DNA from: Vulcanimicrobiota bacterium
Lineage (GTDB): Bacteria; Vulcanimicrobiota; Xenobia; Xenobiales; JADMJV01
Direction: 5' to 3'
Assembly (NCBI GenBank): GCA_050250895.1
Contig: JBFWNU010000004.1
Span: 32,001-96,000 of the forward strand
DNA length: 64,000 nt
This document shows positions 1 to 64,000 of this stretch, one piece after another. The stretch's first letter is position 1. Each line of letters begins with the position of its first letter. The position numbers and the translations under genes were made by a program. A model generated the notes under the pieces. That model saw nothing but the letters and a program-made list of their open reading frames with translations. It was not told where the DNA came from and did no database searches.

Positions 1-9970: not shown

Positions 9971-10420
9971 ATGAAAGTTCGCGATGTAATGACCCAGAAG
10001 GTCAGAACGATTGAATACTCAGCCAGCGTGCGTGAGTTGTCGAGGTTGCTCGACGAGCTTGGAATCTCTGGTGTCCCGGTGGTGGACGCCGATGGACGTC
10101 TGGTCGGGGTAGTCTCGAGCACCGACATCGGGGCTGGAGTGAGCGATCCTCCAGTTGCCAGCGAGATGGATCGGGATCTGCTCGACGAGGACCACGAACT
10201 GGCCGGCCTCGAGTCGGCCAAAGTGGCCGATCTTATGACCGAGCATGTGGTGACCATCGAGCCCAGCGCCAACGTCTCTGAACTCGTCGACCTGATGGTG
10301 GAATCCAACATCCACCGCGTCTTCGTCACCAGTGGCGAAGACCTGGTAGGAGTCGTCACCACGATGGACCTCATTCGCCAGCTCAAGTCCATGTTCTCGG
10401 GGCAGATGAGTAACGTATGA
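9971..10420 (+). CDS. CBS domain pair protein
   Basis: KVRDVMT..ISGVPVVD..GRLVGVVS and VADLMT..LVGVVTTMDL; RBS before ATG 9971. Confidence 0.92.
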   Translation: MKVRDVMTQKVRTIEYSASVRELSRLLDELGISGVPVVDADGRLVGVVSSTDIGAGVSDPPVASEMDRDLLDEDHELAGLESAKVADLMTEHVVTIEPSANVSELVDLMVESNIHRVFVTSGEDLVGVVTTMDLIRQLKSMFSGQMSNV

Positions 10421-11160
10421 CCAGACTGCTCACCCTCACTCTGGTTGCGCTTCTGGCGGCGGCGGGCCTGGCCGCGCCGTCAGGGCGTGACGATGGACCA
10501 AGCCCCGACCGGGGGCTTTATGTGTTCCAAGCCTATTGCGCCGCCTGCCACGGAGAGGGCGGCAAGGGTGACGGCCCGATGAGCGGCAAGCTCTATCTAG
10601 ACTTTGCCGTTCGCCCCGCCGATCTCTCCGCGCCAGCCTTCCAGAAAAGCCGGACCGACGAGCAACTCGAAGAGGCCGTGCGAGGAGGGGGCAAGGCGGT
10701 TCACAAGACCCCCTTCATGCCTGCCTGGGGACAGACGCTCACCGACCGTCAGGTGGACGATCTGGTGGCCTTCATCCGAGAGCTTGGTAGCGATCCGCTG
10801 GGCGACCGGCCGCCGATCGTCAATCTGGGCGACAAGCTCGAGCTGGGGCGGGTGCTTTACACCATCCACTGCCTGGCCTGCCATGGCACGACCGGCAAGG
10901 GCGACGGCCCCTTCTTACAAGGCCTGGGAGCTAGCGGAACCCTCACCAACCAGCCACCCAGTCTGGCGGTCTACGAGTTCTTCTATGACCGCAGCGATAA
11001 GCAACTGGAGGGTCCGGTCAAGAGCGGCATCACCCACTCAGGCCTCAAGACCGAGAACACCAGCTGGTGGCATCGCGCCCTCGACGACGAGGAAGTCCGC
11101 AGTTTGATCTTCTACCTGCGAAGCCTGCCGATGAGTCAGGCCGACCAGGAGAAGACCTAG
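10417..11160 (+). CDS. secreted diheme c-type cytochrome
   Basis: Signal peptide; CAACH and CLACH heme motifs; MPAWG; ATGA coupling to upstream gene. Confidence 0.92.
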   Translation: MTRLLTLTLVALLAAAGLAAPSGRDDGPSPDRGLYVFQAYCAACHGEGGKGDGPMSGKLYLDFAVRPADLSAPAFQKSRTDEQLEEAVRGGGKAVHKTPFMPAWGQTLTDRQVDDLVAFIRELGSDPLGDRPPIVNLGDKLELGRVLYTIHCLACHGTTGKGDGPFLQGLGASGTLTNQPPSLAVYEFFYDRSDKQLEGPVKSGITHSGLKTENTSWWHRALDDEEVRSLIFYLRSLPMSQADQEKT

Positions 11161-11162
11161 AC

Positions 11163-11861
11163 CTAACTGGCCCCTTCCTGACTGATCTCTTGCAAGCTGT
11201 CCAGGTCGAGAAGCTCTACCGCTTTTCGACTCCGCGACACAATACCTCGCTGGTGAAAGTCGGTCAGGACGCGGGCCAGCGTCTCGGGGGTCAAGCCGCA
11301 CAGCTGAGCCATCTCGAGGCGAGTGGGATAGTAGTGGAGATGCTCGGGCAAGACGGCGAACTCGAGCAGCAATTCGGCCACGCGCGCGCGGGCCGTTTTT
11401 CTTGCGTGGGAGAACCAGCGATTCTCGGCCGATTGTAGCTCGCGGGCCAGGCGCTCGATGATGGAAGTGGCCAGATTCGGTTCGAGGCTCATCAGGTTCT
11501 TGAGCGCCTTATCACTGAGGAAGCAGAACTCGGCCGCCGTCACCGTCTCGGCCGTCGCCGAATGGGTGCCCTCAGCGAAGAAGGCGCGATAACCCAGCGG
11601 TTGACCAGGTCCGGCCCAGGCCAGCAGGTGCTCGTTGCCATCAGCGGTCAGACGATACATGCGCACCACTCCGGCGCTCACGCAATAAATGCCCGAAGCC
11701 TTCTCGCCCTCGCGATAGATGACGTGGCCACGCGGAAACGAGACCACCGCGCGGGTAGCCTCGATAGCGTCGAGGCACTGATCGCTTACTCCAGAGAAAA
11801 TGCTGGTGCCGGCCAGGCGGGCGGCACAGGCACGACAAGAACTCGGGTCACATCTTTCCAC
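11163..11861 (-). CDS. Crp/Fnr-family transcriptional regulator
   Basis: N-terminal Cys cluster (CDPSSCRAC), cNMP-binding fold, HTH TRLEMAQLCGLTPETLARVL. Confidence 0.93.
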   Translation of the reverse strand: MERCDPSSCRACAARLAGTSIFSGVSDQCLDAIEATRAVVSFPRGHVIYREGEKASGIYCVSAGVVRMYRLTADGNEHLLAWAGPGQPLGYRAFFAEGTHSATAETVTAAEFCFLSDKALKNLMSLEPNLATSIIERLARELQSAENRWFSHARKTARARVAELLLEFAVLPEHLHYYPTRLEMAQLCGLTPETLARVLTDFHQRGIVSRSRKAVELLDLDSLQEISQEGAS

Positions 11862-11896
11862 AGAAAAGAGTGTGACCCAAAAAAACTCGCCAGCCT

Positions 11897-11910
11897 ATGA
11901 TATAGATCAG
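11897..11910 (-). promoter_or_regulatory. FNR/Crp-type box (ATGAT-ATAG-ATCAG), probable autoregulation
   Basis: TGAT-N4-ATCA, 22 nt from a CACACT -10 in front of the regulator's GTG. Confidence 0.7.
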
Positions 11911-12002
11911 TCGATGCAAGACAGGGTGACCTGTTTCCAACCAAATGTCGCTGTTGGTGAAAACAAGACGGAAAACCAGGACCGGCCCAGAAGCATGGGT
12001 AG

Positions 12003-12479
12003 GTGCTCGCCTGGCTCGAAGATGGTCGCCTCGACCCCTATCAGAAACCCGCCAACCCTTTCCAGGCCTATGCCCTCTTCGCCAAAGAGCCGAGTCCGGT
12101 GCAGCAGGCGGGCCAGATCATGAGCCGCCCGGTAATCACCATCGACGAGTTCACCAGCGTCGACAAAGCCCTGGGACGGATGTCCGAACACGGCCTCCAC
12201 CACCTGGGCGTAATCCGGCTGGGTCGGCTGGTTGGACTGGTCTCTGATCGCGACTTGATGAGGGCGCCCCCCGAGGCGCCGGCGGCCTCGTTCATGACCA
12301 GTCGTCTGCTCACCGCACGACCCGAGACCTCTCTGTGGAAAGTCGCCCGCACTATGGTGCGCCATCGCGTTCACTCGGTGCCGGTGCTCGATTCCGAGGG
12401 TCAACTGGTGGGACTCGTGACCAGTCAGGATCTGCTCGCCCTGATGACCCATCAGGCTCCGGTCGAGGTCTGGCTATAG
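12003..12479 (+). CDS. CBS domain protein
   Basis: IMSRPVITI..GRLVGLVSDRDL..VPVLDSEGQLVGLVTSQDLL. Confidence 0.88.
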   Translation: MLAWLEDGRLDPYQKPANPFQAYALFAKEPSPVQQAGQIMSRPVITIDEFTSVDKALGRMSEHGLHHLGVIRLGRLVGLVSDRDLMRAPPEAPAASFMTSRLLTARPETSLWKVARTMVRHRVHSVPVLDSEGQLVGLVTSQDLLALMTHQAPVEVWL

Positions 12480-13234
12480 AGGCCGAAGGCCGGATGCTCG
12501 ACCAGATAACCGAGCAGGTCAGTGCTGGTGACCATCCCGATGGGGGTCAACTCGCCGTCTACCACCACCAGGCTGTGGAACCGGCAACTGACCAGGGCTT
12601 CAGCCACCTCTTTAAGATCGGCCCTCGGTCCGGTGGTGAGCACGCGACGCACCATCATCTGGCCCACGGTCGCGGCCTGGCTGCCCAGCAAATCGCGATC
12701 GCTGACCAGACCGACCAGGCGACCCTCGTCGACCACCGGCAAATGGCTGAACCCGTGCTCGGCCAGCAACTCGAGAGCCTCGACCAGACTGACCTCGGGA
12801 CCGACCGAGACTACCGGCCGGCTCATGAGCTGTTCGACGGTCACGAAGTCGACGTTGGTCGATTGCTCGTCTGGCTCGAAGTCGGTGTCGATGCGCTCGA
12901 GGGCCTCGGGTCCCGGCCGCTGAGACGGATGTTGGCGCGCCACCCGCTGGGCCGGCTTGGCGACGACTTCTGAGTTGGGCGGAGGCAAGGGTAGGCCTGG
13001 CGGCAGAGGCGGCTCGTGGGGAGCGTTGCGAGCCGGCGGCGGGGACTGCGGACTGGTCTTCGAAGGCGACCGGTGGGCTACGGAAAACTCGACTCCATCC
13101 ATGGGCAGCGTCGGCTCGGGGCTGATGCGTTCCCAGTTGCCGTCGAGATAGGTATCGGGGACCGCCGCGTCGCCCGGAGGCAGGCGCGGAATCTCACGAT
13201 AAAGGACACCATCGACCAGCCAGAAGATCGCCAT
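12452..13234 (-). CDS. CBS domain protein with Pro-rich N-terminal region
   Basis: LMSRPVVSV..HLPVVDEGRLVGLVSDRDLL; paralog of 12003-12479. Confidence 0.88.
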   Translation of the reverse strand: MAIFWLVDGVLYREIPRLPPGDAAVPDTYLDGNWERISPEPTLPMDGVEFSVAHRSPSKTSPQSPPPARNAPHEPPLPPGLPLPPPNSEVVAKPAQRVARQHPSQRPGPEALERIDTDFEPDEQSTNVDFVTVEQLMSRPVVSVGPEVSLVEALELLAEHGFSHLPVVDEGRLVGLVSDRDLLGSQAATVGQMMVRRVLTTGPRADLKEVAEALVSCRFHSLVVVDGELTPIGMVTSTDLLGYLVEHPAFGLYSQTSTGA

Positions 13235-13235
13235 C

Positions 13236-14150
13236 TCAAATCTGAGCCGAGGTCGGGGCCAGCCGGGGCTCGAGATACTGCCACACCACCTGGGGCAGCT
13301 CTTCGCGGCAACACTGGCGTAGCGACGCCAGGATCTGGTTGGCTTCGGTCAAGGAGTGGATCCCGTTGCGCAAGGCCGCCGAGGCTTCACTGAGTTTGCG
13401 GGTCATCATCTGCTGCAGCAACGCATCCAGTTGTTGGGGGCGCTGCTCCCAAAGATCGAGAACTTGCTCGTAGAGGGCCGCCCGCAGGGCCGAGCCGACT
13501 CCCTGCAGGACCGTCTCGTTCCAGAGCCAGGTGCCCGGGTCGGGATAGAGGGTGCTCCAGACCTTGACCTCGCCCACCATCATCTCGGCGGTTTCCTGCG
13601 GAGTCATATCGAGAAACTCCAGCCGCATCTCTTCGGTCTTCTGGGTCTTGAGCGTCTTGACCTCAGAAGGTGGCCGCCCGTGAAGCAACTCGGCCGACAG
13701 TTCCCACTCGAGGGCTGGCCCGGCCATCGATTGGCTCAGACGGATCCAGGCCAGTTCGCCCACCTTGAAATAGAGGTAGTCCATCACCGCCTGGTCCACC
13801 TCGGCTTCAAGCTTGGCCGAAACGCCCGGCTTATGCGACTTGACGAACTCGCTGAGGCGCTGGCACTCCTGGTGGTCCAGGCCCGTTCCCAGTCGCCCGT
13901 GCATGGCCATGATGGCGGCTTCGAGACGCTGGCGGGCCTGCTGGCGCTGCTCGAGTTCTTGACGATGCTCGCGTTGGAAGCGCGCGTCGGGAGTATCGCC
14001 GTTCTCGAGCGCCGTGGCCTTGGCCCGAATGGCTCTGGCCAGGTCAGCCAACTCCGCTTGCAGCGCGTCAATCGATGGCGGCTCCAGCACCTCCTCCGGC
14101 TGATGGTGATGCTGAAAAATCCCCTCGAACATTCGGCCGAAAAAGCTCAC
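13236..14150 (-). CDS. hypothetical helical protein in the RND operon
   Basis: GTG at 14150 overlaps the RND stop (GTGA); the longer track ORF upstream is a shadow of the RND gene. Confidence 0.75.
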
Positions 14151-17100
14151 GCGTGGTCCCCTTTCTTCTGCTCGCGGCGATGCCAGACCATGTAATATAA
14201 CACCGGCACGGCCGTTCGTGACAAGAGCAAAGAGGCGACTTCTCCGGCCATCAGCGAAATGGCCAGTCCGTTGAAGATGGGGTCGGCCAAAATGACGCCC
14301 GAGCCGACCACCACGGCGGCGGCCGTGAGTAGCATCGGACGAAAGCGCACCGCGCCTGCATCGATGACGGCTTCTTCTAAGGGCATCCCCTGACTCAACC
14401 GCAACTCGATGAAGTCCACCAGAATGATCGAGTTGCGCACCACGATGCCGGCGCCGGCGATGAAGCCGATCATCGAGGTGGCCGTGAAGAAGGCTCCCAG
14501 GAAGAAGTGACCGGGCATGATGCCCACCATCGAGAAGGGGATGGCCGAGAGGATGACCAGCGGGGTCACGAAGTTCTGGAACCAACCCACAATCAAGGCG
14601 TAAATCAGCACCAGCACCACCGCGAAGGCGATGCCAAGGTCGCGAAAGACCTCATAGGTCACCTGCCACTCGCCGTCCCACTTGATGGCGTAGGACTCGG
14701 TATCGGGCGGTTGCGAAAAGAGGAAGGTCCTGACCTTGACTCCGTCGGGCGTGGGCAGTTTGTTGATACCGCGTCCCAAATCAAGAATGCTATAGAGCGG
14801 GCTGTCGAGTTTACCCGACACATCACCGGTCACATAGATGACCGGTTGAAGATTCTTGTGATAGATGGAGTACTCGCCGGCTCGTTCGCGGAAGGTCACG
14901 AGTTCGCCCAGGGCCACCGTGCCGCCCGAGCGGGTTGGTAACCGCAGAGCGGCCAGGTGGCGCTTCGAGGCTCTGGCCTGGCGCGAGAAGCGGATGACGA
15001 TGCGGACATCCTCTCGGGCCACAGAATCGTGCAGCAGTCCGGCCACCTGGCCCTCGAGCAGCGCCTCTACGGTCGCCTGGATCTCGGCCGGGGCCACGCC
15101 GCTGCGAGCAGCCTTCTCGCGGTCGACCTCGAGCACCAACTCGGGATAGGGGTCCTCTTGATACCAATCCACATCCACCACACCCTCGGTCTCGACGTAC
15201 AGTTGGCGGATCTGGTCGGCCAACTCCCGGGTTCCTCTGGCATCGGGTCCGAAAACCTCGGTCACCAGCGTCTGAAGCACCGGCGGTCCGGGCGGAATCT
15301 CGGCCACCTGGACCACCGCCCCACGCTCGTGAGCCAGCCTGGCCAGGGTCGGCCGCAGCGCCTTGGCGATGTCGTGACTCTGGCGCTGGCGATGGTGCTT
15401 GGCGGCCAGATTGACCTGGATGTCGGCCACGTTCGAGCCCCGTCGCAAGAAGTAGCGACGCACCAACCCATTGAAGTTGTAGGGGGAAGAGGTGCCCACA
15501 TAGACCTGATAGTTGGTCACCTCGGGCACCTTCTCGACTTCGGCGGATAGAGCCCGGGCCACGGCGGCGGTATCTTCCAGGCTGGTTCCCTCGGGGGTGT
15601 CGATGAGCACCTGGAACTCGGATTTATTGTCGAAGGGCAGCATCTTGAAGACTACCAACCGCAACGGCACCATGGCTACCGCCGCCAACAGCAACCCCAC
15701 GATGCCGATCACGAAGGCCCAGCGATAGGCCGCCTTGGCGATCAGCGGACCCATCAGCCGGCGATAGATTCGAGTGAGCAGGTCTTCTTCGTGCGCCTCG
15801 TGGTGACTGGCATCGTCAAGCAGCCGCAGGGCCGCCCAGGGAACCACCGTAAAGGCCACCACCATCGAGAACAGCATGGCCGCCGAGGCTCCCAGTGGAA
15901 TCGGCAACATGTACGGCCCCATCAAGCCGCGCACGAAGGCCATCGGCAGAATGGCTGCGACCACGGTGAAGGTGGCCAAAATGGTGGGATTGCCGACCTC
16001 CTCCACCGCTTCGATCACCACTTCTCGGGCGGCTCGGCCGTGATTCTCGGGCAGTCGCATATGGCGAACCACGTTCTCCACCACCACGATGGCGTCATCC
16101 ACCAGGATTCCGATAGAGAAGATGAGGGCAAAGAAGGTGACCCGGTTGAGGGTGAAGTCGTAGAGCACGAACGTGGCCAGGGTCAGGGCCAGCGTTACCG
16201 GGATGGCCAGAGCCACCACCGCCGATTCGCGCCGGCCCAGGGCCAACCAGATCAAGAGGGTCACCGAGACCACCGCAATACCCATGTGATAAAGCAGCTC
16301 GTTGGAGCGCTCGGCGGCCGTTTCGCCATAGTTACGGGTGACCGTGAGTTCGACCCCGCCGGGCAGATAGGTCGCCTTGAGCATGTCCACCTTGGCCAGC
16401 ACTGCCTCGGCTACCGAGATGGCGTTGGCGCCGGACCGCTTGGCGACCGAGATGGTGACTGCCTGTTGCAGCCCGGCTTGATGACCCGACTCCAGCGAAG
16501 GGCCGGTGCCGTGCAAAACGTAGCTGGCCGGGTCGGGCCCCGCCTCGACGATGGTGGCGACCTCGCTCAGATAGACCGGTCGACCCTGGTGCACGGCCAC
16601 TACCACCTGTCCCAGCTCCTTGGGGTCCCGCAAGAAGGCGTCGACCTTTACCGGTATGGCTTTCAGATCGCCGTCGAGGTAGCCCGCCCGCGAAGCCGCG
16701 TTGTGGGCTGCCAGGGCCTGGGCCAGGGCGCCTGGGGAGAGCGAGTAAGCCGCCAGCCGTGAGGGCTCGACTTCGACTCGCAACTCACGCCGCAAGCCTC
16801 CGATTAGGGTCGTCTCGGCCACGTTGTCGACCTGCTTGATCTGCTCGTCGAGTTGGGCGGCCACCCGCCGGAGCTCGGTCGCCTCGAGGCTCGAACTCGA
16901 CAAAGTCAGGGCCAGAATGGGCACGTCGTCGATCGAGCGCGCTTTCACCAGCGGGTTGGACACTCCCGGCGGAATGCGGTCGAGGTTGGCATAGAGCTTG
17001 GTATAGAGCTGCACGATGGCGTCCTCGGGGTCGGTCCCCACATAGAACCGGACCACCACCATCGATTCGCCAGGGCGACTGGTGGAATACACGTACTCCA

Positions 17101-17353
17101 CCCCGGGCAACTCGCGAATGAGCTTCTCCATCGGATAGGTCACCCGTTGCTCGACCTCTTCGGGAGAGGCGCCCGGCATGGCGACGAAAACGTCGGCCAT
17201 GGGCACGGTGATCTGGGGTTCTTCTTCGCGCGGCAGGATGACCGTGGCTCCCACGCCCAGCAGAATCGAGACCAGCATCAGCAGAGGAGTCAGTCGCGAG
17301 TTGATAAATCCGCTGGCCAGGCGACCAGCTAATCCGTGGCCTTCACTACTCAT
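14147..17353 (-). CDS. RND efflux permease (AcrB/AcrD/AcrF family)
   Basis: [34 protein letters not shown] and RFRPMLLT motifs. Confidence 0.96.
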
Positions 17354-18611
17354 GGACAGGGTCACCATCTCTCAAGCTAGCAGGAGGATTGAGGATCACC
17401 CTCACCCCTGGCTGAAGACCCGACAGAACCTCGAGCCGTTCGGCCAGAGGCTCGCCCAACTTGACCAGACGATAGCGAGCCTTCTGCTCGTCATCGACCA
17501 CGAAGACTCCCTCGAGCTGACCGCGCCGCACCACCGACTCGGGGGCCACCCGCAGAACCTGGCGAGACCCGTTCTCGAGCACCACCCGCCCATAGAGGCC
17601 GGGGAAGAGCTTGCGTTCGGGGTTAGGCACTTCGATCTTGACCGTGAAGGCGCGACTCGACGGGTCGGCCGAGGGCACGATGTGACGCACGACGCCGGTC
17701 ATCTTTTGCTCGAGAGCATCGATGCCCACGCCGACCGTCTGCTGTAGACGGATGGTCCCGATCTGGGTTTCAGGAACAGCCACCTCGAGCCACAGACTGC
17801 GAGTGTCCTGTACCTCCAGGAGCGGCTGCGAGGGAGTGGCCATATCGCCCTCTTGCACCGACTTGCGGGTTACGTAGCCATCGATGGGTGAAGTGATGTT
17901 GGAGTAGTGCAGTGGAGCCGAAGCCACCGAGATACCGGCCGCTGCCTGCGAGACGCCGGCCTGGGCGCTGCCCACCGCCGCCTGGGCCTCGGCTGTCTGG
18001 GACTCGGCCCGGCGAACCGAGGCTTTAGCGGCCTCAATGCCAGCACCGAGCTGAGCAACCCGAGCCTGAGCCACTTCGAAGGCTGTCTTGGAGCGATCGT
18101 AATCGCGGGCCGGCAGGGCTCCGGCTTGGTAGAGCATCTCCATTCGGTGAAGGTCGGTCCGGGCCAATTCAGCCTCGGCCCTAGCCTCGGGCAATCGCGA
18201 CAGCGCCTGATCCAGCCCGGCCCTGGCCTCAGCCAGTCCCGATTGGGCCGAACGCACTCCAGCCAGAGCCTGCTCGGTCTGGGCGGCGGCCATGCGCCGG
18301 CTCGATTCAGCCTGGCGAATCATGGCCTCGACATCGGCGACATCCACTCGAACCACCGTCTGACCTTGATGCACGAAGTCGCCTTCTTCTACCCGCAGGT
18401 AGGTGATCCAGCCGCTGAGGCGAGTCGACAACACGGCCCTGCGGATAGCCACCAGGGTGCCCGCGAACTCCACCTTGTCCGGCACCTCCTGCCAGCGCAA
18501 TTCCTCGCTGGCCACCGTCACCGGCGCCTTCTCTGGCTGGCTGGCATGGTCGGGCTCAGAGCCTCCGCAGGCAGCCAGCAGCAGCAAAACGATCAAACTC
18601 CAGTATTTCAT
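17346..18611 (-). CDS. RND periplasmic adaptor (MFP) lipoprotein
   Basis: LAAC lipobox, lipoyl halves, coiled coil, ITSPIDG and PGLYGRV. Confidence 0.93.
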
Positions 18612-18696
18612 AATCACATTATAACTAAATATTGTTTTTTATCAATATTTATCCAAAACTCCAAGAATAGTCTCGCCCCACCTACTGGTCAGAGCA

Positions 18697-18710
18697 CTGA
18701 TCTATGTCAG
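18697..18710 (-). promoter_or_regulatory. FNR/Crp-type box (CTGAT-CTAT-GTCAG)
   Basis: 22 nt from a GAGACT -10 (18674-18669) upstream of the RND operon. Confidence 0.6.
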
Positions 18711-18727
18711 TTGGGATGGAAGAACGC

Positions 18728-19126
18728 TCAGTCGACGTAAGAATCGAAGGGCTCGTCCAGGCGTAACGACTCGTCGATCACGGCCAGCACAGCGGCCAGC
18801 ATGGCCTGATGCTCGGCCGGAGGGAGATTCTCGGGGATCTCGGGAGTCACCTCGGGCGTAAGAGGGGCGACCTCGCCCACCAGTCGCTGCAAGCGCGCCA
18901 CGGCGTCACGGTAAGCCTCGACTCGCTTACGGCCGGCGAACTCGCCCTCGAGATTGCTGAAGAAGTCCCACTCGTCGAGAAACTCATGCATGTGCACGGC
19001 CACCAGTTCATCAAAGCGCTCCCAATGCTCCACCGGCATCCGAACACCGCGCCGGTCGTGCCAGGGCGAATCGGCGATCGGAAGCGGCTCATCCTCTTCG
19101 CCGGGAGCCACGAAATACTGATACAT
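18728..19126 (-). CDS. hypothetical acidic protein
   Basis: ORF with protein-like composition from ATG 19126 (MYQYFVAPG). Confidence 0.6.
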   Translation of the reverse strand: MYQYFVAPGEEDEPLPIADSPWHDRRGVRMPVEHWERFDELVAVHMHEFLDEWDFFSNLEGEFAGRKRVEAYRDAVARLQRLVGEVAPLTPEVTPEIPENLPPAEHQAMLAAVLAVIDESLRLDEPFDSYVD

Positions 19127-19297
19127 GCGAGACACGCGCACCCTTTCGAGGCGCGAACCCAAATCCCGCCCAGGAATCCGGCCCTCGCGCGTCTAAGAAT
19201 ATATATAGGCGATATTCCTTTTTCCAATCTGCATATCTCGCGGATGGAATCTCTCGTCCACACTTCCAGGCCACGGCCAAGAAAGGAGCGTTGCTTT

Positions 19298-19843
19298 ATC
19301 CGTAGGAGAAGACGCTGGGTTAGTAAGAAACCTGAATTTGAACATCGAGTCAACGAACGAGTTCGTGCCCCCAAGATCAGGGTGGTAGGCGCTGAGGGCG
19401 ATCAGTTGGGGGTGATGCATCCTCGCCAAGCCCTCGCCCTGGCCCAAGAGAAAGAACTCGACCTGGTGGAGGTCGCTCCCAACGCGAGCCCTCCCGTCTG
19501 CCGGCTGATGGACTACGGCCGGTGGCGCTATGAAAACAGCAAGAAGAAGTCGGCCAAGAAAACGACGCCCGAGCTGCGAGAAGTCAAGATGCGGCCCAAA
19601 ATCGACGAGCACGACTATCAGGTCAAGTGTCGCATCGTCAAGCGCCTGTTGCGCGGCGGAGACAAGGTCAAGGTGACCATGCGCTTTCGCGGTCGCGAGG
19701 TGACTCACGATGATATAGCCCGCGACATTCTGCTGCGCGTGCGCGATGACGCCGAGGAACTTGCCAGGGTCGAGTCCAAGCCGAACCGGCAGGGGCGAAG
19801 CATGTCTATGGTGTTGGCGCCGTCCGGGGAGGTGCAGGCATGA
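19298..19843 (+). CDS. infC: translation initiation factor IF-3
   Basis: RVNERVRAPKIRVV..LDLVEVAPNASPPVCRLMDYG..REVKMRPKIDEHD..GDKVKVTMRFRGRE; AAGGAG RBS 9 nt before an in-frame ATC start. Confidence 0.93.
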   Translation: MRRRRRWVSKKPEFEHRVNERVRAPKIRVVGAEGDQLGVMHPRQALALAQEKELDLVEVAPNASPPVCRLMDYGRWRYENSKKKSAKKTTPELREVKMRPKIDEHDYQVKCRIVKRLLRGGDKVKVTMRFRGREVTHDDIARDILLRVRDDAEELARVESKPNRQGRSMSMVLAPSGEVQA

Positions 19844-20334
19844 AGACCATCGATTTGACCCCCGGAGGGTTGGCCAGTGTGCCGATCACTGGACTCTGTC
19901 GCGTGGTCGAGATGCAAGAGCAAGAGATGCTCGGAGAGATGCACCGCTTCTTCGTTTTGGCCTCGGAAGACAACGACTATGTCGTCAAGATCCCCGCCAG
20001 CCAGATCGAGAAGATGGGTATTCGCCCGCTCCTCGACAGCGAGGAGATGGAAGGCCTGCTCGAAGACCCCCCCGAGATAGAGTCCCCCAAAGAGCGGACC
20101 CCGCTGTTGATCAAGAAGTGGACTCGCGAGTTGCGCTCGGGTAAGCCAGGGGCGCGCAGGCAAGTACTGCTCGAACTCAACGCCTTGCGCCTGGCGCGAG
20201 GTAAACTTGGCAAGCGCGAAGGAGCCTTCTTAGAGACGGTGCGCACCAACTTTCGCCACGAGATCGAAGAGGTGCTCGAACTGAGTCCCAGTCAGGCCGG
20301 CTATCGTCTCAACCGGGCTATCGGCATGCACTAG
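19840..20334 (+). CDS. divergent CarD-family protein
   Basis: GLCRVVEMQEQEMLGEMHRFFVL..VKIPASQIEKMGIRPL..ELRSG; ATGA coupling to infC. Confidence 0.75.
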   Translation: MKTIDLTPGGLASVPITGLCRVVEMQEQEMLGEMHRFFVLASEDNDYVVKIPASQIEKMGIRPLLDSEEMEGLLEDPPEIESPKERTPLLIKKWTRELRSGKPGARRQVLLELNALRLARGKLGKREGAFLETVRTNFRHEIEEVLELSPSQAGYRLNRAIGMH

Positions 20335-20369
20335 AGGTCAGCCACGACCTACCGGGGAATTTATCTTAG

Positions 20370-21065
20370 ATGACGGTCCTCGGGATCAGAAGGCCGGGAG
20401 ACGGCTGGTTCTTCACCCTGCGCGAGCGCTTCTATAGGGTGTGGTTGGCCACCCTGGCCTTCTGTATTGTGGTGGGTGGCACCTATGGCGAATGCATCCC
20501 GCTATACGGCGGACTGCTTCTCTACCTCGGCCTTTGTCCGCTCGGCCTGGCTCTGGTCGTTGTGCACTCCAGCCGAGCTTTCTTGAGCGAGCAGTGGGTC
20601 TACGACCCCGAGCTGGGTCAGATACTGCGGGTCGCCGAGAGGCCATTTCGACGCCTGCTCAAAGTGGCTGAACTTGCGGAGCTGACGGGGGTTGCTCTGG
20701 CTGCTGAAGAGGTCGCGACCATCCGCGTGGCCCCTGATGGCCTCGACCCCACCGCCGAGCAGGTGGTGTATCTGCTGCGCGGATCGGCCGCTCCAGTCGG
20801 GGTCGCTCGCTTCGACTTTTTGGAACGAGCCGAGGCCCTCAGCCTGGCCGAGGAGTTGGCCGAACAACTGGACCTGCCCCTGCGCATCGGCGGCCCCCAT
20901 GAGTGGCTGTCGATCGACGCGGGGGGCGAGTTGACGTTCGTGCCCTACGACTACGACCTGGTTTGGCTGCGAGGCCCGATGGGCGCGGCGATTTTCTTCA
21001 GCTGGCCCCTCGGGTTGATCGGAACGATGCTTCTCTCTGGACTACTGGTAGCGGGGTTTCGGTGA
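20370..21065 (+). CDS. membrane protein, tandem paralog 1
   Basis: Three TM segments; shares RPGDGWF..RFYRVWLATL, ELTGVALAAEE and TAEQVVYLLR with the next gene. Confidence 0.8.
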   Translation: MTVLGIRRPGDGWFFTLRERFYRVWLATLAFCIVVGGTYGECIPLYGGLLLYLGLCPLGLALVVVHSSRAFLSEQWVYDPELGQILRVAERPFRRLLKVAELAELTGVALAAEEVATIRVAPDGLDPTAEQVVYLLRGSAAPVGVARFDFLERAEALSLAEELAEQLDLPLRIGGPHEWLSIDAGGELTFVPYDYDLVWLRGPMGAAIFFSWPLGLIGTMLLSGLLVAGFR

Positions 21066-21745
21066 GGCTGGGCACGCACAGACCGGGTGACGGCTGGTTT
21101 CATCTGGCTCGCGACAGGTTCTATCGCGTCTGGCTGGCGACTCTGATAGCCTGCCTGGTGTTAGGCGTGTTCGAGTCCTCACTCTTCTTTTTCGGATTGG
21201 TCGCCTATTTTTTGCTTTGCCCGGTGGGACTGGCCCTGGCGGGGTTATACCTCTACCGAAACCTGGTCACCCAAGAGTGGGTGCTCGACCAGGAACTGGC
21301 CCAGCTCCTGCGGGTAGCGACCTGGCCAACTCGCAGCCTGGTCCCTGTGGCCCGAGTGGAGGAACTCACCGGGGTGGCCCTGGCGGCCGAAGAAACCGAG
21401 TCAACCTGGGTGCCCGAGGGACCAGAAGCCACCGCCGAGCAGGTCGTCTACCTCTTGCGAACCAGCGGCAAGCCGCTGGCCGTCTCGCGCCACAAGTTCA
21501 CTAAGCGCGCCCAAGCCCTGCGTCTGGCCCAGGACCTCTCCGAGCACCTCGACCTGCCCCTACGGCTGGGCGGAGCCCAGGAACGCCTGGTCTATAGCTC
21601 TAAGGGCATCAGCTTTGTCCCTTACAACTACGAGGCGCCATGGAAGCCAGCCACCTTGACCCTGGTAATGTGGGTGACCTGGCCTGGACTGGTGATCGGC
21701 ATGATTGGTTGGCTATATTTCCTGACCGGAACGTCGCCTGTGTAG
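21062..21745 (+). CDS. membrane protein, tandem paralog 2
   Basis: GTG 21062 overlaps the upstream stop; colinear with paralog 1. Confidence 0.8.
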   Translation: MRLGTHRPGDGWFHLARDRFYRVWLATLIACLVLGVFESSLFFFGLVAYFLLCPVGLALAGLYLYRNLVTQEWVLDQELAQLLRVATWPTRSLVPVARVEELTGVALAAEETESTWVPEGPEATAEQVVYLLRTSGKPLAVSRHKFTKRAQALRLAQDLSEHLDLPLRLGGAQERLVYSSKGISFVPYNYEAPWKPATLTLVMWVTWPGLVIGMIGWLYFLTGTSPV

Positions 21746-21844
21746 CGACACTCGGGTGGCCAGGTAGCTTGCCCTCGTCGACGAAGGGGCGGACAATGAG
21801 AGTCCCCGGCCATGTCTTCCAGCTGAAAGACGGGACCGAGCCAC

Positions 21845-22438
21845 TCACGTCTCTTCGGTCGCAGTGCGCAACTCCCTTAGATACCGGTAATAGGTGCTGC
21901 GAGAAATACCCAGGAGCGAACAGATTTCATCCATATCCAAGAAGGCCTCTTGCAAGGCGATCACAGCAAGCCTTTTTGAGCTGTGATGAAGCGAAAGGTA
22001 CTCGATCTCGCGACGAGCGGCAACGGTTTCGAGCGACACCGCACAAAGAATACCGTGACTGGAATAGATGTCGACAGAAAGCTCTCCCAGCCTCCAGTTC
22101 GAAGCAACGATTAAGCCACCACCACTAGCCAACGGCTCTCCCAACGTATCTCTCAAGTCGGGCACGGGACCACCAGAAACGGCCAGAGTCCGACCTTCAA
22201 GCTCCAACGCCCCCCCGTTGATGTGCCACGCCAATCCCTTTGTGAACGTCACATACAGACACCGTTGTTGCGGTGGCAGCGCTTCACCGGTAAACGAGAC
22301 ATCTCTCAGGGCCATGCCATAAGCGCCACCGAAATACTCGTAGCTAACCGGATGACGGTGGCGAATGTCAGGTTCTCCCAGGATGGCTCGAACCTGGGCG
22401 GTGGTTTGCCCGATGGCAAGACCATTGACGGTGACCAT
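21845..22438 (-). CDS. hypothetical protein with C-terminal resolvase-type HTH
   Basis: C-terminus MDEICSLLGISRSTYYRYL; region appears lower in GC than its flanks. Confidence 0.55.
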   Translation of the reverse strand: MVTVNGLAIGQTTAQVRAILGEPDIRHRHPVSYEYFGGAYGMALRDVSFTGEALPPQQRCLYVTFTKGLAWHINGGALELEGRTLAVSGGPVPDLRDTLGEPLASGGGLIVASNWRLGELSVDIYSSHGILCAVSLETVAARREIEYLSLHHSSKRLAVIALQEAFLDMDEICSLLGISRSTYYRYLRELRTATEET

Positions 22439-22568
22439 GATACAACAAGGCTACGCCCAACCCGAGATGGTGACCTTCTCGCCTCGCCCGAGCGGCAGGT
22501 TGAAAGGGTCAGATCGTCGCCAAGGACAAAGGCTGGGTTGCCTGGCCTACCCTCAACTATCTCTCCGC

Positions 22569-22658
22569 CTCACGTTGGGAATGTTTCTGACCTGGCCGGC
22601 GCTGGTGGTCGGCCTGTTCGGCTGGCTCCACTTGCTGACGGGCACTCCGCCCTACTAG
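22569..22658 (+). pseudogene. orphan 3' fragment of a third membrane-protein paralog
   Basis: LTLGMFLTWPALVVGLFGWLHLLTGTPPY* aligns with LTLVMWVTWPGLVIGMIGWLYFLTGTSPV* of 21062-21745. Confidence 0.7.
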
Positions 22659-23659
22659 ACGGCGATATCGAAGTGGCCGCTACCCTGGCGGCGGGCGCGG
22701 GACAGAGAGGTCTCGACGCGGGCGAATAGTGCTGGCGTATCCTCGTGCTTGCCGCGCCATAGGGCTGCCCCGGCACAGCAAGTGGCCTGAGCGGGCACGG
22801 TGCGCACCACCCGGCGGAGCAGCTCCTCGATCGTGCGGCCAAGGCTGGCGGGTTCGGCCTCGGTAAGCACAATCAGAAAGGTCCCGCCGGTCAGACGACC
22901 GAGCGAACTCTGGCCGGAGAGTCCGGTTCGCAACTGCTCGCAAAACAGCCGCAGCAGGCGATCGGTGACTTCCGTGCCCAGGGACTGGTTGAGGGCGGTA
23001 AGACCGTTCAGCTCTACCTCGAGCACGGCTAAAGCACCGGCTGTCGAAGACTGCTTCTCGCGGTCGAGCACCTCCAGAATCGTCTCTCGCGTCCAACACC
23101 GGGTCACAGGGTCAACCAGGCTTTTGCGCCGCAACTCGTCCACCTCAGACATCAGTTGCTGTTCGACCTGGGTCAGGCGAACCCGTTGCAGTTCGCTCTC
23201 GGCGCAGGCAGCGAAATCCTCGAGCGAGGCCAGCGCTTCATCGTCAAAGTGGCGCTCACGCACGTCCAAGAGGCAAAAGGTGCCTACCCGATGGCCCTCT
23301 TCGTTGCGAAGGGGAACGCCGGCATAGAAGCGCACGCCCTCTTCGCCCCGCACGACCGGGTTGTCGAAAAATCGCTCATCGAGCAAAGCGTTGGGCACGA
23401 TCAGAGGCTGGTCGTCGAGAATGGTGTAGTTGCAAAAGGCCAGCTCGCGTGGGGTCTCGGTCATCTGATGCCCCTGAGCCGACTTGAACCACTGGCGCTG
23501 GCTGTCGAGCAAAGTGATCATGGTGACGGGCGTCTCGAAGTGGCGGCGGGCCAGTCGTGTCAGTCGATCGAAGCGCTCTTCGGCCGGGGTGTCCAGCAGG
23601 CAAGAACGGTGGAGGCTTTCGAGACGTTGCTGCTCGTCGGCAGCCAGCGGATAGTTCAT
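22655..23659 (-). CDS. GAF + degenerate GGDEF protein
   Basis: LDTPAEERFDRLTRLA..FYAGVPL GAF domain; active-site loop reads RLTGGTF. Confidence 0.9.
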   Translation of the reverse strand: MNYPLAADEQQRLESLHRSCLLDTPAEERFDRLTRLARRHFETPVTMITLLDSQRQWFKSAQGHQMTETPRELAFCNYTILDDQPLIVPNALLDERFFDNPVVRGEEGVRFYAGVPLRNEEGHRVGTFCLLDVRERHFDDEALASLEDFAACAESELQRVRLTQVEQQLMSEVDELRRKSLVDPVTRCWTRETILEVLDREKQSSTAGALAVLEVELNGLTALNQSLGTEVTDRLLRLFCEQLRTGLSGQSSLGRLTGGTFLIVLTEAEPASLGRTIEELLRRVVRTVPAQATCCAGAALWRGKHEDTPALFARVETSLSRARRQGSGHFDIAV

Positions 23660-25923
23660 CAGCTACTTCGATAGAATAGCAGGCGCAGCCCGTTGAGGCA
23701 AACCAGCACGGTGCTGCCTTCGTGGCCGAGCACACCCAGGGGAAGGGGTAGGTGGGCTCCCAGCGAGCTGATCACCAGCACCACGATCACGCCCAGGGCG
23801 AAGCTGAGGTTGGCCACCATGATGCGGCGGGCTCGACGGCTGATAGCGAAGGCGAAAGGCAGGTGCTCGAGCCGCTCGCCCATAAACACCACGTCGGCCG
23901 ACTCGAGGGCCACATCACTACCGGCTGCGCCCATGGCAATCCCCAGGTCGGCGGTGGCCAGAGCCGGAGCGTCGTTGACGCCGTCCCCCACCATGGCCAC
24001 TTTGTAGTTCTCTTTGAGTTGCTGGAGTTTGGCCACCTTGTCCTGAGGCAGCAATTCGGCATGCACCTCATCGACCCCGGCCTGGCGGCCGATGGCTTCG
24101 GCCACCAGTCGATTGTCGCCGGTGAGCATGACCAACCGCTTGAACCCCGAGGCGCGCAGGGCAGCCACGGTGGCCACCGCATCGGGTCGCAGCACATCGG
24201 CCACGGCCACCACTCCCAAAAAGCGTTTCTCGTCGCCCACCAGCATGGCCGTCTTGCCCTGGGCTTGAAGAGCCTCCATTGCCTGATGAAACTGGGCCAA
24301 GCCCTGCTGACCCGCGAACAAGCGAACCGAGCCGATGGTGAGGCGCCGCCCCTCTACGGTGGCCGAGGCACCCTTGCCAGAAACCGAAGCGAAGTCGAGC
24401 GGTTCGGGCAGGTCCAGCCCCTGGGCCTGGGCTTCGGCCAGGATGGCCGCGGCCAGAGGATGCTCCGAGCGGCTTTCGACCGCGGCAGCCAGCCGCAGCA
24501 GGTCAAGGGCGTCGTGGGGCCAGACCTGGTCTTTCGAGTAGCTGCCGGACGGCACCACCACGTCGGTGACTCGGGGCTTGCCTTCGGTCAGGGTGCCCGT
24601 CTTATCGAAAGCGATGGCGTCGATATCGGCCGCCCGCTCGAGGTGGGCTCCCCCTTTGAACAAGACGCCGCGCCGGGCGGCCCCACCGATGGCCGAGAGG
24701 ATCGAGGCGGGAGTCGAGATCACCAGCGCACAGGGTGAAGCCACCACCATCACCGTGATGGCCTTGTAGAACACGGCGTCGAAAACCCCGCCCAGAGCCA
24801 TGGGCACGGCCACCAGCGCCATCGTCACCAGAATGACTCCCACCGCGTAATACTGCTCGGCCTGGTCGAGCCAGCGCTGGGTGTTGGCCTTCTCGCTCTG
24901 TGCCTCTTCTACCATCTGCACCAGTTTGGCGATGGTGGAGTCACGCGCCAGTCGGGTGACCCGAAACTCGATACTGCCGGACTGATTGATGGTCCCGGCG
25001 AAAACAGGTTGGCCGGGGCCCTTTGAAACAGGCAGCGACTCGCCAGTCAAAGACGACTCGTCGAGACTGGTCTGCCCCTCTACGATCTCGCCGTCGAGGG
25101 GAACGGCCTCGCCCGGCTTGACCACGATCAGGTCGTCAAGCACCAACTCGTCGAGGAGCAGCAAGACCAGTTCACCCCCGCGCCGCACCAGGGCTCGTTC
25201 CGGTCGCAGCCGCATGAGAGCCTGAATGGCCTGACGGGTGCGGTCGATGGCGAAGGCTTGCAAGACGTTCGAGAGCGAGAAGAGAAAGAGCAGCACCGCC
25301 CCCTCCATCGGGGCGTTGACGTAGGCCGCGCCCAGGGCGGCCAGGATCATCAGCAGGTCGACATCGACGGTTCCCTCGCGCAGCGATTGCCAGGCTGCCT
25401 GCACACCGAAGGTCCCTCCCGTGAGGTAGGCCAGCACCAGGGCCGGCACCCGCACGGCCGGCACTAGCCAGGCCACCAGCATGGCCAGCAAGGTGATCGC
25501 GGTGAAGGCGATCTCGACCTTGTCCGCGGCCGGAACCGCCTCTCCCCAGGGCGCTACCGGAGCCCCGCTGGCTTTGACCTGAGCGAGCAACTGCTGGCCA
25601 CTGATCTTGCCGCCGTCAAAGGCGATACTCATCACGCCACCCACAAAGGTGGCCGAAGCCCGCCGCACACCCTCGATGCGCTCTACCTTACGTTCCAACT
25701 TCAGGGCGCAGGCTTCGCAGGCCCGACCGTTCAGGCGATAAAGACACTTCTCGAAACGCTCCGGGACCAGATTGCGCGCGTAGCTCTCCACCTGAGCGTC
25801 GGAAAGGCGCTGGGGGTTGAAGTCGATCTCGACCGACTCGTCACCCACCAGGCGAACCCCTAGCACCCCTTCGGGAGGCAACATCGGGTCCTGGATATCG
25901 ACATGCTCGCAGGGCTCTGACAC
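23659..25923 (-). CDS. heavy-metal P1B-type ATPase (P1B-4-like)
   Basis: HMA CEAC, TGES, SPC, DKTGT, SEHP, GDGVNDAP and HEGST motifs. Confidence 0.96.
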   Translation of the reverse strand: MSEPCEHVDIQDPMLPPEGVLGVRLVGDESVEIDFNPQRLSDAQVESYARNLVPERFEKCLYRLNGRACEACALKLERKVERIEGVRRASATFVGGVMSIAFDGGKISGQQLLAQVKASGAPVAPWGEAVPAADKVEIAFTAITLLAMLVAWLVPAVRVPALVLAYLTGGTFGVQAAWQSLREGTVDVDLLMILAALGAAYVNAPMEGAVLLFLFSLSNVLQAFAIDRTRQAIQALMRLRPERALVRRGGELVLLLLDELVLDDLIVVKPGEAVPLDGEIVEGQTSLDESSLTGESLPVSKGPGQPVFAGTINQSGSIEFRVTRLARDSTIAKLVQMVEEAQSEKANTQRWLDQAEQYYAVGVILVTMALVAVPMALGGVFDAVFYKAITVMVVASPCALVISTPASILSAIGGAARRGVLFKGGAHLERAADIDAIAFDKTGTLTEGKPRVTDVVVPSGSYSKDQVWPHDALDLLRLAAAVESRSEHPLAAAILAEAQAQGLDLPEPLDFASVSGKGASATVEGRRLTIGSVRLFAGQQGLAQFHQAMEALQAQGKTAMLVGDEKRFLGVVAVADVLRPDAVATVAALRASGFKRLVMLTGDNRLVAEAIGRQAGVDEVHAELLPQDKVAKLQQLKENYKVAMVGDGVNDAPALATADLGIAMGAAGSDVALESADVVFMGERLEHLPFAFAISRRARRIMVANLSFALGVIVVLVISSLGAHLPLPLGVLGHEGSTVLVCLNGLRLLFYRSS

Positions 25924-26016
25924 ACATCCAGGCTATCATTCGCGTGCTGTTTCTGGCAATGATCTAAAATAGCCGAGACAGGTCGCCCCACGATGGCGAC
26001 GAACGAGGACGACAAG

Positions 26017-27567
26017 ATGGAGCAGGTAATCATCATCGGGGCCGGCCCGGTCGGCCTTTCCCTGGCGCTGGGCCTGGCCCGCCAGGGAGTGACTTCGGTG
26101 GTGTTCGAAAAAAAAACCGAGCCCAGCCCCTATTCTCGCGCGCCGGGCATTCACGCGCGCACGCTGGAGATCTTTCGCGGCTGGGGCGTGCTCGAGGCCT
26201 TCAAGGCCGAAGGCGCCTTCCTGCGTCAGGTTCAGCCCTACACCGTAGGCGCTCAGGCCCCGGTCACTACGCTGGACTTCGGCCTGCTCGACCCGGTGTG
26301 CGCCGAAGCGGGGGTGCTGATTCTGGCCCAGGACGTGACCGAGCGAATTCTAGCCGGCGCCTGCCGCGAGACCGGCCGGGTCGAGATCCGCTTCGGACAT
26401 GAACTCAAGGCCTTCGAACAGACCCCCGAAGCAGTCGAAGCCGTGCTCGCGACGAGCCAGGGCCAATCCCGCCACCGAGGAGCCTACCTGGCCGGGTGCG
26501 ACGGCGCCCACGGGACCGTGCGCGAACGCCTGGGGTGGGAACTGGTGGGAAAGACGTATCCCACTCGTTTGATGCTGGCCGATATCGTCTTCGGTGACCC
26601 CGCCTTCGCCCCCCCCTGGCCGGTCATAGCCCGCTTTGAAAGCGGTTTCGTGGCCGCCCTGAGGGTCGACTCGAGGCGATGGCGCTTGCTGGGCACTTTG
26701 GGCAAGCGCGACCTGGATGAAGAAGGCGTCCAGCGGCGCGCTGAGACTCTCTTCGGGCCGCAGAGCTACTCTCTGGAGTGGTCTAGCGACTTCCATTTCC
26801 ACTGCCGGACCAGCCCCCACTTTCGAGCCCAGCGCGTCTTTCTGGTGGGCGACGCCGCCCATATCAACTCACCAGTCGGAGGCCAGGGGATGAACTCTGG
26901 CATTCACGATGCTCACAATCTAGCCTGGAAACTGGCCCGCGCGCTCTCGGGGGCCACCCGTCCCGAGCTGCTCGACTCGTACGAAGCCGAGCGCCGACCG
27001 CAAGTGGTCAAGAACGTCGCGGCCCGCACCGATCTGGCCACCCGCTTGCTGCTGTTGAGCGGCCAGACCGTTCGTCAGAGTCTGGCCTGGCTGGGAGCTC
27101 AACTGCTGGCCCGACCCTGGGTCTTTGCTCGCGTTGCCCCACAGATCGGGATGCTGAGTCAACGATACAAGCGGTCCCCGATCATCAGCGGAGAGGGGCC
27201 CCGGCTGGGTCGCCGACTGGCCAATCTCATGCTCGAGCAGGGCGAGCGTAGGTTTCGGCTCAGCGACGAGTTAGAACCCGAAGCCGTGTTGCTGTTGTTT
27301 GACGATGGAGGGATGCCGCGCTGGCAGGCCGGCGCGGTGGCCGCGCATCTGACAGCCATACCCGGCTTGAAGGTACGACGCCTGGTGAATACCACGGTCG
27401 AAGCCCAGACGGACGATTGGCAAGTCAGTCAAGAAGGCTGGGCCGAATGGCTCGGACTGCCAGGCACCGCTCTGTTGGTGCGCCCCGACGGATTCGAGGG
27501 GTGGCGCTGCACCCGGCCGACCACTCAGCAACTCGAAGACGGGGTAAGACTAGCCCTCGGACTTTAG
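26017..27567 (+). CDS. FAD-dependent monooxygenase
   Basis: GAGPVG, GCDGAHG and GDAAHINSPVGGQGMNSGIHDA; alternative start 25993. Confidence 0.93.
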   Translation: MEQVIIIGAGPVGLSLALGLARQGVTSVVFEKKTEPSPYSRAPGIHARTLEIFRGWGVLEAFKAEGAFLRQVQPYTVGAQAPVTTLDFGLLDPVCAEAGVLILAQDVTERILAGACRETGRVEIRFGHELKAFEQTPEAVEAVLATSQGQSRHRGAYLAGCDGAHGTVRERLGWELVGKTYPTRLMLADIVFGDPAFAPPWPVIARFESGFVAALRVDSRRWRLLGTLGKRDLDEEGVQRRAETLFGPQSYSLEWSSDFHFHCRTSPHFRAQRVFLVGDAAHINSPVGGQGMNSGIHDAHNLAWKLARALSGATRPELLDSYEAERRPQVVKNVAARTDLATRLLLLSGQTVRQSLAWLGAQLLARPWVFARVAPQIGMLSQRYKRSPIISGEGPRLGRRLANLMLEQGERRFRLSDELEPEAVLLLFDDGGMPRWQAGAVAAHLTAIPGLKVRRLVNTTVEAQTDDWQVSQEGWAEWLGLPGTALLVRPDGFEGWRCTRPTTQQLEDGVRLALGL

Positions 27568-27924
27568 CCACTGCCAGGCCTCTTCGGCCTGGATGGGCGA
27601 GAAAAAACGCGCCTCGTCCATGAGAGGTTGGCTGAGCATGAGCAACTGCTCGGCCCACTTCTGCTCTCCCACCAGAGCCATCCGCTCGACATCGCGCAGG
27701 TGCTTGAGCCCGAACTTAAGGTCCTCGAAAGCGGCCGCTGGCGTCAGGCCTCGAAAGTCGGTCATATCGACGTAGACTCGAATCCTATCATAGCGACTTA
27801 AGAGGGCTTCGATCGCCGGCAGCAAGCCCTCGTAGTCTTCGCGGGTAAGCTTGCCCCAGATTCTAATGCCGAGGATGTTGTCGTGGCTGCGCTCGAGCAG
27901 CGAATAGTGTCTTTCGGTGAGCAT
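27550..27924 (-). CDS. SpoIIAA-like (STAS/SEC14) protein
   Basis: GKLTREDY..AAFEDLKFGLKH..RMALVG..EEAWQWL. Confidence 0.88.
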   Translation of the reverse strand: MLTERHYSLLERSHDNILGIRIWGKLTREDYEGLLPAIEALLSRYDRIRVYVDMTDFRGLTPAAAFEDLKFGLKHLRDVERMALVGEQKWAEQLLMLSQPLMDEARFFSPIQAEEAWQWLKSEG

Positions 27925-27933
27925 GGCGCCTCC

Positions 27934-28383
27934 TTACAGGGCGTTGGCCTCGAGTTCGACGCCGAGGGCCTGGTTGCAGCGGTTGGTCAGGTGAGCCATC
28001 CCCATGTTCAGGCACAGTTCGACCAGTCCCCGGCGGCCGAACTCGCGCACCAGGTTGGTGCGCATCATGATCGGCAAGCGGTGGTCGTTGCCGGCCATGC
28101 GCGTGGCCAGCTGAATCACCAGCAGTTCGGCTTGATTGAATGGAGTCCGGAGCCCGCGGCGGAGGGCCTCGAGCTTGTCCGCTTCGACTCCCGCCTGGCG
28201 GGCCTCGAGTTCGTGATGGTGAATGTCATAGGGACATTCGTTGAGTCGCGAGACGGCCAGCCGGGCCAGAGCCCGGATCTTGGGGTCGAGCTCGGCCCGA
28301 TCCAAATCTTTGATAAAACCCGCCAGGTCCCGTTCGAGTTCGGGAGCGACCGACAGGGCGGAAAGTAGATTGAGAGTTTGCAT
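27934..28383 (-). CDS. carboxymuconolactone decarboxylase / AhpD-like protein
   Basis: LAVSRLNECPYDIHHH (CxxD rather than CxxC) and TNRCNQALG. Confidence 0.82.
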   Translation of the reverse strand: MQTLNLLSALSVAPELERDLAGFIKDLDRAELDPKIRALARLAVSRLNECPYDIHHHELEARQAGVEADKLEALRRGLRTPFNQAELLVIQLATRMAGNDHRLPIMMRTNLVREFGRRGLVELCLNMGMAHLTNRCNQALGVELEANAL

Positions 28384-28467
28384 GGCTTGCCTCCACCTGC
28401 CATGCTCTCACAACCCGAGCGGCCTCCGACTATCCACCCGCACCCGCAGGCGCCATCCGAGAGGATA

Positions 28468-30567
28468 CTAGAACAATCGCTGCAGAAAGCCGCCATAGGC
28501 GTTGAGAAACGGGGCCAGCACCAGGCTGATGATAGCCATCAGCTTGATAAGGATGTTGAGGGCCGGCCCCGAGGTGTCTTTGAAAGGGTCGCCCACCGTG
28601 TCGCCGACGACCGCCGCCCGGTGCGTGTCGGTGCCGCGTCCGCCGTGTTCGCCCGACTCGATGTATTTCTTGGCGTTGTCCCAGGCGCCACCCGAGTTGG
28701 CCATGGACACGGCGGTCACCACGGCCGTCACCAAAGCCCCGATGAGCATGCCCGAGAGCATCTTCACCCCGAAAAGAAATCCGACCAGAATGGGAGCCAG
28801 AATGACCATCAGACCGGGCGCGACCATCTCGCGCAGCGACGCGGCCGTGGCGATGTCGACGCAACGGGCGTAGTCGGCTCGCCCGGTCCCTTCCATCAGC
28901 CCGGGAATGGTGCGAAATTGGCGCCGCACCTCGTCGATCATGTCCAGCGCCGCCCTCCCCACCGAGCGCATGGTCATGGCCGAAAAAGCGCAGGTGAGCG
29001 CCCCGCCCACCAGTAGTCCGGCCATGACCCAGGGATCGAGCAGATCGATCTGAGTCAAGTGGCTGCGGGTCACGAAGGCCGAGAACAACGCCACCGAGGT
29101 CAGCGCGGCCGAGCCGATGGCAAACCCTTTGCCGATCGCGGCAGTGGTATTGCCGGCCGAGTCGAGAATGTCGGTGCGACGGCGCACCTCGGGATCGAGA
29201 TGCCCCATTTCGGCCAGCCCACCGGCATTATCGGCAACCGGCCCGTAGGCGTCGATGGTCAGCGCCACCGCGATGGTGCCCAGCATTCCGATCGCCGACA
29301 TAGCGGTGCCGTACATTCCCGCGAAAGAGACGGCCACCAGCAGGGTGCCCGCGATCAAGATTACGGGAATGACGGCGCTGTTGTAGCCCAGGGCCAGACC
29401 ATAGATGATGTTGGTGGCCGTGCCCATTAAAGAAGCCCTGGCCACCTCGCGGGTGGGTGCGAAAGAGTAAGAAGTGAAGACCTCGGTCACATAGCCGATG
29501 AGATAGCCCGACACCAGCCCGGCCAGAAAGCTGAGATAGACGCCCAGGCTGGTCACCTCGCGGCCCATCAACTCGAAAGTGGCGGGCAGCAGCTGGTTGG
29601 TCAAGAAGTAGCCGCCGATTCCCATGATCACGGTGGCCAGCAGCAGCATGTTCTTGAGGGTGCTCTGGACCTTCGCTTCGCTCTCGGCGCGAAAAGCGAG
29701 AATGCCGATCAAACTGGCCGGAATGCCCAGGCAACTGACCGCCAGCGGATAGAGCAAAGCGCCCTGGTTGTCGTGAAAGGCCAGGGCGCCGATCACCATG
29801 GCGGCGCAGCTACTCTCGGCCACCGAACCGAACAGGTCGGCGCCCATCCCGGCCACGTCTCCGACGTTATCGCCCACATTGTCGGCGATGACGGCCGGGT
29901 TGCGCGGGTCGTCTTCGGGAATGCCCGCCTCGACCTTGCCCACCAGGTCCGCACCGACATCGGCGGCTTTGGTGTAGATTCCGCCACCCACGCGAGCAAA
30001 CAAGGCCACCGTCGAGCCCCCCAGGCCAAAGCCCGAGAGAGTCTCCATCACCAGTTCAGACGAGCCGGTCATGGAGTGGGCCAGAGCCGCATAGCAGATG
30101 GCCATTCCGAGCACCGCCAGCCCGCTCAGGCCAAAGCCCATCACGGCCCCAGACTGAATGGCCGTCACGAAGCCCTGCACCAACGAGCGGCTGGCCGCCA
30201 CGGTAGTGCGAACGTTACCGGCAGTGGCTGTCATCATGCCGATATAGCCGGCCAGCACCGAGGTGGCCGCCCCGGCCACGAAGGCCAGAGCGGTGTAGAT
30301 GCCTTCATGAAGGGTGGTGGCGGGGTCATTGAGCAACAGGGCCAGGGCCACCGCGAACACCAGGATGAAGATCCCTAGATAGTAGTATTCCCTGCGCAGG
30401 AAGGCCATCGCTCCCTCGCGGATCGAGCCGCTGATCTCCAACAAGAGGCGGGCCTTCTCGGCGCTTCCCCCGGCCTCGTCCACCGAGACCGCCGCGACGC
30501 GTGCGTGGAAAAGGAAGGCGACCAATATCGAAAAGGCGCCGACAATGAGGATCGACGTTAAGACCAT
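28468..30567 (-). CDS. hppA: membrane H+-translocating pyrophosphatase, K+-dependent type
   Basis: [35 protein letters not shown]; GNTTAA (Ala, K+-dependent); [10 protein letters not shown]; TACAAT 6 nt before ATG 30567. Confidence 0.96.
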
Positions 30568-30761
30568 CGGGGGATTGTAGCCAATCGGCTTCAAGAAACC
30601 GACAATTTGAGCAGGTCCCAGCGTCAAGAAAACGTCAAGATCCAAATCTGTCCCAATGGAAACAAACTCGCAAAGATCTGTTTACAATCGACCGGCTCGG
30701 GCAAGCCCTTTCCATCCATCGACAACTAGACTGTGCTCATCCCCACAAGGAGAGTGACCCG

Positions 30762-32189
30762 ATGCCGACCCTCGAGAAAGCTGCCCCTTCTGCTCCCAGG
30801 ACTCATGTCAAAGTCAAGACCGACAAAGACAACCCCAAGCCCAAGAGCTCAGCGTCAAACTCGAGCGGTAACGCCGGGACTGCAGGCAACGCCGGCCCGG
30901 CCACCCAAACACGACCCAAAGACACCGCCACGGTTTCTGACGAAGCGCGCGCCGACGACAACGAAGAAGGGGCCAGCGGCGGTCTGCTGGGCGGTCTGGC
31001 CGGAGCCTTCAAGAACGTAGAGGACGAAGAGACTCGGCGCGACCGCGACGCCGTCCGTTACCTCGACGAGCACTTCGACGCTTATGACAATCCGGGCGGA
31101 GGCGACACCGACGGCGTCGTCTCGGTGGACGACCTGCAAGACGTCGCCTCCGGTGACTTCGACCAGGACAAGGCGCGGGAACGTTTGCAGGCGGCCGGGG
31201 TGGCTGAAGAGGATCTCGACGCCGAACTAGCTCGCCTGCAGGAGAACGCCGAGTATTTGCTCGGACGCGATGAACTGCTCGACGAGATCGACGTGGCCAA
31301 TGATCCGGGTGGAGATCACGACGACAAGATCGCTCGCAGCGACCTGCACCACTATCAATATCGCGAGCAACTCGAAAGCGTCGAAGATGGATACCGGCCC
31401 TACAACGTGGACCGCACGGGGATTCCTGAGACTCCCTACAGCCTGCCCACCGAGGAAGACGACGGCGGCCGCCGTCACTCCGAACCCAATCGCACCGACG
31501 AGGTGATCCGCCAGCAGGAGAACGCCATTCTCGAGGGCCTGACCCACGGTGGTCCGGTCGAGTTTACCAATTCTAACGGCGAGACCGAGAATCTCACCAT
31601 CGAACAGGTTACCAACAGCAAGGGTGACGTAGAATTCCGTCTGCGTGGCGAGGATGGCCACACCATCAACGTCTCCTCTGAACTGACCGCCGACGAGACG
31701 CGCACCGCGCTGGCCCGGGTGGCCGACTACTACACGCAGGTTCCTGATGGCCTACGTGAATCGGTCGACAACATCGAATTCTTGAAGGACCCCGATCCGG
31801 ACGGAACCGCGGCCGCCAGCTTCAATAGCGAGCACGACCGGGTGCGCTTTTTCGGCGGACTCGACTACATCAACGAAGCCGTCTTCGAGCACGAATTCGG
31901 TCACGGCGTGGGCTACGAAACCGACGGCGAGGGCGAGGGTTTTCTCAACGACCTCAACCCCTTCGACGGCGGCGGCGCCGGCTCGCCCCAGGGCTGGGAA
32001 GACGCCATCAACTCCGACGGCAACCGTCCCACCGACTACGCCAACACCAACCATAAGGAAGACTTCGCCGAATCGTGGGCCATCTATCTCGAGGCTCGCG
32101 AGCAGGGTGACGATGCCCTCGAAGAATTCGCTCAGCAATATCCTCACCGTTTCGATATTCTCGACGAGATCTACGAGAACGCCGCCTAA
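30762..32189 (+). CDS. acidic protein with EF-hand-like loops and C-terminal zincin metallopeptidase domain
   Basis: HEFGH plus downstream YANTNHKEDFAES; Asp-rich loops; AGGAG RBS. Confidence 0.75.
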   Translation: MPTLEKAAPSAPRTHVKVKTDKDNPKPKSSASNSSGNAGTAGNAGPATQTRPKDTATVSDEARADDNEEGASGGLLGGLAGAFKNVEDEETRRDRDAVRYLDEHFDAYDNPGGGDTDGVVSVDDLQDVASGDFDQDKARERLQAAGVAEEDLDAELARLQENAEYLLGRDELLDEIDVANDPGGDHDDKIARSDLHHYQYREQLESVEDGYRPYNVDRTGIPETPYSLPTEEDDGGRRHSEPNRTDEVIRQQENAILEGLTHGGPVEFTNSNGETENLTIEQVTNSKGDVEFRLRGEDGHTINVSSELTADETRTALARVADYYTQVPDGLRESVDNIEFLKDPDPDGTAAASFNSEHDRVRFFGGLDYINEAVFEHEFGHGVGYETDGEGEGFLNDLNPFDGGGAGSPQGWEDAINSDGNRPTDYANTNHKEDFAESWAIYLEAREQGDDALEEFAQQYPHRFDILDEIYENAA

Positions 32190-32252
32190 ACCCTCATCGA
32201 TTTCTCATCCGGGGTTCAGGACGCGCTCATGCGTGAGACCTAGACTCGCGCT

Positions 32253-33737
32253 ATGCGTGAACTGGTTTCTCAATGGAAAAAGGATCTACCGGCTTCGGTC
32301 GTGGTCTTTCTTGTAGCCCTGCCGCTGTGCATGGGCATTGCTCTGGCCTCGGGTGCTCCCCCCGCCCGAGGCCTGATCACGGGCATTATTGGCGGGCTGG
32401 TAGTAGGCTTTCTGGCCGGCTGTCCTCTCCAGGTCAGCGGCCCGGCCGCCGGACTGGCCGTCATTGTCTGGGAATGCATCGAGAAGTACGGCCTGGAGAG
32501 CCTGGGCGTGCTCGTGCTCGGCTGTGGAATCTTCCAGTTTCTGGCGGGTCAGCTCGGGCTCGGACGCTGGTTTCAGGCCGTCTCGCCCGCCGTCATCAAG
32601 GGAATGCTGGCCGGGATCGGACTTTTGATCTTCGCCAGCCAGTTCCATGTGATGGTGGACGACAGCCCCAAAGGTGGTGGCTGGGCCAACATCTCTTCGC
32701 TACCAGGAGCGGTGATGAAGGGCGTCATTCCCACCGAGAACACCACCCACCACCTGGCCGCCATGATCGGCCTCACCACGCTGATCGTGATCGTGGCCTG
32801 GAACTACCTGCGACCGAAATCGCTGAAGCTGGTCCCCGCTCCCCTGGTGGCCATCGTGGTGGCCACTGCCGCCGCCTGGAGCCTGCCCATCTCGCGCGTG
32901 AAAGTACCCGCCAACCTGGCGGACGTGGTAGCCTTCCCGACCTTCTCCAACCTCAGTTTTGACCTGCTGCTGGCGGCCCTGGCCATGGCCTTTATCGCCA
33001 GCGCCGAGACGCTGCTCTGCGCCACCGCCGTCGATGCGCTCCACGACGGGCCCCGCACCAACTATGACCAGGAACTGCGGGCCCAGGGGGTAGGCAACCT
33101 GCTGTGTGGACTGGTCGGAGCCCTGCCCATGACCGGCGTCATCGTGCGCAGTTCGGCCAACATCGAGGCGGGTGGAAAGAGCCGACTGTCGGCCATCCTT
33201 CACGGGGTCTGGCTGCTGGCTTTCGTGGCCCTGCTGCCGTTCGTGCTAGAGCTCATTCCCACGGCTGCCCTGGCCGCCGTGCTGGTCTACATCGGTTATC
33301 GCCTGGTCGACCTGTCGGTCATCAAGAAACTCAAGAAATACGGCTGGGGCGAGGTGGGCGTCTATGTCGCCACCCTGACCGTGATCGTCTTCGACGACCT
33401 GCTCCACGGCGTCCTGGTAGGTCTGGCCCTGGCGATGTTGCGGCTGGTCTATAATCTGAGCCACCTCGACGTGCGCTCCGACGACAACGGTCGTGACATC
33501 GACCTGCATCTCGAAGGGGCGGCCACCTTCGTCAGCCTGCCGCGCCTGGCCAGTGCTCTCGAAGGCCTGCCCACGCGCCGGCGGGTGCGGGTGCACCTCA
33601 ACCGGCTGCACCTGGTCGACCACGCCTGCGTCGAGTTGCTGACCAACTTCGACCGGCTGTACACCAACGGAGGCGGCCAACTCGAAGTGGAATGGAACGA
33701 GCTGACCAGTCGAACCAACCTCAAGGTAGCAAGCTAA
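32253..33737 (+). CDS. SulP-family inorganic anion transporter
   Basis: DLPASVVVFLVALPLCMGIA, QVSGPAAGL and PMTGVIVRSSAN. Confidence 0.95.
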   Translation: MRELVSQWKKDLPASVVVFLVALPLCMGIALASGAPPARGLITGIIGGLVVGFLAGCPLQVSGPAAGLAVIVWECIEKYGLESLGVLVLGCGIFQFLAGQLGLGRWFQAVSPAVIKGMLAGIGLLIFASQFHVMVDDSPKGGGWANISSLPGAVMKGVIPTENTTHHLAAMIGLTTLIVIVAWNYLRPKSLKLVPAPLVAIVVATAAAWSLPISRVKVPANLADVVAFPTFSNLSFDLLLAALAMAFIASAETLLCATAVDALHDGPRTNYDQELRAQGVGNLLCGLVGALPMTGVIVRSSANIEAGGKSRLSAILHGVWLLAFVALLPFVLELIPTAALAAVLVYIGYRLVDLSVIKKLKKYGWGEVGVYVATLTVIVFDDLLHGVLVGLALAMLRLVYNLSHLDVRSDDNGRDIDLHLEGAATFVSLPRLASALEGLPTRRRVRVHLNRLHLVDHACVELLTNFDRLYTNGGGQLEVEWNELTSRTNLKVAS

Positions 33738-34128
33738 AGCCAGCCACCTGGAAGTGCCCATCGAAAGTAAAGGCAGCGGCGATCCCACGCTCTTGCATCA
33801 GGGCAAAACTGACGGCGTCGACAAAACTGAAGTCTTGGTCGCGATACTTGCTCAGCCATTCGCGAGCCGCCTCTTCCAGAGGCGGAGTCGAGCACAGCTT
33901 TTCGAGCTTGGGACTCTGACTCAAGACCTCTAGAAAACGGAGTCCGACTGCCACGCCGCGCCTCCTTCCCAGGAGGGCATAGGTCTCGCCAACAACGAGA
34001 TTGGTGGTCAGCAGACGCCGATAATTTCTTAGCGCCGCGCGGTAGAAGTCGGCGGCTGGGCGGTGGTAGGTGTCACGCGGATTGAACACGGCCAACCATC
34101 CAGCCGTGTCGACGAAAAGCTCATTCAT
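33721..34128 (-). CDS. vapC: PIN-domain toxin (VapC family)
   Basis: LFVDTAGW, TTNLVVGETY, SFVDAVSF and FTFDGHF. Confidence 0.92.
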   Translation of the reverse strand: MNELFVDTAGWLAVFNPRDTYHRPAADFYRAALRNYRRLLTTNLVVGETYALLGRRRGVAVGLRFLEVLSQSPKLEKLCSTPPLEEAAREWLSKYRDQDFSFVDAVSFALMQERGIAAAFTFDGHFQVAGFSLLP

Positions 34129-34369
34129 CTCCGGCAAGATAGGCGTCATGCTCAGTGGCCAGGTCGGAAGGCAGGTCAAGCCCCTCGGCCAGCCCGATCA
34201 AGTCGAGGGCCGGGTCGTCGTCAGCTTGATAGCGAAGACTCAGAAGGTGGTCAATCCCTTCTCTTACCAGGGCCGCTTTGGAGGTCTTCAAACGCGTGGC
34301 CAGTTGATCGAGTTCATGATATTGACGCTCGGTGAGGTAAAGCTGATATGGCTTCATGGACTCGCTCAT
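34121..34369 (-). CDS. vapB: RHH/CopG-type antitoxin (VapB)
   Basis: YQLYLTERQ..SKAALVREGID..EHDAYL; overlaps the toxin start. Confidence 0.85.
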   Translation of the reverse strand: MSESMKPYQLYLTERQYHELDQLATRLKTSKAALVREGIDHLLSLRYQADDDPALDLIGLAEGLDLPSDLATEHDAYLAGDE

Positions 34370-34452
34370 TAGATCGACTTCACCATACCACTATCATGAC
34401 ACGGATGCAAGACTCGAGAAGGTGGCCGGTGGTCTCGGTCAAAGAGCCCGGC

Positions 34453-35406
34453 ATGACCAGGACACTTCAAACCTCGCCGGCCAACCCTGACCGAGTCGGC
34501 TCGCTTCCCGAGTGGTTTCCGCTTCAGTGGACCAAGCTCGACACTCCTATCCTCTCTCCGCGCGAGCGGGGCTTTGACTCGCGTAACGTCTACAATGTAG
34601 CCGCCTGCCAGCAAGGCAACACCACCACTTTGCTGGTTCGCGGCGAGACCCGTGAAGAGGCCCCGACCCTGTGCACGGGGCGCCTGGGCCTGGCGTTCAG
34701 CGAGGACGGGGTCACCTTTCACCGTGAGGTCGACCCGGTGCTGGTGCCCGACGCCCCCTACGAAGCGCGCGGAGTCGAGGACCCGCGTCTGATCGAGGTG
34801 GACGGGACCTACTATCTGACCTACACCTCCTATGACGGCAACAAGGCGCGCTTGTGTCTGGCCACCAGCCCGGACCTGCGCAACTGGCGCCGCTACGGCC
34901 CGCTCTTTCCCGAGTTTCCTGAATTTGACCACTGGACCAAATCGGGGGCCATCCTGGCCCGTCCCGGCCGCCACGTCATGTACTTCGGAGACTTTGACAT
35001 CTGGATGGCCACCTCAGACAACCTGACCGACTGGGAATACCGCTCCCAGCCGGTGATTGCTCGCCGTCCCGACAGCTTCGAGAGCCGCCTCATCGAGCCC
35101 GGCCCCCCGCCCTTTCTGACCCGCCACGGCATCGTGCTCATCTACAACTGCGCCGACCGGCGCAACCGCTACTCGACCACGGCCGCACTGTTCCATCCCG
35201 ACCGCCCCTGGGAGTTGCTGGACCGCCTGGAGGAGCCCTTTCTCAAGCCCAGCCTCGACTGGGAAATCTATGGCTATGTCAATCATGTCACCTTCGCCGA
35301 AGGTCTGGTGAGGCGGGGAGACCGCTTCTATCTTTACTACGGCGGAGCCGACCGCCACGTGGGTCTAGCGCAAGCCACCGTGCCCAAAGGTTATCTGGCC
35401 GATTGA
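34453..35406 (+). CDS. glycoside hydrolase family 130 protein
   Basis: GVEDPR, YYLTYTSYDG, WTKSGAI, VTFAEG and YYGGAD; start uncertain. Confidence 0.9.
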   Translation: MTRTLQTSPANPDRVGSLPEWFPLQWTKLDTPILSPRERGFDSRNVYNVAACQQGNTTTLLVRGETREEAPTLCTGRLGLAFSEDGVTFHREVDPVLVPDAPYEARGVEDPRLIEVDGTYYLTYTSYDGNKARLCLATSPDLRNWRRYGPLFPEFPEFDHWTKSGAILARPGRHVMYFGDFDIWMATSDNLTDWEYRSQPVIARRPDSFESRLIEPGPPPFLTRHGIVLIYNCADRRNRYSTTAALFHPDRPWELLDRLEEPFLKPSLDWEIYGYVNHVTFAEGLVRRGDRFYLYYGGADRHVGLAQATVPKGYLAD

Positions 35407-37106
35407 ACCGCTGGCTCCTGCTCGGGCTGGTGCTGCTCCTGACAGGCTGCGCGCGCACCGTCGACCCCAGGGTCCTGCGGGCCGGCGGCGACTGGTCGCC
35501 GCCGCCGGCTTACCACGGCAACCCCTTCGGCTTCGGCGGAGTGGGCGCCGCCTATCACTTCGTCTTCGAGCCGCTCTTTAGCTACGTCCCCGAGACGGGC
35601 CAATGGCTGCCTCGGCTCGGACTCTCCTATGAGGATGAGGGCCGCACCACCACCGTCCACTTGCGACCCGACAATCGCTGGCACGACGGCTCGCCGGTAA
35701 CGGCCGAGGATGTGCGGGCCAACCTGTTGCTGCTCATCCTGCGGGGCCATCCGGTAGGCGAGTTCTGCAGCCGCATCGAGGTAGTCGACCCTCTGACTTT
35801 GCGCTTTCACTGGCGCTACCTGACCGAAGACCTCAAGACCATGGTCTTGGCCGAGCTGGTCTACTTTCCGGCCAAGGCCTTTCCCGGCCCCCTGGCCGTG
35901 GTCGAAGACTTTCGGCGACTGGGTCTGCAGCGCGAGCAAGAGGCTCCCCCCGAGCTGCAAAAGCGGATGGCCGAGGCCCGCCAACAACTGTTGCGCTATC
36001 GCCCCGAACTGGCATCGGGCACCGGCCCCTTTCGCATGACCCGGGTGACCGCTTCCGAAATGGTCTTCGAAAAGTTTGCCCAGCACCCGCTGGCCAGTCG
36101 TCTGGATTACGATCAGTTGCGCGTCTTTCGCATCGGCAGCAACGAAGTCGGCTGGGCCATGCTGTTGTCGAATCAGCTCGACTTCGTGGCCATGGCCTGT
36201 CCCATCGACCTGACCGCCGAAATCCAGCGCAAGAACCCCAACTATCGGGTGGCCCTGCCCGCCGACGGCAACGAAGTCGGCTTCATCCTCAATTCGCGGC
36301 GCCTGGCGCCGGCACTGCGCCAGGCCCTGATTCTGGCCCTGGATCGCGACGGCGTGCGCCGCATCGCCTTTCCTTACGGTGAGACGGTGGACGACCGCGG
36401 GTTGGGCGTGCTGGCTTCGTTGCGCTCCAAGTGGCTGACAGCCGAAGAACTGGCCACCTTCCAACCCCGCAGCCACCAACCCGAGCAAGCCCGCCAAATC
36501 TTGGAAAAGGCGGGCTACCGGCTGGTCGAAGGACGCTGGCACGACGCGGCCGGCCAGCCCCTGGCCCTCACCGTCACCTGTCGGGGCGGTTACACCGACT
36601 TTATCCTGATGGCCGAGGTGGCGGCGGCCCAGTGGGACAGGTTCGGCATCGCCACCCAGATTCGCGTGGTCCCCCCCGACCTCTACCCGACCCTGTTGAC
36701 GGCCGGCGACTTTCAAGTGACGGCCACCTTCGGCGTGATGCACGGGCGTTTTGTCACTCCGGTGGCCGGTCTCGAGCGCTTCTTCTATCCCGGCAACGAA
36801 GTCAACAAGGCCATGGGCTTGCCCCCCCGCCTCGAGGTAGACGGCGAGCGCTTTAGCTCGGATCAACTGATTCGCTCCTTGCGCCGGGAAGAAGACCCCA
36901 CCCGACTGCGGCGGGGGGTCTATCTGCTCAGCCGGGCCCTCTACGATCAGGCCGTCTATCTGCCCGTCTTCGAAAAACGCAACCCGATGTTCTATGCCGA
37001 GGGACCGGTGGTGCACGGCTGGCCCGACAACCAGGACCCGACCTGGTCCAATGTCGTGTGCGGGGCCGAGCAGACCTTTCTGGATGTGCTCTTGTTCGAC
37101 CAATGA
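35403..37106 (+). CDS. ABC transporter solute-binding lipoprotein (family 5)
   Basis: LTGC lipobox, WHDGSPVTAEDV and GTGPF. Confidence 0.92.
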   Translation: MNRWLLLGLVLLLTGCARTVDPRVLRAGGDWSPPPAYHGNPFGFGGVGAAYHFVFEPLFSYVPETGQWLPRLGLSYEDEGRTTTVHLRPDNRWHDGSPVTAEDVRANLLLLILRGHPVGEFCSRIEVVDPLTLRFHWRYLTEDLKTMVLAELVYFPAKAFPGPLAVVEDFRRLGLQREQEAPPELQKRMAEARQQLLRYRPELASGTGPFRMTRVTASEMVFEKFAQHPLASRLDYDQLRVFRIGSNEVGWAMLLSNQLDFVAMACPIDLTAEIQRKNPNYRVALPADGNEVGFILNSRRLAPALRQALILALDRDGVRRIAFPYGETVDDRGLGVLASLRSKWLTAEELATFQPRSHQPEQARQILEKAGYRLVEGRWHDAAGQPLALTVTCRGGYTDFILMAEVAAAQWDRFGIATQIRVVPPDLYPTLLTAGDFQVTATFGVMHGRFVTPVAGLERFFYPGNEVNKAMGLPPRLEVDGERFSSDQLIRSLRREEDPTRLRRGVYLLSRALYDQAVYLPVFEKRNPMFYAEGPVVHGWPDNQDPTWSNVVCGAEQTFLDVLLFDQ

Positions 37107-38086
37107 AACGGCTGGTGCGCAATAGCCTGTTGACCCTGTGGGCGGCCACCACCCTCACCTTCATCCTGATCCGCCAGATGCCCGGCGACATCGTCTATCA
37201 GTGGGCCCTGCAGCTGCAGGCCATGCAGGGGATCGACTTTCAACAGGCCGAGGCCCAGGTCAAGGTGATGCTCAACTATCAACCGGGCCAGACCATCTGG
37301 ACCCAGTATTTCAGCTATCTGGGCGGCCTGCTGCAGGGCAACCTGGGCACCAGCCTGGTCTATCAAATCCCGGTCTGGAAGGTGATCGCCCTGGCCCTGC
37401 CCTGGACGCTTGTCATCGCCTGCGGAGCGGTGAGCCTGTCGTTTGTGCTGGGCACCGGCCTGGGATTGCTGGCCGCCTGGAAGCGCCAGACCCGTTTGCC
37501 CGACCTGCTGCGCCTGTATGCCACCGTCAGCCAGGCCATTCCCGACTTTCTGGTGGGCCTGTTGCTGGTGGCTTTGTTCGGGATCAAGTTTCCCATCTTT
37601 CCGATGCGCGGAGCCTATTCGACCTTCGTCGAGCCGGGCCTCAACCCGGCCTTTCTGGCCGACGTGGCCTACCACGCCATCTTGCCCATTCTGGCCTTTG
37701 CCACCCCGATGATCGCCGACTGGGCGATGGCCGCTTTCGCCAGCGCCAGCTCGGTCCGCGAAGAGCTGTTTCTGGTCTCGGCCGAGGCCCAGGGCCTGAC
37801 GGTAGGCCGCATCGTGCGCTCTTATCTGGGTCCCAATGCACTTTTGCCCCTGGTGCCGGGCCTGGCCTCGAGCTTTGCGGGCGTGCTCGGAGGAGTCGTG
37901 CTGGTGGAGGCCATCTTCGGCTACCCCGGCCTGGGCCTGTTTCTGGCCCGCTCCATCGAACTGCGCGACTTTCCCTTGATGCAGGGTCTGTTCTTGCTGA
38001 CCACGGTGGCCACCATCGTGGCCAATTTGGCGGGTGAACTGGTGATCCGTCGCCTCGATCCGCGCATCGCCAAGGAGGCCGCGTGA
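37103..38086 (+). CDS. ABC transporter permease (OppB/DppB-like)
   Basis: MPGD, GNLGTS, VEAIFGYPGLG and RDFPLMQG. Confidence 0.93.
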   Translation: MKRLVRNSLLTLWAATTLTFILIRQMPGDIVYQWALQLQAMQGIDFQQAEAQVKVMLNYQPGQTIWTQYFSYLGGLLQGNLGTSLVYQIPVWKVIALALPWTLVIACGAVSLSFVLGTGLGLLAAWKRQTRLPDLLRLYATVSQAIPDFLVGLLLVALFGIKFPIFPMRGAYSTFVEPGLNPAFLADVAYHAILPILAFATPMIADWAMAAFASASSVREELFLVSAEAQGLTVGRIVRSYLGPNALLPLVPGLASSFAGVLGGVVLVEAIFGYPGLGLFLARSIELRDFPLMQGLFLLTTVATIVANLAGELVIRRLDPRIAKEAA

Positions 38087-38937
38087 AGGTTCTACTGGCC
38101 CGCTTCTGGTCCAACCGCAAAGCGGCCATCTGCCTGGTGCTGCTGGGCTTGCTGGTAGTGGTGGCCTTCGGAGCCCACCTGGTGGGCCAGCTCGATCGCA
38201 CTCCCAATGCCGACCTGCGCTTTGCCCCGCCCTCGCCCAGCCATTGGTTGGGCACCGATTACGCCGGCCGCGACATCGGGATGCAGCTGGTCTTCGGGGC
38301 CCGCGACGTGATCACGGTCAGTCTGTTGACCGGCTTTTTTGCCGTCTGTTTTGCCCTGGTGCTGGGCATGACCGCCGCCTATGCGGCCGGCCAGCGCCTG
38401 GATTCGGTCATCACGGCCGTGATCGACATCTTTTTGACCGTGCCAAACTTTCCCATCATGGCCATCGCGGCCGCCTTGTTTCAAGTGCGCAATCCCGTCA
38501 CCTTCGCCCTGGTGCTGGCCGTCTGGGCCTGGCCCGATCTGGCCCGTGGCGTGCGAGCCCAGGTGCTCTCCTTGCGCACCCGCGAATTCGTCGAGGCTGC
38601 TCAGGTTCAGGCCATGGGCCGCTGGCACATCCTGACCGGCGAGATTCTGCCCAACCTCATCCCCTTCACCCTGGTCCACTTCATCCGCCTATCCCGCGAT
38701 GCGGTGGCCATCTCGGTGGGCATCATGCTGCTGGGCCTGGTTCCCCTGCGGGTCGAAAACTGGGGTATGATGCTCAACCTGGCGGCCGTGCAATCAGGAG
38801 CTATCTACATCCCGCGGGCCTTCAGCTATCTACTCTCGCCGCTGGCGGCCATCGTGACCTATCAGTATCTGTTGATCTGCATCGCCCAGGGGGTGGAAGA
38901 GGCCTTTGACCCTCGGCTGGCCGGAGGGTCCCGATGA
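38083..38937 (+). CDS. ABC transporter permease (OppC/DppC-like)
   Basis: HWLGTDYAGRD, REFVEAA and WGMML. Confidence 0.93.
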   Translation: MKVLLARFWSNRKAAICLVLLGLLVVVAFGAHLVGQLDRTPNADLRFAPPSPSHWLGTDYAGRDIGMQLVFGARDVITVSLLTGFFAVCFALVLGMTAAYAAGQRLDSVITAVIDIFLTVPNFPIMAIAAALFQVRNPVTFALVLAVWAWPDLARGVRAQVLSLRTREFVEAAQVQAMGRWHILTGEILPNLIPFTLVHFIRLSRDAVAISVGIMLLGLVPLRVENWGMMLNLAAVQSGAIYIPRAFSYLLSPLAAIVTYQYLLICIAQGVEEAFDPRLAGGSR

Positions 38938-39896
38938 GCACGAGCCTGAGCAACTTCAGCCTCTCTTACCAAACCCGCCAGGGACCCCTACTCTGCCTGG
39001 ACGCCCTCGACCTCGAACTGCCGTCCGGCCAGGTCACGGCCCTGGTGGGCGAATCGGGCAGCGGCAAGAGCACCCTGGCGCGCGCCCTGCTCGGCCTTTT
39101 GCCCAGCAACGCCGTGATCCATCCCGGCAGCAGTTGCCAGGTGGAAGGAGCCGACCTGCTCAAACTGGCTCCCGAAGAGCTGCGACGCTTTCGCTGGGTC
39201 AAGGCCTCGATGGTCTTTCAAGCGGCCCAGACGGCCCTCAACCCCCTGCGCCCCATCGGGCAAACCTTTCAAGACGTGGCCCGGGCCCATCCCGACGCCC
39301 GGCCCATCGCCGTCGACGAGCTTTTGCGCGAGGTCCAACTCGATCCCGACCGGGTCCTACCCAGCTATCCCCATCAGCTCTCGGGCGGCATGAAGCAGCG
39401 GGTGGTCATCGCCCTGGCCCTGCTGCTCGACCCGCCCTTCGTGGTGCTCGACGAGCCCACCACAGCCCTTGACCTGCTCACCCAGGCTACCGTCTTCTCT
39501 CTGCTTCGCGGGGTGCAGGCCCGCCGCCAGACCACCATGTTGTTCATCACCCACGACCTGTCGGCAGTGGCTCAGCTGGCCCACCGGGTGGTGGTACTCT
39601 ACGCCGGGCGGCTGGTCGAAGAAGGTCCCGTCGAGGCCATCTTCGCCAACCCCCAGCACCCCTACACGGTCGAACTGGTCGCCTCGGCGCCTCGCCTGGA
39701 CCGCCCCGGAGCTCGCCCCCAGCGCAAGTTTCACCCGCCCTCGGCCGGCTACCGCTCGCCAGCCGGCTGCGTCTTCGCAGCCAGCTGCCCCCGGGCCGAC
39801 GCCCACTGCGCCGCCAACCGCCCGCCCCTGACGGCTGGGCCGTCCACTTCGTTTGCCTGTTTTCACCCGGAGGCCGAGTGTCGCTCGTCGAGTTAG
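38934..39896 (+). CDS. ABC transporter ATP-binding protein (OppD-like)
   Basis: GESGSGKS, LSGGMKQR, DEPTTALD and HPYT. Confidence 0.95.
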   Translation: MSTSLSNFSLSYQTRQGPLLCLDALDLELPSGQVTALVGESGSGKSTLARALLGLLPSNAVIHPGSSCQVEGADLLKLAPEELRRFRWVKASMVFQAAQTALNPLRPIGQTFQDVARAHPDARPIAVDELLREVQLDPDRVLPSYPHQLSGGMKQRVVIALALLLDPPFVVLDEPTTALDLLTQATVFSLLRGVQARRQTTMLFITHDLSAVAQLAHRVVVLYAGRLVEEGPVEAIFANPQHPYTVELVASAPRLDRPGARPQRKFHPPSAGYRSPAGCVFAASCPRADAHCAANRPPLTAGPSTSFACFHPEAECRSSS

Positions 39897-40840
39897 CCAG
39901 CCTGCGCGTAGCCTTTCCGCATCCCAGCCTGGGGCAGGTCGAGATTCTGCGCGGCATCGACCTGTCCATCGCCGAAGGTGAGCTGCTCACGGTGGTGGGC
40001 GAGTCGGGTTGCGGCAAGAGCACTCTCGGCCGGGTCATTCTCGGCCTGCAAAAGCCTACGGGTGGCAGCGTCAGCTATGAGGGCCGGCAGCTGCACACCC
40101 CCGACTTTGAGTGGACCACCGAGCGGCGCCTCATGGTCTCGGTGGTCCATCAAGACAGCTATGCCGCCCTCAACCCCCTGCGCACGGTGGGAGCCATCCT
40201 GCGCGCCCCCCTGCGCCGCCATCGCCCCGATTGCGACCAGGAAAAGACCATCCGTGACCTCCTGAGCGAAGTCGGCCTGACTCCGCCAGAACGCTATCTC
40301 GACGCCTATTCTTTCCAGCTCTCGGGCGGCCAACGCCAGCGGGTGGCCCTGGCCCGGGCCGTTTTGCTCGAACCCCGCCTGGTAGTGGCCGACGAGCCGA
40401 TTTCGGGCGTCGATGCCGCCGTCAAGCTGGAGATTCTCGACCTGATTCGCCGCTTTAACGGCGAACGGGGCACGGCTTTCGTCTATATCACCCACGATCT
40501 GGCCACGGCCAGCCTCATGGAACGCTCGCGGCTGCTGGTGCTCTATCTCGGCCAGGTGGTCGAACTCGGATCCATGCCAAAGCTGCTGAAACAACCCGGC
40601 CACCCCTACCTGCAGGCGCTGCTCTCGGCGGTGGTGCCACCCGATCCTGAACAGGCTCGCCAACGCCCGCCACTCGATCCGGCCCTGGCCGAAAATCCCG
40701 ATCCGGCCCGACCACCTTCAGGCTGCCTGTTCCACCCCCGCTGCCCTGGCTGCTTCGAGCCCTGCCCCGGCCAGCGCCCCACCCTTCTCTCTGTGGGCGA
40801 TGACCACCAGGTGGCCTGCCATCTTTTTTCCGAGATTTAA
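39878..40840 (+). CDS. ABC transporter ATP-binding protein (OppF-like)
   Basis: GESGCGKST, LSGGQRQR, GCLFHPRC and VACH. Confidence 0.95.
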   Translation: MSLVELASLRVAFPHPSLGQVEILRGIDLSIAEGELLTVVGESGCGKSTLGRVILGLQKPTGGSVSYEGRQLHTPDFEWTTERRLMVSVVHQDSYAALNPLRTVGAILRAPLRRHRPDCDQEKTIRDLLSEVGLTPPERYLDAYSFQLSGGQRQRVALARAVLLEPRLVVADEPISGVDAAVKLEILDLIRRFNGERGTAFVYITHDLATASLMERSRLLVLYLGQVVELGSMPKLLKQPGHPYLQALLSAVVPPDPEQARQRPPLDPALAENPDPARPPSGCLFHPRCPGCFEPCPGQRPTLLSVGDDHQVACHLFSEI

Positions 40841-40887
40841 CGATTCTGCAACATCGACCTATTACACTGGGTGGGCAGGAGGTTGAC

Positions 40888-41577
40888 ATGGTTCCTATTG
40901 GGCTCTCCCCTACCCGCCCGCCCCAGACGCCGGCCGCGCGTTCGGCCACCCACACGCCGCTGCCCGGTGAACCCGAGCCGCAAGCACCTTCCGACCAGGC
41001 TACGGTCAGTCGCTCTGGTGGTTCGAGCATCCGCAAGTGGTCGCTGGTAGCCCTGGCCGCGCTGGGCATCGGCGCCATGACCATCGCCACCACCAGCGCC
41101 CCTCCCGGCGTAGCCCAGGCCATGTCGGTCCAAACTGCGCCCACCACCCAACAGAGCGAGCAACTCTCCGACGGAGCACCCTTCGCCCTCTACCGCCACA
41201 ACGGCGAAGTAGTGGTCAACGTCGGCATCGGCGATCAGGTCATCTTTCCCAACGGTCTCGAGGGCGACTACGCCCACTACCGGCTACCCGGGGCCGAAGC
41301 CAACGCGGTCCATCAAGACGGCGAGTCCGTTTGCAAACAGGCCCTCGACCTGGGCGGGGCCCGCTGCGCCGGTGAAAACGCGGCCTATCTGCAGTCCCCT
41401 TCCGGCACCGTTTTCGTCGAGCAGACGGGCGTGAACACCTTGCACATCGTCAACGCTGACGGAGCCGACATCACCGTCGAGAGCCAGCCCAAAGGAGTCG
41501 ACGCCAAGGCCTCTTACCCCGATCAGTTCATCGGCGGAGCCCACTTCTACAACGACGGTCAAATCGGGCACTATTAG
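40888..41577 (+). CDS. hypothetical single-TM protein with Pro-rich N-terminus
   Basis: AGGAGG RBS; one hydrophobic helix after about 50 low-complexity residues. Confidence 0.75.
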   Translation: MVPIGLSPTRPPQTPAARSATHTPLPGEPEPQAPSDQATVSRSGGSSIRKWSLVALAALGIGAMTIATTSAPPGVAQAMSVQTAPTTQQSEQLSDGAPFALYRHNGEVVVNVGIGDQVIFPNGLEGDYAHYRLPGAEANAVHQDGESVCKQALDLGGARCAGENAAYLQSPSGTVFVEQTGVNTLHIVNADGADITVESQPKGVDAKASYPDQFIGGAHFYNDGQIGHY

Positions 41578-41622
41578 AGGCTACACTAGGGAGCGGGGTT
41601 GCCCGGGGCGAATCGCGGGCCC

Positions 41623-42777
41623 ATGATCGATCTTCCGCGCGGGTTTCGCGCCTGCGGTGTCCATGCCGGGCTCAAGAAAGATGGCCAGCTCGATGTGGGC
41701 ATGCTGGTCAGCGACAGCCCCTGCCGAGGCGCGGCCGTCTTCACCAAAAACCTGGTCGTGGCCGCCCCGGTCGTCTTCGACCGCCAACTGCTGCTCGACC
41801 ACCCCGAGTCTCTCGCGGGAGTCGTGCTCAACAGCAAGAACGCTAACGCCGTCACCGGTGAGCAAGGCATGCGCGACGCCGAGGCCATGTCGGCCTATGC
41901 TCAAAGGGCCCTGGCCACCGCCAATCGCATGCTGGTGATGTCGACCGGGGTGATCGGCAACCCCATGCCCATGGACAAGATCCGAGCCGGGATCGACCTG
42001 GGCGTGCCCGCGCTGGGCCCGGACGGCACCGGCTTGTCGCTAGCCATGATGACCACCGACACCCGGCCCAAGACGGCCACCGCCACCCTTTCCAACGGCG
42101 CACGCCTGACCGGCTTTGCCAAAGGCGCCGGCATGATCCATCCCGATATGGCCACCATGCTCTCGATCGTGGCCACCGACGCCGAGCTCTCCTTGACGGA
42201 ACTGCGCTCGCTGGTGGCGTGGGTGAGCGAGCATTCTTTCAACTGCATCTCGGTCGACGGCGACACCAGCACCAACGACACCTTTCTGGTGCTGGCCAAC
42301 GGCCGGGCCGGCCCCGTCGACCCCTCCGAATTCCGCGCCGCCCTACTGTCTCTAAGCCAGGATCTGGCCCGCCAGGTCGCTTTTGACGGCGAGGGAGCAG
42401 CCCACCACCTTACCATCGAGGTCGAAGGCCTGGCCGACTTCGCCCAGGCCCGAGCCATCGGTCGCACCATCGCCACCTCGCCCCTGGTCAAGACGGCCAT
42501 CTACGGACGCGATGCCAACTGGGGCCGCATCCTGGCTGCGGCCGGCCGGGCCGGAGTGCCTTTCGACCCCGAATTGGCCAACCTCTGGCTCGAAGACCTG
42601 CAGTTCCTCTCCGCCGGCCAACCCAAACTGCACGACCCCGATGTCGAACGCGACCGCCTCTCTCGCCAGGCCCTGACCATTCGCCTACAACTCGGCTCCG
42701 GCCCCGGCCGGGCCACCGTCTGGACCTGCGACCTCACCGACGACTACATCCGCATCAACGCCGAATACCGCACCTAG
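41623..42777 (+). CDS. argJ: glutamate N-acetyltransferase (ornithine acetyltransferase)
   Basis: KGAGMIHPDMATML autocleavage site, SVDGDTSTND, DANWGRI and YIRINAEYRT. Confidence 0.97.
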   Translation: MIDLPRGFRACGVHAGLKKDGQLDVGMLVSDSPCRGAAVFTKNLVVAAPVVFDRQLLLDHPESLAGVVLNSKNANAVTGEQGMRDAEAMSAYAQRALATANRMLVMSTGVIGNPMPMDKIRAGIDLGVPALGPDGTGLSLAMMTTDTRPKTATATLSNGARLTGFAKGAGMIHPDMATMLSIVATDAELSLTELRSLVAWVSEHSFNCISVDGDTSTNDTFLVLANGRAGPVDPSEFRAALLSLSQDLARQVAFDGEGAAHHLTIEVEGLADFAQARAIGRTIATSPLVKTAIYGRDANWGRILAAAGRAGVPFDPELANLWLEDLQFLSAGQPKLHDPDVERDRLSRQALTIRLQLGSGPGRATVWTCDLTDDYIRINAEYRT

Positions 42778-42814
42778 CGGCCTGCGGCCCAGGAGGTGCT
42801 CGGGCGGCCTGCGG

Positions 42815-44510
42815 TTCACCCCGAGAAATCGCGGGGTTGAACCCGGATCTAGCCACGTCACCCCGAGAAATCGCGGGGTGAACCCGGTTTCGGCCCCTTC
42901 ACCCCGAGAATCGCGGGGTGAACCCGGTTTCGGCCCCTTCACCCCGAGAAATCGCGGGGTGAACCCGGTTTCGGCCCCTTCACCCCGAGAATCGCGGGGT
43001 TGAACCCGGATCTAGCCACGTCACCCCCTAGAATCGCGGGGTGAACCCGGTTTCGGCCCCTTCACCCCGAGAATCGCGGGGTGAACCCGGTTTTAGCCCC
43101 TTCACCTTCACCCCGAGAAATCGCGGGGTGAACCCGGTTTCGGCCCCTTCACCCCGAGAATCGCGGGGTGAACCCGGTTTTAGCCACTTCACCCCGAGAA
43201 ATCGCGGGGTTGAACCCGGATCTAGCCACGTCACCCCCTAGAATCGCGGGGTGAACCCGGTTTGAGCCCCTTCACCCCGAGAATCGCGGGGTGAACCCGG
43301 TTTCGGCCCCTTCCCCCCGAGAAATCGCGGGGTGAACCCGGTTTCGGCCCCTTCACCCCGAGAATCGCGGGGTGAACCCCGGCCCGGCCCAACCCTCGAG
43401 TTGAGCGACAGCTCAACTCGCTCCCCTCTCGGAGCCCTGCTCCGCTCCCCTCTCCGCGAAGCGGCTCCCTTCTCGACGGCGCAGCCGTCGCTCCCCGTCG
43501 GCCGCAGGCCGAGAATCGCTGGGTGAACCCGGTTTTAGCCACTTCACCCCGAGAAATCGCGGGGTGAACCCGGTTTTAGCCCCTTCACCCCGAGAAATCG
43601 CGGGGTGAACCCGGTTTCGGCCCCTTCACCCCGAGAATCGCGGGGTGAACCCGGTTTTAGCCCCTTCACCCCGAGAAATCGCGGTGTGAACCCGGTTTCG
43701 GCCCCTTCACCCCGAGAAATCGCGGGGTGAACCCGGTTTCGGCCCCTTCACCCCGAGAATCGCGGGGTGAACCCCGGCCCGGCCCAACCCTCGAGTTGAG
43801 CGACAGCTCAACTCGCTCCCCTCTCGGAGCCCTGCTCCGCTCCCCTCTCCGCGAAGCGGCTCCCTTCTCGACGGCGCAGCCGTCGCTCCCCGTCGGCCGC
43901 AGGCCGAGAATCGCTGGGTGAACCCGGTTTTAGCCACTTCACCCCGAGAAATCGCGGGGTGAACCCGGTTTTAGCCCCTTCACCCCGAGAAATCGCGGGG
44001 TGAACCCGGTTTCGGCCCCTTCACCCCGAGAATCGCGGGGTGAACCCGGTTTTAGCCCCTTCACCCCGAGAAATCGCGGTGTGAACCCGGTTTCGGCCCC
44101 TTCACCCCGAGAAATCGCGGGGTGAACCCGGTTTCGGCCCCTTCACCCCGAGAATCGCGGGGTGAACCCGGTTTTAGCCACTTCACCCCGAGAAATCGCG
44201 GGGTTGAACCCGGATCTAGCCACGTCACCCCCTAGAATCGCGGGGTGAACCCGGTTTGAGCCCTTCACCCCGAGAATCGCGGGGTGAACCCGGTTTCGGC
44301 CCCTTCACCCCGAGAAATCGCGGGGTGAACCCGGTTTCGGCCCCTTCACCCGAGAATCGCGGGGTGAACCCCGGCCCGGCCAACCCTCGAGTTGAGCGAC
44401 AGCTCAACTCGCTCCCCTCTCCGCGAAGCGGCTCCTTTCTCGACGGCGCAGCCGTCGCTCCCCGTCGGCCGCAGGCCGAAAGCGCTCCCCGTCGGCCGAA
44501 AGCGCTCCCC
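42815..44510. repeat. non-coding tandem array of palindromic 40-43 bp units (REP/BIME-like)
   Basis: About 31 full plus 2 partial copies of TTCACCCCGAGAA(A)TCGCGGGGTGAACCCGGTTT(CG/TA)GCCCC; 395-bp higher-order duplication. Confidence 0.97.
43397..43512. repeat. five-hairpin cassette, copy 1 (other copies at 43792-43907 and 44388-44479)
   Basis: Five perfect stems joined by CTCCCCTCT, CTCCCCTCT, CTCCCTTCT and CTCCCCG; the third copy lacks hairpin 2. Confidence 0.92.
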
Positions 44511-44540
44511 GCTTGCCAAAGCCACCGACTTAGGCTATGA

Positions 44541-44554
44541 TTCACACGTGTGAA
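44541..44554. promoter_or_regulatory. candidate LacI-family operator TTCACACGTGTGAA
   Basis: Perfect 14-bp palindrome with central CG, abutting a TATGAT -10, ahead of the HAD-LacI operon. Confidence 0.7.
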
Positions 44555-44577
44555 ACCTCTGAAAGGAGGAGTTACCG

Positions 44578-45402
44578 ATGAGTAATAAGCCTGTGAAGCG
44601 CATCCTGGTCGCTTCCGATTTCGACAAGACCCTGAGCTTTAACGACTCGGGGCAGATCCTCAGCGACATGCTGGGAGCCGAGAACTTCGAGAAGAAAGTG
44701 TCCGGCCTATCCAAGATCAACATCGTCCAGCAGGGGGCCGAACTCGCCTATCTGCTGCGCCACGACCCCGACTTCCGCTGCGTGCGGCGCGATTTATTGG
44801 GCGAAGTGGGCCGCCAGGTCCAACTCAAACGCAACGTGCGCGAATTCGTCAATTTTCTCAGCGCCGGTGTGGAGGGTTTCCATTTCGACTTTCGCGTGAT
44901 CTCGGCCGCCCCTAGCGAGGTGGTGCGCTCCGCCCTGGAAGGCATCGTCGAGCCCGAGCATGTCCTGGGCACCGAGTTCGACTTTGACGAGCAGGGAGAG
45001 ATCTCGGCCATCCGCCGGGCCGCCGCCGGCTACGGCAAGGTGGTCATCTTGCAAGAACTCGAGGCCGACCTGGGAGTGCGACCCGACCATGTCGTCTACG
45101 TCGGCGACGGCAGTTCGGACCTGCACGTCATGATGCACGTCAACCAGACCGAGGGCCTGACCATCGGGGTCTCGCAGACTCAATACATCGTGCGAACAGC
45201 CCGCAGAACCATCTTGAGTGACAATGCCATGGCGGTGCTAGTTCCGATCCTCGAAGAGATCGTGCACATGCCAAGCCATGAGATCCGCGATGCCTTCGAG
45301 CGTCACGGCCTGCTGCTCACCGACTGGGAGCGGGCCCGCACCGATTGGCTCACCATCGACGAAGTGCCAGCTCCACCGCTGGCGAATGCGAGTGTATTAT
45401 GA
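44578..45402 (+). CDS. HAD-superfamily hydrolase
   Basis: DFDKT (motif I), ISA, GK and YVGDGSSD; AGGAGG RBS. Confidence 0.9.
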   Translation: MSNKPVKRILVASDFDKTLSFNDSGQILSDMLGAENFEKKVSGLSKINIVQQGAELAYLLRHDPDFRCVRRDLLGEVGRQVQLKRNVREFVNFLSAGVEGFHFDFRVISAAPSEVVRSALEGIVEPEHVLGTEFDFDEQGEISAIRRAAAGYGKVVILQELEADLGVRPDHVVYVGDGSSDLHVMMHVNQTEGLTIGVSQTQYIVRTARRTILSDNAMAVLVPILEEIVHMPSHEIRDAFERHGLLLTDWERARTDWLTIDEVPAPPLANASVL

Positions 45403-46394
45403 CCAGAGTCACCATCAAGACCATCGCCGAAGAAGTGGGAGTCACCCACGGCACCGTCTCGCGCGCCTTGCGCGGCGATAGCCGAGTGCGTTCCGAGACG
45501 GCCGAGGCCGTGCAAGAGGCGGCCGAGCGCCTGGGCTATCGTCCCAGCCGCTCGGCTCGAGCTCTGCGCACGCGGCGCACCGGCAATCTGGCCATCGTGG
45601 TCAGCTATGTCCACGATCCGTTCTATTCCGAGGTGGTCCAGGCCATCCACGACCGCCTCTTCCCCCTCCACTACAACCTGTTCATGGCCGCCACCGAGTT
45701 CGACCTCGAACGCCAGGCCGAGGTGGCTCGCACCCTGGGCGAAGAGCTGGTCGACGGAGCCTTTGTCTGCTGTCTTCCCGGCATGACGCCCCCCTTCCAG
45801 AAACTGGCCCAGACGGTGCCGCTGGTTACCATCAACTGCGATCCGACCATCTATCCCTACGGGGTGGTCCATCAAGATCGCGAGGCGATGCGTCTGTGCT
45901 ATCAGTATCTGCTCGAGCGAGGCCACCGCAAGATCGGCTACCTGGGCGCGGTCAACGGCGGCAACGCCGAACGCGCCCGACGCGGCGCTTTCACCGACGC
46001 GGCCGCGGGCATGGCCGTGCCGGCCTTGATGCGAAGCGCCGAAGACGTCAAGGTCGAGGCCGGCGAGGCGGCCATGCGAACCTGGCTCGATCAGGGAGTC
46101 AACGACATGACCGCTCTCATCTGCTTTAACGACACGGTGGCCATCGGAGCCATGAAGGCCTGCGCCGAAGCGGGGGTCAAAGTTCCCGAGGAACTCTCGG
46201 TTGTGGGCTTTGACGACATCGAGATGGCCAGTTACGTTCGGCCGGCCTTGACCACATTCAGCCAGCCCCGCTACGAGATGGGTCGGGCTGCCACCGAGAT
46301 GATGATGGCCCTGTTGGCCGGCAAGAGCCCCCCTGCTCCGGCTCGATTTCTCGGCAAGCTGGTCGAACGCGAGAGTGTGGCCAACGCGATCTAG
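45399..46394 (+). CDS. LacI-family transcriptional regulator
   Basis: TIKTIAEEVGVTHGTVSRAL..LGYRP..VPEELSVVGFDD..PALTT; ATGA coupling. Confidence 0.95.
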   Translation: MTRVTIKTIAEEVGVTHGTVSRALRGDSRVRSETAEAVQEAAERLGYRPSRSARALRTRRTGNLAIVVSYVHDPFYSEVVQAIHDRLFPLHYNLFMAATEFDLERQAEVARTLGEELVDGAFVCCLPGMTPPFQKLAQTVPLVTINCDPTIYPYGVVHQDREAMRLCYQYLLERGHRKIGYLGAVNGGNAERARRGAFTDAAAGMAVPALMRSAEDVKVEAGEAAMRTWLDQGVNDMTALICFNDTVAIGAMKACAEAGVKVPEELSVVGFDDIEMASYVRPALTTFSQPRYEMGRAATEMMMALLAGKSPPAPARFLGKLVERESVANAI

Positions 46395-46469
46395 ACCAGG
46401 GCCTCTGTCTGAGCGAAGGTTGAAGAGCCCGCTGTGCGAATCTTCGACCATCAAGTCTCGGGAGGCTCT

Positions 46470-46874
46470 ATGACCAGAAAACTGACGACCGCGGCACTGA
46501 CGACTCTGCTCGCTTTATGCCTGTGTGGCCAGGCCTTCGCCTACAACGCCGGCGGAACGTGGCGTTCCACCTCTGGGACCATGGTCTACATCGATCCCTA
46601 CTTCAACGTCGGGCTGCGAGGCGCTAACGGCGCGGTTTACAACGGACAGGGCTGGTGGGTCAACGGCATGACCGGCCTGCAGTTCCAGTATTCGCTCGCG
46701 GGTATGGATGGCTGGGCCACGGCCACCTTTCTCGACAACAACAATTTGAGGGTTGTGTCCTATCAGGGCACAGTCAGCCACTGGCGACGAATCGCCGGCC
46801 GCGGCGGCGAAGAGCAGGTGAACCCGCCGACCAGCTGGTTCACCGAGGCGGCCACCAAGGCCAACCCCGACTAA
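46470..46874 (+). CDS. secreted hypothetical protein
   Basis: GGAGG RBS; signal peptide ending AFA. Confidence 0.75.
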   Translation: MTRKLTTAALTTLLALCLCGQAFAYNAGGTWRSTSGTMVYIDPYFNVGLRGANGAVYNGQGWWVNGMTGLQFQYSLAGMDGWATATFLDNNNLRVVSYQGTVSHWRRIAGRGGEEQVNPPTSWFTEAATKANPD

Positions 46875-47030
46875 GGGTCTGTCAGGGATTAAGAGTAGCA
46901 TTCCCGGTGTCGAGACACCCCGTTGCAAGGCGCGTCTGACCACGCATATCGGCAATATGTAAGGGAAGCGCAACGCAGCCACGGGGATCGATCGGCGCCG
47001 CGAATGCACGAGTTATTGCCTGACAGGCCC
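46875..47030. mobile_element. 156-bp MITE-like element
   Basis: Terminal inverted repeats GGGTCTGTCAGG / CCTGACAGGCCC (11/12), flanked by TAA on both sides (46872-46874 and 47031-47033). Confidence 0.75.
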
Positions 47031-48163
47031 TAACCCAGATGACGCTCCAGGTAGCCACGGTCAACGCGCTTGGGGCGTCTTTCTGCCACCAGCAGGTCCA
47101 ATTCTCGCAGCTCATGCTGAATGCCCCAGGCACCGAAGCCGCTGGCGGCCGCCCGCTCGGCCAAGAAGCTTCTTGCGCTTTGGGAAACGCCAAGCTCGGC
47201 GAGCCAGGGGCAGCACTGATCCGTCAGCAGAGCCACCAGGTCGTTGGCTGTTGGATCGGGCAGAAACAGCTTCAGTGGCATCCGCGCCAGCACCGCCTGC
47301 GGCAACCCGAGTTCCAGCAGAACCTCGCTAGAGCATACCGTCTGGGACCGGGGCAACCGCAATACACCTACGAACAGGATGCCCCGGGTAGGAAGCTCCC
47401 CCTCACCGCCCTCCACCATCGTGCCGTCCAGAAACCTGAGCAGTTCGGCCCAGACGGCGCCCCGCATAGGGTCGGGCTGTAACCAGCTCTCTGAACCCAG
47501 ATGATGCGCGACCGAACCTTGTCTTGCGACGCTATCACGCCCAACTGCTGCGTCGCAGTCACCGCTGCGGTGCTCAAATATGACTCGATATTATCCGCTC
47601 CTCGCGGCGCCTGCTCCTTGCATTTGAGCGCGCTATCGCCGCAATCCTGCGGCCCGGCTACGCATCATCTGGGTTAAATTATCGAGCACTACCACTCCCG
47701 AGGTGGCCACAGCGCTCAGTTCGCCCTCCCGAAGCAGAGCGTAAGTCAGCAGCTCGAGGGATGAGCCCCGGTGGCCCGTGGCCGTCAACGAGGTCACGTC
47801 GACCACTGCCGTCGGAGCCAACCGGCGCAGGGAGGTGGCCAGACTGGTCTTGCCCGAGCCGCACCCGCCGGCGATGATGGCGTGATGGCGAGCCCCCTCG
47901 AAACCCGGCAGCAGGGCAGGTCTGGCCAGGGCACGGGCAAGCTTGCGAGAGGGCCCGATCAGACTGGGCAAGTCGAGGTCTTCGGCCAGGATGTCGGCTG
48001 GATTGCCTGATTTAAGCAAGGGTGGCATACCCAGCATCCGCGCGGCCGTCTGGGCACAAGCAGGACAAACCATGCCGTGAGCCCCGGCAACCACCCGTTC
48101 GAAAGTGTGGCAACACAGACTGCAGCGAAAATGGCCGCTATGCTCGACAAACAGAGCCATCAC
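47030..48163 (-). pseudogene. divergent ClpX-like AAA+ gene interrupted by an insertion
   Basis: C4 zinc finger, GGCGSGKT, DVTSLTATGHRG and VVVLDN in 48163-47633; ELLRFLDGT, TRGILFV, LARMP and GAWGI in 47467-47030; both parts in the same frame. Confidence 0.75.
47495..47674. mobile_element. 180-bp MITE-like or invertible element inside the ClpX-like gene
   Basis: Perfect IR ACCCAGATGATGCG (47495-47508) / CGCATCATCTGGGT (47661-47674); flanks TGA and TAA form an imperfect 3-bp duplication. Confidence 0.75.
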
Positions 48164-48233
48164 GACTCATTACGCCTTGACCCGACCGACCTCCTACGAG
48201 GATGGCGCCCGGCCGTGTTCGAAGCGGTGAAGC

Positions 48234-49085
48234 ATGAACATCGGCAAACTCGGAGTCTTTCTCTTCAACGATTCAATGACCGCTCAGCACACCGCCGACC
48301 TGGCCCGCAAGGCAGAGCAATGGGGCTATGGCGCCTACTGGTTCACCGAGGCCCGCGGCCGCAACAGCTTCGCCCACGCGGCCTGGCTGCTCTCTCAGAC
48401 CAGCAAACTGGTAGTTGCCACCGGTATAGCCAACATCTACGCCCGCGACGCCCAGGCCACGGCCGGCGCCCGCTACGCCCTCAACGAACAATCTGACAAC
48501 CGCTTCTTGCTCGGCCTCGGAGTCTCGCACGCTCCCCTGGTGGAAGGGCTGCGGGGCCATAATTACGGCAAGCCGCTGGCCTTCATGCGCGAGTACCTCG
48601 AAAAGATGAGTCAGGCCGTCTACGACGCCCCCAAGCCGACTGGTGACAGCCAGGTCGTGCTGGCCGCCCTCGGCCCCAAGATGCTAAAGCTAGCCGGCGA
48701 GATGGCCGACGGAGCCCACCCCTACAACGTCACTCCCGAGCATACCGCCCAGGCCCGCAAAATTCTCGGGCCAAATAAGAAGCTCTACGTCGAACACAAA
48801 GTCATGCTCGAGACCGACCCGGCCAAAGCCCGGGCGGCCGGCCGTCAGGCCCTCGACTTCTATTGTAAGTTACCCAACTATCGCAACAACTGGCTCCGAC
48901 TGGGATTCACAGAAGACGACATCGACAGCCTGTCGGATCGCTTCATCGACGCCATGGTGGCCTGGGGCGACGAAGAAGCCGTGCGCGCCAAGCTTGACGA
49001 GCATTTTCAGGCCGGAGCCGACCATGTTTGCATCCAGCCTCTGACCGACGTCGAGAAGACGCTGCAAAGATTGGCTCCGGGCTAA
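48234..49085 (+). CDS. LLM-class (probably F420-dependent) oxidoreductase
   Basis: VATGIANIYARD, RFLLGLGVSHAP, LAALGPKML and DGAHPY. Confidence 0.9.
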   Translation: MNIGKLGVFLFNDSMTAQHTADLARKAEQWGYGAYWFTEARGRNSFAHAAWLLSQTSKLVVATGIANIYARDAQATAGARYALNEQSDNRFLLGLGVSHAPLVEGLRGHNYGKPLAFMREYLEKMSQAVYDAPKPTGDSQVVLAALGPKMLKLAGEMADGAHPYNVTPEHTAQARKILGPNKKLYVEHKVMLETDPAKARAAGRQALDFYCKLPNYRNNWLRLGFTEDDIDSLSDRFIDAMVAWGDEEAVRAKLDEHFQAGADHVCIQPLTDVEKTLQRLAPG

Positions 49086-49726
49086 TGGGCAAAGCCATCG
49101 CCGCCGTAGTCGTGCTGCTGGTGGGCTTTCTGGCCTACCGCTTCATGGCCAATCTCGCCGACCCGGTCCCTTTGAAGAACCTCGAGGTGGTGCATCCGGT
49201 CGGGCCGCTGGCGGCGCTGTCGGCCAAGAGCGCTCCCGAACAGCACCGTCTCTATTTCTCGCAGACTTTCCAGTTCAGTCCCTTCTATCGCCTCAAGCCA
49301 TTGGCCACCTATCGCCTCGAGGCCCGGGTGCTCAGCGCCCGCGATTATAGCAAAGAACGCAGCGCCGAAGCCCAGCTCTCGCCGGTGGACTTTGCTCTCG
49401 GGTGGGGAGTCATGGCCGAGCCCCGCATCGCCCGCAACATTCCCATTTCGCAAGACCACCGATTCTATCACTTTACCAGTCCCGGCAATCCCGATGTCGA
49501 TACCGTGGCCAGGCATAGCGCCAACACCCACATGGTGCCCATCAACGACGAGGTCCACAAACAGTTGATGCAGGTCGAGAAGGGGGATCTCCTCCGCCTG
49601 CGGGGCTATCTGGTCAAAGTGGTCGGAGATGACGGCTGGACCTGGAAGAGTTCGCTGACCCGTTCAGACACGGGCGGAGGTGCCTGCGAACTGATGCTGG
49701 TGGCCGAGATGTCTAAAGAGGAGTGA
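49085..49726 (+). CDS. membrane-anchored conserved hypothetical protein
   Basis: N-terminal TM; SPVDFALGWG, SANTHMVP and SSLTRSDTGGGACE; TAATG coupling. Confidence 0.75.
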   Translation: MGKAIAAVVVLLVGFLAYRFMANLADPVPLKNLEVVHPVGPLAALSAKSAPEQHRLYFSQTFQFSPFYRLKPLATYRLEARVLSARDYSKERSAEAQLSPVDFALGWGVMAEPRIARNIPISQDHRFYHFTSPGNPDVDTVARHSANTHMVPINDEVHKQLMQVEKGDLLRLRGYLVKVVGDDGWTWKSSLTRSDTGGGACELMLVAEMSKEE

Positions 49727-50453
49727 TTCGCCCCAAAAAGAGGCGGCTGTCGTATTCGAAGCGCACCAGGCCGTCTTGCTGGTGGAGGGCGAAGATCTCG
49801 GCCAGGCGAGCCATCATCGGCTCATAGTTCGGGTGTCCCTGGCGGGGCACATAAGAGCAGGACATCAGGCGCCCTACCAGTCCATTCCAGTCCAGAGTTT
49901 GGTGGTTGTCTACCACCACCGTCTCGTAGTCGTCAAACCAGCCGTCCAAATGCTCCTCGAAGACGAGGCGATGGCCCACCTCTTCATAGTCTAGCCCGTA
50001 GCGCAAAAGCATCGCCTCATAATCGGTCAATAGGGGGGTCGAAGAGCGACGGTCGTTCCAGATCAGGGCCACCCGACCATCCGGCTTCAAGATGCGAGCG
50101 AACTCGGCCCTGGTCTCGGCGGGACGAAACCAGTGAAAGGCCTGAGCGGCCGTGACCAGGTCGACGCTCTGGTCCAGCAGGCCGGTGGATTCGGCCGTGC
50201 CGTCGTGGCTGTGGAAGCGCTGGTGGTGACCCAGTTTGGCCTCGGCGGCCGCCCGCATCTGGGGATTGGGTTCAAGGGCAAAAACATGCGCTCCGGCTTC
50301 GAGCAGACGGCGCGTCAGGATGCCGGTGCCCGAGCCCACATCAGCCACCTGCTTGCCCTCGACCTCGAGAGCATCGACGATGGCCTGGGGATAGTCGGGG
50401 CGATAGAGGTCGTAAATCGAAGCGGTCTCGCCAAAGCGGGCGGTCGAGTCCAT
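49713..50453 (-). CDS. class I SAM-dependent methyltransferase
   Basis: YRPDYP, ADVGSGTG and AAQAFHWF. Confidence 0.93.
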   Translation of the reverse strand: MDSTARFGETASIYDLYRPDYPQAIVDALEVEGKQVADVGSGTGILTRRLLEAGAHVFALEPNPQMRAAAEAKLGHHQRFHSHDGTAESTGLLDQSVDLVTAAQAFHWFRPAETRAEFARILKPDGRVALIWNDRRSSTPLLTDYEAMLLRYGLDYEEVGHRLVFEEHLDGWFDDYETVVVDNHQTLDWNGLVGRLMSCSYVPRQGHPNYEPMMARLAEIFALHQQDGLVRFEYDSRLFLGRITPL

Positions 50454-51265
50454 CAGAAGTGCACCGTGACCGAGCCAACCTGGAGATAGTCCTCACCCGT
50501 CTCGAGCGTCAATCGGCTAGCCTCTTGGGGCTCGAGCAGCTTGGAGGCTTTCACCTGGCAAGTGCTACCATCGTCGAGGTGTAGCACGAAACTGTCGTCT
50601 CCGGCCTGGGCGCCGGTGATAGGGTGCTCACATTCGAAGACGCCCTGTTCTTTAAGGGAGGCGTCGAGCAGGGTGAAGTGCCTATCCTGGTAGATTCCGA
50701 CACCGTCGGGACCGGCCACCAAGTGACCTTGCCGAGGCGCGGGGCCCTCGCTGAGCAAGCGCCCGTCCTCGAGGGCAAAACGTCGGAGCTTATCTTTGTC
50801 GAGAGTCACCAGTTCCTCGCCATTGACGGCAAACTCTCGGCCTTTGCCCGACCAGCGGCGGGCGCCGGTCTCCACATCCAGAGCCTGGACATCACCAAAA
50901 GCCCGCGCGGCCAGCACCAACCCGGCTCCCGCCAGGGCCGGCGTGCCGATCAAAATATCTCCCAGCCCGACCTTCCAGCGACGATGACCGTTGTCACCGT
51001 TGAGCGCCATCAGGGTATAGTCCTTGGCGTCGAAGACCATCACCGTCTCGTCGGCCAGGACGGTGGGCTTGCGCATCATTGTCATGGGAAAGGTGCGCTT
51101 CCAGACGGGTTCTTCCTGGCCGCAGCGGCGGGCGAACAGGTCGTAGGTCTTCTGTTCTACCTCGAGCTCGGGCTGGATGGACGCCGGGCCCTGATGAGGT
51201 TCGGCTCGCAGCCGGGTCGGTCGGTCACCGAGCACCCGGCTGGCGGTATCAAAGTGGATGGACAC
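50453..51265 (-). CDS. PQQ-like beta-propeller repeat protein
   Basis: LMALNGDNGHRRW, VQALDVETGARRW and FALEDGRL repeats. Confidence 0.75.
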   Translation of the reverse strand: MSIHFDTASRVLGDRPTRLRAEPHQGPASIQPELEVEQKTYDLFARRCGQEEPVWKRTFPMTMMRKPTVLADETVMVFDAKDYTLMALNGDNGHRRWKVGLGDILIGTPALAGAGLVLAARAFGDVQALDVETGARRWSGKGREFAVNGEELVTLDKDKLRRFALEDGRLLSEGPAPRQGHLVAGPDGVGIYQDRHFTLLDASLKEQGVFECEHPITGAQAGDDSFVLHLDDGSTCQVKASKLLEPQEASRLTLETGEDYLQVGSVTVHF

Positions 51266-51305
51266 GCCCTGAACTTAGGTCACGGTCCTGAAACGACACT
51301 GAAAG

Positions 51306-51701
51306 TCACTCCACCATCGTCTTGTAGTCATTGACCAGATCCATAGTGGTGACGATGCCCACCGGAAAGCCGTGGCGGGTGACCACCATCCGGTGGACTC
51401 CGGCCGACTGCATCACCTCGATGGTGTCGCCCACCGAATCCTCGGGAGCCACCTGGAAGACGAAGGGAGTCATCACGTCGGCCGCGGTGTACTCGGCCGG
51501 ATCCTTCGCCTGTCCGGCGGTCTCGGCCCAATGCCGGGCAACGTCCGAGCGACTCACCATTCCGAGCAAGCGCCCCTGGCGGTCCACCACCGGGGCCCCG
51601 GCGATCCCCTGCTCCATGAAGTCGGCGATCAGATTGGGCACCGGGGTCGAAGCCTCGACCAGGATGACGATGGGATTCATGATGTCTTTGACTTGCTTCA
51701 T
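51306..51701 (-). CDS. CBS domain pair protein
   Basis: VKDIMN..GAPVVD..GRLLGMVS and AADVMT..VGIVTTMDL. Confidence 0.92.
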   Translation of the reverse strand: MKQVKDIMNPIVILVEASTPVPNLIADFMEQGIAGAPVVDRQGRLLGMVSRSDVARHWAETAGQAKDPAEYTAADVMTPFVFQVAPEDSVGDTIEVMQSAGVHRMVVTRHGFPVGIVTTMDLVNDYKTMVE

Positions 51702-51738
51702 TACGCTGCTACTTTACGGGTCAATATCAAGGAATGCA

Positions 51739-51752
51739 TTGATGCTCGTCAG
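51739..51752 (-). promoter_or_regulatory. FNR/Crp-type box (TTGAT-GCTC-GTCAG)
   Basis: 22 nt from a TAAAGT -10 (51716-51711) upstream of the CBS gene. Confidence 0.62.
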
Positions 51753-51757
51753 GACGC

Positions 51758-52936
51758 TCAACTCTCGAGGGTGTCCCAACTCGAACCGCGCTCCACTCTG
51801 ACGGTGGGGATGCGGGTCGGTCCAAAGACGTTCCAGCCCTCGCGCTCGCGGAAGGCAAACGGTTGTAAAGGCTGGTGCTCGATGGCGCACTTGATGTTTT
51901 CGACGGCCTGGCCGGCCTGTTGCACGGCCGCGAATCGATCGGGTGGAACGGCTTTGCCCCCGGCCTGGGCCAGGGCTGCATCCCCGACCACAAAGACCTC
52001 GGGATGGTCGGGCAAATTGAGCTGGTCAGTGACCTCGACTCTCCCCATCCGGTCGGTCTTTCCCAGGTCTTGCAACAAGGCTGGAGCCTCGACACCGGCC
52101 CCCCAGAGGATCTCGGTGGCCTGCAAGACCTCGCCCGTCGCTAACCGCACCTGGCCGGGGCCGACCTCGGTGACGCGCTGGTTGAGGCACAGTTCGATGC
52201 CTTTGCGCTCGAGCGCGTCGGTCACTTGCCGGCTGACCTCTTCGGGGATGCCACTGAGGATACGCTCTCGGGAATGCACGAGCTTGATGGAGAGCGAGTC
52301 GAGCAGAGCCGGGTCCACCTGCTGGACTACTTCGTGGACCACCCCGGCCAGTTCGACCCCGGTCGCCCCCCCGCCGATGACCACAAAACGCAAGCAGTCT
52401 CGGCGCGCCTCGCCCTCCAGCCCGAGGGCCTGGTGAGCATGGGCTTGGACCGTCTGGCGCAAGCGGAAGGCATCTTCCGAGACATTCATGGTCAGCATGT
52501 GGTCGGCCCACTCGGGGTGACCGAAGAAGGCCGGCTTGGAACCCAGCGCCACTACCAGATAGTCATAAGGCAAAGAGCTGCCATCGGCCAGATGGACCTG
52601 GTGGGCCTGGGCGTCCACCTGGTTGACCTCGGCCTGGCGAAAGCTCGCGCCCGTCTCCTCGAGCAACTCGGCCAGGGGAGCCTCGCTGCGTCGCTGGGCC
52701 ACCTCATTGCCCACAGCCACCTGCCACAGCATCAACTTGCGGGTTTGGCTGGGACGTTGATCGACCAGCGTGACCGAGGCAGGAACCTCGGCGAGGCCGC
52801 GGGCAGCCGCCATGCCCGCGTAGCCCCCGCCCAAAATGACCACTCTGGGTTCAAAGCGGTCGACCGGCTCCTCACTTGCCTTCTGGGCGACGTGGGAACG
52901 TGTTGTAAAGCTGGCGAGACCGATGGGCTTGAGCAT
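51758..52936 (-). CDS. type II NADH dehydrogenase-like FAD oxidoreductase
   Basis: VVILGGGYAG, YDYLVVALGS, VIGGGATGVELAG and VFVVGD. Confidence 0.9.
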   Translation of the reverse strand: MLKPIGLASFTTRSHVAQKASEEPVDRFEPRVVILGGGYAGMAAARGLAEVPASVTLVDQRPSQTRKLMLWQVAVGNEVAQRRSEAPLAELLEETGASFRQAEVNQVDAQAHQVHLADGSSLPYDYLVVALGSKPAFFGHPEWADHMLTMNVSEDAFRLRQTVQAHAHQALGLEGEARRDCLRFVVIGGGATGVELAGVVHEVVQQVDPALLDSLSIKLVHSRERILSGIPEEVSRQVTDALERKGIELCLNQRVTEVGPGQVRLATGEVLQATEILWGAGVEAPALLQDLGKTDRMGRVEVTDQLNLPDHPEVFVVGDAALAQAGGKAVPPDRFAAVQQAGQAVENIKCAIEHQPLQPFAFREREGWNVFGPTRIPTVRVERGSSWDTLES

Positions 52937-53041
52937 GTCCAGAGTCTAGCCCGCCCGCCTTGGAAAAACCTTGGCCGGAGGAGAGAGTGGCTGGAGGTGG
53001 CGATCACTCGAAGCCCGAATATTCAGGCGTTTGGGGGTGCA

Positions 53042-53956
53042 ATGAGAACTATCTTCGCCTTGATTCTAATGCTGGGCATGGCTGCCTGGGCCCAGGGGCC
53101 CGACTGCGTCTGCCCGCCCGGAGGGTCCACCATGACCCCTACCGGCGTCTCCGCCCCGCCCTCTCTGGGCACGGGCCACTTCGATGGAAGCCAATCCGGC
53201 AACTCCTCCTCGGGCAACGAGGACCCGGTCGGGCGTTTTAGCGACTGGGCCAACGACCATCCCGACCTGGCGGGACTGGCCGACCAGGCGAGTAAAGACC
53301 CCGCCCTGGCCGGGGTGCTCGACCAGTTGACCCCGGGCGAACTGACCAACCTCGGCAACCTGCTGAGTTCGTACCAGAATGGCATCAACAATTACGTCAG
53401 CCAGAACCCTCGCACCTGGGACGATGCCCCTGGCGCGATGCGAAACCTGCTCAACAGTCTGGCCGGGGATCCCTTTACCCGGGGTTGTGACGACATGACC
53501 GCCCAGACGATTTCGGTCCTCGGTCCTCAGACCGGCGGGACCAATCCTTTCACGGTCCATCGATATCGTTGGGAGCCGGGTGCTGGGCGCCAGTTCGGGG
53601 TCTATTTCGGAGCCCCCATCGGAGGGGTCGTCGTGGTCCAAATGGCCGGCGCCGGCACCGTCATGGGTGGTCCCCTGGGAACCGCCGTGGGCGCCACCGG
53701 AGGCCTGATCGTCGCCCTGGGCACGCGCAACACCGAACACAACATGGCGGCCCTTCGCTCGACCCGCAATCCCGACCTGGTAATCGTGCTGGATCCGCAT
53801 GCCGCCCAGAACGGCAACCCCGAATCCGTCCATGGTCCCGATCATTACAACGGCGCTTTCAGCCAGCCGGCCCTGGGACCAGCCGAAGTGCCCGCTAGCC
53901 TGCCGGCGGCTGCCCAACCCAGCCGCAACATCCAGAAGGGAACCATGTCTCGATGA
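53042..53956 (+). CDS. secreted protein with glycine zipper and putative Cys-His-Asp triad
   Basis: Signal peptide from ATG 53042; GCDDM, EHNMA and VIVLDPH; the track ORF upstream of 53042 is antisense shadow. Confidence 0.7.
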   Translation: MRTIFALILMLGMAAWAQGPDCVCPPGGSTMTPTGVSAPPSLGTGHFDGSQSGNSSSGNEDPVGRFSDWANDHPDLAGLADQASKDPALAGVLDQLTPGELTNLGNLLSSYQNGINNYVSQNPRTWDDAPGAMRNLLNSLAGDPFTRGCDDMTAQTISVLGPQTGGTNPFTVHRYRWEPGAGRQFGVYFGAPIGGVVVVQMAGAGTVMGGPLGTAVGATGGLIVALGTRNTEHNMAALRSTRNPDLVIVLDPHAAQNGNPESVHGPDHYNGAFSQPALGPAEVPASLPAAAQPSRNIQKGTMSR

Positions 53957-54738
53957 GGTTGAGGCTGCTGCTGGGCCTATTGCTCTGTTCGGCGAGCCTG
54001 GCCGCGGGCGGAGTGCAGTTGCGCTACAAGCCCGAGCCCCAGTCGAGTTGGCGAACCTCGGGCAGCCTGGCCGTCAAGAACTCGGTTCAGTTTCCCGACG
54101 GAACCCAGAGCAATTCCAACGAAGAATACGACCTCGAGTGGCAGGATGATATCCTGACCCGCGACCTGACCGGCCTGGTCACCCAACGCCGCCAGGTTCA
54201 CCGTTGGACAACCCGGGCCCAACAGAACAATATTGTTCCTTCCGGCCCCATCGAGTTTCAGATCAGCAAGCTAGCCCAACAGCAGGTCTCTGGTAGCGAT
54301 AAGGGCAGCGTGGCCAGTTCATTCAATCAACCCGCCCTGTTTCCGCTGACCCCGGTGGCCGTCGGTCAGACCTGGCCGGTCGAGGACACCACCCATTCGG
54401 TGTTAGTGGTGGGCAGCGAACCGCTGCCCATCTGGACCCGAGTGTGGGGGACGGGCACTCTGGTGGCCGTGGCTGACGGCCAGGCCCAACTGGAATTCGC
54501 CCTCCAGAGCGAGGCCCTCGGCCCCCGCGATGCGGCGGGCCAACCTCAAGCGGCGAGCTGGGCCAGCACCGAAGCCAGGGCAACCATCCGCTGGACCATG
54601 CAGGTCGATCTGGCTACCGGCGTGGCCACTCGCCAGCAGACCGACACCAAGCTCGAGCAGACCGTCATGCTGGGTCCTGACAAGGTCGTGAGCCAAACCG
54701 AATCGACCCTTCAGCTGTCGACCACCCCGGGGTCTTAG
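53953..54738 (+). CDS. secreted beta-rich hypothetical protein
   Basis: Signal peptide; FPLTPVAVGQTW; ATGA coupling. Confidence 0.78.
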   Translation: MRLRLLLGLLLCSASLAAGGVQLRYKPEPQSSWRTSGSLAVKNSVQFPDGTQSNSNEEYDLEWQDDILTRDLTGLVTQRRQVHRWTTRAQQNNIVPSGPIEFQISKLAQQQVSGSDKGSVASSFNQPALFPLTPVAVGQTWPVEDTTHSVLVVGSEPLPIWTRVWGTGTLVAVADGQAQLEFALQSEALGPRDAAGQPQAASWASTEARATIRWTMQVDLATGVATRQQTDTKLEQTVMLGPDKVVSQTESTLQLSTTPGS

Positions 54739-55598
54739 GCATCTGGGCTCGGGATGCTATCGGCCTTCAGGCGACGCATGCCGCGATAGAGAAAGACCAG
54801 CCCTTCGAGCAGCGTGTCGGCCTGGCTGACTCCTACTGTGGCCGGCTCGACGTAGGGCATAGCCTGTTGGGTCAAAAACACCGCTTTCAAGCGCGGTCCC
54901 GCGCCTTTGACCGTGGCTGTCCGCAAACGAGCCGGCGGGTTGCCCAGGAAATTGTTGATGGTCGACAAGTCAGGATAGGCACGAGGCGAGGCTTTCAACT
55001 CGACCGTGAGCCGCTCGGCCACTTTCCGCTTGATCTTCGAGCCCTTGCGCTTGTATTTCGTCTTCTTCTTGATGAGCTGGTCGATCCCGATGGAGAAGGC
55101 CGTTCCGTCCAAAAAGCGGCCCTGGAGCTTTAACCAGGGCTGGCTGAAGCTGCCCGTGTTCACATCGCCTGTCTGCAGGAACGAACTGGTATCGGTGGCT
55201 CGGAAGTCGACCACCAGGTCCAGTTCTTTGCCGGTGGGCAGGTCGACCGACAGGTGCTTGAGCACGGCCTGGACCAAGGCTAACCGCTGATCGTCGAGGT
55301 CATGCTCCGAAGCTTGCTTGAAGATTCGAAAGCCACCGATGAGGGCAGCCAGGACCAGCGCGCTGACCAGGATCCCTCCAGCCGTGGCGCCGTTGAATTG
55401 CAGGCTGAAAAGCGCAACGAACGAGCCGATCACCAGCGGCCACAGAAAGAACAGGGCCAGGCATCCGCAGCCAAGCAGGCCTCCTCCCAGCCACTTCTTC
55501 TTCTCGGCCTCCTTGTCGGAACGGGCCGCTTCGGCGAAAAAGGAGAGCAGATGCTCGGGAGTACCTTTGAGTTCATGGCGGTCGACTTTCACCCCCAT
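54735..55598 (-). CDS. two-TM membrane protein, hypothetical
   Basis: Two hydrophobic helices and a basic C-terminal domain; start uncertain. Confidence 0.75.
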   Translation of the reverse strand: MGVKVDRHELKGTPEHLLSFFAEAARSDKEAEKKKWLGGGLLGCGCLALFFLWPLVIGSFVALFSLQFNGATAGGILVSALVLAALIGGFRIFKQASEHDLDDQRLALVQAVLKHLSVDLPTGKELDLVVDFRATDTSSFLQTGDVNTGSFSQPWLKLQGRFLDGTAFSIGIDQLIKKKTKYKRKGSKIKRKVAERLTVELKASPRAYPDLSTINNFLGNPPARLRTATVKGAGPRLKAVFLTQQAMPYVEPATVGVSQADTLLEGLVFLYRGMRRLKADSIPSPDA

Positions 55599-55649
55599 GT
55601 TTTTGCCAGTGCCAAGCGGCGCCCTTCTCATCCATGCTATCATCTGAAG

Positions 55650-55945
55650 ATGCGCGACAATCCCATCGGCGCTTTGTTGGAGCTACGCCAACGCCGACAG
55701 TCGGCCATCACCACGAGAGCCCGGCTCTTCGCAACGCTCAGCAGAAATACGGAGAGTTTGCTCTCGGCTTGACCGGCTGCGTATTTGGCCTGCTGCCGGC
55801 GGGACTCCTCGACATCGTCGACATCTGGCGCTACGGTCCCGGCTATCTGGTTCCTCCCTCCCTGGCTCAGGCTGGGGCGGGACTGGCTGGGGGCCTGGCG
55901 GTGGCTGGCTTTTTCTGGTGGCGCCGTCAATCCAACCCGTCGTAG
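55650..55945 (+). pseudogene. possible frameshifted small membrane protein gene
   Basis: TG-n-TATCAT 6 nt before ATG 55650 (MRDNPIGALL), but the two TM helices lie in another frame after about 55745. Confidence 0.4.
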
Positions 55946-56490
55946 AGTTCGGACAGAGGCAGCTCACAGCCGATCTCGGGCAGCGGCAAGACCCCATCGA
56001 GGCCCGTGACTTGCTCGCGGGTAAAACCATCCTCACCACGGCGCCAAAGCGAAACCACCGGGTTGCCCTGCTCCACCAACACGTAGGCTGTCAGGCCCCG
56101 AATGCCGAGATAGGCATCTCTCTTCTCGCCCTCGTCGACTCGTCGGGTGCTCTCTGAAAGCACCTCGAACACGACCCGAGGGGCATCCTGGAAAGAATCG
56201 GTGGGCGGGTTGCGAGCCCAGATGACCGATAGGTCGGGGTAGTAGAAGCGAACTTCCCCGGCCAGCTGGATGCGAATCTTGGTGTCGGAATTAAAGACGC
56301 GGCAGGGGCCGCCCCTGAGCCGGCTACCCAGGGCCACGATGGCGTTGGTGGCCAACTGGTTGTGGGCGTTACTACCTCCGGCCATCTGGTAGAGCACCCC
56401 GGCCAGATACTCGCTCTTGACTGACGCGGTGGACTCGAGCGATAGATACTCCTCGACGGTCAATAAGCGCTTTTGGTGGGCCAGACTCAC
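55927..56490 (-). CDS. Uma2-family endonuclease-fold protein
   Basis: LTVEEYL..MAGGSNAH..YYPD..FEVLSEST..GEKRDAY. Confidence 0.92.
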   Translation of the reverse strand: MSLAHQKRLLTVEEYLSLESTASVKSEYLAGVLYQMAGGSNAHNQLATNAIVALGSRLRGGPCRVFNSDTKIRIQLAGEVRFYYPDLSVIWARNPPTDSFQDAPRVVFEVLSESTRRVDEGEKRDAYLGIRGLTAYVLVEQGNPVVSLWRRGEDGFTREQVTGLDGVLPLPEIGCELPLSELYDGLD

Positions 56491-56618
56491 CTCCACAGTC
56501 TAACTCACCGTCGGCGCGGCCGACCAGTGGTGTGCTCGTTCACAATGTGAAGGCCCGCACAGATCGAGACCGTCGCGTTGCCTATAGTAGAAAAATCCCA
56601 GACAGCGAGGTCACTCAC

Positions 56619-57914
56619 TTGAAGATCATTTTCGTCTCCCCCACCAGCGTCGTGTTCGACCAAACCCCCCACTACTATCAGGCCAGCTTCTCGGCCACCG
56701 CCCAATATCTGCGCGACCGCTTTGCCGACGCCGAAGTCGTCATCGAATCGTCAGGCTTTCACGGCTCGGCCGAACGCAACGTCATCCGCCACTTCGTGGG
56801 CCGCTCCCAGCCGGAATTCTTGATCTTCTGGAGCCGGCCGTGGGAGGCAAAAAATGCGCGCGACCTGGCCGTCACCGTGCGCAAGATGGCCAAAAAGACG
56901 GGGATTTTCGTCTGGGGAGACGCCTGCAACTTCATTCCGCACTACTTCGAGCGCGAGCCGTTCGACCTGGTGGTGCGCGGCGGTGACCCCGAGCAAGTGC
57001 TGGGGGACGCTATCCAGGCCTGGAAGGATGGCCGAGCCCCTGAGCACGGAGTTTCCTATCGTGATGGTTGCTCTTGGAAAGAGACCGCTACGGGTAAAAC
57101 CCTGGCGCCGGAAGAGTGGCCCTTTCCGGCGGAAGACGCTCTCGATCCTACCGTCTATCAGGTCACCCGGGTTCAGCGCGGCCTGTCTACCGATGACTTG
57201 AGTTTCACCGTCTCGCGAGGCTGCCCCATCAACTGCGCCAAGTGGTGCCCTACTCCGCGCAAGGAGGGCCTCATCGACCGCCGGCGCCCGGTGCGAGCCA
57301 CGGTCGAATATATGCAGCGCGGAGCCGATCCCTTCGAGATGTTCCAGATGCACTCGCCCCTGTTTAGCCAGAACCGCCAGTGGATCGACGAGTTCATCGC
57401 GCTCAAAGGCGAGCTTTGCCCCGAGGCCAGCTTCAAGGTGGTCGACCTGATGAACCCCTATGCCGACGAGGACCTGGTGGCTCGATTGGCCGGCGTCGGC
57501 CTCAAGAATGTGGGCTTCGGAGTCGAGACTCTGGCCGCCGACACCCACCGCGCCTTGATTCCCAAAGTTGACGTCAACCTGTTGGGCAAGGTGGCCGCCA
57601 ACTTCAAGCGCTACAAGATCTCGAGCAAAGCCTATATTCAGCTGGGACTGCCCGGGCAAAAGCGCGAGGATATCCTGTATACCCTGGGCTATTTGCGCGA
57701 CCTCGGCTTCAAGGTGCGTCCCACCGGTTCCACACCCTTTTGGCGGCTGGCTCGGATGAGTGTAGAAGAACTCGACGCCACCGACCTCTCTTGCTGGGAC
57801 CGCAAGAGCTACTATGAGCCGCGCAGCGGCCTGAGCTATCGCGAATTCTACCAGTTGATTACGGCTCCCACGAGCTTTGAACCCGACGAGGAGGTATCCG
57901 CATGGGCCGCATGA
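56619..57914 (+). CDS. B12-binding-domain radical SAM protein (CX3CX3C)
   Basis: TTG start after GAGG (MKIIFVSP); FDLVVRGG; SRGCPINCAKWC; VGFGVET; GLPGQ. Confidence 0.88.
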   Translation: MKIIFVSPTSVVFDQTPHYYQASFSATAQYLRDRFADAEVVIESSGFHGSAERNVIRHFVGRSQPEFLIFWSRPWEAKNARDLAVTVRKMAKKTGIFVWGDACNFIPHYFEREPFDLVVRGGDPEQVLGDAIQAWKDGRAPEHGVSYRDGCSWKETATGKTLAPEEWPFPAEDALDPTVYQVTRVQRGLSTDDLSFTVSRGCPINCAKWCPTPRKEGLIDRRRPVRATVEYMQRGADPFEMFQMHSPLFSQNRQWIDEFIALKGELCPEASFKVVDLMNPYADEDLVARLAGVGLKNVGFGVETLAADTHRALIPKVDVNLLGKVAANFKRYKISSKAYIQLGLPGQKREDILYTLGYLRDLGFKVRPTGSTPFWRLARMSVEELDATDLSCWDRKSYYEPRSGLSYREFYQLITAPTSFEPDEEVSAWAA

Positions 57915-58525
57915 TTTTAGTCGAAGGCCTGGATCTGGCCGGAAAGTCGACTCTTTGCCAGGGCCTCAAGGGCCATTTCGAGCGCACGGGCTGGAAGGTG
58001 CGCAGCGCCAACGGCGAGTTGTGCCCCGACAACCCCACCGCTCGGGTGGCTCGCGAAATGGTGCGCTGGGATCCCGGCTTCACCGGCCCCGAGGCGGGCG
58101 GGTTGTTCATGGCCGCTCACCTGTGGGACGCCCGTCATTTCAAGCCGCCCGGCGCGGGTGAAGTGCACATCCAGGACTCATGCTGGCTGCGCAGCCTGGC
58201 TTTCGAGCGGGTCATCGGCTCGCCGGAGCTGGCCACCCTGATGGAATCCCAGTCGCGATCCTTTCCCGTGTTTGACGCCGCCATCGTCTTGACCGCCAGC
58301 CTCGAGACCCGGCGTGCGCGCCTGGCTCAGCGAGCCAACAACGACCTGCACGACCTGTTCGCCTTCAAGAACCCCGACAAGTTCTTCCGCATCGAACTCG
58401 AACTAGCTGAGCTGGCCTGGCGCAAGGCCGGAGCGCTGGTGCTGGCCACCGATGATCTTGACCCCGACCAGGTGCTGGCCCAGGCGCTCGTCCACATCGA
58501 GCGGGGCCAACGCAAAGCCGGCTAG
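57902..58525 (+). CDS. thymidylate-kinase-like P-loop protein
   Basis: ILVEGLDLAGKSTL, DSCWLRSLAF and LTASLETRRARLAQR; overlaps the radical SAM stop. Confidence 0.85.
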   Translation: MGRMILVEGLDLAGKSTLCQGLKGHFERTGWKVRSANGELCPDNPTARVAREMVRWDPGFTGPEAGGLFMAAHLWDARHFKPPGAGEVHIQDSCWLRSLAFERVIGSPELATLMESQSRSFPVFDAAIVLTASLETRRARLAQRANNDLHDLFAFKNPDKFFRIELELAELAWRKAGALVLATDDLDPDQVLAQALVHIERGQRKAG

Positions 58526-59346
58526 GCGCGGACGAAGGTGGCGATGCGGTGAGCCACCTCGGGGGCGTTGAGGATGCGCCGGTGACCCCAGCCGCTGGTG
58601 GCCAAGAAATCGGCCCCCAGCGCCTGGGCCTGTTGCTCGGCGGGGGCAAAGGGAACCTCTTTGTCCTGAGTATCGTGGACGATCAGGGTGCGCACCCGGG
58701 CAGCCTGGAGATAGTCGGCGGTGGTGTGCTCGACCACCGGTCGTCCCGATAGCTTCTCGATGCGACGATAGATGAAGTCCATACTGGGCTGGGGTGCGTC
58801 GAGTTTGGCCTGGGCGTCGCCCAGCACCCAGTCGAGCCGCTGGGGGCCGCCGATCATGACCAGGCCCTGCAGTTCGTCGAGGCAGCCGGCGGCGTGAGCC
58901 GAGGTGAGGGCGCCAAACGAGTGTCCCACCAGGGTATGGATCGGTCCCAGCTCGCGCGCCAGTTTGCGCAGGGCTGACGAGCACTCGAGCAGGTTGGTGC
59001 GGCTGAACGGCTTCTGATGACCAGGTCCGTCAAAAGCGATCACTTCCAGGCCAGCCCCGTGAAGAACCTCGGCCATGCGGGCGAAGCTGCAGGCTTTGCC
59101 GCCCCAACCGTGCATCAACAGCACGCGGGGGCCCTGGTTGGGCCAGCGATAGACGTCGAGAAGACGCTCTCCGAAGGCGAGCTGGTGGCGGCGCGCCTGG
59201 TCGAGCACTCGCTGCTGCTCGCTCGTGGCCTGGGCCAGCGGATAAGGCGTGCAAAAAAGCGTCCAGGCGATTTTCCCCCCTAGCGCGGGGGCGATACGGG
59301 ATACGAGTCGAAGGCCTTGACCGAGAAGCGTCACGACAACCTCCAA
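58522..59346 (-). CDS. alpha/beta hydrolase
   Basis: MHGWGG, GHSFG, HDTQDKEVP and GHRRIL. Confidence 0.92.
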   Translation of the reverse strand: MEVVVTLLGQGLRLVSRIAPALGGKIAWTLFCTPYPLAQATSEQQRVLDQARRHQLAFGERLLDVYRWPNQGPRVLLMHGWGGKACSFARMAEVLHGAGLEVIAFDGPGHQKPFSRTNLLECSSALRKLARELGPIHTLVGHSFGALTSAHAAGCLDELQGLVMIGGPQRLDWVLGDAQAKLDAPQPSMDFIYRRIEKLSGRPVVEHTTADYLQAARVRTLIVHDTQDKEVPFAPAEQQAQALGADFLATSGWGHRRILNAPEVAHRIATFVRA

Positions 59347-59352
59347 GAACTA

Positions 59353-59366
59353 GTTAACATGTTAAC
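59353..59366. promoter_or_regulatory. candidate MarR operator GTTAACATGTTAAC
   Basis: Perfect 14-bp palindrome between the divergent hydrolase and MarR genes. Confidence 0.7.
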
Positions 59367-59390
59367 CATTTTAGAAGATCAGGCCTGGGA

Positions 59391-59819
59391 ATGCAAGACA
59401 AGCTGAAGATCTGGCTGCAGGTCGCCCGAGCCTACCAGAAGACGGGCCGGCGACTTTCTGAACGCTTGCGTGAACTCGACCTGTCCGGGGCGCAGCTCGA
59501 CGTGCTGGCCAATCTATCGCGTCATCCCCAGGGGATGAACCAGACCGAACTGGGAGGCAAGCTCTTGTCGACCAAGGCCAACGTGACCGGCCTGGTCGAA
59601 CGGCTGGTCAGCCGGGGACTGGTGCAAAGGCAACCCGACCCCAACGACGCCCGCTCGAAAACCGTCTCTTTGACCCCAGCGGGAGAGGAGTTGGCGGCCC
59701 GGGCCGGGGCACTGCACGCTCGCTTCGTAGATGACATGTTGGCCGGGCTCAGCGGCGAAGACCTGGCCAGGCTGCAAGCGATCATGACCCGGGTCGAGAG
59801 CGAACTGGATAGGATGTGA
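59391..59819 (+). CDS. MarR-family regulator
   Basis: QLDVL..NVTGLVERLVSRGLV..DAR..LTPAG. Confidence 0.94.
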   Translation: MQDKLKIWLQVARAYQKTGRRLSERLRELDLSGAQLDVLANLSRHPQGMNQTELGGKLLSTKANVTGLVERLVSRGLVQRQPDPNDARSKTVSLTPAGEELAARAGALHARFVDDMLAGLSGEDLARLQAIMTRVESELDRM

Positions 59820-59953
59820 GGATGCGGACGTCGATGGTCGATGACGGCCAGCGCCAAACGTTCACCGAACTGCTGGAATACGAGATACCCTAATTCTAAA
59901 GAAATCTTAAGCCGCAGGGAGTTGTTCGCCAGGGTGCAGAACTGGCCCCCTGA

Positions 59954-61279
59954 ATGCGAGTGTTGGCCCTGGTTATACTGACGCTGCTCTGCTCGGGTTG
60001 CCGGGGCGAGGGGGGTCAGGAACGGCGCGCCCGAGTGGCCGTCGTCGGCGTGGCCCATCCCGCCGAAGCGACCCCGAGTCAGTCTCGCGAGTATACCGGC
60101 ACGGTCGAGTCGCTCAACCAGGTAGCGGTCGTGCCCCAGGTGGCCGGCCAGCTGGAATCGGTCGAGGTATCGGTGGGCGACTCGGTGGAACGCGGCCAGC
60201 TGCTGGCCGTGGTCGACGATTCGCAGCTCGAGGCCCAGGTCAACCAGGCTCGAGCCACCGCCGCCGCCGGCCAGGCCAGCGTGCAGACCGCCCTGGCCAA
60301 CCTGGCCGCTCAGCGCGACCAGACCCGCACCCAGCAACAGGCGGTGGCCCAGGCCGAGGCCCAGCTCATCGAGGTGGCAGCCGCCGTGGAAAAGGCCGAG
60401 GTGCAGCAGAAGCTGGCTCTGAGCAACCTCAAACGCATTGAAGAAGTGGCCGCCAAAGATCTGATCGCCATCCAGGTGGTGGACGAAGCCAGGGCTCAGG
60501 CCGAGTCGACCGCGGCTGACGTGAAAGCGGCCAAAGCTCAGCAAACGGCCGCTCAGGGCCAGCTAAAACAGGCCCACTCGCGGGTCAAGACGGCGGCCCA
60601 GCAAGAGAAGGCCGCCGAAGCCCAGGTCAACACCGCCCGCGCTCAGGTGGACAGCCTGCTGTCTGCCCTGCAGGCCGTCGAGGTGAGACGGGATTTCACT
60701 CAGGTCGTCTCGCCCATCGACGGTGTGGTCGTGGCGCGCCGTCTGGATCCCGGAGCCTACGTCTCGCCAGGCAGCTCGTCGGCCGTGGTCGAGATTGCTG
60801 GGCTCGAGCAACTGCGTGTCGCCTTTGCCCTCAGCGAGGCGGATCTTTCACTGGTACGGCCGGGCCAAGAAGTGGACATCAGCTTCGATGCGCTACCCAA
60901 CCTCTCGCAGACGGGCCTTGTCAGTGGCCTGGCCGGAGGGCTTGACCCCTCGACCCGTACCATGCGGGTCGAGGTGCGACTAAGCCATCTCGATCCTCGC
61001 TTACGCCCGGGAATGCTCGCTCGCCTCAGACTCAAAGGCCAGACTCGGAAGGGACTGACCATCCCCATTCAGGCCGTGCAGAACAACGAGGGCAAGTTCT
61101 CGGTCTTTGTGGTCGGCGGCGACCAGAACGTGGCCCGGCGGCCCATCGAGGTCGAGGGGATGGAAGGCGACGTGGCCCTGGTGAAGTCGGGTCTATCCAA
61201 GGACGACACGGTGGTGGTGCGCGGAACGGATCAGGTGCAAGAAGGCAAGCCGGTCGAAGCAGTCGAGGTCGACTGGTAG
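59954..61279 (+). CDS. RND periplasmic adaptor (MFP) lipoprotein
   Basis: Lipobox CSGC, coiled coil, SPIDGVV, TRTMRV and LRPGM. Confidence 0.93.
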   Translation: MRVLALVILTLLCSGCRGEGGQERRARVAVVGVAHPAEATPSQSREYTGTVESLNQVAVVPQVAGQLESVEVSVGDSVERGQLLAVVDDSQLEAQVNQARATAAAGQASVQTALANLAAQRDQTRTQQQAVAQAEAQLIEVAAAVEKAEVQQKLALSNLKRIEEVAAKDLIAIQVVDEARAQAESTAADVKAAKAQQTAAQGQLKQAHSRVKTAAQQEKAAEAQVNTARAQVDSLLSALQAVEVRRDFTQVVSPIDGVVVARRLDPGAYVSPGSSSAVVEIAGLEQLRVAFALSEADLSLVRPGQEVDISFDALPNLSQTGLVSGLAGGLDPSTRTMRVEVRLSHLDPRLRPGMLARLRLKGQTRKGLTIPIQAVQNNEGKFSVFVVGGDQNVARRPIEVEGMEGDVALVKSGLSKDDTVVVRGTDQVQEGKPVEAVEVDW

Positions 61280-61282
61280 CCG

Positions 61283-64000
61283 ATGTGGCTGACGCGACTC
61301 GCCCTGCGCAATCCGGTAGCCGTGCTCATGGTCTGTATTGCCGTGTTGGTGCTGGCCGGGATTTCGGCCAGGCGCATCCCGATCGACATGTTTCCCTCGC
61401 TCAATATCCCCGCCATACGGATTAGCACCAACTATCCGGGGGCCACTCCCGAAGAGGTCGAACGCACCATTACCTATCCCCTCGAGCAGGCGATTTCGCG
61501 GGTGAGTGGCATCGTCCGGGTGCAATCAGAATCAGAAACGGGGCGCAGTCGCATCACCGTCTGGTTTGAATGGGGAGCCAATCTCGACACCGCCCTGGTT
61601 CAGATCATCTCCAACGTGCAACGCGCTCAGGACAACTTGCCCCTGGGGGTAGCACCGCCCTCGGTGGCTCTGTTCGACGTTTCGGACTTTGCCGTGGTGC
61701 AGATCGCCATGCGCGCTCCGGCCCTGAGTTCGAAAGAGCAATACGAACTGGCCGAGAATATCCTGGCCCCCCAATTGCAGCGATTGCCGGGCGTCTCCGA
61801 GGTGGTCACCCGCGGAGGCCTGTTGCGACAGATCAACGTGGATTGCGACCCGGCGCGTCTGGTGGCCCGAGGTCTAACGCTCGCTGACGTCCAGGCAGCC
61901 CTGCGAGCCAACAACCGCCTCATTCCCAGCGGCGGACTGCAAAATGATCGCCTTGACTATCAACTGCATGTGCCCACTTTGCTCGACCGGGTCGACGCCA
62001 TCCGGGACGTGATCATCACCTCGCGCAACGGCGTGCCCATCAAAGTGCGCGACGTGGCCAGGGTTGACGACGGTACGGCTACCCGCACCAGCATCTTCAA
62101 GGTCGACGGCCACGACGGAGTCGGACTGTGGGTGATGATGCAGCCGCGCGCGAATGTCGTCCAGCTGGCCGACGCCGTCAACAAAGCCGTTCCCAATCTG
62201 GCCGGCGTACCCGAAGGAGTCGAACTCGAGGTGGTCTTCGACCAGTCCAACTATGTGCGCGAGGCCATCGACGGCCTGGTTCACGAGGGCCTGTTTGGAG
62301 CGGTGCTGGTCTCGATCGTAGTGCTGGTCTTCTTGCGCAATGCGACCAGCGTCTTCATCATCTGCGTGGGCATCCCGCTGGCCATCGCGGCCGCGCTGAT
62401 GATGCTCTACTTCGGCAATCAGACCCTCAACATCTTCACCCTGGGCGGGCTGACGCTGGCCCTGGGGCGCCTGGTCGACGACGCCATCGTGGTCCGCGAG
62501 AACATCACCCGCCATCTCGACGAAGGCGACTCGGGAGCCCGACCCGTGGAAGAGGCGGTACTCGATGCCACCGCCGAGGTAGGCATGCCCGTGCTGGCCG
62601 CCACCCTGACCACCATCGCCGTCTTCTTTCCCGTGGTCTTTCTCGAAGGGGTGGCCCAAAAGCTGTTCGTGCCTCTGGCTATGACGATCATTTTTGCCAT
62701 GATGGCCTCATACTTCGTGTCGATGTCGGTCGACCCCGTGCTCTCGGTTCGATTGTCCCGGCGGGGTGGTCCGGCCGGGCCTATTGCGCGCTGGCTCGAG
62801 GGGGCGCTGGCCCGCCTCGAGGCTGGCTATCGACGCCTGCTCGAAGGCACTCTGCGCCGGCCGGCCATGGTGGCGGTCGTGTTGACCCTGTGTCTAGCCT
62901 CGGCTGTGGCTTTAGCTCCGCATATTTCCACTGAGTTCTTTCCTCGTGGCGACGAGAGCCTCCTCATCGTGCGTCTGCAGTCGCAACTGGGCACCGGGTT
63001 GCCGGCCACGGCCCAGGTGTGTGAACAGGTCGAAGCCCTCATTCGCGAGACCCTCAAGAAAGACGAGGCCCTGGCCATCATCACCTACGCCGGCACTCCC
63101 TCCAACCAGGCCCGCATGTTCGTGCGCTTGCGACCGCCGGCCGAACGGGGTCGCAGCGCCGAGCAAATCTCGCAAGCCCTGCGCAAAGCCACCGCTGGTA
63201 AGATCCCGGGGGTGCGGGTGGTCATCTCGCCGGGCGGCCAGGCCAATCGGGTCCTCAACTTCGGCGCCGGCGCCCCCATCGAGGTGCAGTTGCTGGGCTA
63301 CGACCAGGAGGTGGGAGCTATCCTGGCCGCCGATGTGGCCCGCCTGGTCAGCGCCGTCCCGGGCGCTGAAGATGTGCAGGTCAACCCTCAGGGCCGCGTT
63401 CCCTCGTTCGAAGTCACCATTGACCGGGAGCGGGCGGCTCTGCTGGGACTGAATCCGGTGGACGTTGCCAATACCATCAATATCGCCATCGCTGGCGGCC
63501 CCTCGGGAGGCAACCGCTTCGTCGACCCCGTCACCGGCAACGAGTTCGACCTGGTTACCCGTCTCGAGGAGCGCTATCGCCAGCACCCCGAGGATGTCGG
63601 TGCCGTGCCCATCGCGGCTCTATTCCCCGCTGCCAACCTGCGCAGCCAGGCCGCCACGCCGCTGGCCGTGCGCGACGTGGCTCACGTCGAGTTGGGGGAC
63701 GCGCCACTGTCTATCCAGCGCAAGAATCAGGTCCGCGTCATCGACATCACCGCCAACACCAGTCGCCCCCTGGGCGAGGTCTCGGCCGAGCTGCGCAAGC
63801 AGCTTTCGGCCTATGATTGGCCGGAAGGATTCACCTGGTATCTAGCCGGCCAGACCGAGCAACAAGAAGGCACTTTCAGCAGCATGGGGATGGCCTCGGT
63901 CCTGGCGCTCATGCTGGTGTATATGATCATGGCCTCGCAGTTCGGCAGCCTGTGGGAGCCCATGGTGATCATGCTGACCGTCCCGCTGGGACTGGTGGGG
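61283..64000 (+). CDS. RND efflux permease (AcrB family), truncated by the window end
   Basis: [30 protein letters not shown]; frame open to the window edge, so absent from the ORF track. Confidence 0.93.
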   Translation, partial: MWLTRLALRNPVAVLMVCIAVLVLAGISARRIPIDMFPSLNIPAIRISTNYPGATPEEVERTITYPLEQAISRVSGIVRVQSESETGRSRITVWFEWGANLDTALVQIISNVQRAQDNLPLGVAPPSVALFDVSDFAVVQIAMRAPALSSKEQYELAENILAPQLQRLPGVSEVVTRGGLLRQINVDCDPARLVARGLTLADVQAALRANNRLIPSGGLQNDRLDYQLHVPTLLDRVDAIRDVIITSRNGVPIKVRDVARVDDGTATRTSIFKVDGHDGVGLWVMMQPRANVVQLADAVNKAVPNLAGVPEGVELEVVFDQSNYVREAIDGLVHEGLFGAVLVSIVVLVFLRNATSVFIICVGIPLAIAAALMMLYFGNQTLNIFTLGGLTLALGRLVDDAIVVRENITRHLDEGDSGARPVEEAVLDATAEVGMPVLAATLTTIAVFFPVVFLEGVAQKLFVPLAMTIIFAMMASYFVSMSVDPVLSVRLSRRGGPAGPIARWLEGALARLEAGYRRLLEGTLRRPAMVAVVLTLCLASAVALAPHISTEFFPRGDESLLIVRLQSQLGTGLPATAQVCEQVEALIRETLKKDEALAIITYAGTPSNQARMFVRLRPPAERGRSAEQISQALRKATAGKIPGVRVVISPGGQANRVLNFGAGAPIEVQLLGYDQEVGAILAADVARLVSAVPGAEDVQVNPQGRVPSFEVTIDRERAALLGLNPVDVANTINIAIAGGPSGGNRFVDPVTGNEFDLVTRLEERYRQHPEDVGAVPIAALFPAANLRSQAATPLAVRDVAHVELGDAPLSIQRKNQVRVIDITANTSRPLGEVSAELRKQLSAYDWPEGFTWYLAGQTEQQEGTFSSMGMASVLALMLVYMIMASQFGSLWEPMVIMLTVPLGLVG

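Follow-up and report, generated by a model that had tools for sequence, protein, structure and literature searches.

We found that an intergenic stretch of 1.7 kb in the genome of a Vulcanimicrobiota bacterium is filled by about 31 small, head-to-tail, hairpin-forming repeats and flanked by two ordinary genes. Positions below are those of the window, the whole stretch of 64,000 nucleotides that was analysed. The array is probably one site of a dispersed repeat (family A) that is private to the lineage, non-coding and able to form hairpins, similar in general kind to the REP and BIME elements without being a member of them. Tandem Repeats Finder (TRF) placed it at 42815-44371 with a period of 41, 38.7 copies and a score of 1435, and with higher-order periods of 81 and 395. 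Each family-A unit is 40/41 nt long and consists of a hairpin with a 9-bp stem, TTCACCCCG-AGAA(A)TCG-CGGGGTGAA, followed by a 15-nt tail. Parsing by hand gave 14 + 6 + 11 = 31 full hairpins and two truncated units, in agreement with the about 33 hairpin units of a first-pass annotation made from the letters of the sequence. The tail variants listed there were all recovered, CCCGGTTTCGGCCCC 14 times, TTTTAGCCCC 4 times, TTTTAGCCAC twice, GGATCTAGCCAC 4 times and TTTGAGCCC(C) twice. That annotation had also said that the unit lengths keep no reading frame; no ORF of at least 80 aa spans the array. A coding reading of the 81-nt dimer, which corresponds to 27 codons, was rejected on the same ground.

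The span is not built from a single unit type, as had been assumed at first. The array consists of three family-A blocks separated by a 136-nt module made of a second repeat family (family B), to which the segments 43377-43512, 43772-43907 and 44369-44512 belong. All features of the array are given on the plus strand. Sub-array 1 (42815..43376; hand parse, TRF and folds) comprises 14 units with C-type tails and is followed by module M1 (43377..43512), in which five small hairpins, one of 10 bp and four with GCA/GAA/CCT triloops, alternate with CTCCCCTCT-type linkers. Module M1 carries the C-linker strand of family B on the plus strand, has a predicted DNA fold of -37.4 kcal/mol (z -4.5) and is fused to a truncated family-A unit (43513-43542). 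Six further units form sub-array 2 (43543..43771). The block at 43377-43771, that is module M, the truncated unit and six units, is then repeated at 43772..44166 with 395 of 395 positions identical, confirming the duplication reported earlier and matching the TRF period of 395. Sub-array 3 (43938..44368) holds 11 units, and the 230 nt that end it are a near copy (226/230) of 43148-43376. The array closes with a terminal module, M3 (44369..44512), a variant of module M followed by three further family-B-type units (GCTCCCCG plus a mini-hairpin), inside which TRF detected a 20-nt period at 44474-44511.

The 9-bp stem described by the first-pass annotation is the minimum-free-energy fold both as DNA and as RNA. 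As DNA its predicted energy is -11.7 kcal/mol (z -3.5 and -2.7). As RNA the unit is predicted to fold stably at -17.5 and -18.2 kcal/mol, with weak z-scores for single units (-2.3, -2.0 and -0.7). Folding also predicted a mini-hairpin in the tail, CCG-GTTT-CGG, which we did not count as structure because it is lost in the variants of other arrays.

Upstream of the array lies argJ (41599..42777, plus strand; Pfam ArgJ, E 1.1e-132), whose stop codon is 37 nt before the first unit. Downstream lie genes for a HAD-family phosphatase (44578..45402, plus strand) and a LacI-family regulator (45345-46394), both assigned by Pfam, and the neighbourhood includes genes of an Opp-type ABC transporter. A predicted promoter-like site, TTGCCA-17-TATGAT (44513..44554, plus strand), overlaps the palindrome TTCACACGTGTGAA, which occurs once in the genome, just downstream of the repeats and outside the repeat family, and is retained upstream of the HAD orthologue in the relative G003. 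The neighbourhood holds no cas or RAYT gene, as had been noted before, and a Y1 transposase was found nowhere in the genome. The array most likely matters little for its two flanking genes.

To place the array in its genome we carried out a census by a vectorised mismatch scan of the 9.5 Mb, accepting hairpins within 4 mismatches. It returned 138 copies of the 25/26-nt hairpin, of which 73 are exact. Two of the copies stand alone and the others form 12 arrays with 3-31 units each; the window array, the largest of the 12, is thus no orphan, as it had been called. The exact pattern gave 73 matches and a reversed control pattern none, so the pattern lies far beyond chance. All 12 arrays lie between called genes, nine of them between co-directional genes, and within every array the units share one orientation. 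Relative to transcription this orientation is mixed, with 5 arrays sense, 4 antisense, 2 between divergent genes and 1 between convergent genes. The flanks are as varied. Of 22 proteins scanned around 10 other array regions, 13 match unrelated housekeeping families (CysNC, CitMHS, FabH-like, GT2, PheT, PilZ, M13 peptidase, TetR, SBP_bac_5 and HisK among others) and 9 match none; no transposase, nuclease or cas family appeared among the 22, nor did the TnpA_Y1/RAYT genes that the first-pass annotation had proposed to look for beside other copies. One of the solo units, at C1:498674, sits 35 nt past a stop codon. A 1.26-kb segment between two arrays at C1:3069465-3071055 was considered as possible cargo and rejected, being single-copy with a 263-aa ORF without a Pfam family. 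Genome-wide, TRF reported 623 regions totalling 176 kb of the 9.5 Mb, compared with 1.3 kb in a 400-kb sample of the relative G002. Many of these tandem-repeat regions are hairpin arrays of this sort.

Comparison of the units separates what is conserved from what is not. Hairpins are 98.2% identical within arrays and 97.2% between arrays, whereas tails are 88.5% identical within arrays and 55.1% between them. The conserved element is therefore the 25/26-nt hairpin including its loop of 7/8 nt, which is as conserved as the stem, while the tail of 15 nt drifts, with homogenisation inside each array. Many units have a mismatch in one arm, and at base pair 6-21 recurrent variants introduce mismatches that are left uncompensated. 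Of 99 pairs of adjacent units, 68 combine a short with a long loop (48.7% expected). Arrays grow in place by duplication of multi-unit blocks, as seen in the 81-nt short-loop/long-loop dimers and in the 395-bp block. They are mosaics with other private modules, lying between unrelated housekeeping genes in either orientation: family A is interleaved with module M (family B) in the window and with GCCGGGGCTTCGCCGGGC-type modules in the G-tail arrays. The recent expansion suspected by the first-pass annotation has its signs in the exact 395-bp tandem duplication and in the array-specific tail variants.

The sister family is organised differently. Family B combines a constant G-rich linker of 11 nt with perfect mini-hairpins of at least 36 different kinds, most of them capped by GCA/GAA-type triloops. 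There are 39 family-B arrays in all; two with unclear GC skew were left out, and in 28 of the 37 with clear local skew the G-rich linker lies on the leading strand (p 0.0026). Gene orientation against the same strand measure shows no such bias (474:521). In family A the strand defined by the loop lies on the C-rich (lagging) strand in 9 of 12 arrays, a 9:3 split that is not significant.

Outside this genome family A was hard to find. The check proposed at the outset, a comparison of the unit with the genome and its relatives, found the family at its 12 arrays in the genome and, allowing up to 2 mismatches, nowhere in 40 relatives, most of which are fragmented assemblies from which arrays were possibly lost. 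For family B the 40 relatives gave no matches beyond those expected by chance. In the two genes that we compared, the proteins of even the genome labelled as the same genus are only 61-78% identical, so that, with relatives this fragmented, "private" is meant in comparison with rather distant relatives. In both G009 and G003 the HAD orthologue lies in a different gene context; the argJ contig of G001 stops 115 nt past the gene, with no repeat visible in those nucleotides, and the region that follows pheT in G001 has no tandem repeat. In two public contig collections the exact 25/26-nt hairpin had no match among genome contigs or metagenome contigs, and the 19-nt core gave 4 (genome) and 3 (metagenome) isolated single matches with no neighbouring copies, which we read as probable chance matches. 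At gathering score Rfam returned no match for the whole window; with the limit relaxed to E 10 it gave 15 matches, each scoring far below that level and none to a CRISPR-DR family. The suggestion that the repeat family is uncharacterised thus agrees with both Rfam and the contig collections. A literature search on such repeats in this lineage found no matching report among the papers listed, and we make no claim that they are absent from print.

We compared family A with REP, BIME and REPIN elements and their RAYT transposases (PMC2817692, PMC3733652). Family A and REPs have in common a short GC-rich extragenic palindrome that is species-specific and occurs more than 100 times in a genome, a position mostly between co-directional genes and a hairpin possible on either strand. 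The 25/26-nt hairpin in 138 copies is within the definition of a short (20-40 bp), high-copy extragenic palindrome, and the clustering of family A in arrays with other short motifs corresponds to a BIME-like mosaic of palindromic units and conserved short motifs. The analogy with REP and RAYT drawn by the first-pass annotation nevertheless fails at three defining features. There is no match to the RAYT family (Y1_Tnp, PF01797) in the 99.64%-complete genome, with a control set that matched in 6 of 14 genomes. The unpaired GTAG/CGTC tag is missing, since family A is flanked 5' by GGGGG/CCCC and 3' by GGYCG/CCCGG; CGTC arises only in the few units that carry the GTCACCCC variant, of which the window has one at 42857 and three of the GTCACCCCCTAGAA form. 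Finally, the units run head to tail in one orientation per array, in contrast to the inverted REPIN doublets and alternating BIMEs. Family A also differs from REPs in occurring almost always in arrays (2 of 138 hairpins are solo) and in having a loop as conserved as the stem. A further point of comparison are the MIRU minisatellites of mycobacteria, intergenic tandem repeats of 40-100 bp in operons, present at tens of loci and changing in copy number by slippage. Family A resembles them in being tandem, intergenic and dispersed and differs in that its unit is dominated by a perfect hairpin.

Taken together these data lead us to propose that solo family-A units would be seeded downstream of genes, as the one such solo copy suggests, and that slippage during replication, or unequal recombination from one unit to another, would then multiply them. 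That stem and loop are invariant from locus to locus could reflect recognition by a putative trans-acting factor that disperses or maintains the family, or else a very recent spread. The hairpins would act at the DNA level, as single-stranded DNA hairpins or as cruciforms, and what they do to adjacent genes, for instance by giving argJ a structured 3' end or by adding distance in front of the HAD promoter, would be a by-product and not a dedicated function. Two points count against this explanation. The conservation of the loop goes beyond the need of a purely structural or neutral satellite and could indicate a specific function, and no mobilising or binding protein for family A was identified. 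To our knowledge no hairpin-repeat system independent of RAYT and unlike Ssn/SRM has been described, and a bolder version of our proposal, which we put forward tentatively as an unlikely one, is that both families here form such a system. The family-A stem-loop would be the recognition site of a putative trans-acting protein that seeds solo units behind genes, where they are then amplified. For family B, the constant linker, the at least 36 mini-hairpins, the leading-strand bias and the lack of above-chance matches in relatives would point to a replication-fork-linked process, for example template switching on nascent single-stranded DNA, which would create and perfect palindromes de novo and not by copying.

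A different route to dispersal, rather unlikely on present evidence, is that family A is the non-autonomous mobile element of an unrecognised enzyme acting on single-stranded DNA hairpins, possibly a divergent HUH or GIY-YIG nuclease, by analogy with REP/RAYT or NTS/Ssn. NTS/dRS3 (SRM) repeats are oriented hairpin repeats and Ssn proteins GIY-YIG single-strand nucleases; the repeats are reported to cluster round genes and to be recognised as single-stranded DNA by a small trans-acting protein (PMC11893778). The invariant stem and loop, the solo unit, the strand bias of family B set against unbiased gene orientation and the position of the loop-defined strand on the lagging strand in 9 of 12 arrays are all consistent with such an enzyme, and the genome has one small single-domain GIY-YIG gene (95 aa, UPF0213-like, C1:966465-966752), the only such small gene and a candidate for it. 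However, its best solved relatives are UPF0213 proteins, and no hairpin repeats were found in the 1.5 kb examined around it, the place where an ssn gene (cd10448 GIY-YIG) would have them. The published SRM motif (PMC11893778) matches the genome at 77 places, all of them outside the family-A arrays, and is not enriched (5 on C2, 10-15 in shuffles); the canonical 5' flank is CTTC and not CGTC. The lack of a PF01797 match and the non-significant 9:3 split also argue against this reading.

It is unlikely, too, that the arrays serve as RNA elements, transcribed with their neighbours so that the hairpins would stop exonucleases coming from the 3' end, terminate transcription or give rise to small RNAs, a role put forward for REPs in 3' UTRs. 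Here the array lies upstream of the predicted HAD promoter and not inside it, so it would form a 3' extension of argJ. The predicted stability of the RNA fold and the nine arrays between co-directional genes are in line with this, and the REP literature proposes roles in mRNA stabilisation and termination (PMC3733652; bioRxiv 10.64898/2026.03.23.713779). Against it, the loop-defined strand is sense in five and antisense in four of the co-directional cases and two arrays are divergent, and this mixed orientation argues against a strand-specific RNA role. Intrinsic-terminator-like sites number 0 in 42600-44700, with 3.3 expected, and the weak z-scores of single units, the absence of an Rfam family and the uncompensated variants at base pair 6-21 point the same way.

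We consider it quite unlikely that the inverted repeat TTCACCCCG / CGGGGTGAA is a duplex-DNA binding platform, read by a dimeric protein as the F-plasmid centromere sopC is by SopB, with a possible role in nucleoid organisation, segregation or supercoiling. The sopC centromere has 12 direct repeats of 43 bp, and in each of them SopB binds an inverted repeat of 16 bp (PMC3177203); the architecture of family A, tandem direct units of about 41-43 bp with one inverted repeat each, matches that description. Invariant arms and loop over 12 loci beside drifting tails are what a protein-read sequence would be expected to leave, and the arrays show no orientation dependence. Unlike sopC, however, family A is chromosomal, forms 12 dispersed arrays and has 9-bp arms 7-8 nt apart. 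A centromere of that kind would have parA/parB-type neighbours and one locus per replicon, and we found no par, sop or other DNA-binding partner gene beside any array and 12 arrays of very unequal size (3-31 units). In addition many units are mismatched in one arm, and one would not expect a core site of chromosome organisation to be so young as to be missing from 40 of 40 relatives searched.

The first-pass annotation had also called the repeats CRISPR-like. Family A shares with CRISPR a regular spacing, a hairpin-forming repeat, which may recall type I-E repeats by its shape, and a short variable intervening segment. The genome has a true CRISPR array of about 185 repeats with a period of 73-75, compared with 41 for family A, and a 36-nt repeat unrelated to it; that array is on C13, with cas1 on C11, and the window array is on a different contig. 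The 14-16-nt tails of family A are variants of one consensus and not unique, acquired spacers, its arrays occupy 12 loci, and the window array has neither adjacent cas genes nor a repeat in common with a cas-linked array. A search for Cas6e (PF08798) gave no match, a weak negative since the control set matched only in Thermus. Of the CRISPR-like description the shape stands; as far as its sequence tells, family A is not a CRISPR relative.

Several contigs of the assembly end in repeats. Scaffold gaps elsewhere in it fall inside tandem arrays, so that the assembled lengths of arrays cannot be trusted completely. An assembly artefact, in which the perfect 395-bp duplication would be the assembler's product, or a degenerate CRISPR array is very unlikely: the family recurs at 12 loci, each with its own tail variants and with unique flanks, and so is no artefact as such, the only N gap of the array's contig (C4 position 238924) is about 163 kb away, and tails, true CRISPR repeat, Cas6e and Rfam all speak against CRISPR.

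If our reading of family A as a private dispersed repeat holds, this would be another bacterium that accumulates private hairpin repeats with no RAYT or Ssn found to explain them. In practical terms such arrays break assemblies and can be mistaken for CRISPR arrays or coding repeats. More generally the finding would sharpen the old question of how REP-like elements originate, spread and stay uniform, for which this genome may offer a workable system, with 12 arrays, a solo copy, an invariant stem-loop with which a binding protein could be captured, and a sister family that shows a strand bias.

The array lies in the intergenic region 42778-44577, between argJ (41599-42777, + strand; Pfam E 1.1e-132) and a gene for a HAD-family phosphatase (44578-45402, + strand). 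Tandem Repeats Finder (TRF) placed it at 42815-44371 with a period of 41, 38.7 copies and a score of 1435, and reported 81 and 395 as higher-order periods; parsing by hand gave 14 + 6 + 11 = 31 full and 2 truncated units of a repeat that we call family A. The array described in the first-pass annotation is thus confirmed, and every tail variant listed there is present in it. Each unit combines a hairpin, TTCACCCCG-AGAA(A)TCG-CGGGGTGAA (stem of 9 bp, loop of 7 or 8 nt), and, after it, a tail of 15 nt that in this array is most frequently CCCGGTTTCGGCCCC. Folded as DNA, the unit has this stem as its minimum-free-energy structure (-11.7 kcal/mol, z -3.5 and -2.7). Three stretches (43377-43512, 43772-43907 and 44369-44512) belong to a second family, B, with five small hairpins and CTCCCCTCT-type linkers. 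Family-A arrays grow via duplication of multi-unit blocks; here 43377-43771 is identical to 43772-44166 at 395 of 395 positions and 43148-43376 matches 44142-44369 at 226 of 230, small homopolymer differences between block copies being uncertain because scaffold gaps elsewhere in the assembly fall inside arrays.

Upstream of the array are Opp/Dpp-type ABC transporter genes, a 229-aa ORF without a Pfam family and argJ; downstream the HAD gene is followed by a gene for a LacI-family regulator. No cas, transposase or nuclease gene was found among these neighbours, in accordance with the earlier statement that the window holds no cas or RAYT gene. A promoter-like site, TTGCCA-17-TATGAT (44513-44541), directly follows the repeats, which puts the array after argJ and before the HAD promoter. 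It overlaps a palindrome, TTCACACGTGTGAA (both together 44513-44554), that occurs once in the genome and precedes the genes for the HAD phosphatase and the LacI-family regulator. In one relative (G003) the orthologue has a near-identical palindrome upstream of it (about 1451-1466 of the stretch L033), and TTCACACGTGTGAA probably serves the LacI-family regulator as its operator. No intrinsic-terminator-like sites were predicted in 42600-44700.

The label "orphan" given to the array does not hold. In the assembly (9.50 Mb, 63% GC, 17 contigs numbered C1, C2 and so on, the window being C4:32001-96000) the 25/26-nt hairpin has 73 exact copies, where a reversed control has none, and with 35, 13, 7 and 10 further copies at 1, 2, 3 and 4 mismatches the family comprises 138 hairpins, in 12 arrays and 2 solo copies. 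The arrays hold 3-31 units each, that of the window being the largest, with copy numbers that are not fully reliable because many scaffold gaps, 10 or 100 N long, interrupt tandem arrays of this genome (C1:519998, 1772685, 3250981 and 3456139; C3:363292 and 676382; and others). Several contigs also start or end in repeats (C3:1-5557, C4:1-320, C5:6-340 and C12:1-1831). Unit orientation is uniform within each array. Read in the orientation set by the loop, the tails fall into two types, with GGYCGRTTTCGGGGG found in 9 arrays and CCCGGTTTCGGCCCC-like tails in 3, the window array included. In several G-tail arrays 2-3 units are interleaved with modules of 100-140 nt in which GCCGGGGCTTCGCCGGGC-like motifs abound.

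The conserved element of family A is the stem-loop. We profiled 86 units whose tail is 15 nt long and whose hairpin has no more than 2 mismatches, excluding 52 hairpins that were more diverged or were followed by longer modules. Stem and loop are 97-100% conserved at nearly all positions, lower conservation being confined to the optional A of the loop and to base pair 6-21 (92% and 86%); for tail positions the range is 41 to 99%. Tails are homogenised within arrays and divergent between them, with a pairwise identity of 88.5% within arrays against 55.1% between arrays, where hairpins give 98.2% and 97.2%. In 68 of 99 adjacent pairs a short loop sits next to a long one (48.7% expected); the p value of 7e-5 makes this look stronger than it is, because units are not independent.

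The arrays are mosaics that sit in ordinary intergenic DNA in either orientation. By gene calls that are crude and based on third-position GC, 9 of the 12 lie between co-directional genes, 1 between convergent and 2 between divergent ones. Beside the 10 array regions other than that of the window, 13 of 22 flanking proteins matched unrelated housekeeping families (CysNC, CitMHS transporter, FabH-like enzyme, GT2 transferase, GAF protein, PheT, PilZ, M13 peptidase, TetR, NHL protein, SBP_bac_5 and histidine kinase), 9 matched no family and none matched a mobile-element family. Across the 12 arrays the loop-defined strand coincides with the C-rich one 9 times, not a significant excess. One solo unit, at C1:498674, lies 35 nt past a stop codon and has the usual GGGGG and GGTC flanks. 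A 1.26-kb segment between two neighbouring C1 arrays was considered as possible cargo and rejected, being single-copy with nothing recognisable in it.

Among the DNA searched, family A is confined to this lineage. A search tolerating up to 2 mismatches counted the hairpin 122 times in the studied genome and found it in none of 40 relatives, of which 1 shares its genus, 14 share its family, 24 its order and 1 its class; the exact hairpin was found neither in a species-representative genome collection nor in a metagenome collection. A 19-nt core gave 4 and 3 single matches there, isolated and lacking further copies beside them, which we read as chance. The distance to the "same genus" genome is large (ArgJ 61% and PheT 78% identical); its assembly is fragmented, and it had no repeats at the two loci compared.

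The genome as a whole carries 623 tandem-repeat regions totalling 176,363 bp (TRF), against 9 regions and 1,264 bp in a 400-kb sample of one relative (G002), which may be a short-read assembly that has lost its arrays. Clustering of short-period arrays ranked family B first (60 arrays, 12.8 kb) and family A second by length (12 arrays, 7.9 kb), followed by a number of smaller ones whose hairpin repeats have periods of 22, 23 and 41 nt. Arrays of another private family of 41-nt hairpins, TGCGCCGCACAC...GTGTGCGGCGCA (stem about 11 bp), lie at C3:362210-363291, C3:769571-771177 and C2:354075-355035, and GACTTCCGCACGGAAGT-type palindromes form the centre of repeats of 123-131 nt. An element of about 930 bp that is present in multiple copies and has GACACACGTGTGTC-like palindromic ends (C1:370377-371308, C1:3569829-3570761, C2:281638-282569, C3:16337-17268 and C3:148967-149899) may be a small IS or MITE-like element.

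Family B joins a constant linker, GAGA(A/G)GGGAGC, to a variable and mostly perfect mini-hairpin, for example at C1:3173609-3173964 and C1:519787-520160. Perfect stems of at least 4 bp occur in 98 of 206 adjacent-linker units (36 in shuffles), and stems of at least 6 bp in 40 (0 in shuffles). The 98 comprise 36 distinct stems, and the most frequent loops are TGC, TTC and TTT, or GCA, GAA and AAA on the C-rich strand. Matches to the linker-hairpin-linker pattern number 156 here and 0 or 1 in each of the 40 relatives, which is the control level. Of 39 arrays, 22 are co-directional, 12 convergent, 1 divergent and 4 at contig ends; against a background of 3254:1083:1088, family B is depleted in divergent intergenic regions (1/35). 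The G-rich linker lies on the G-rich (leading) strand in 28 arrays, on the other in 9 and is unclear in 2 (p 0.0026), a bias that genes do not show (474:521). A sharp GC-skew switch on C1 at about 1.15 Mb (about -0.04 to +0.03, 50-kb windows) is probably the replication origin region. Template-switch correction of quasi-palindromes is an established mechanism in other bacteria; it could keep the diverse stems of family B perfect and would require no selection on structure.

We favour, with moderate confidence, the view that family A is a REP/BIME-like satellite, in which solo units would have been seeded first and then amplified via slippage or unequal recombination. Set against the REP/RAYT definitions in PMC2817692 and PMC3733652, it has the palindrome and the high copy number but lacks the GTAG/CGTC tag and the inverted pairing, and no RAYT gene was found. 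The invariance of stem and loop could reflect a sequence-specific trans-acting factor or a very recent spread. Spread by an unrecognised hairpin enzyme is the best placed of the alternatives, if rather unlikely. RAYT (PF01797) gave 0 matches in the genome, in a search whose control was positive in 6 of 14 genomes, and the SRM motif of the Ssn/NTS system, as described in PMC11893778, matched 77 times, 0 of them in family-A arrays and with no enrichment. The sole small GIY-YIG gene found (C1:966465-966752; L077:1489-1776) encodes a single-domain protein of 95 aa (Pfam E 1.5e-13) whose closest solved relatives are the UPF0213 proteins 1zg2 and 1ywl, and no hairpin repeats flank it.

A role as RNA is unlikely, the loop-defined strand being sense in 5 and antisense in 4 of the co-directional cases; the minimum-free-energy RNA fold is the same 9-bp stem. 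No ORF of at least 80 aa spans the window array. That the repeats form a platform for proteins binding duplex DNA appears quite improbable; the unit architecture resembles that of a sopC-type centromere as described in PMC3177203, but family A, unlike sopC, has no partition genes nearby and occupies 12 loci.

The genome does contain a true CRISPR array of about 185 repeats (36-nt repeat, period 73-75) at C13:80702-94436, the contig end, and the same repeat opens C11 (C11:1-2261), so that the two contigs are probably adjacent; C11 carries cas1 within a 545-aa ORF, possibly a fusion. Its repeat is unrelated to family A, whose tails, as the first-pass annotation had held, are not unique spacers; no match was found to Cas6e, in a search with a weak control, or to Rfam CRISPR-DR families even at E up to 10, and an artefact or a degenerate CRISPR is a very improbable account of the window array. 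We return to family A as a REP/BIME-like satellite: the window array is real; its kind is ordinary, its particulars are new.
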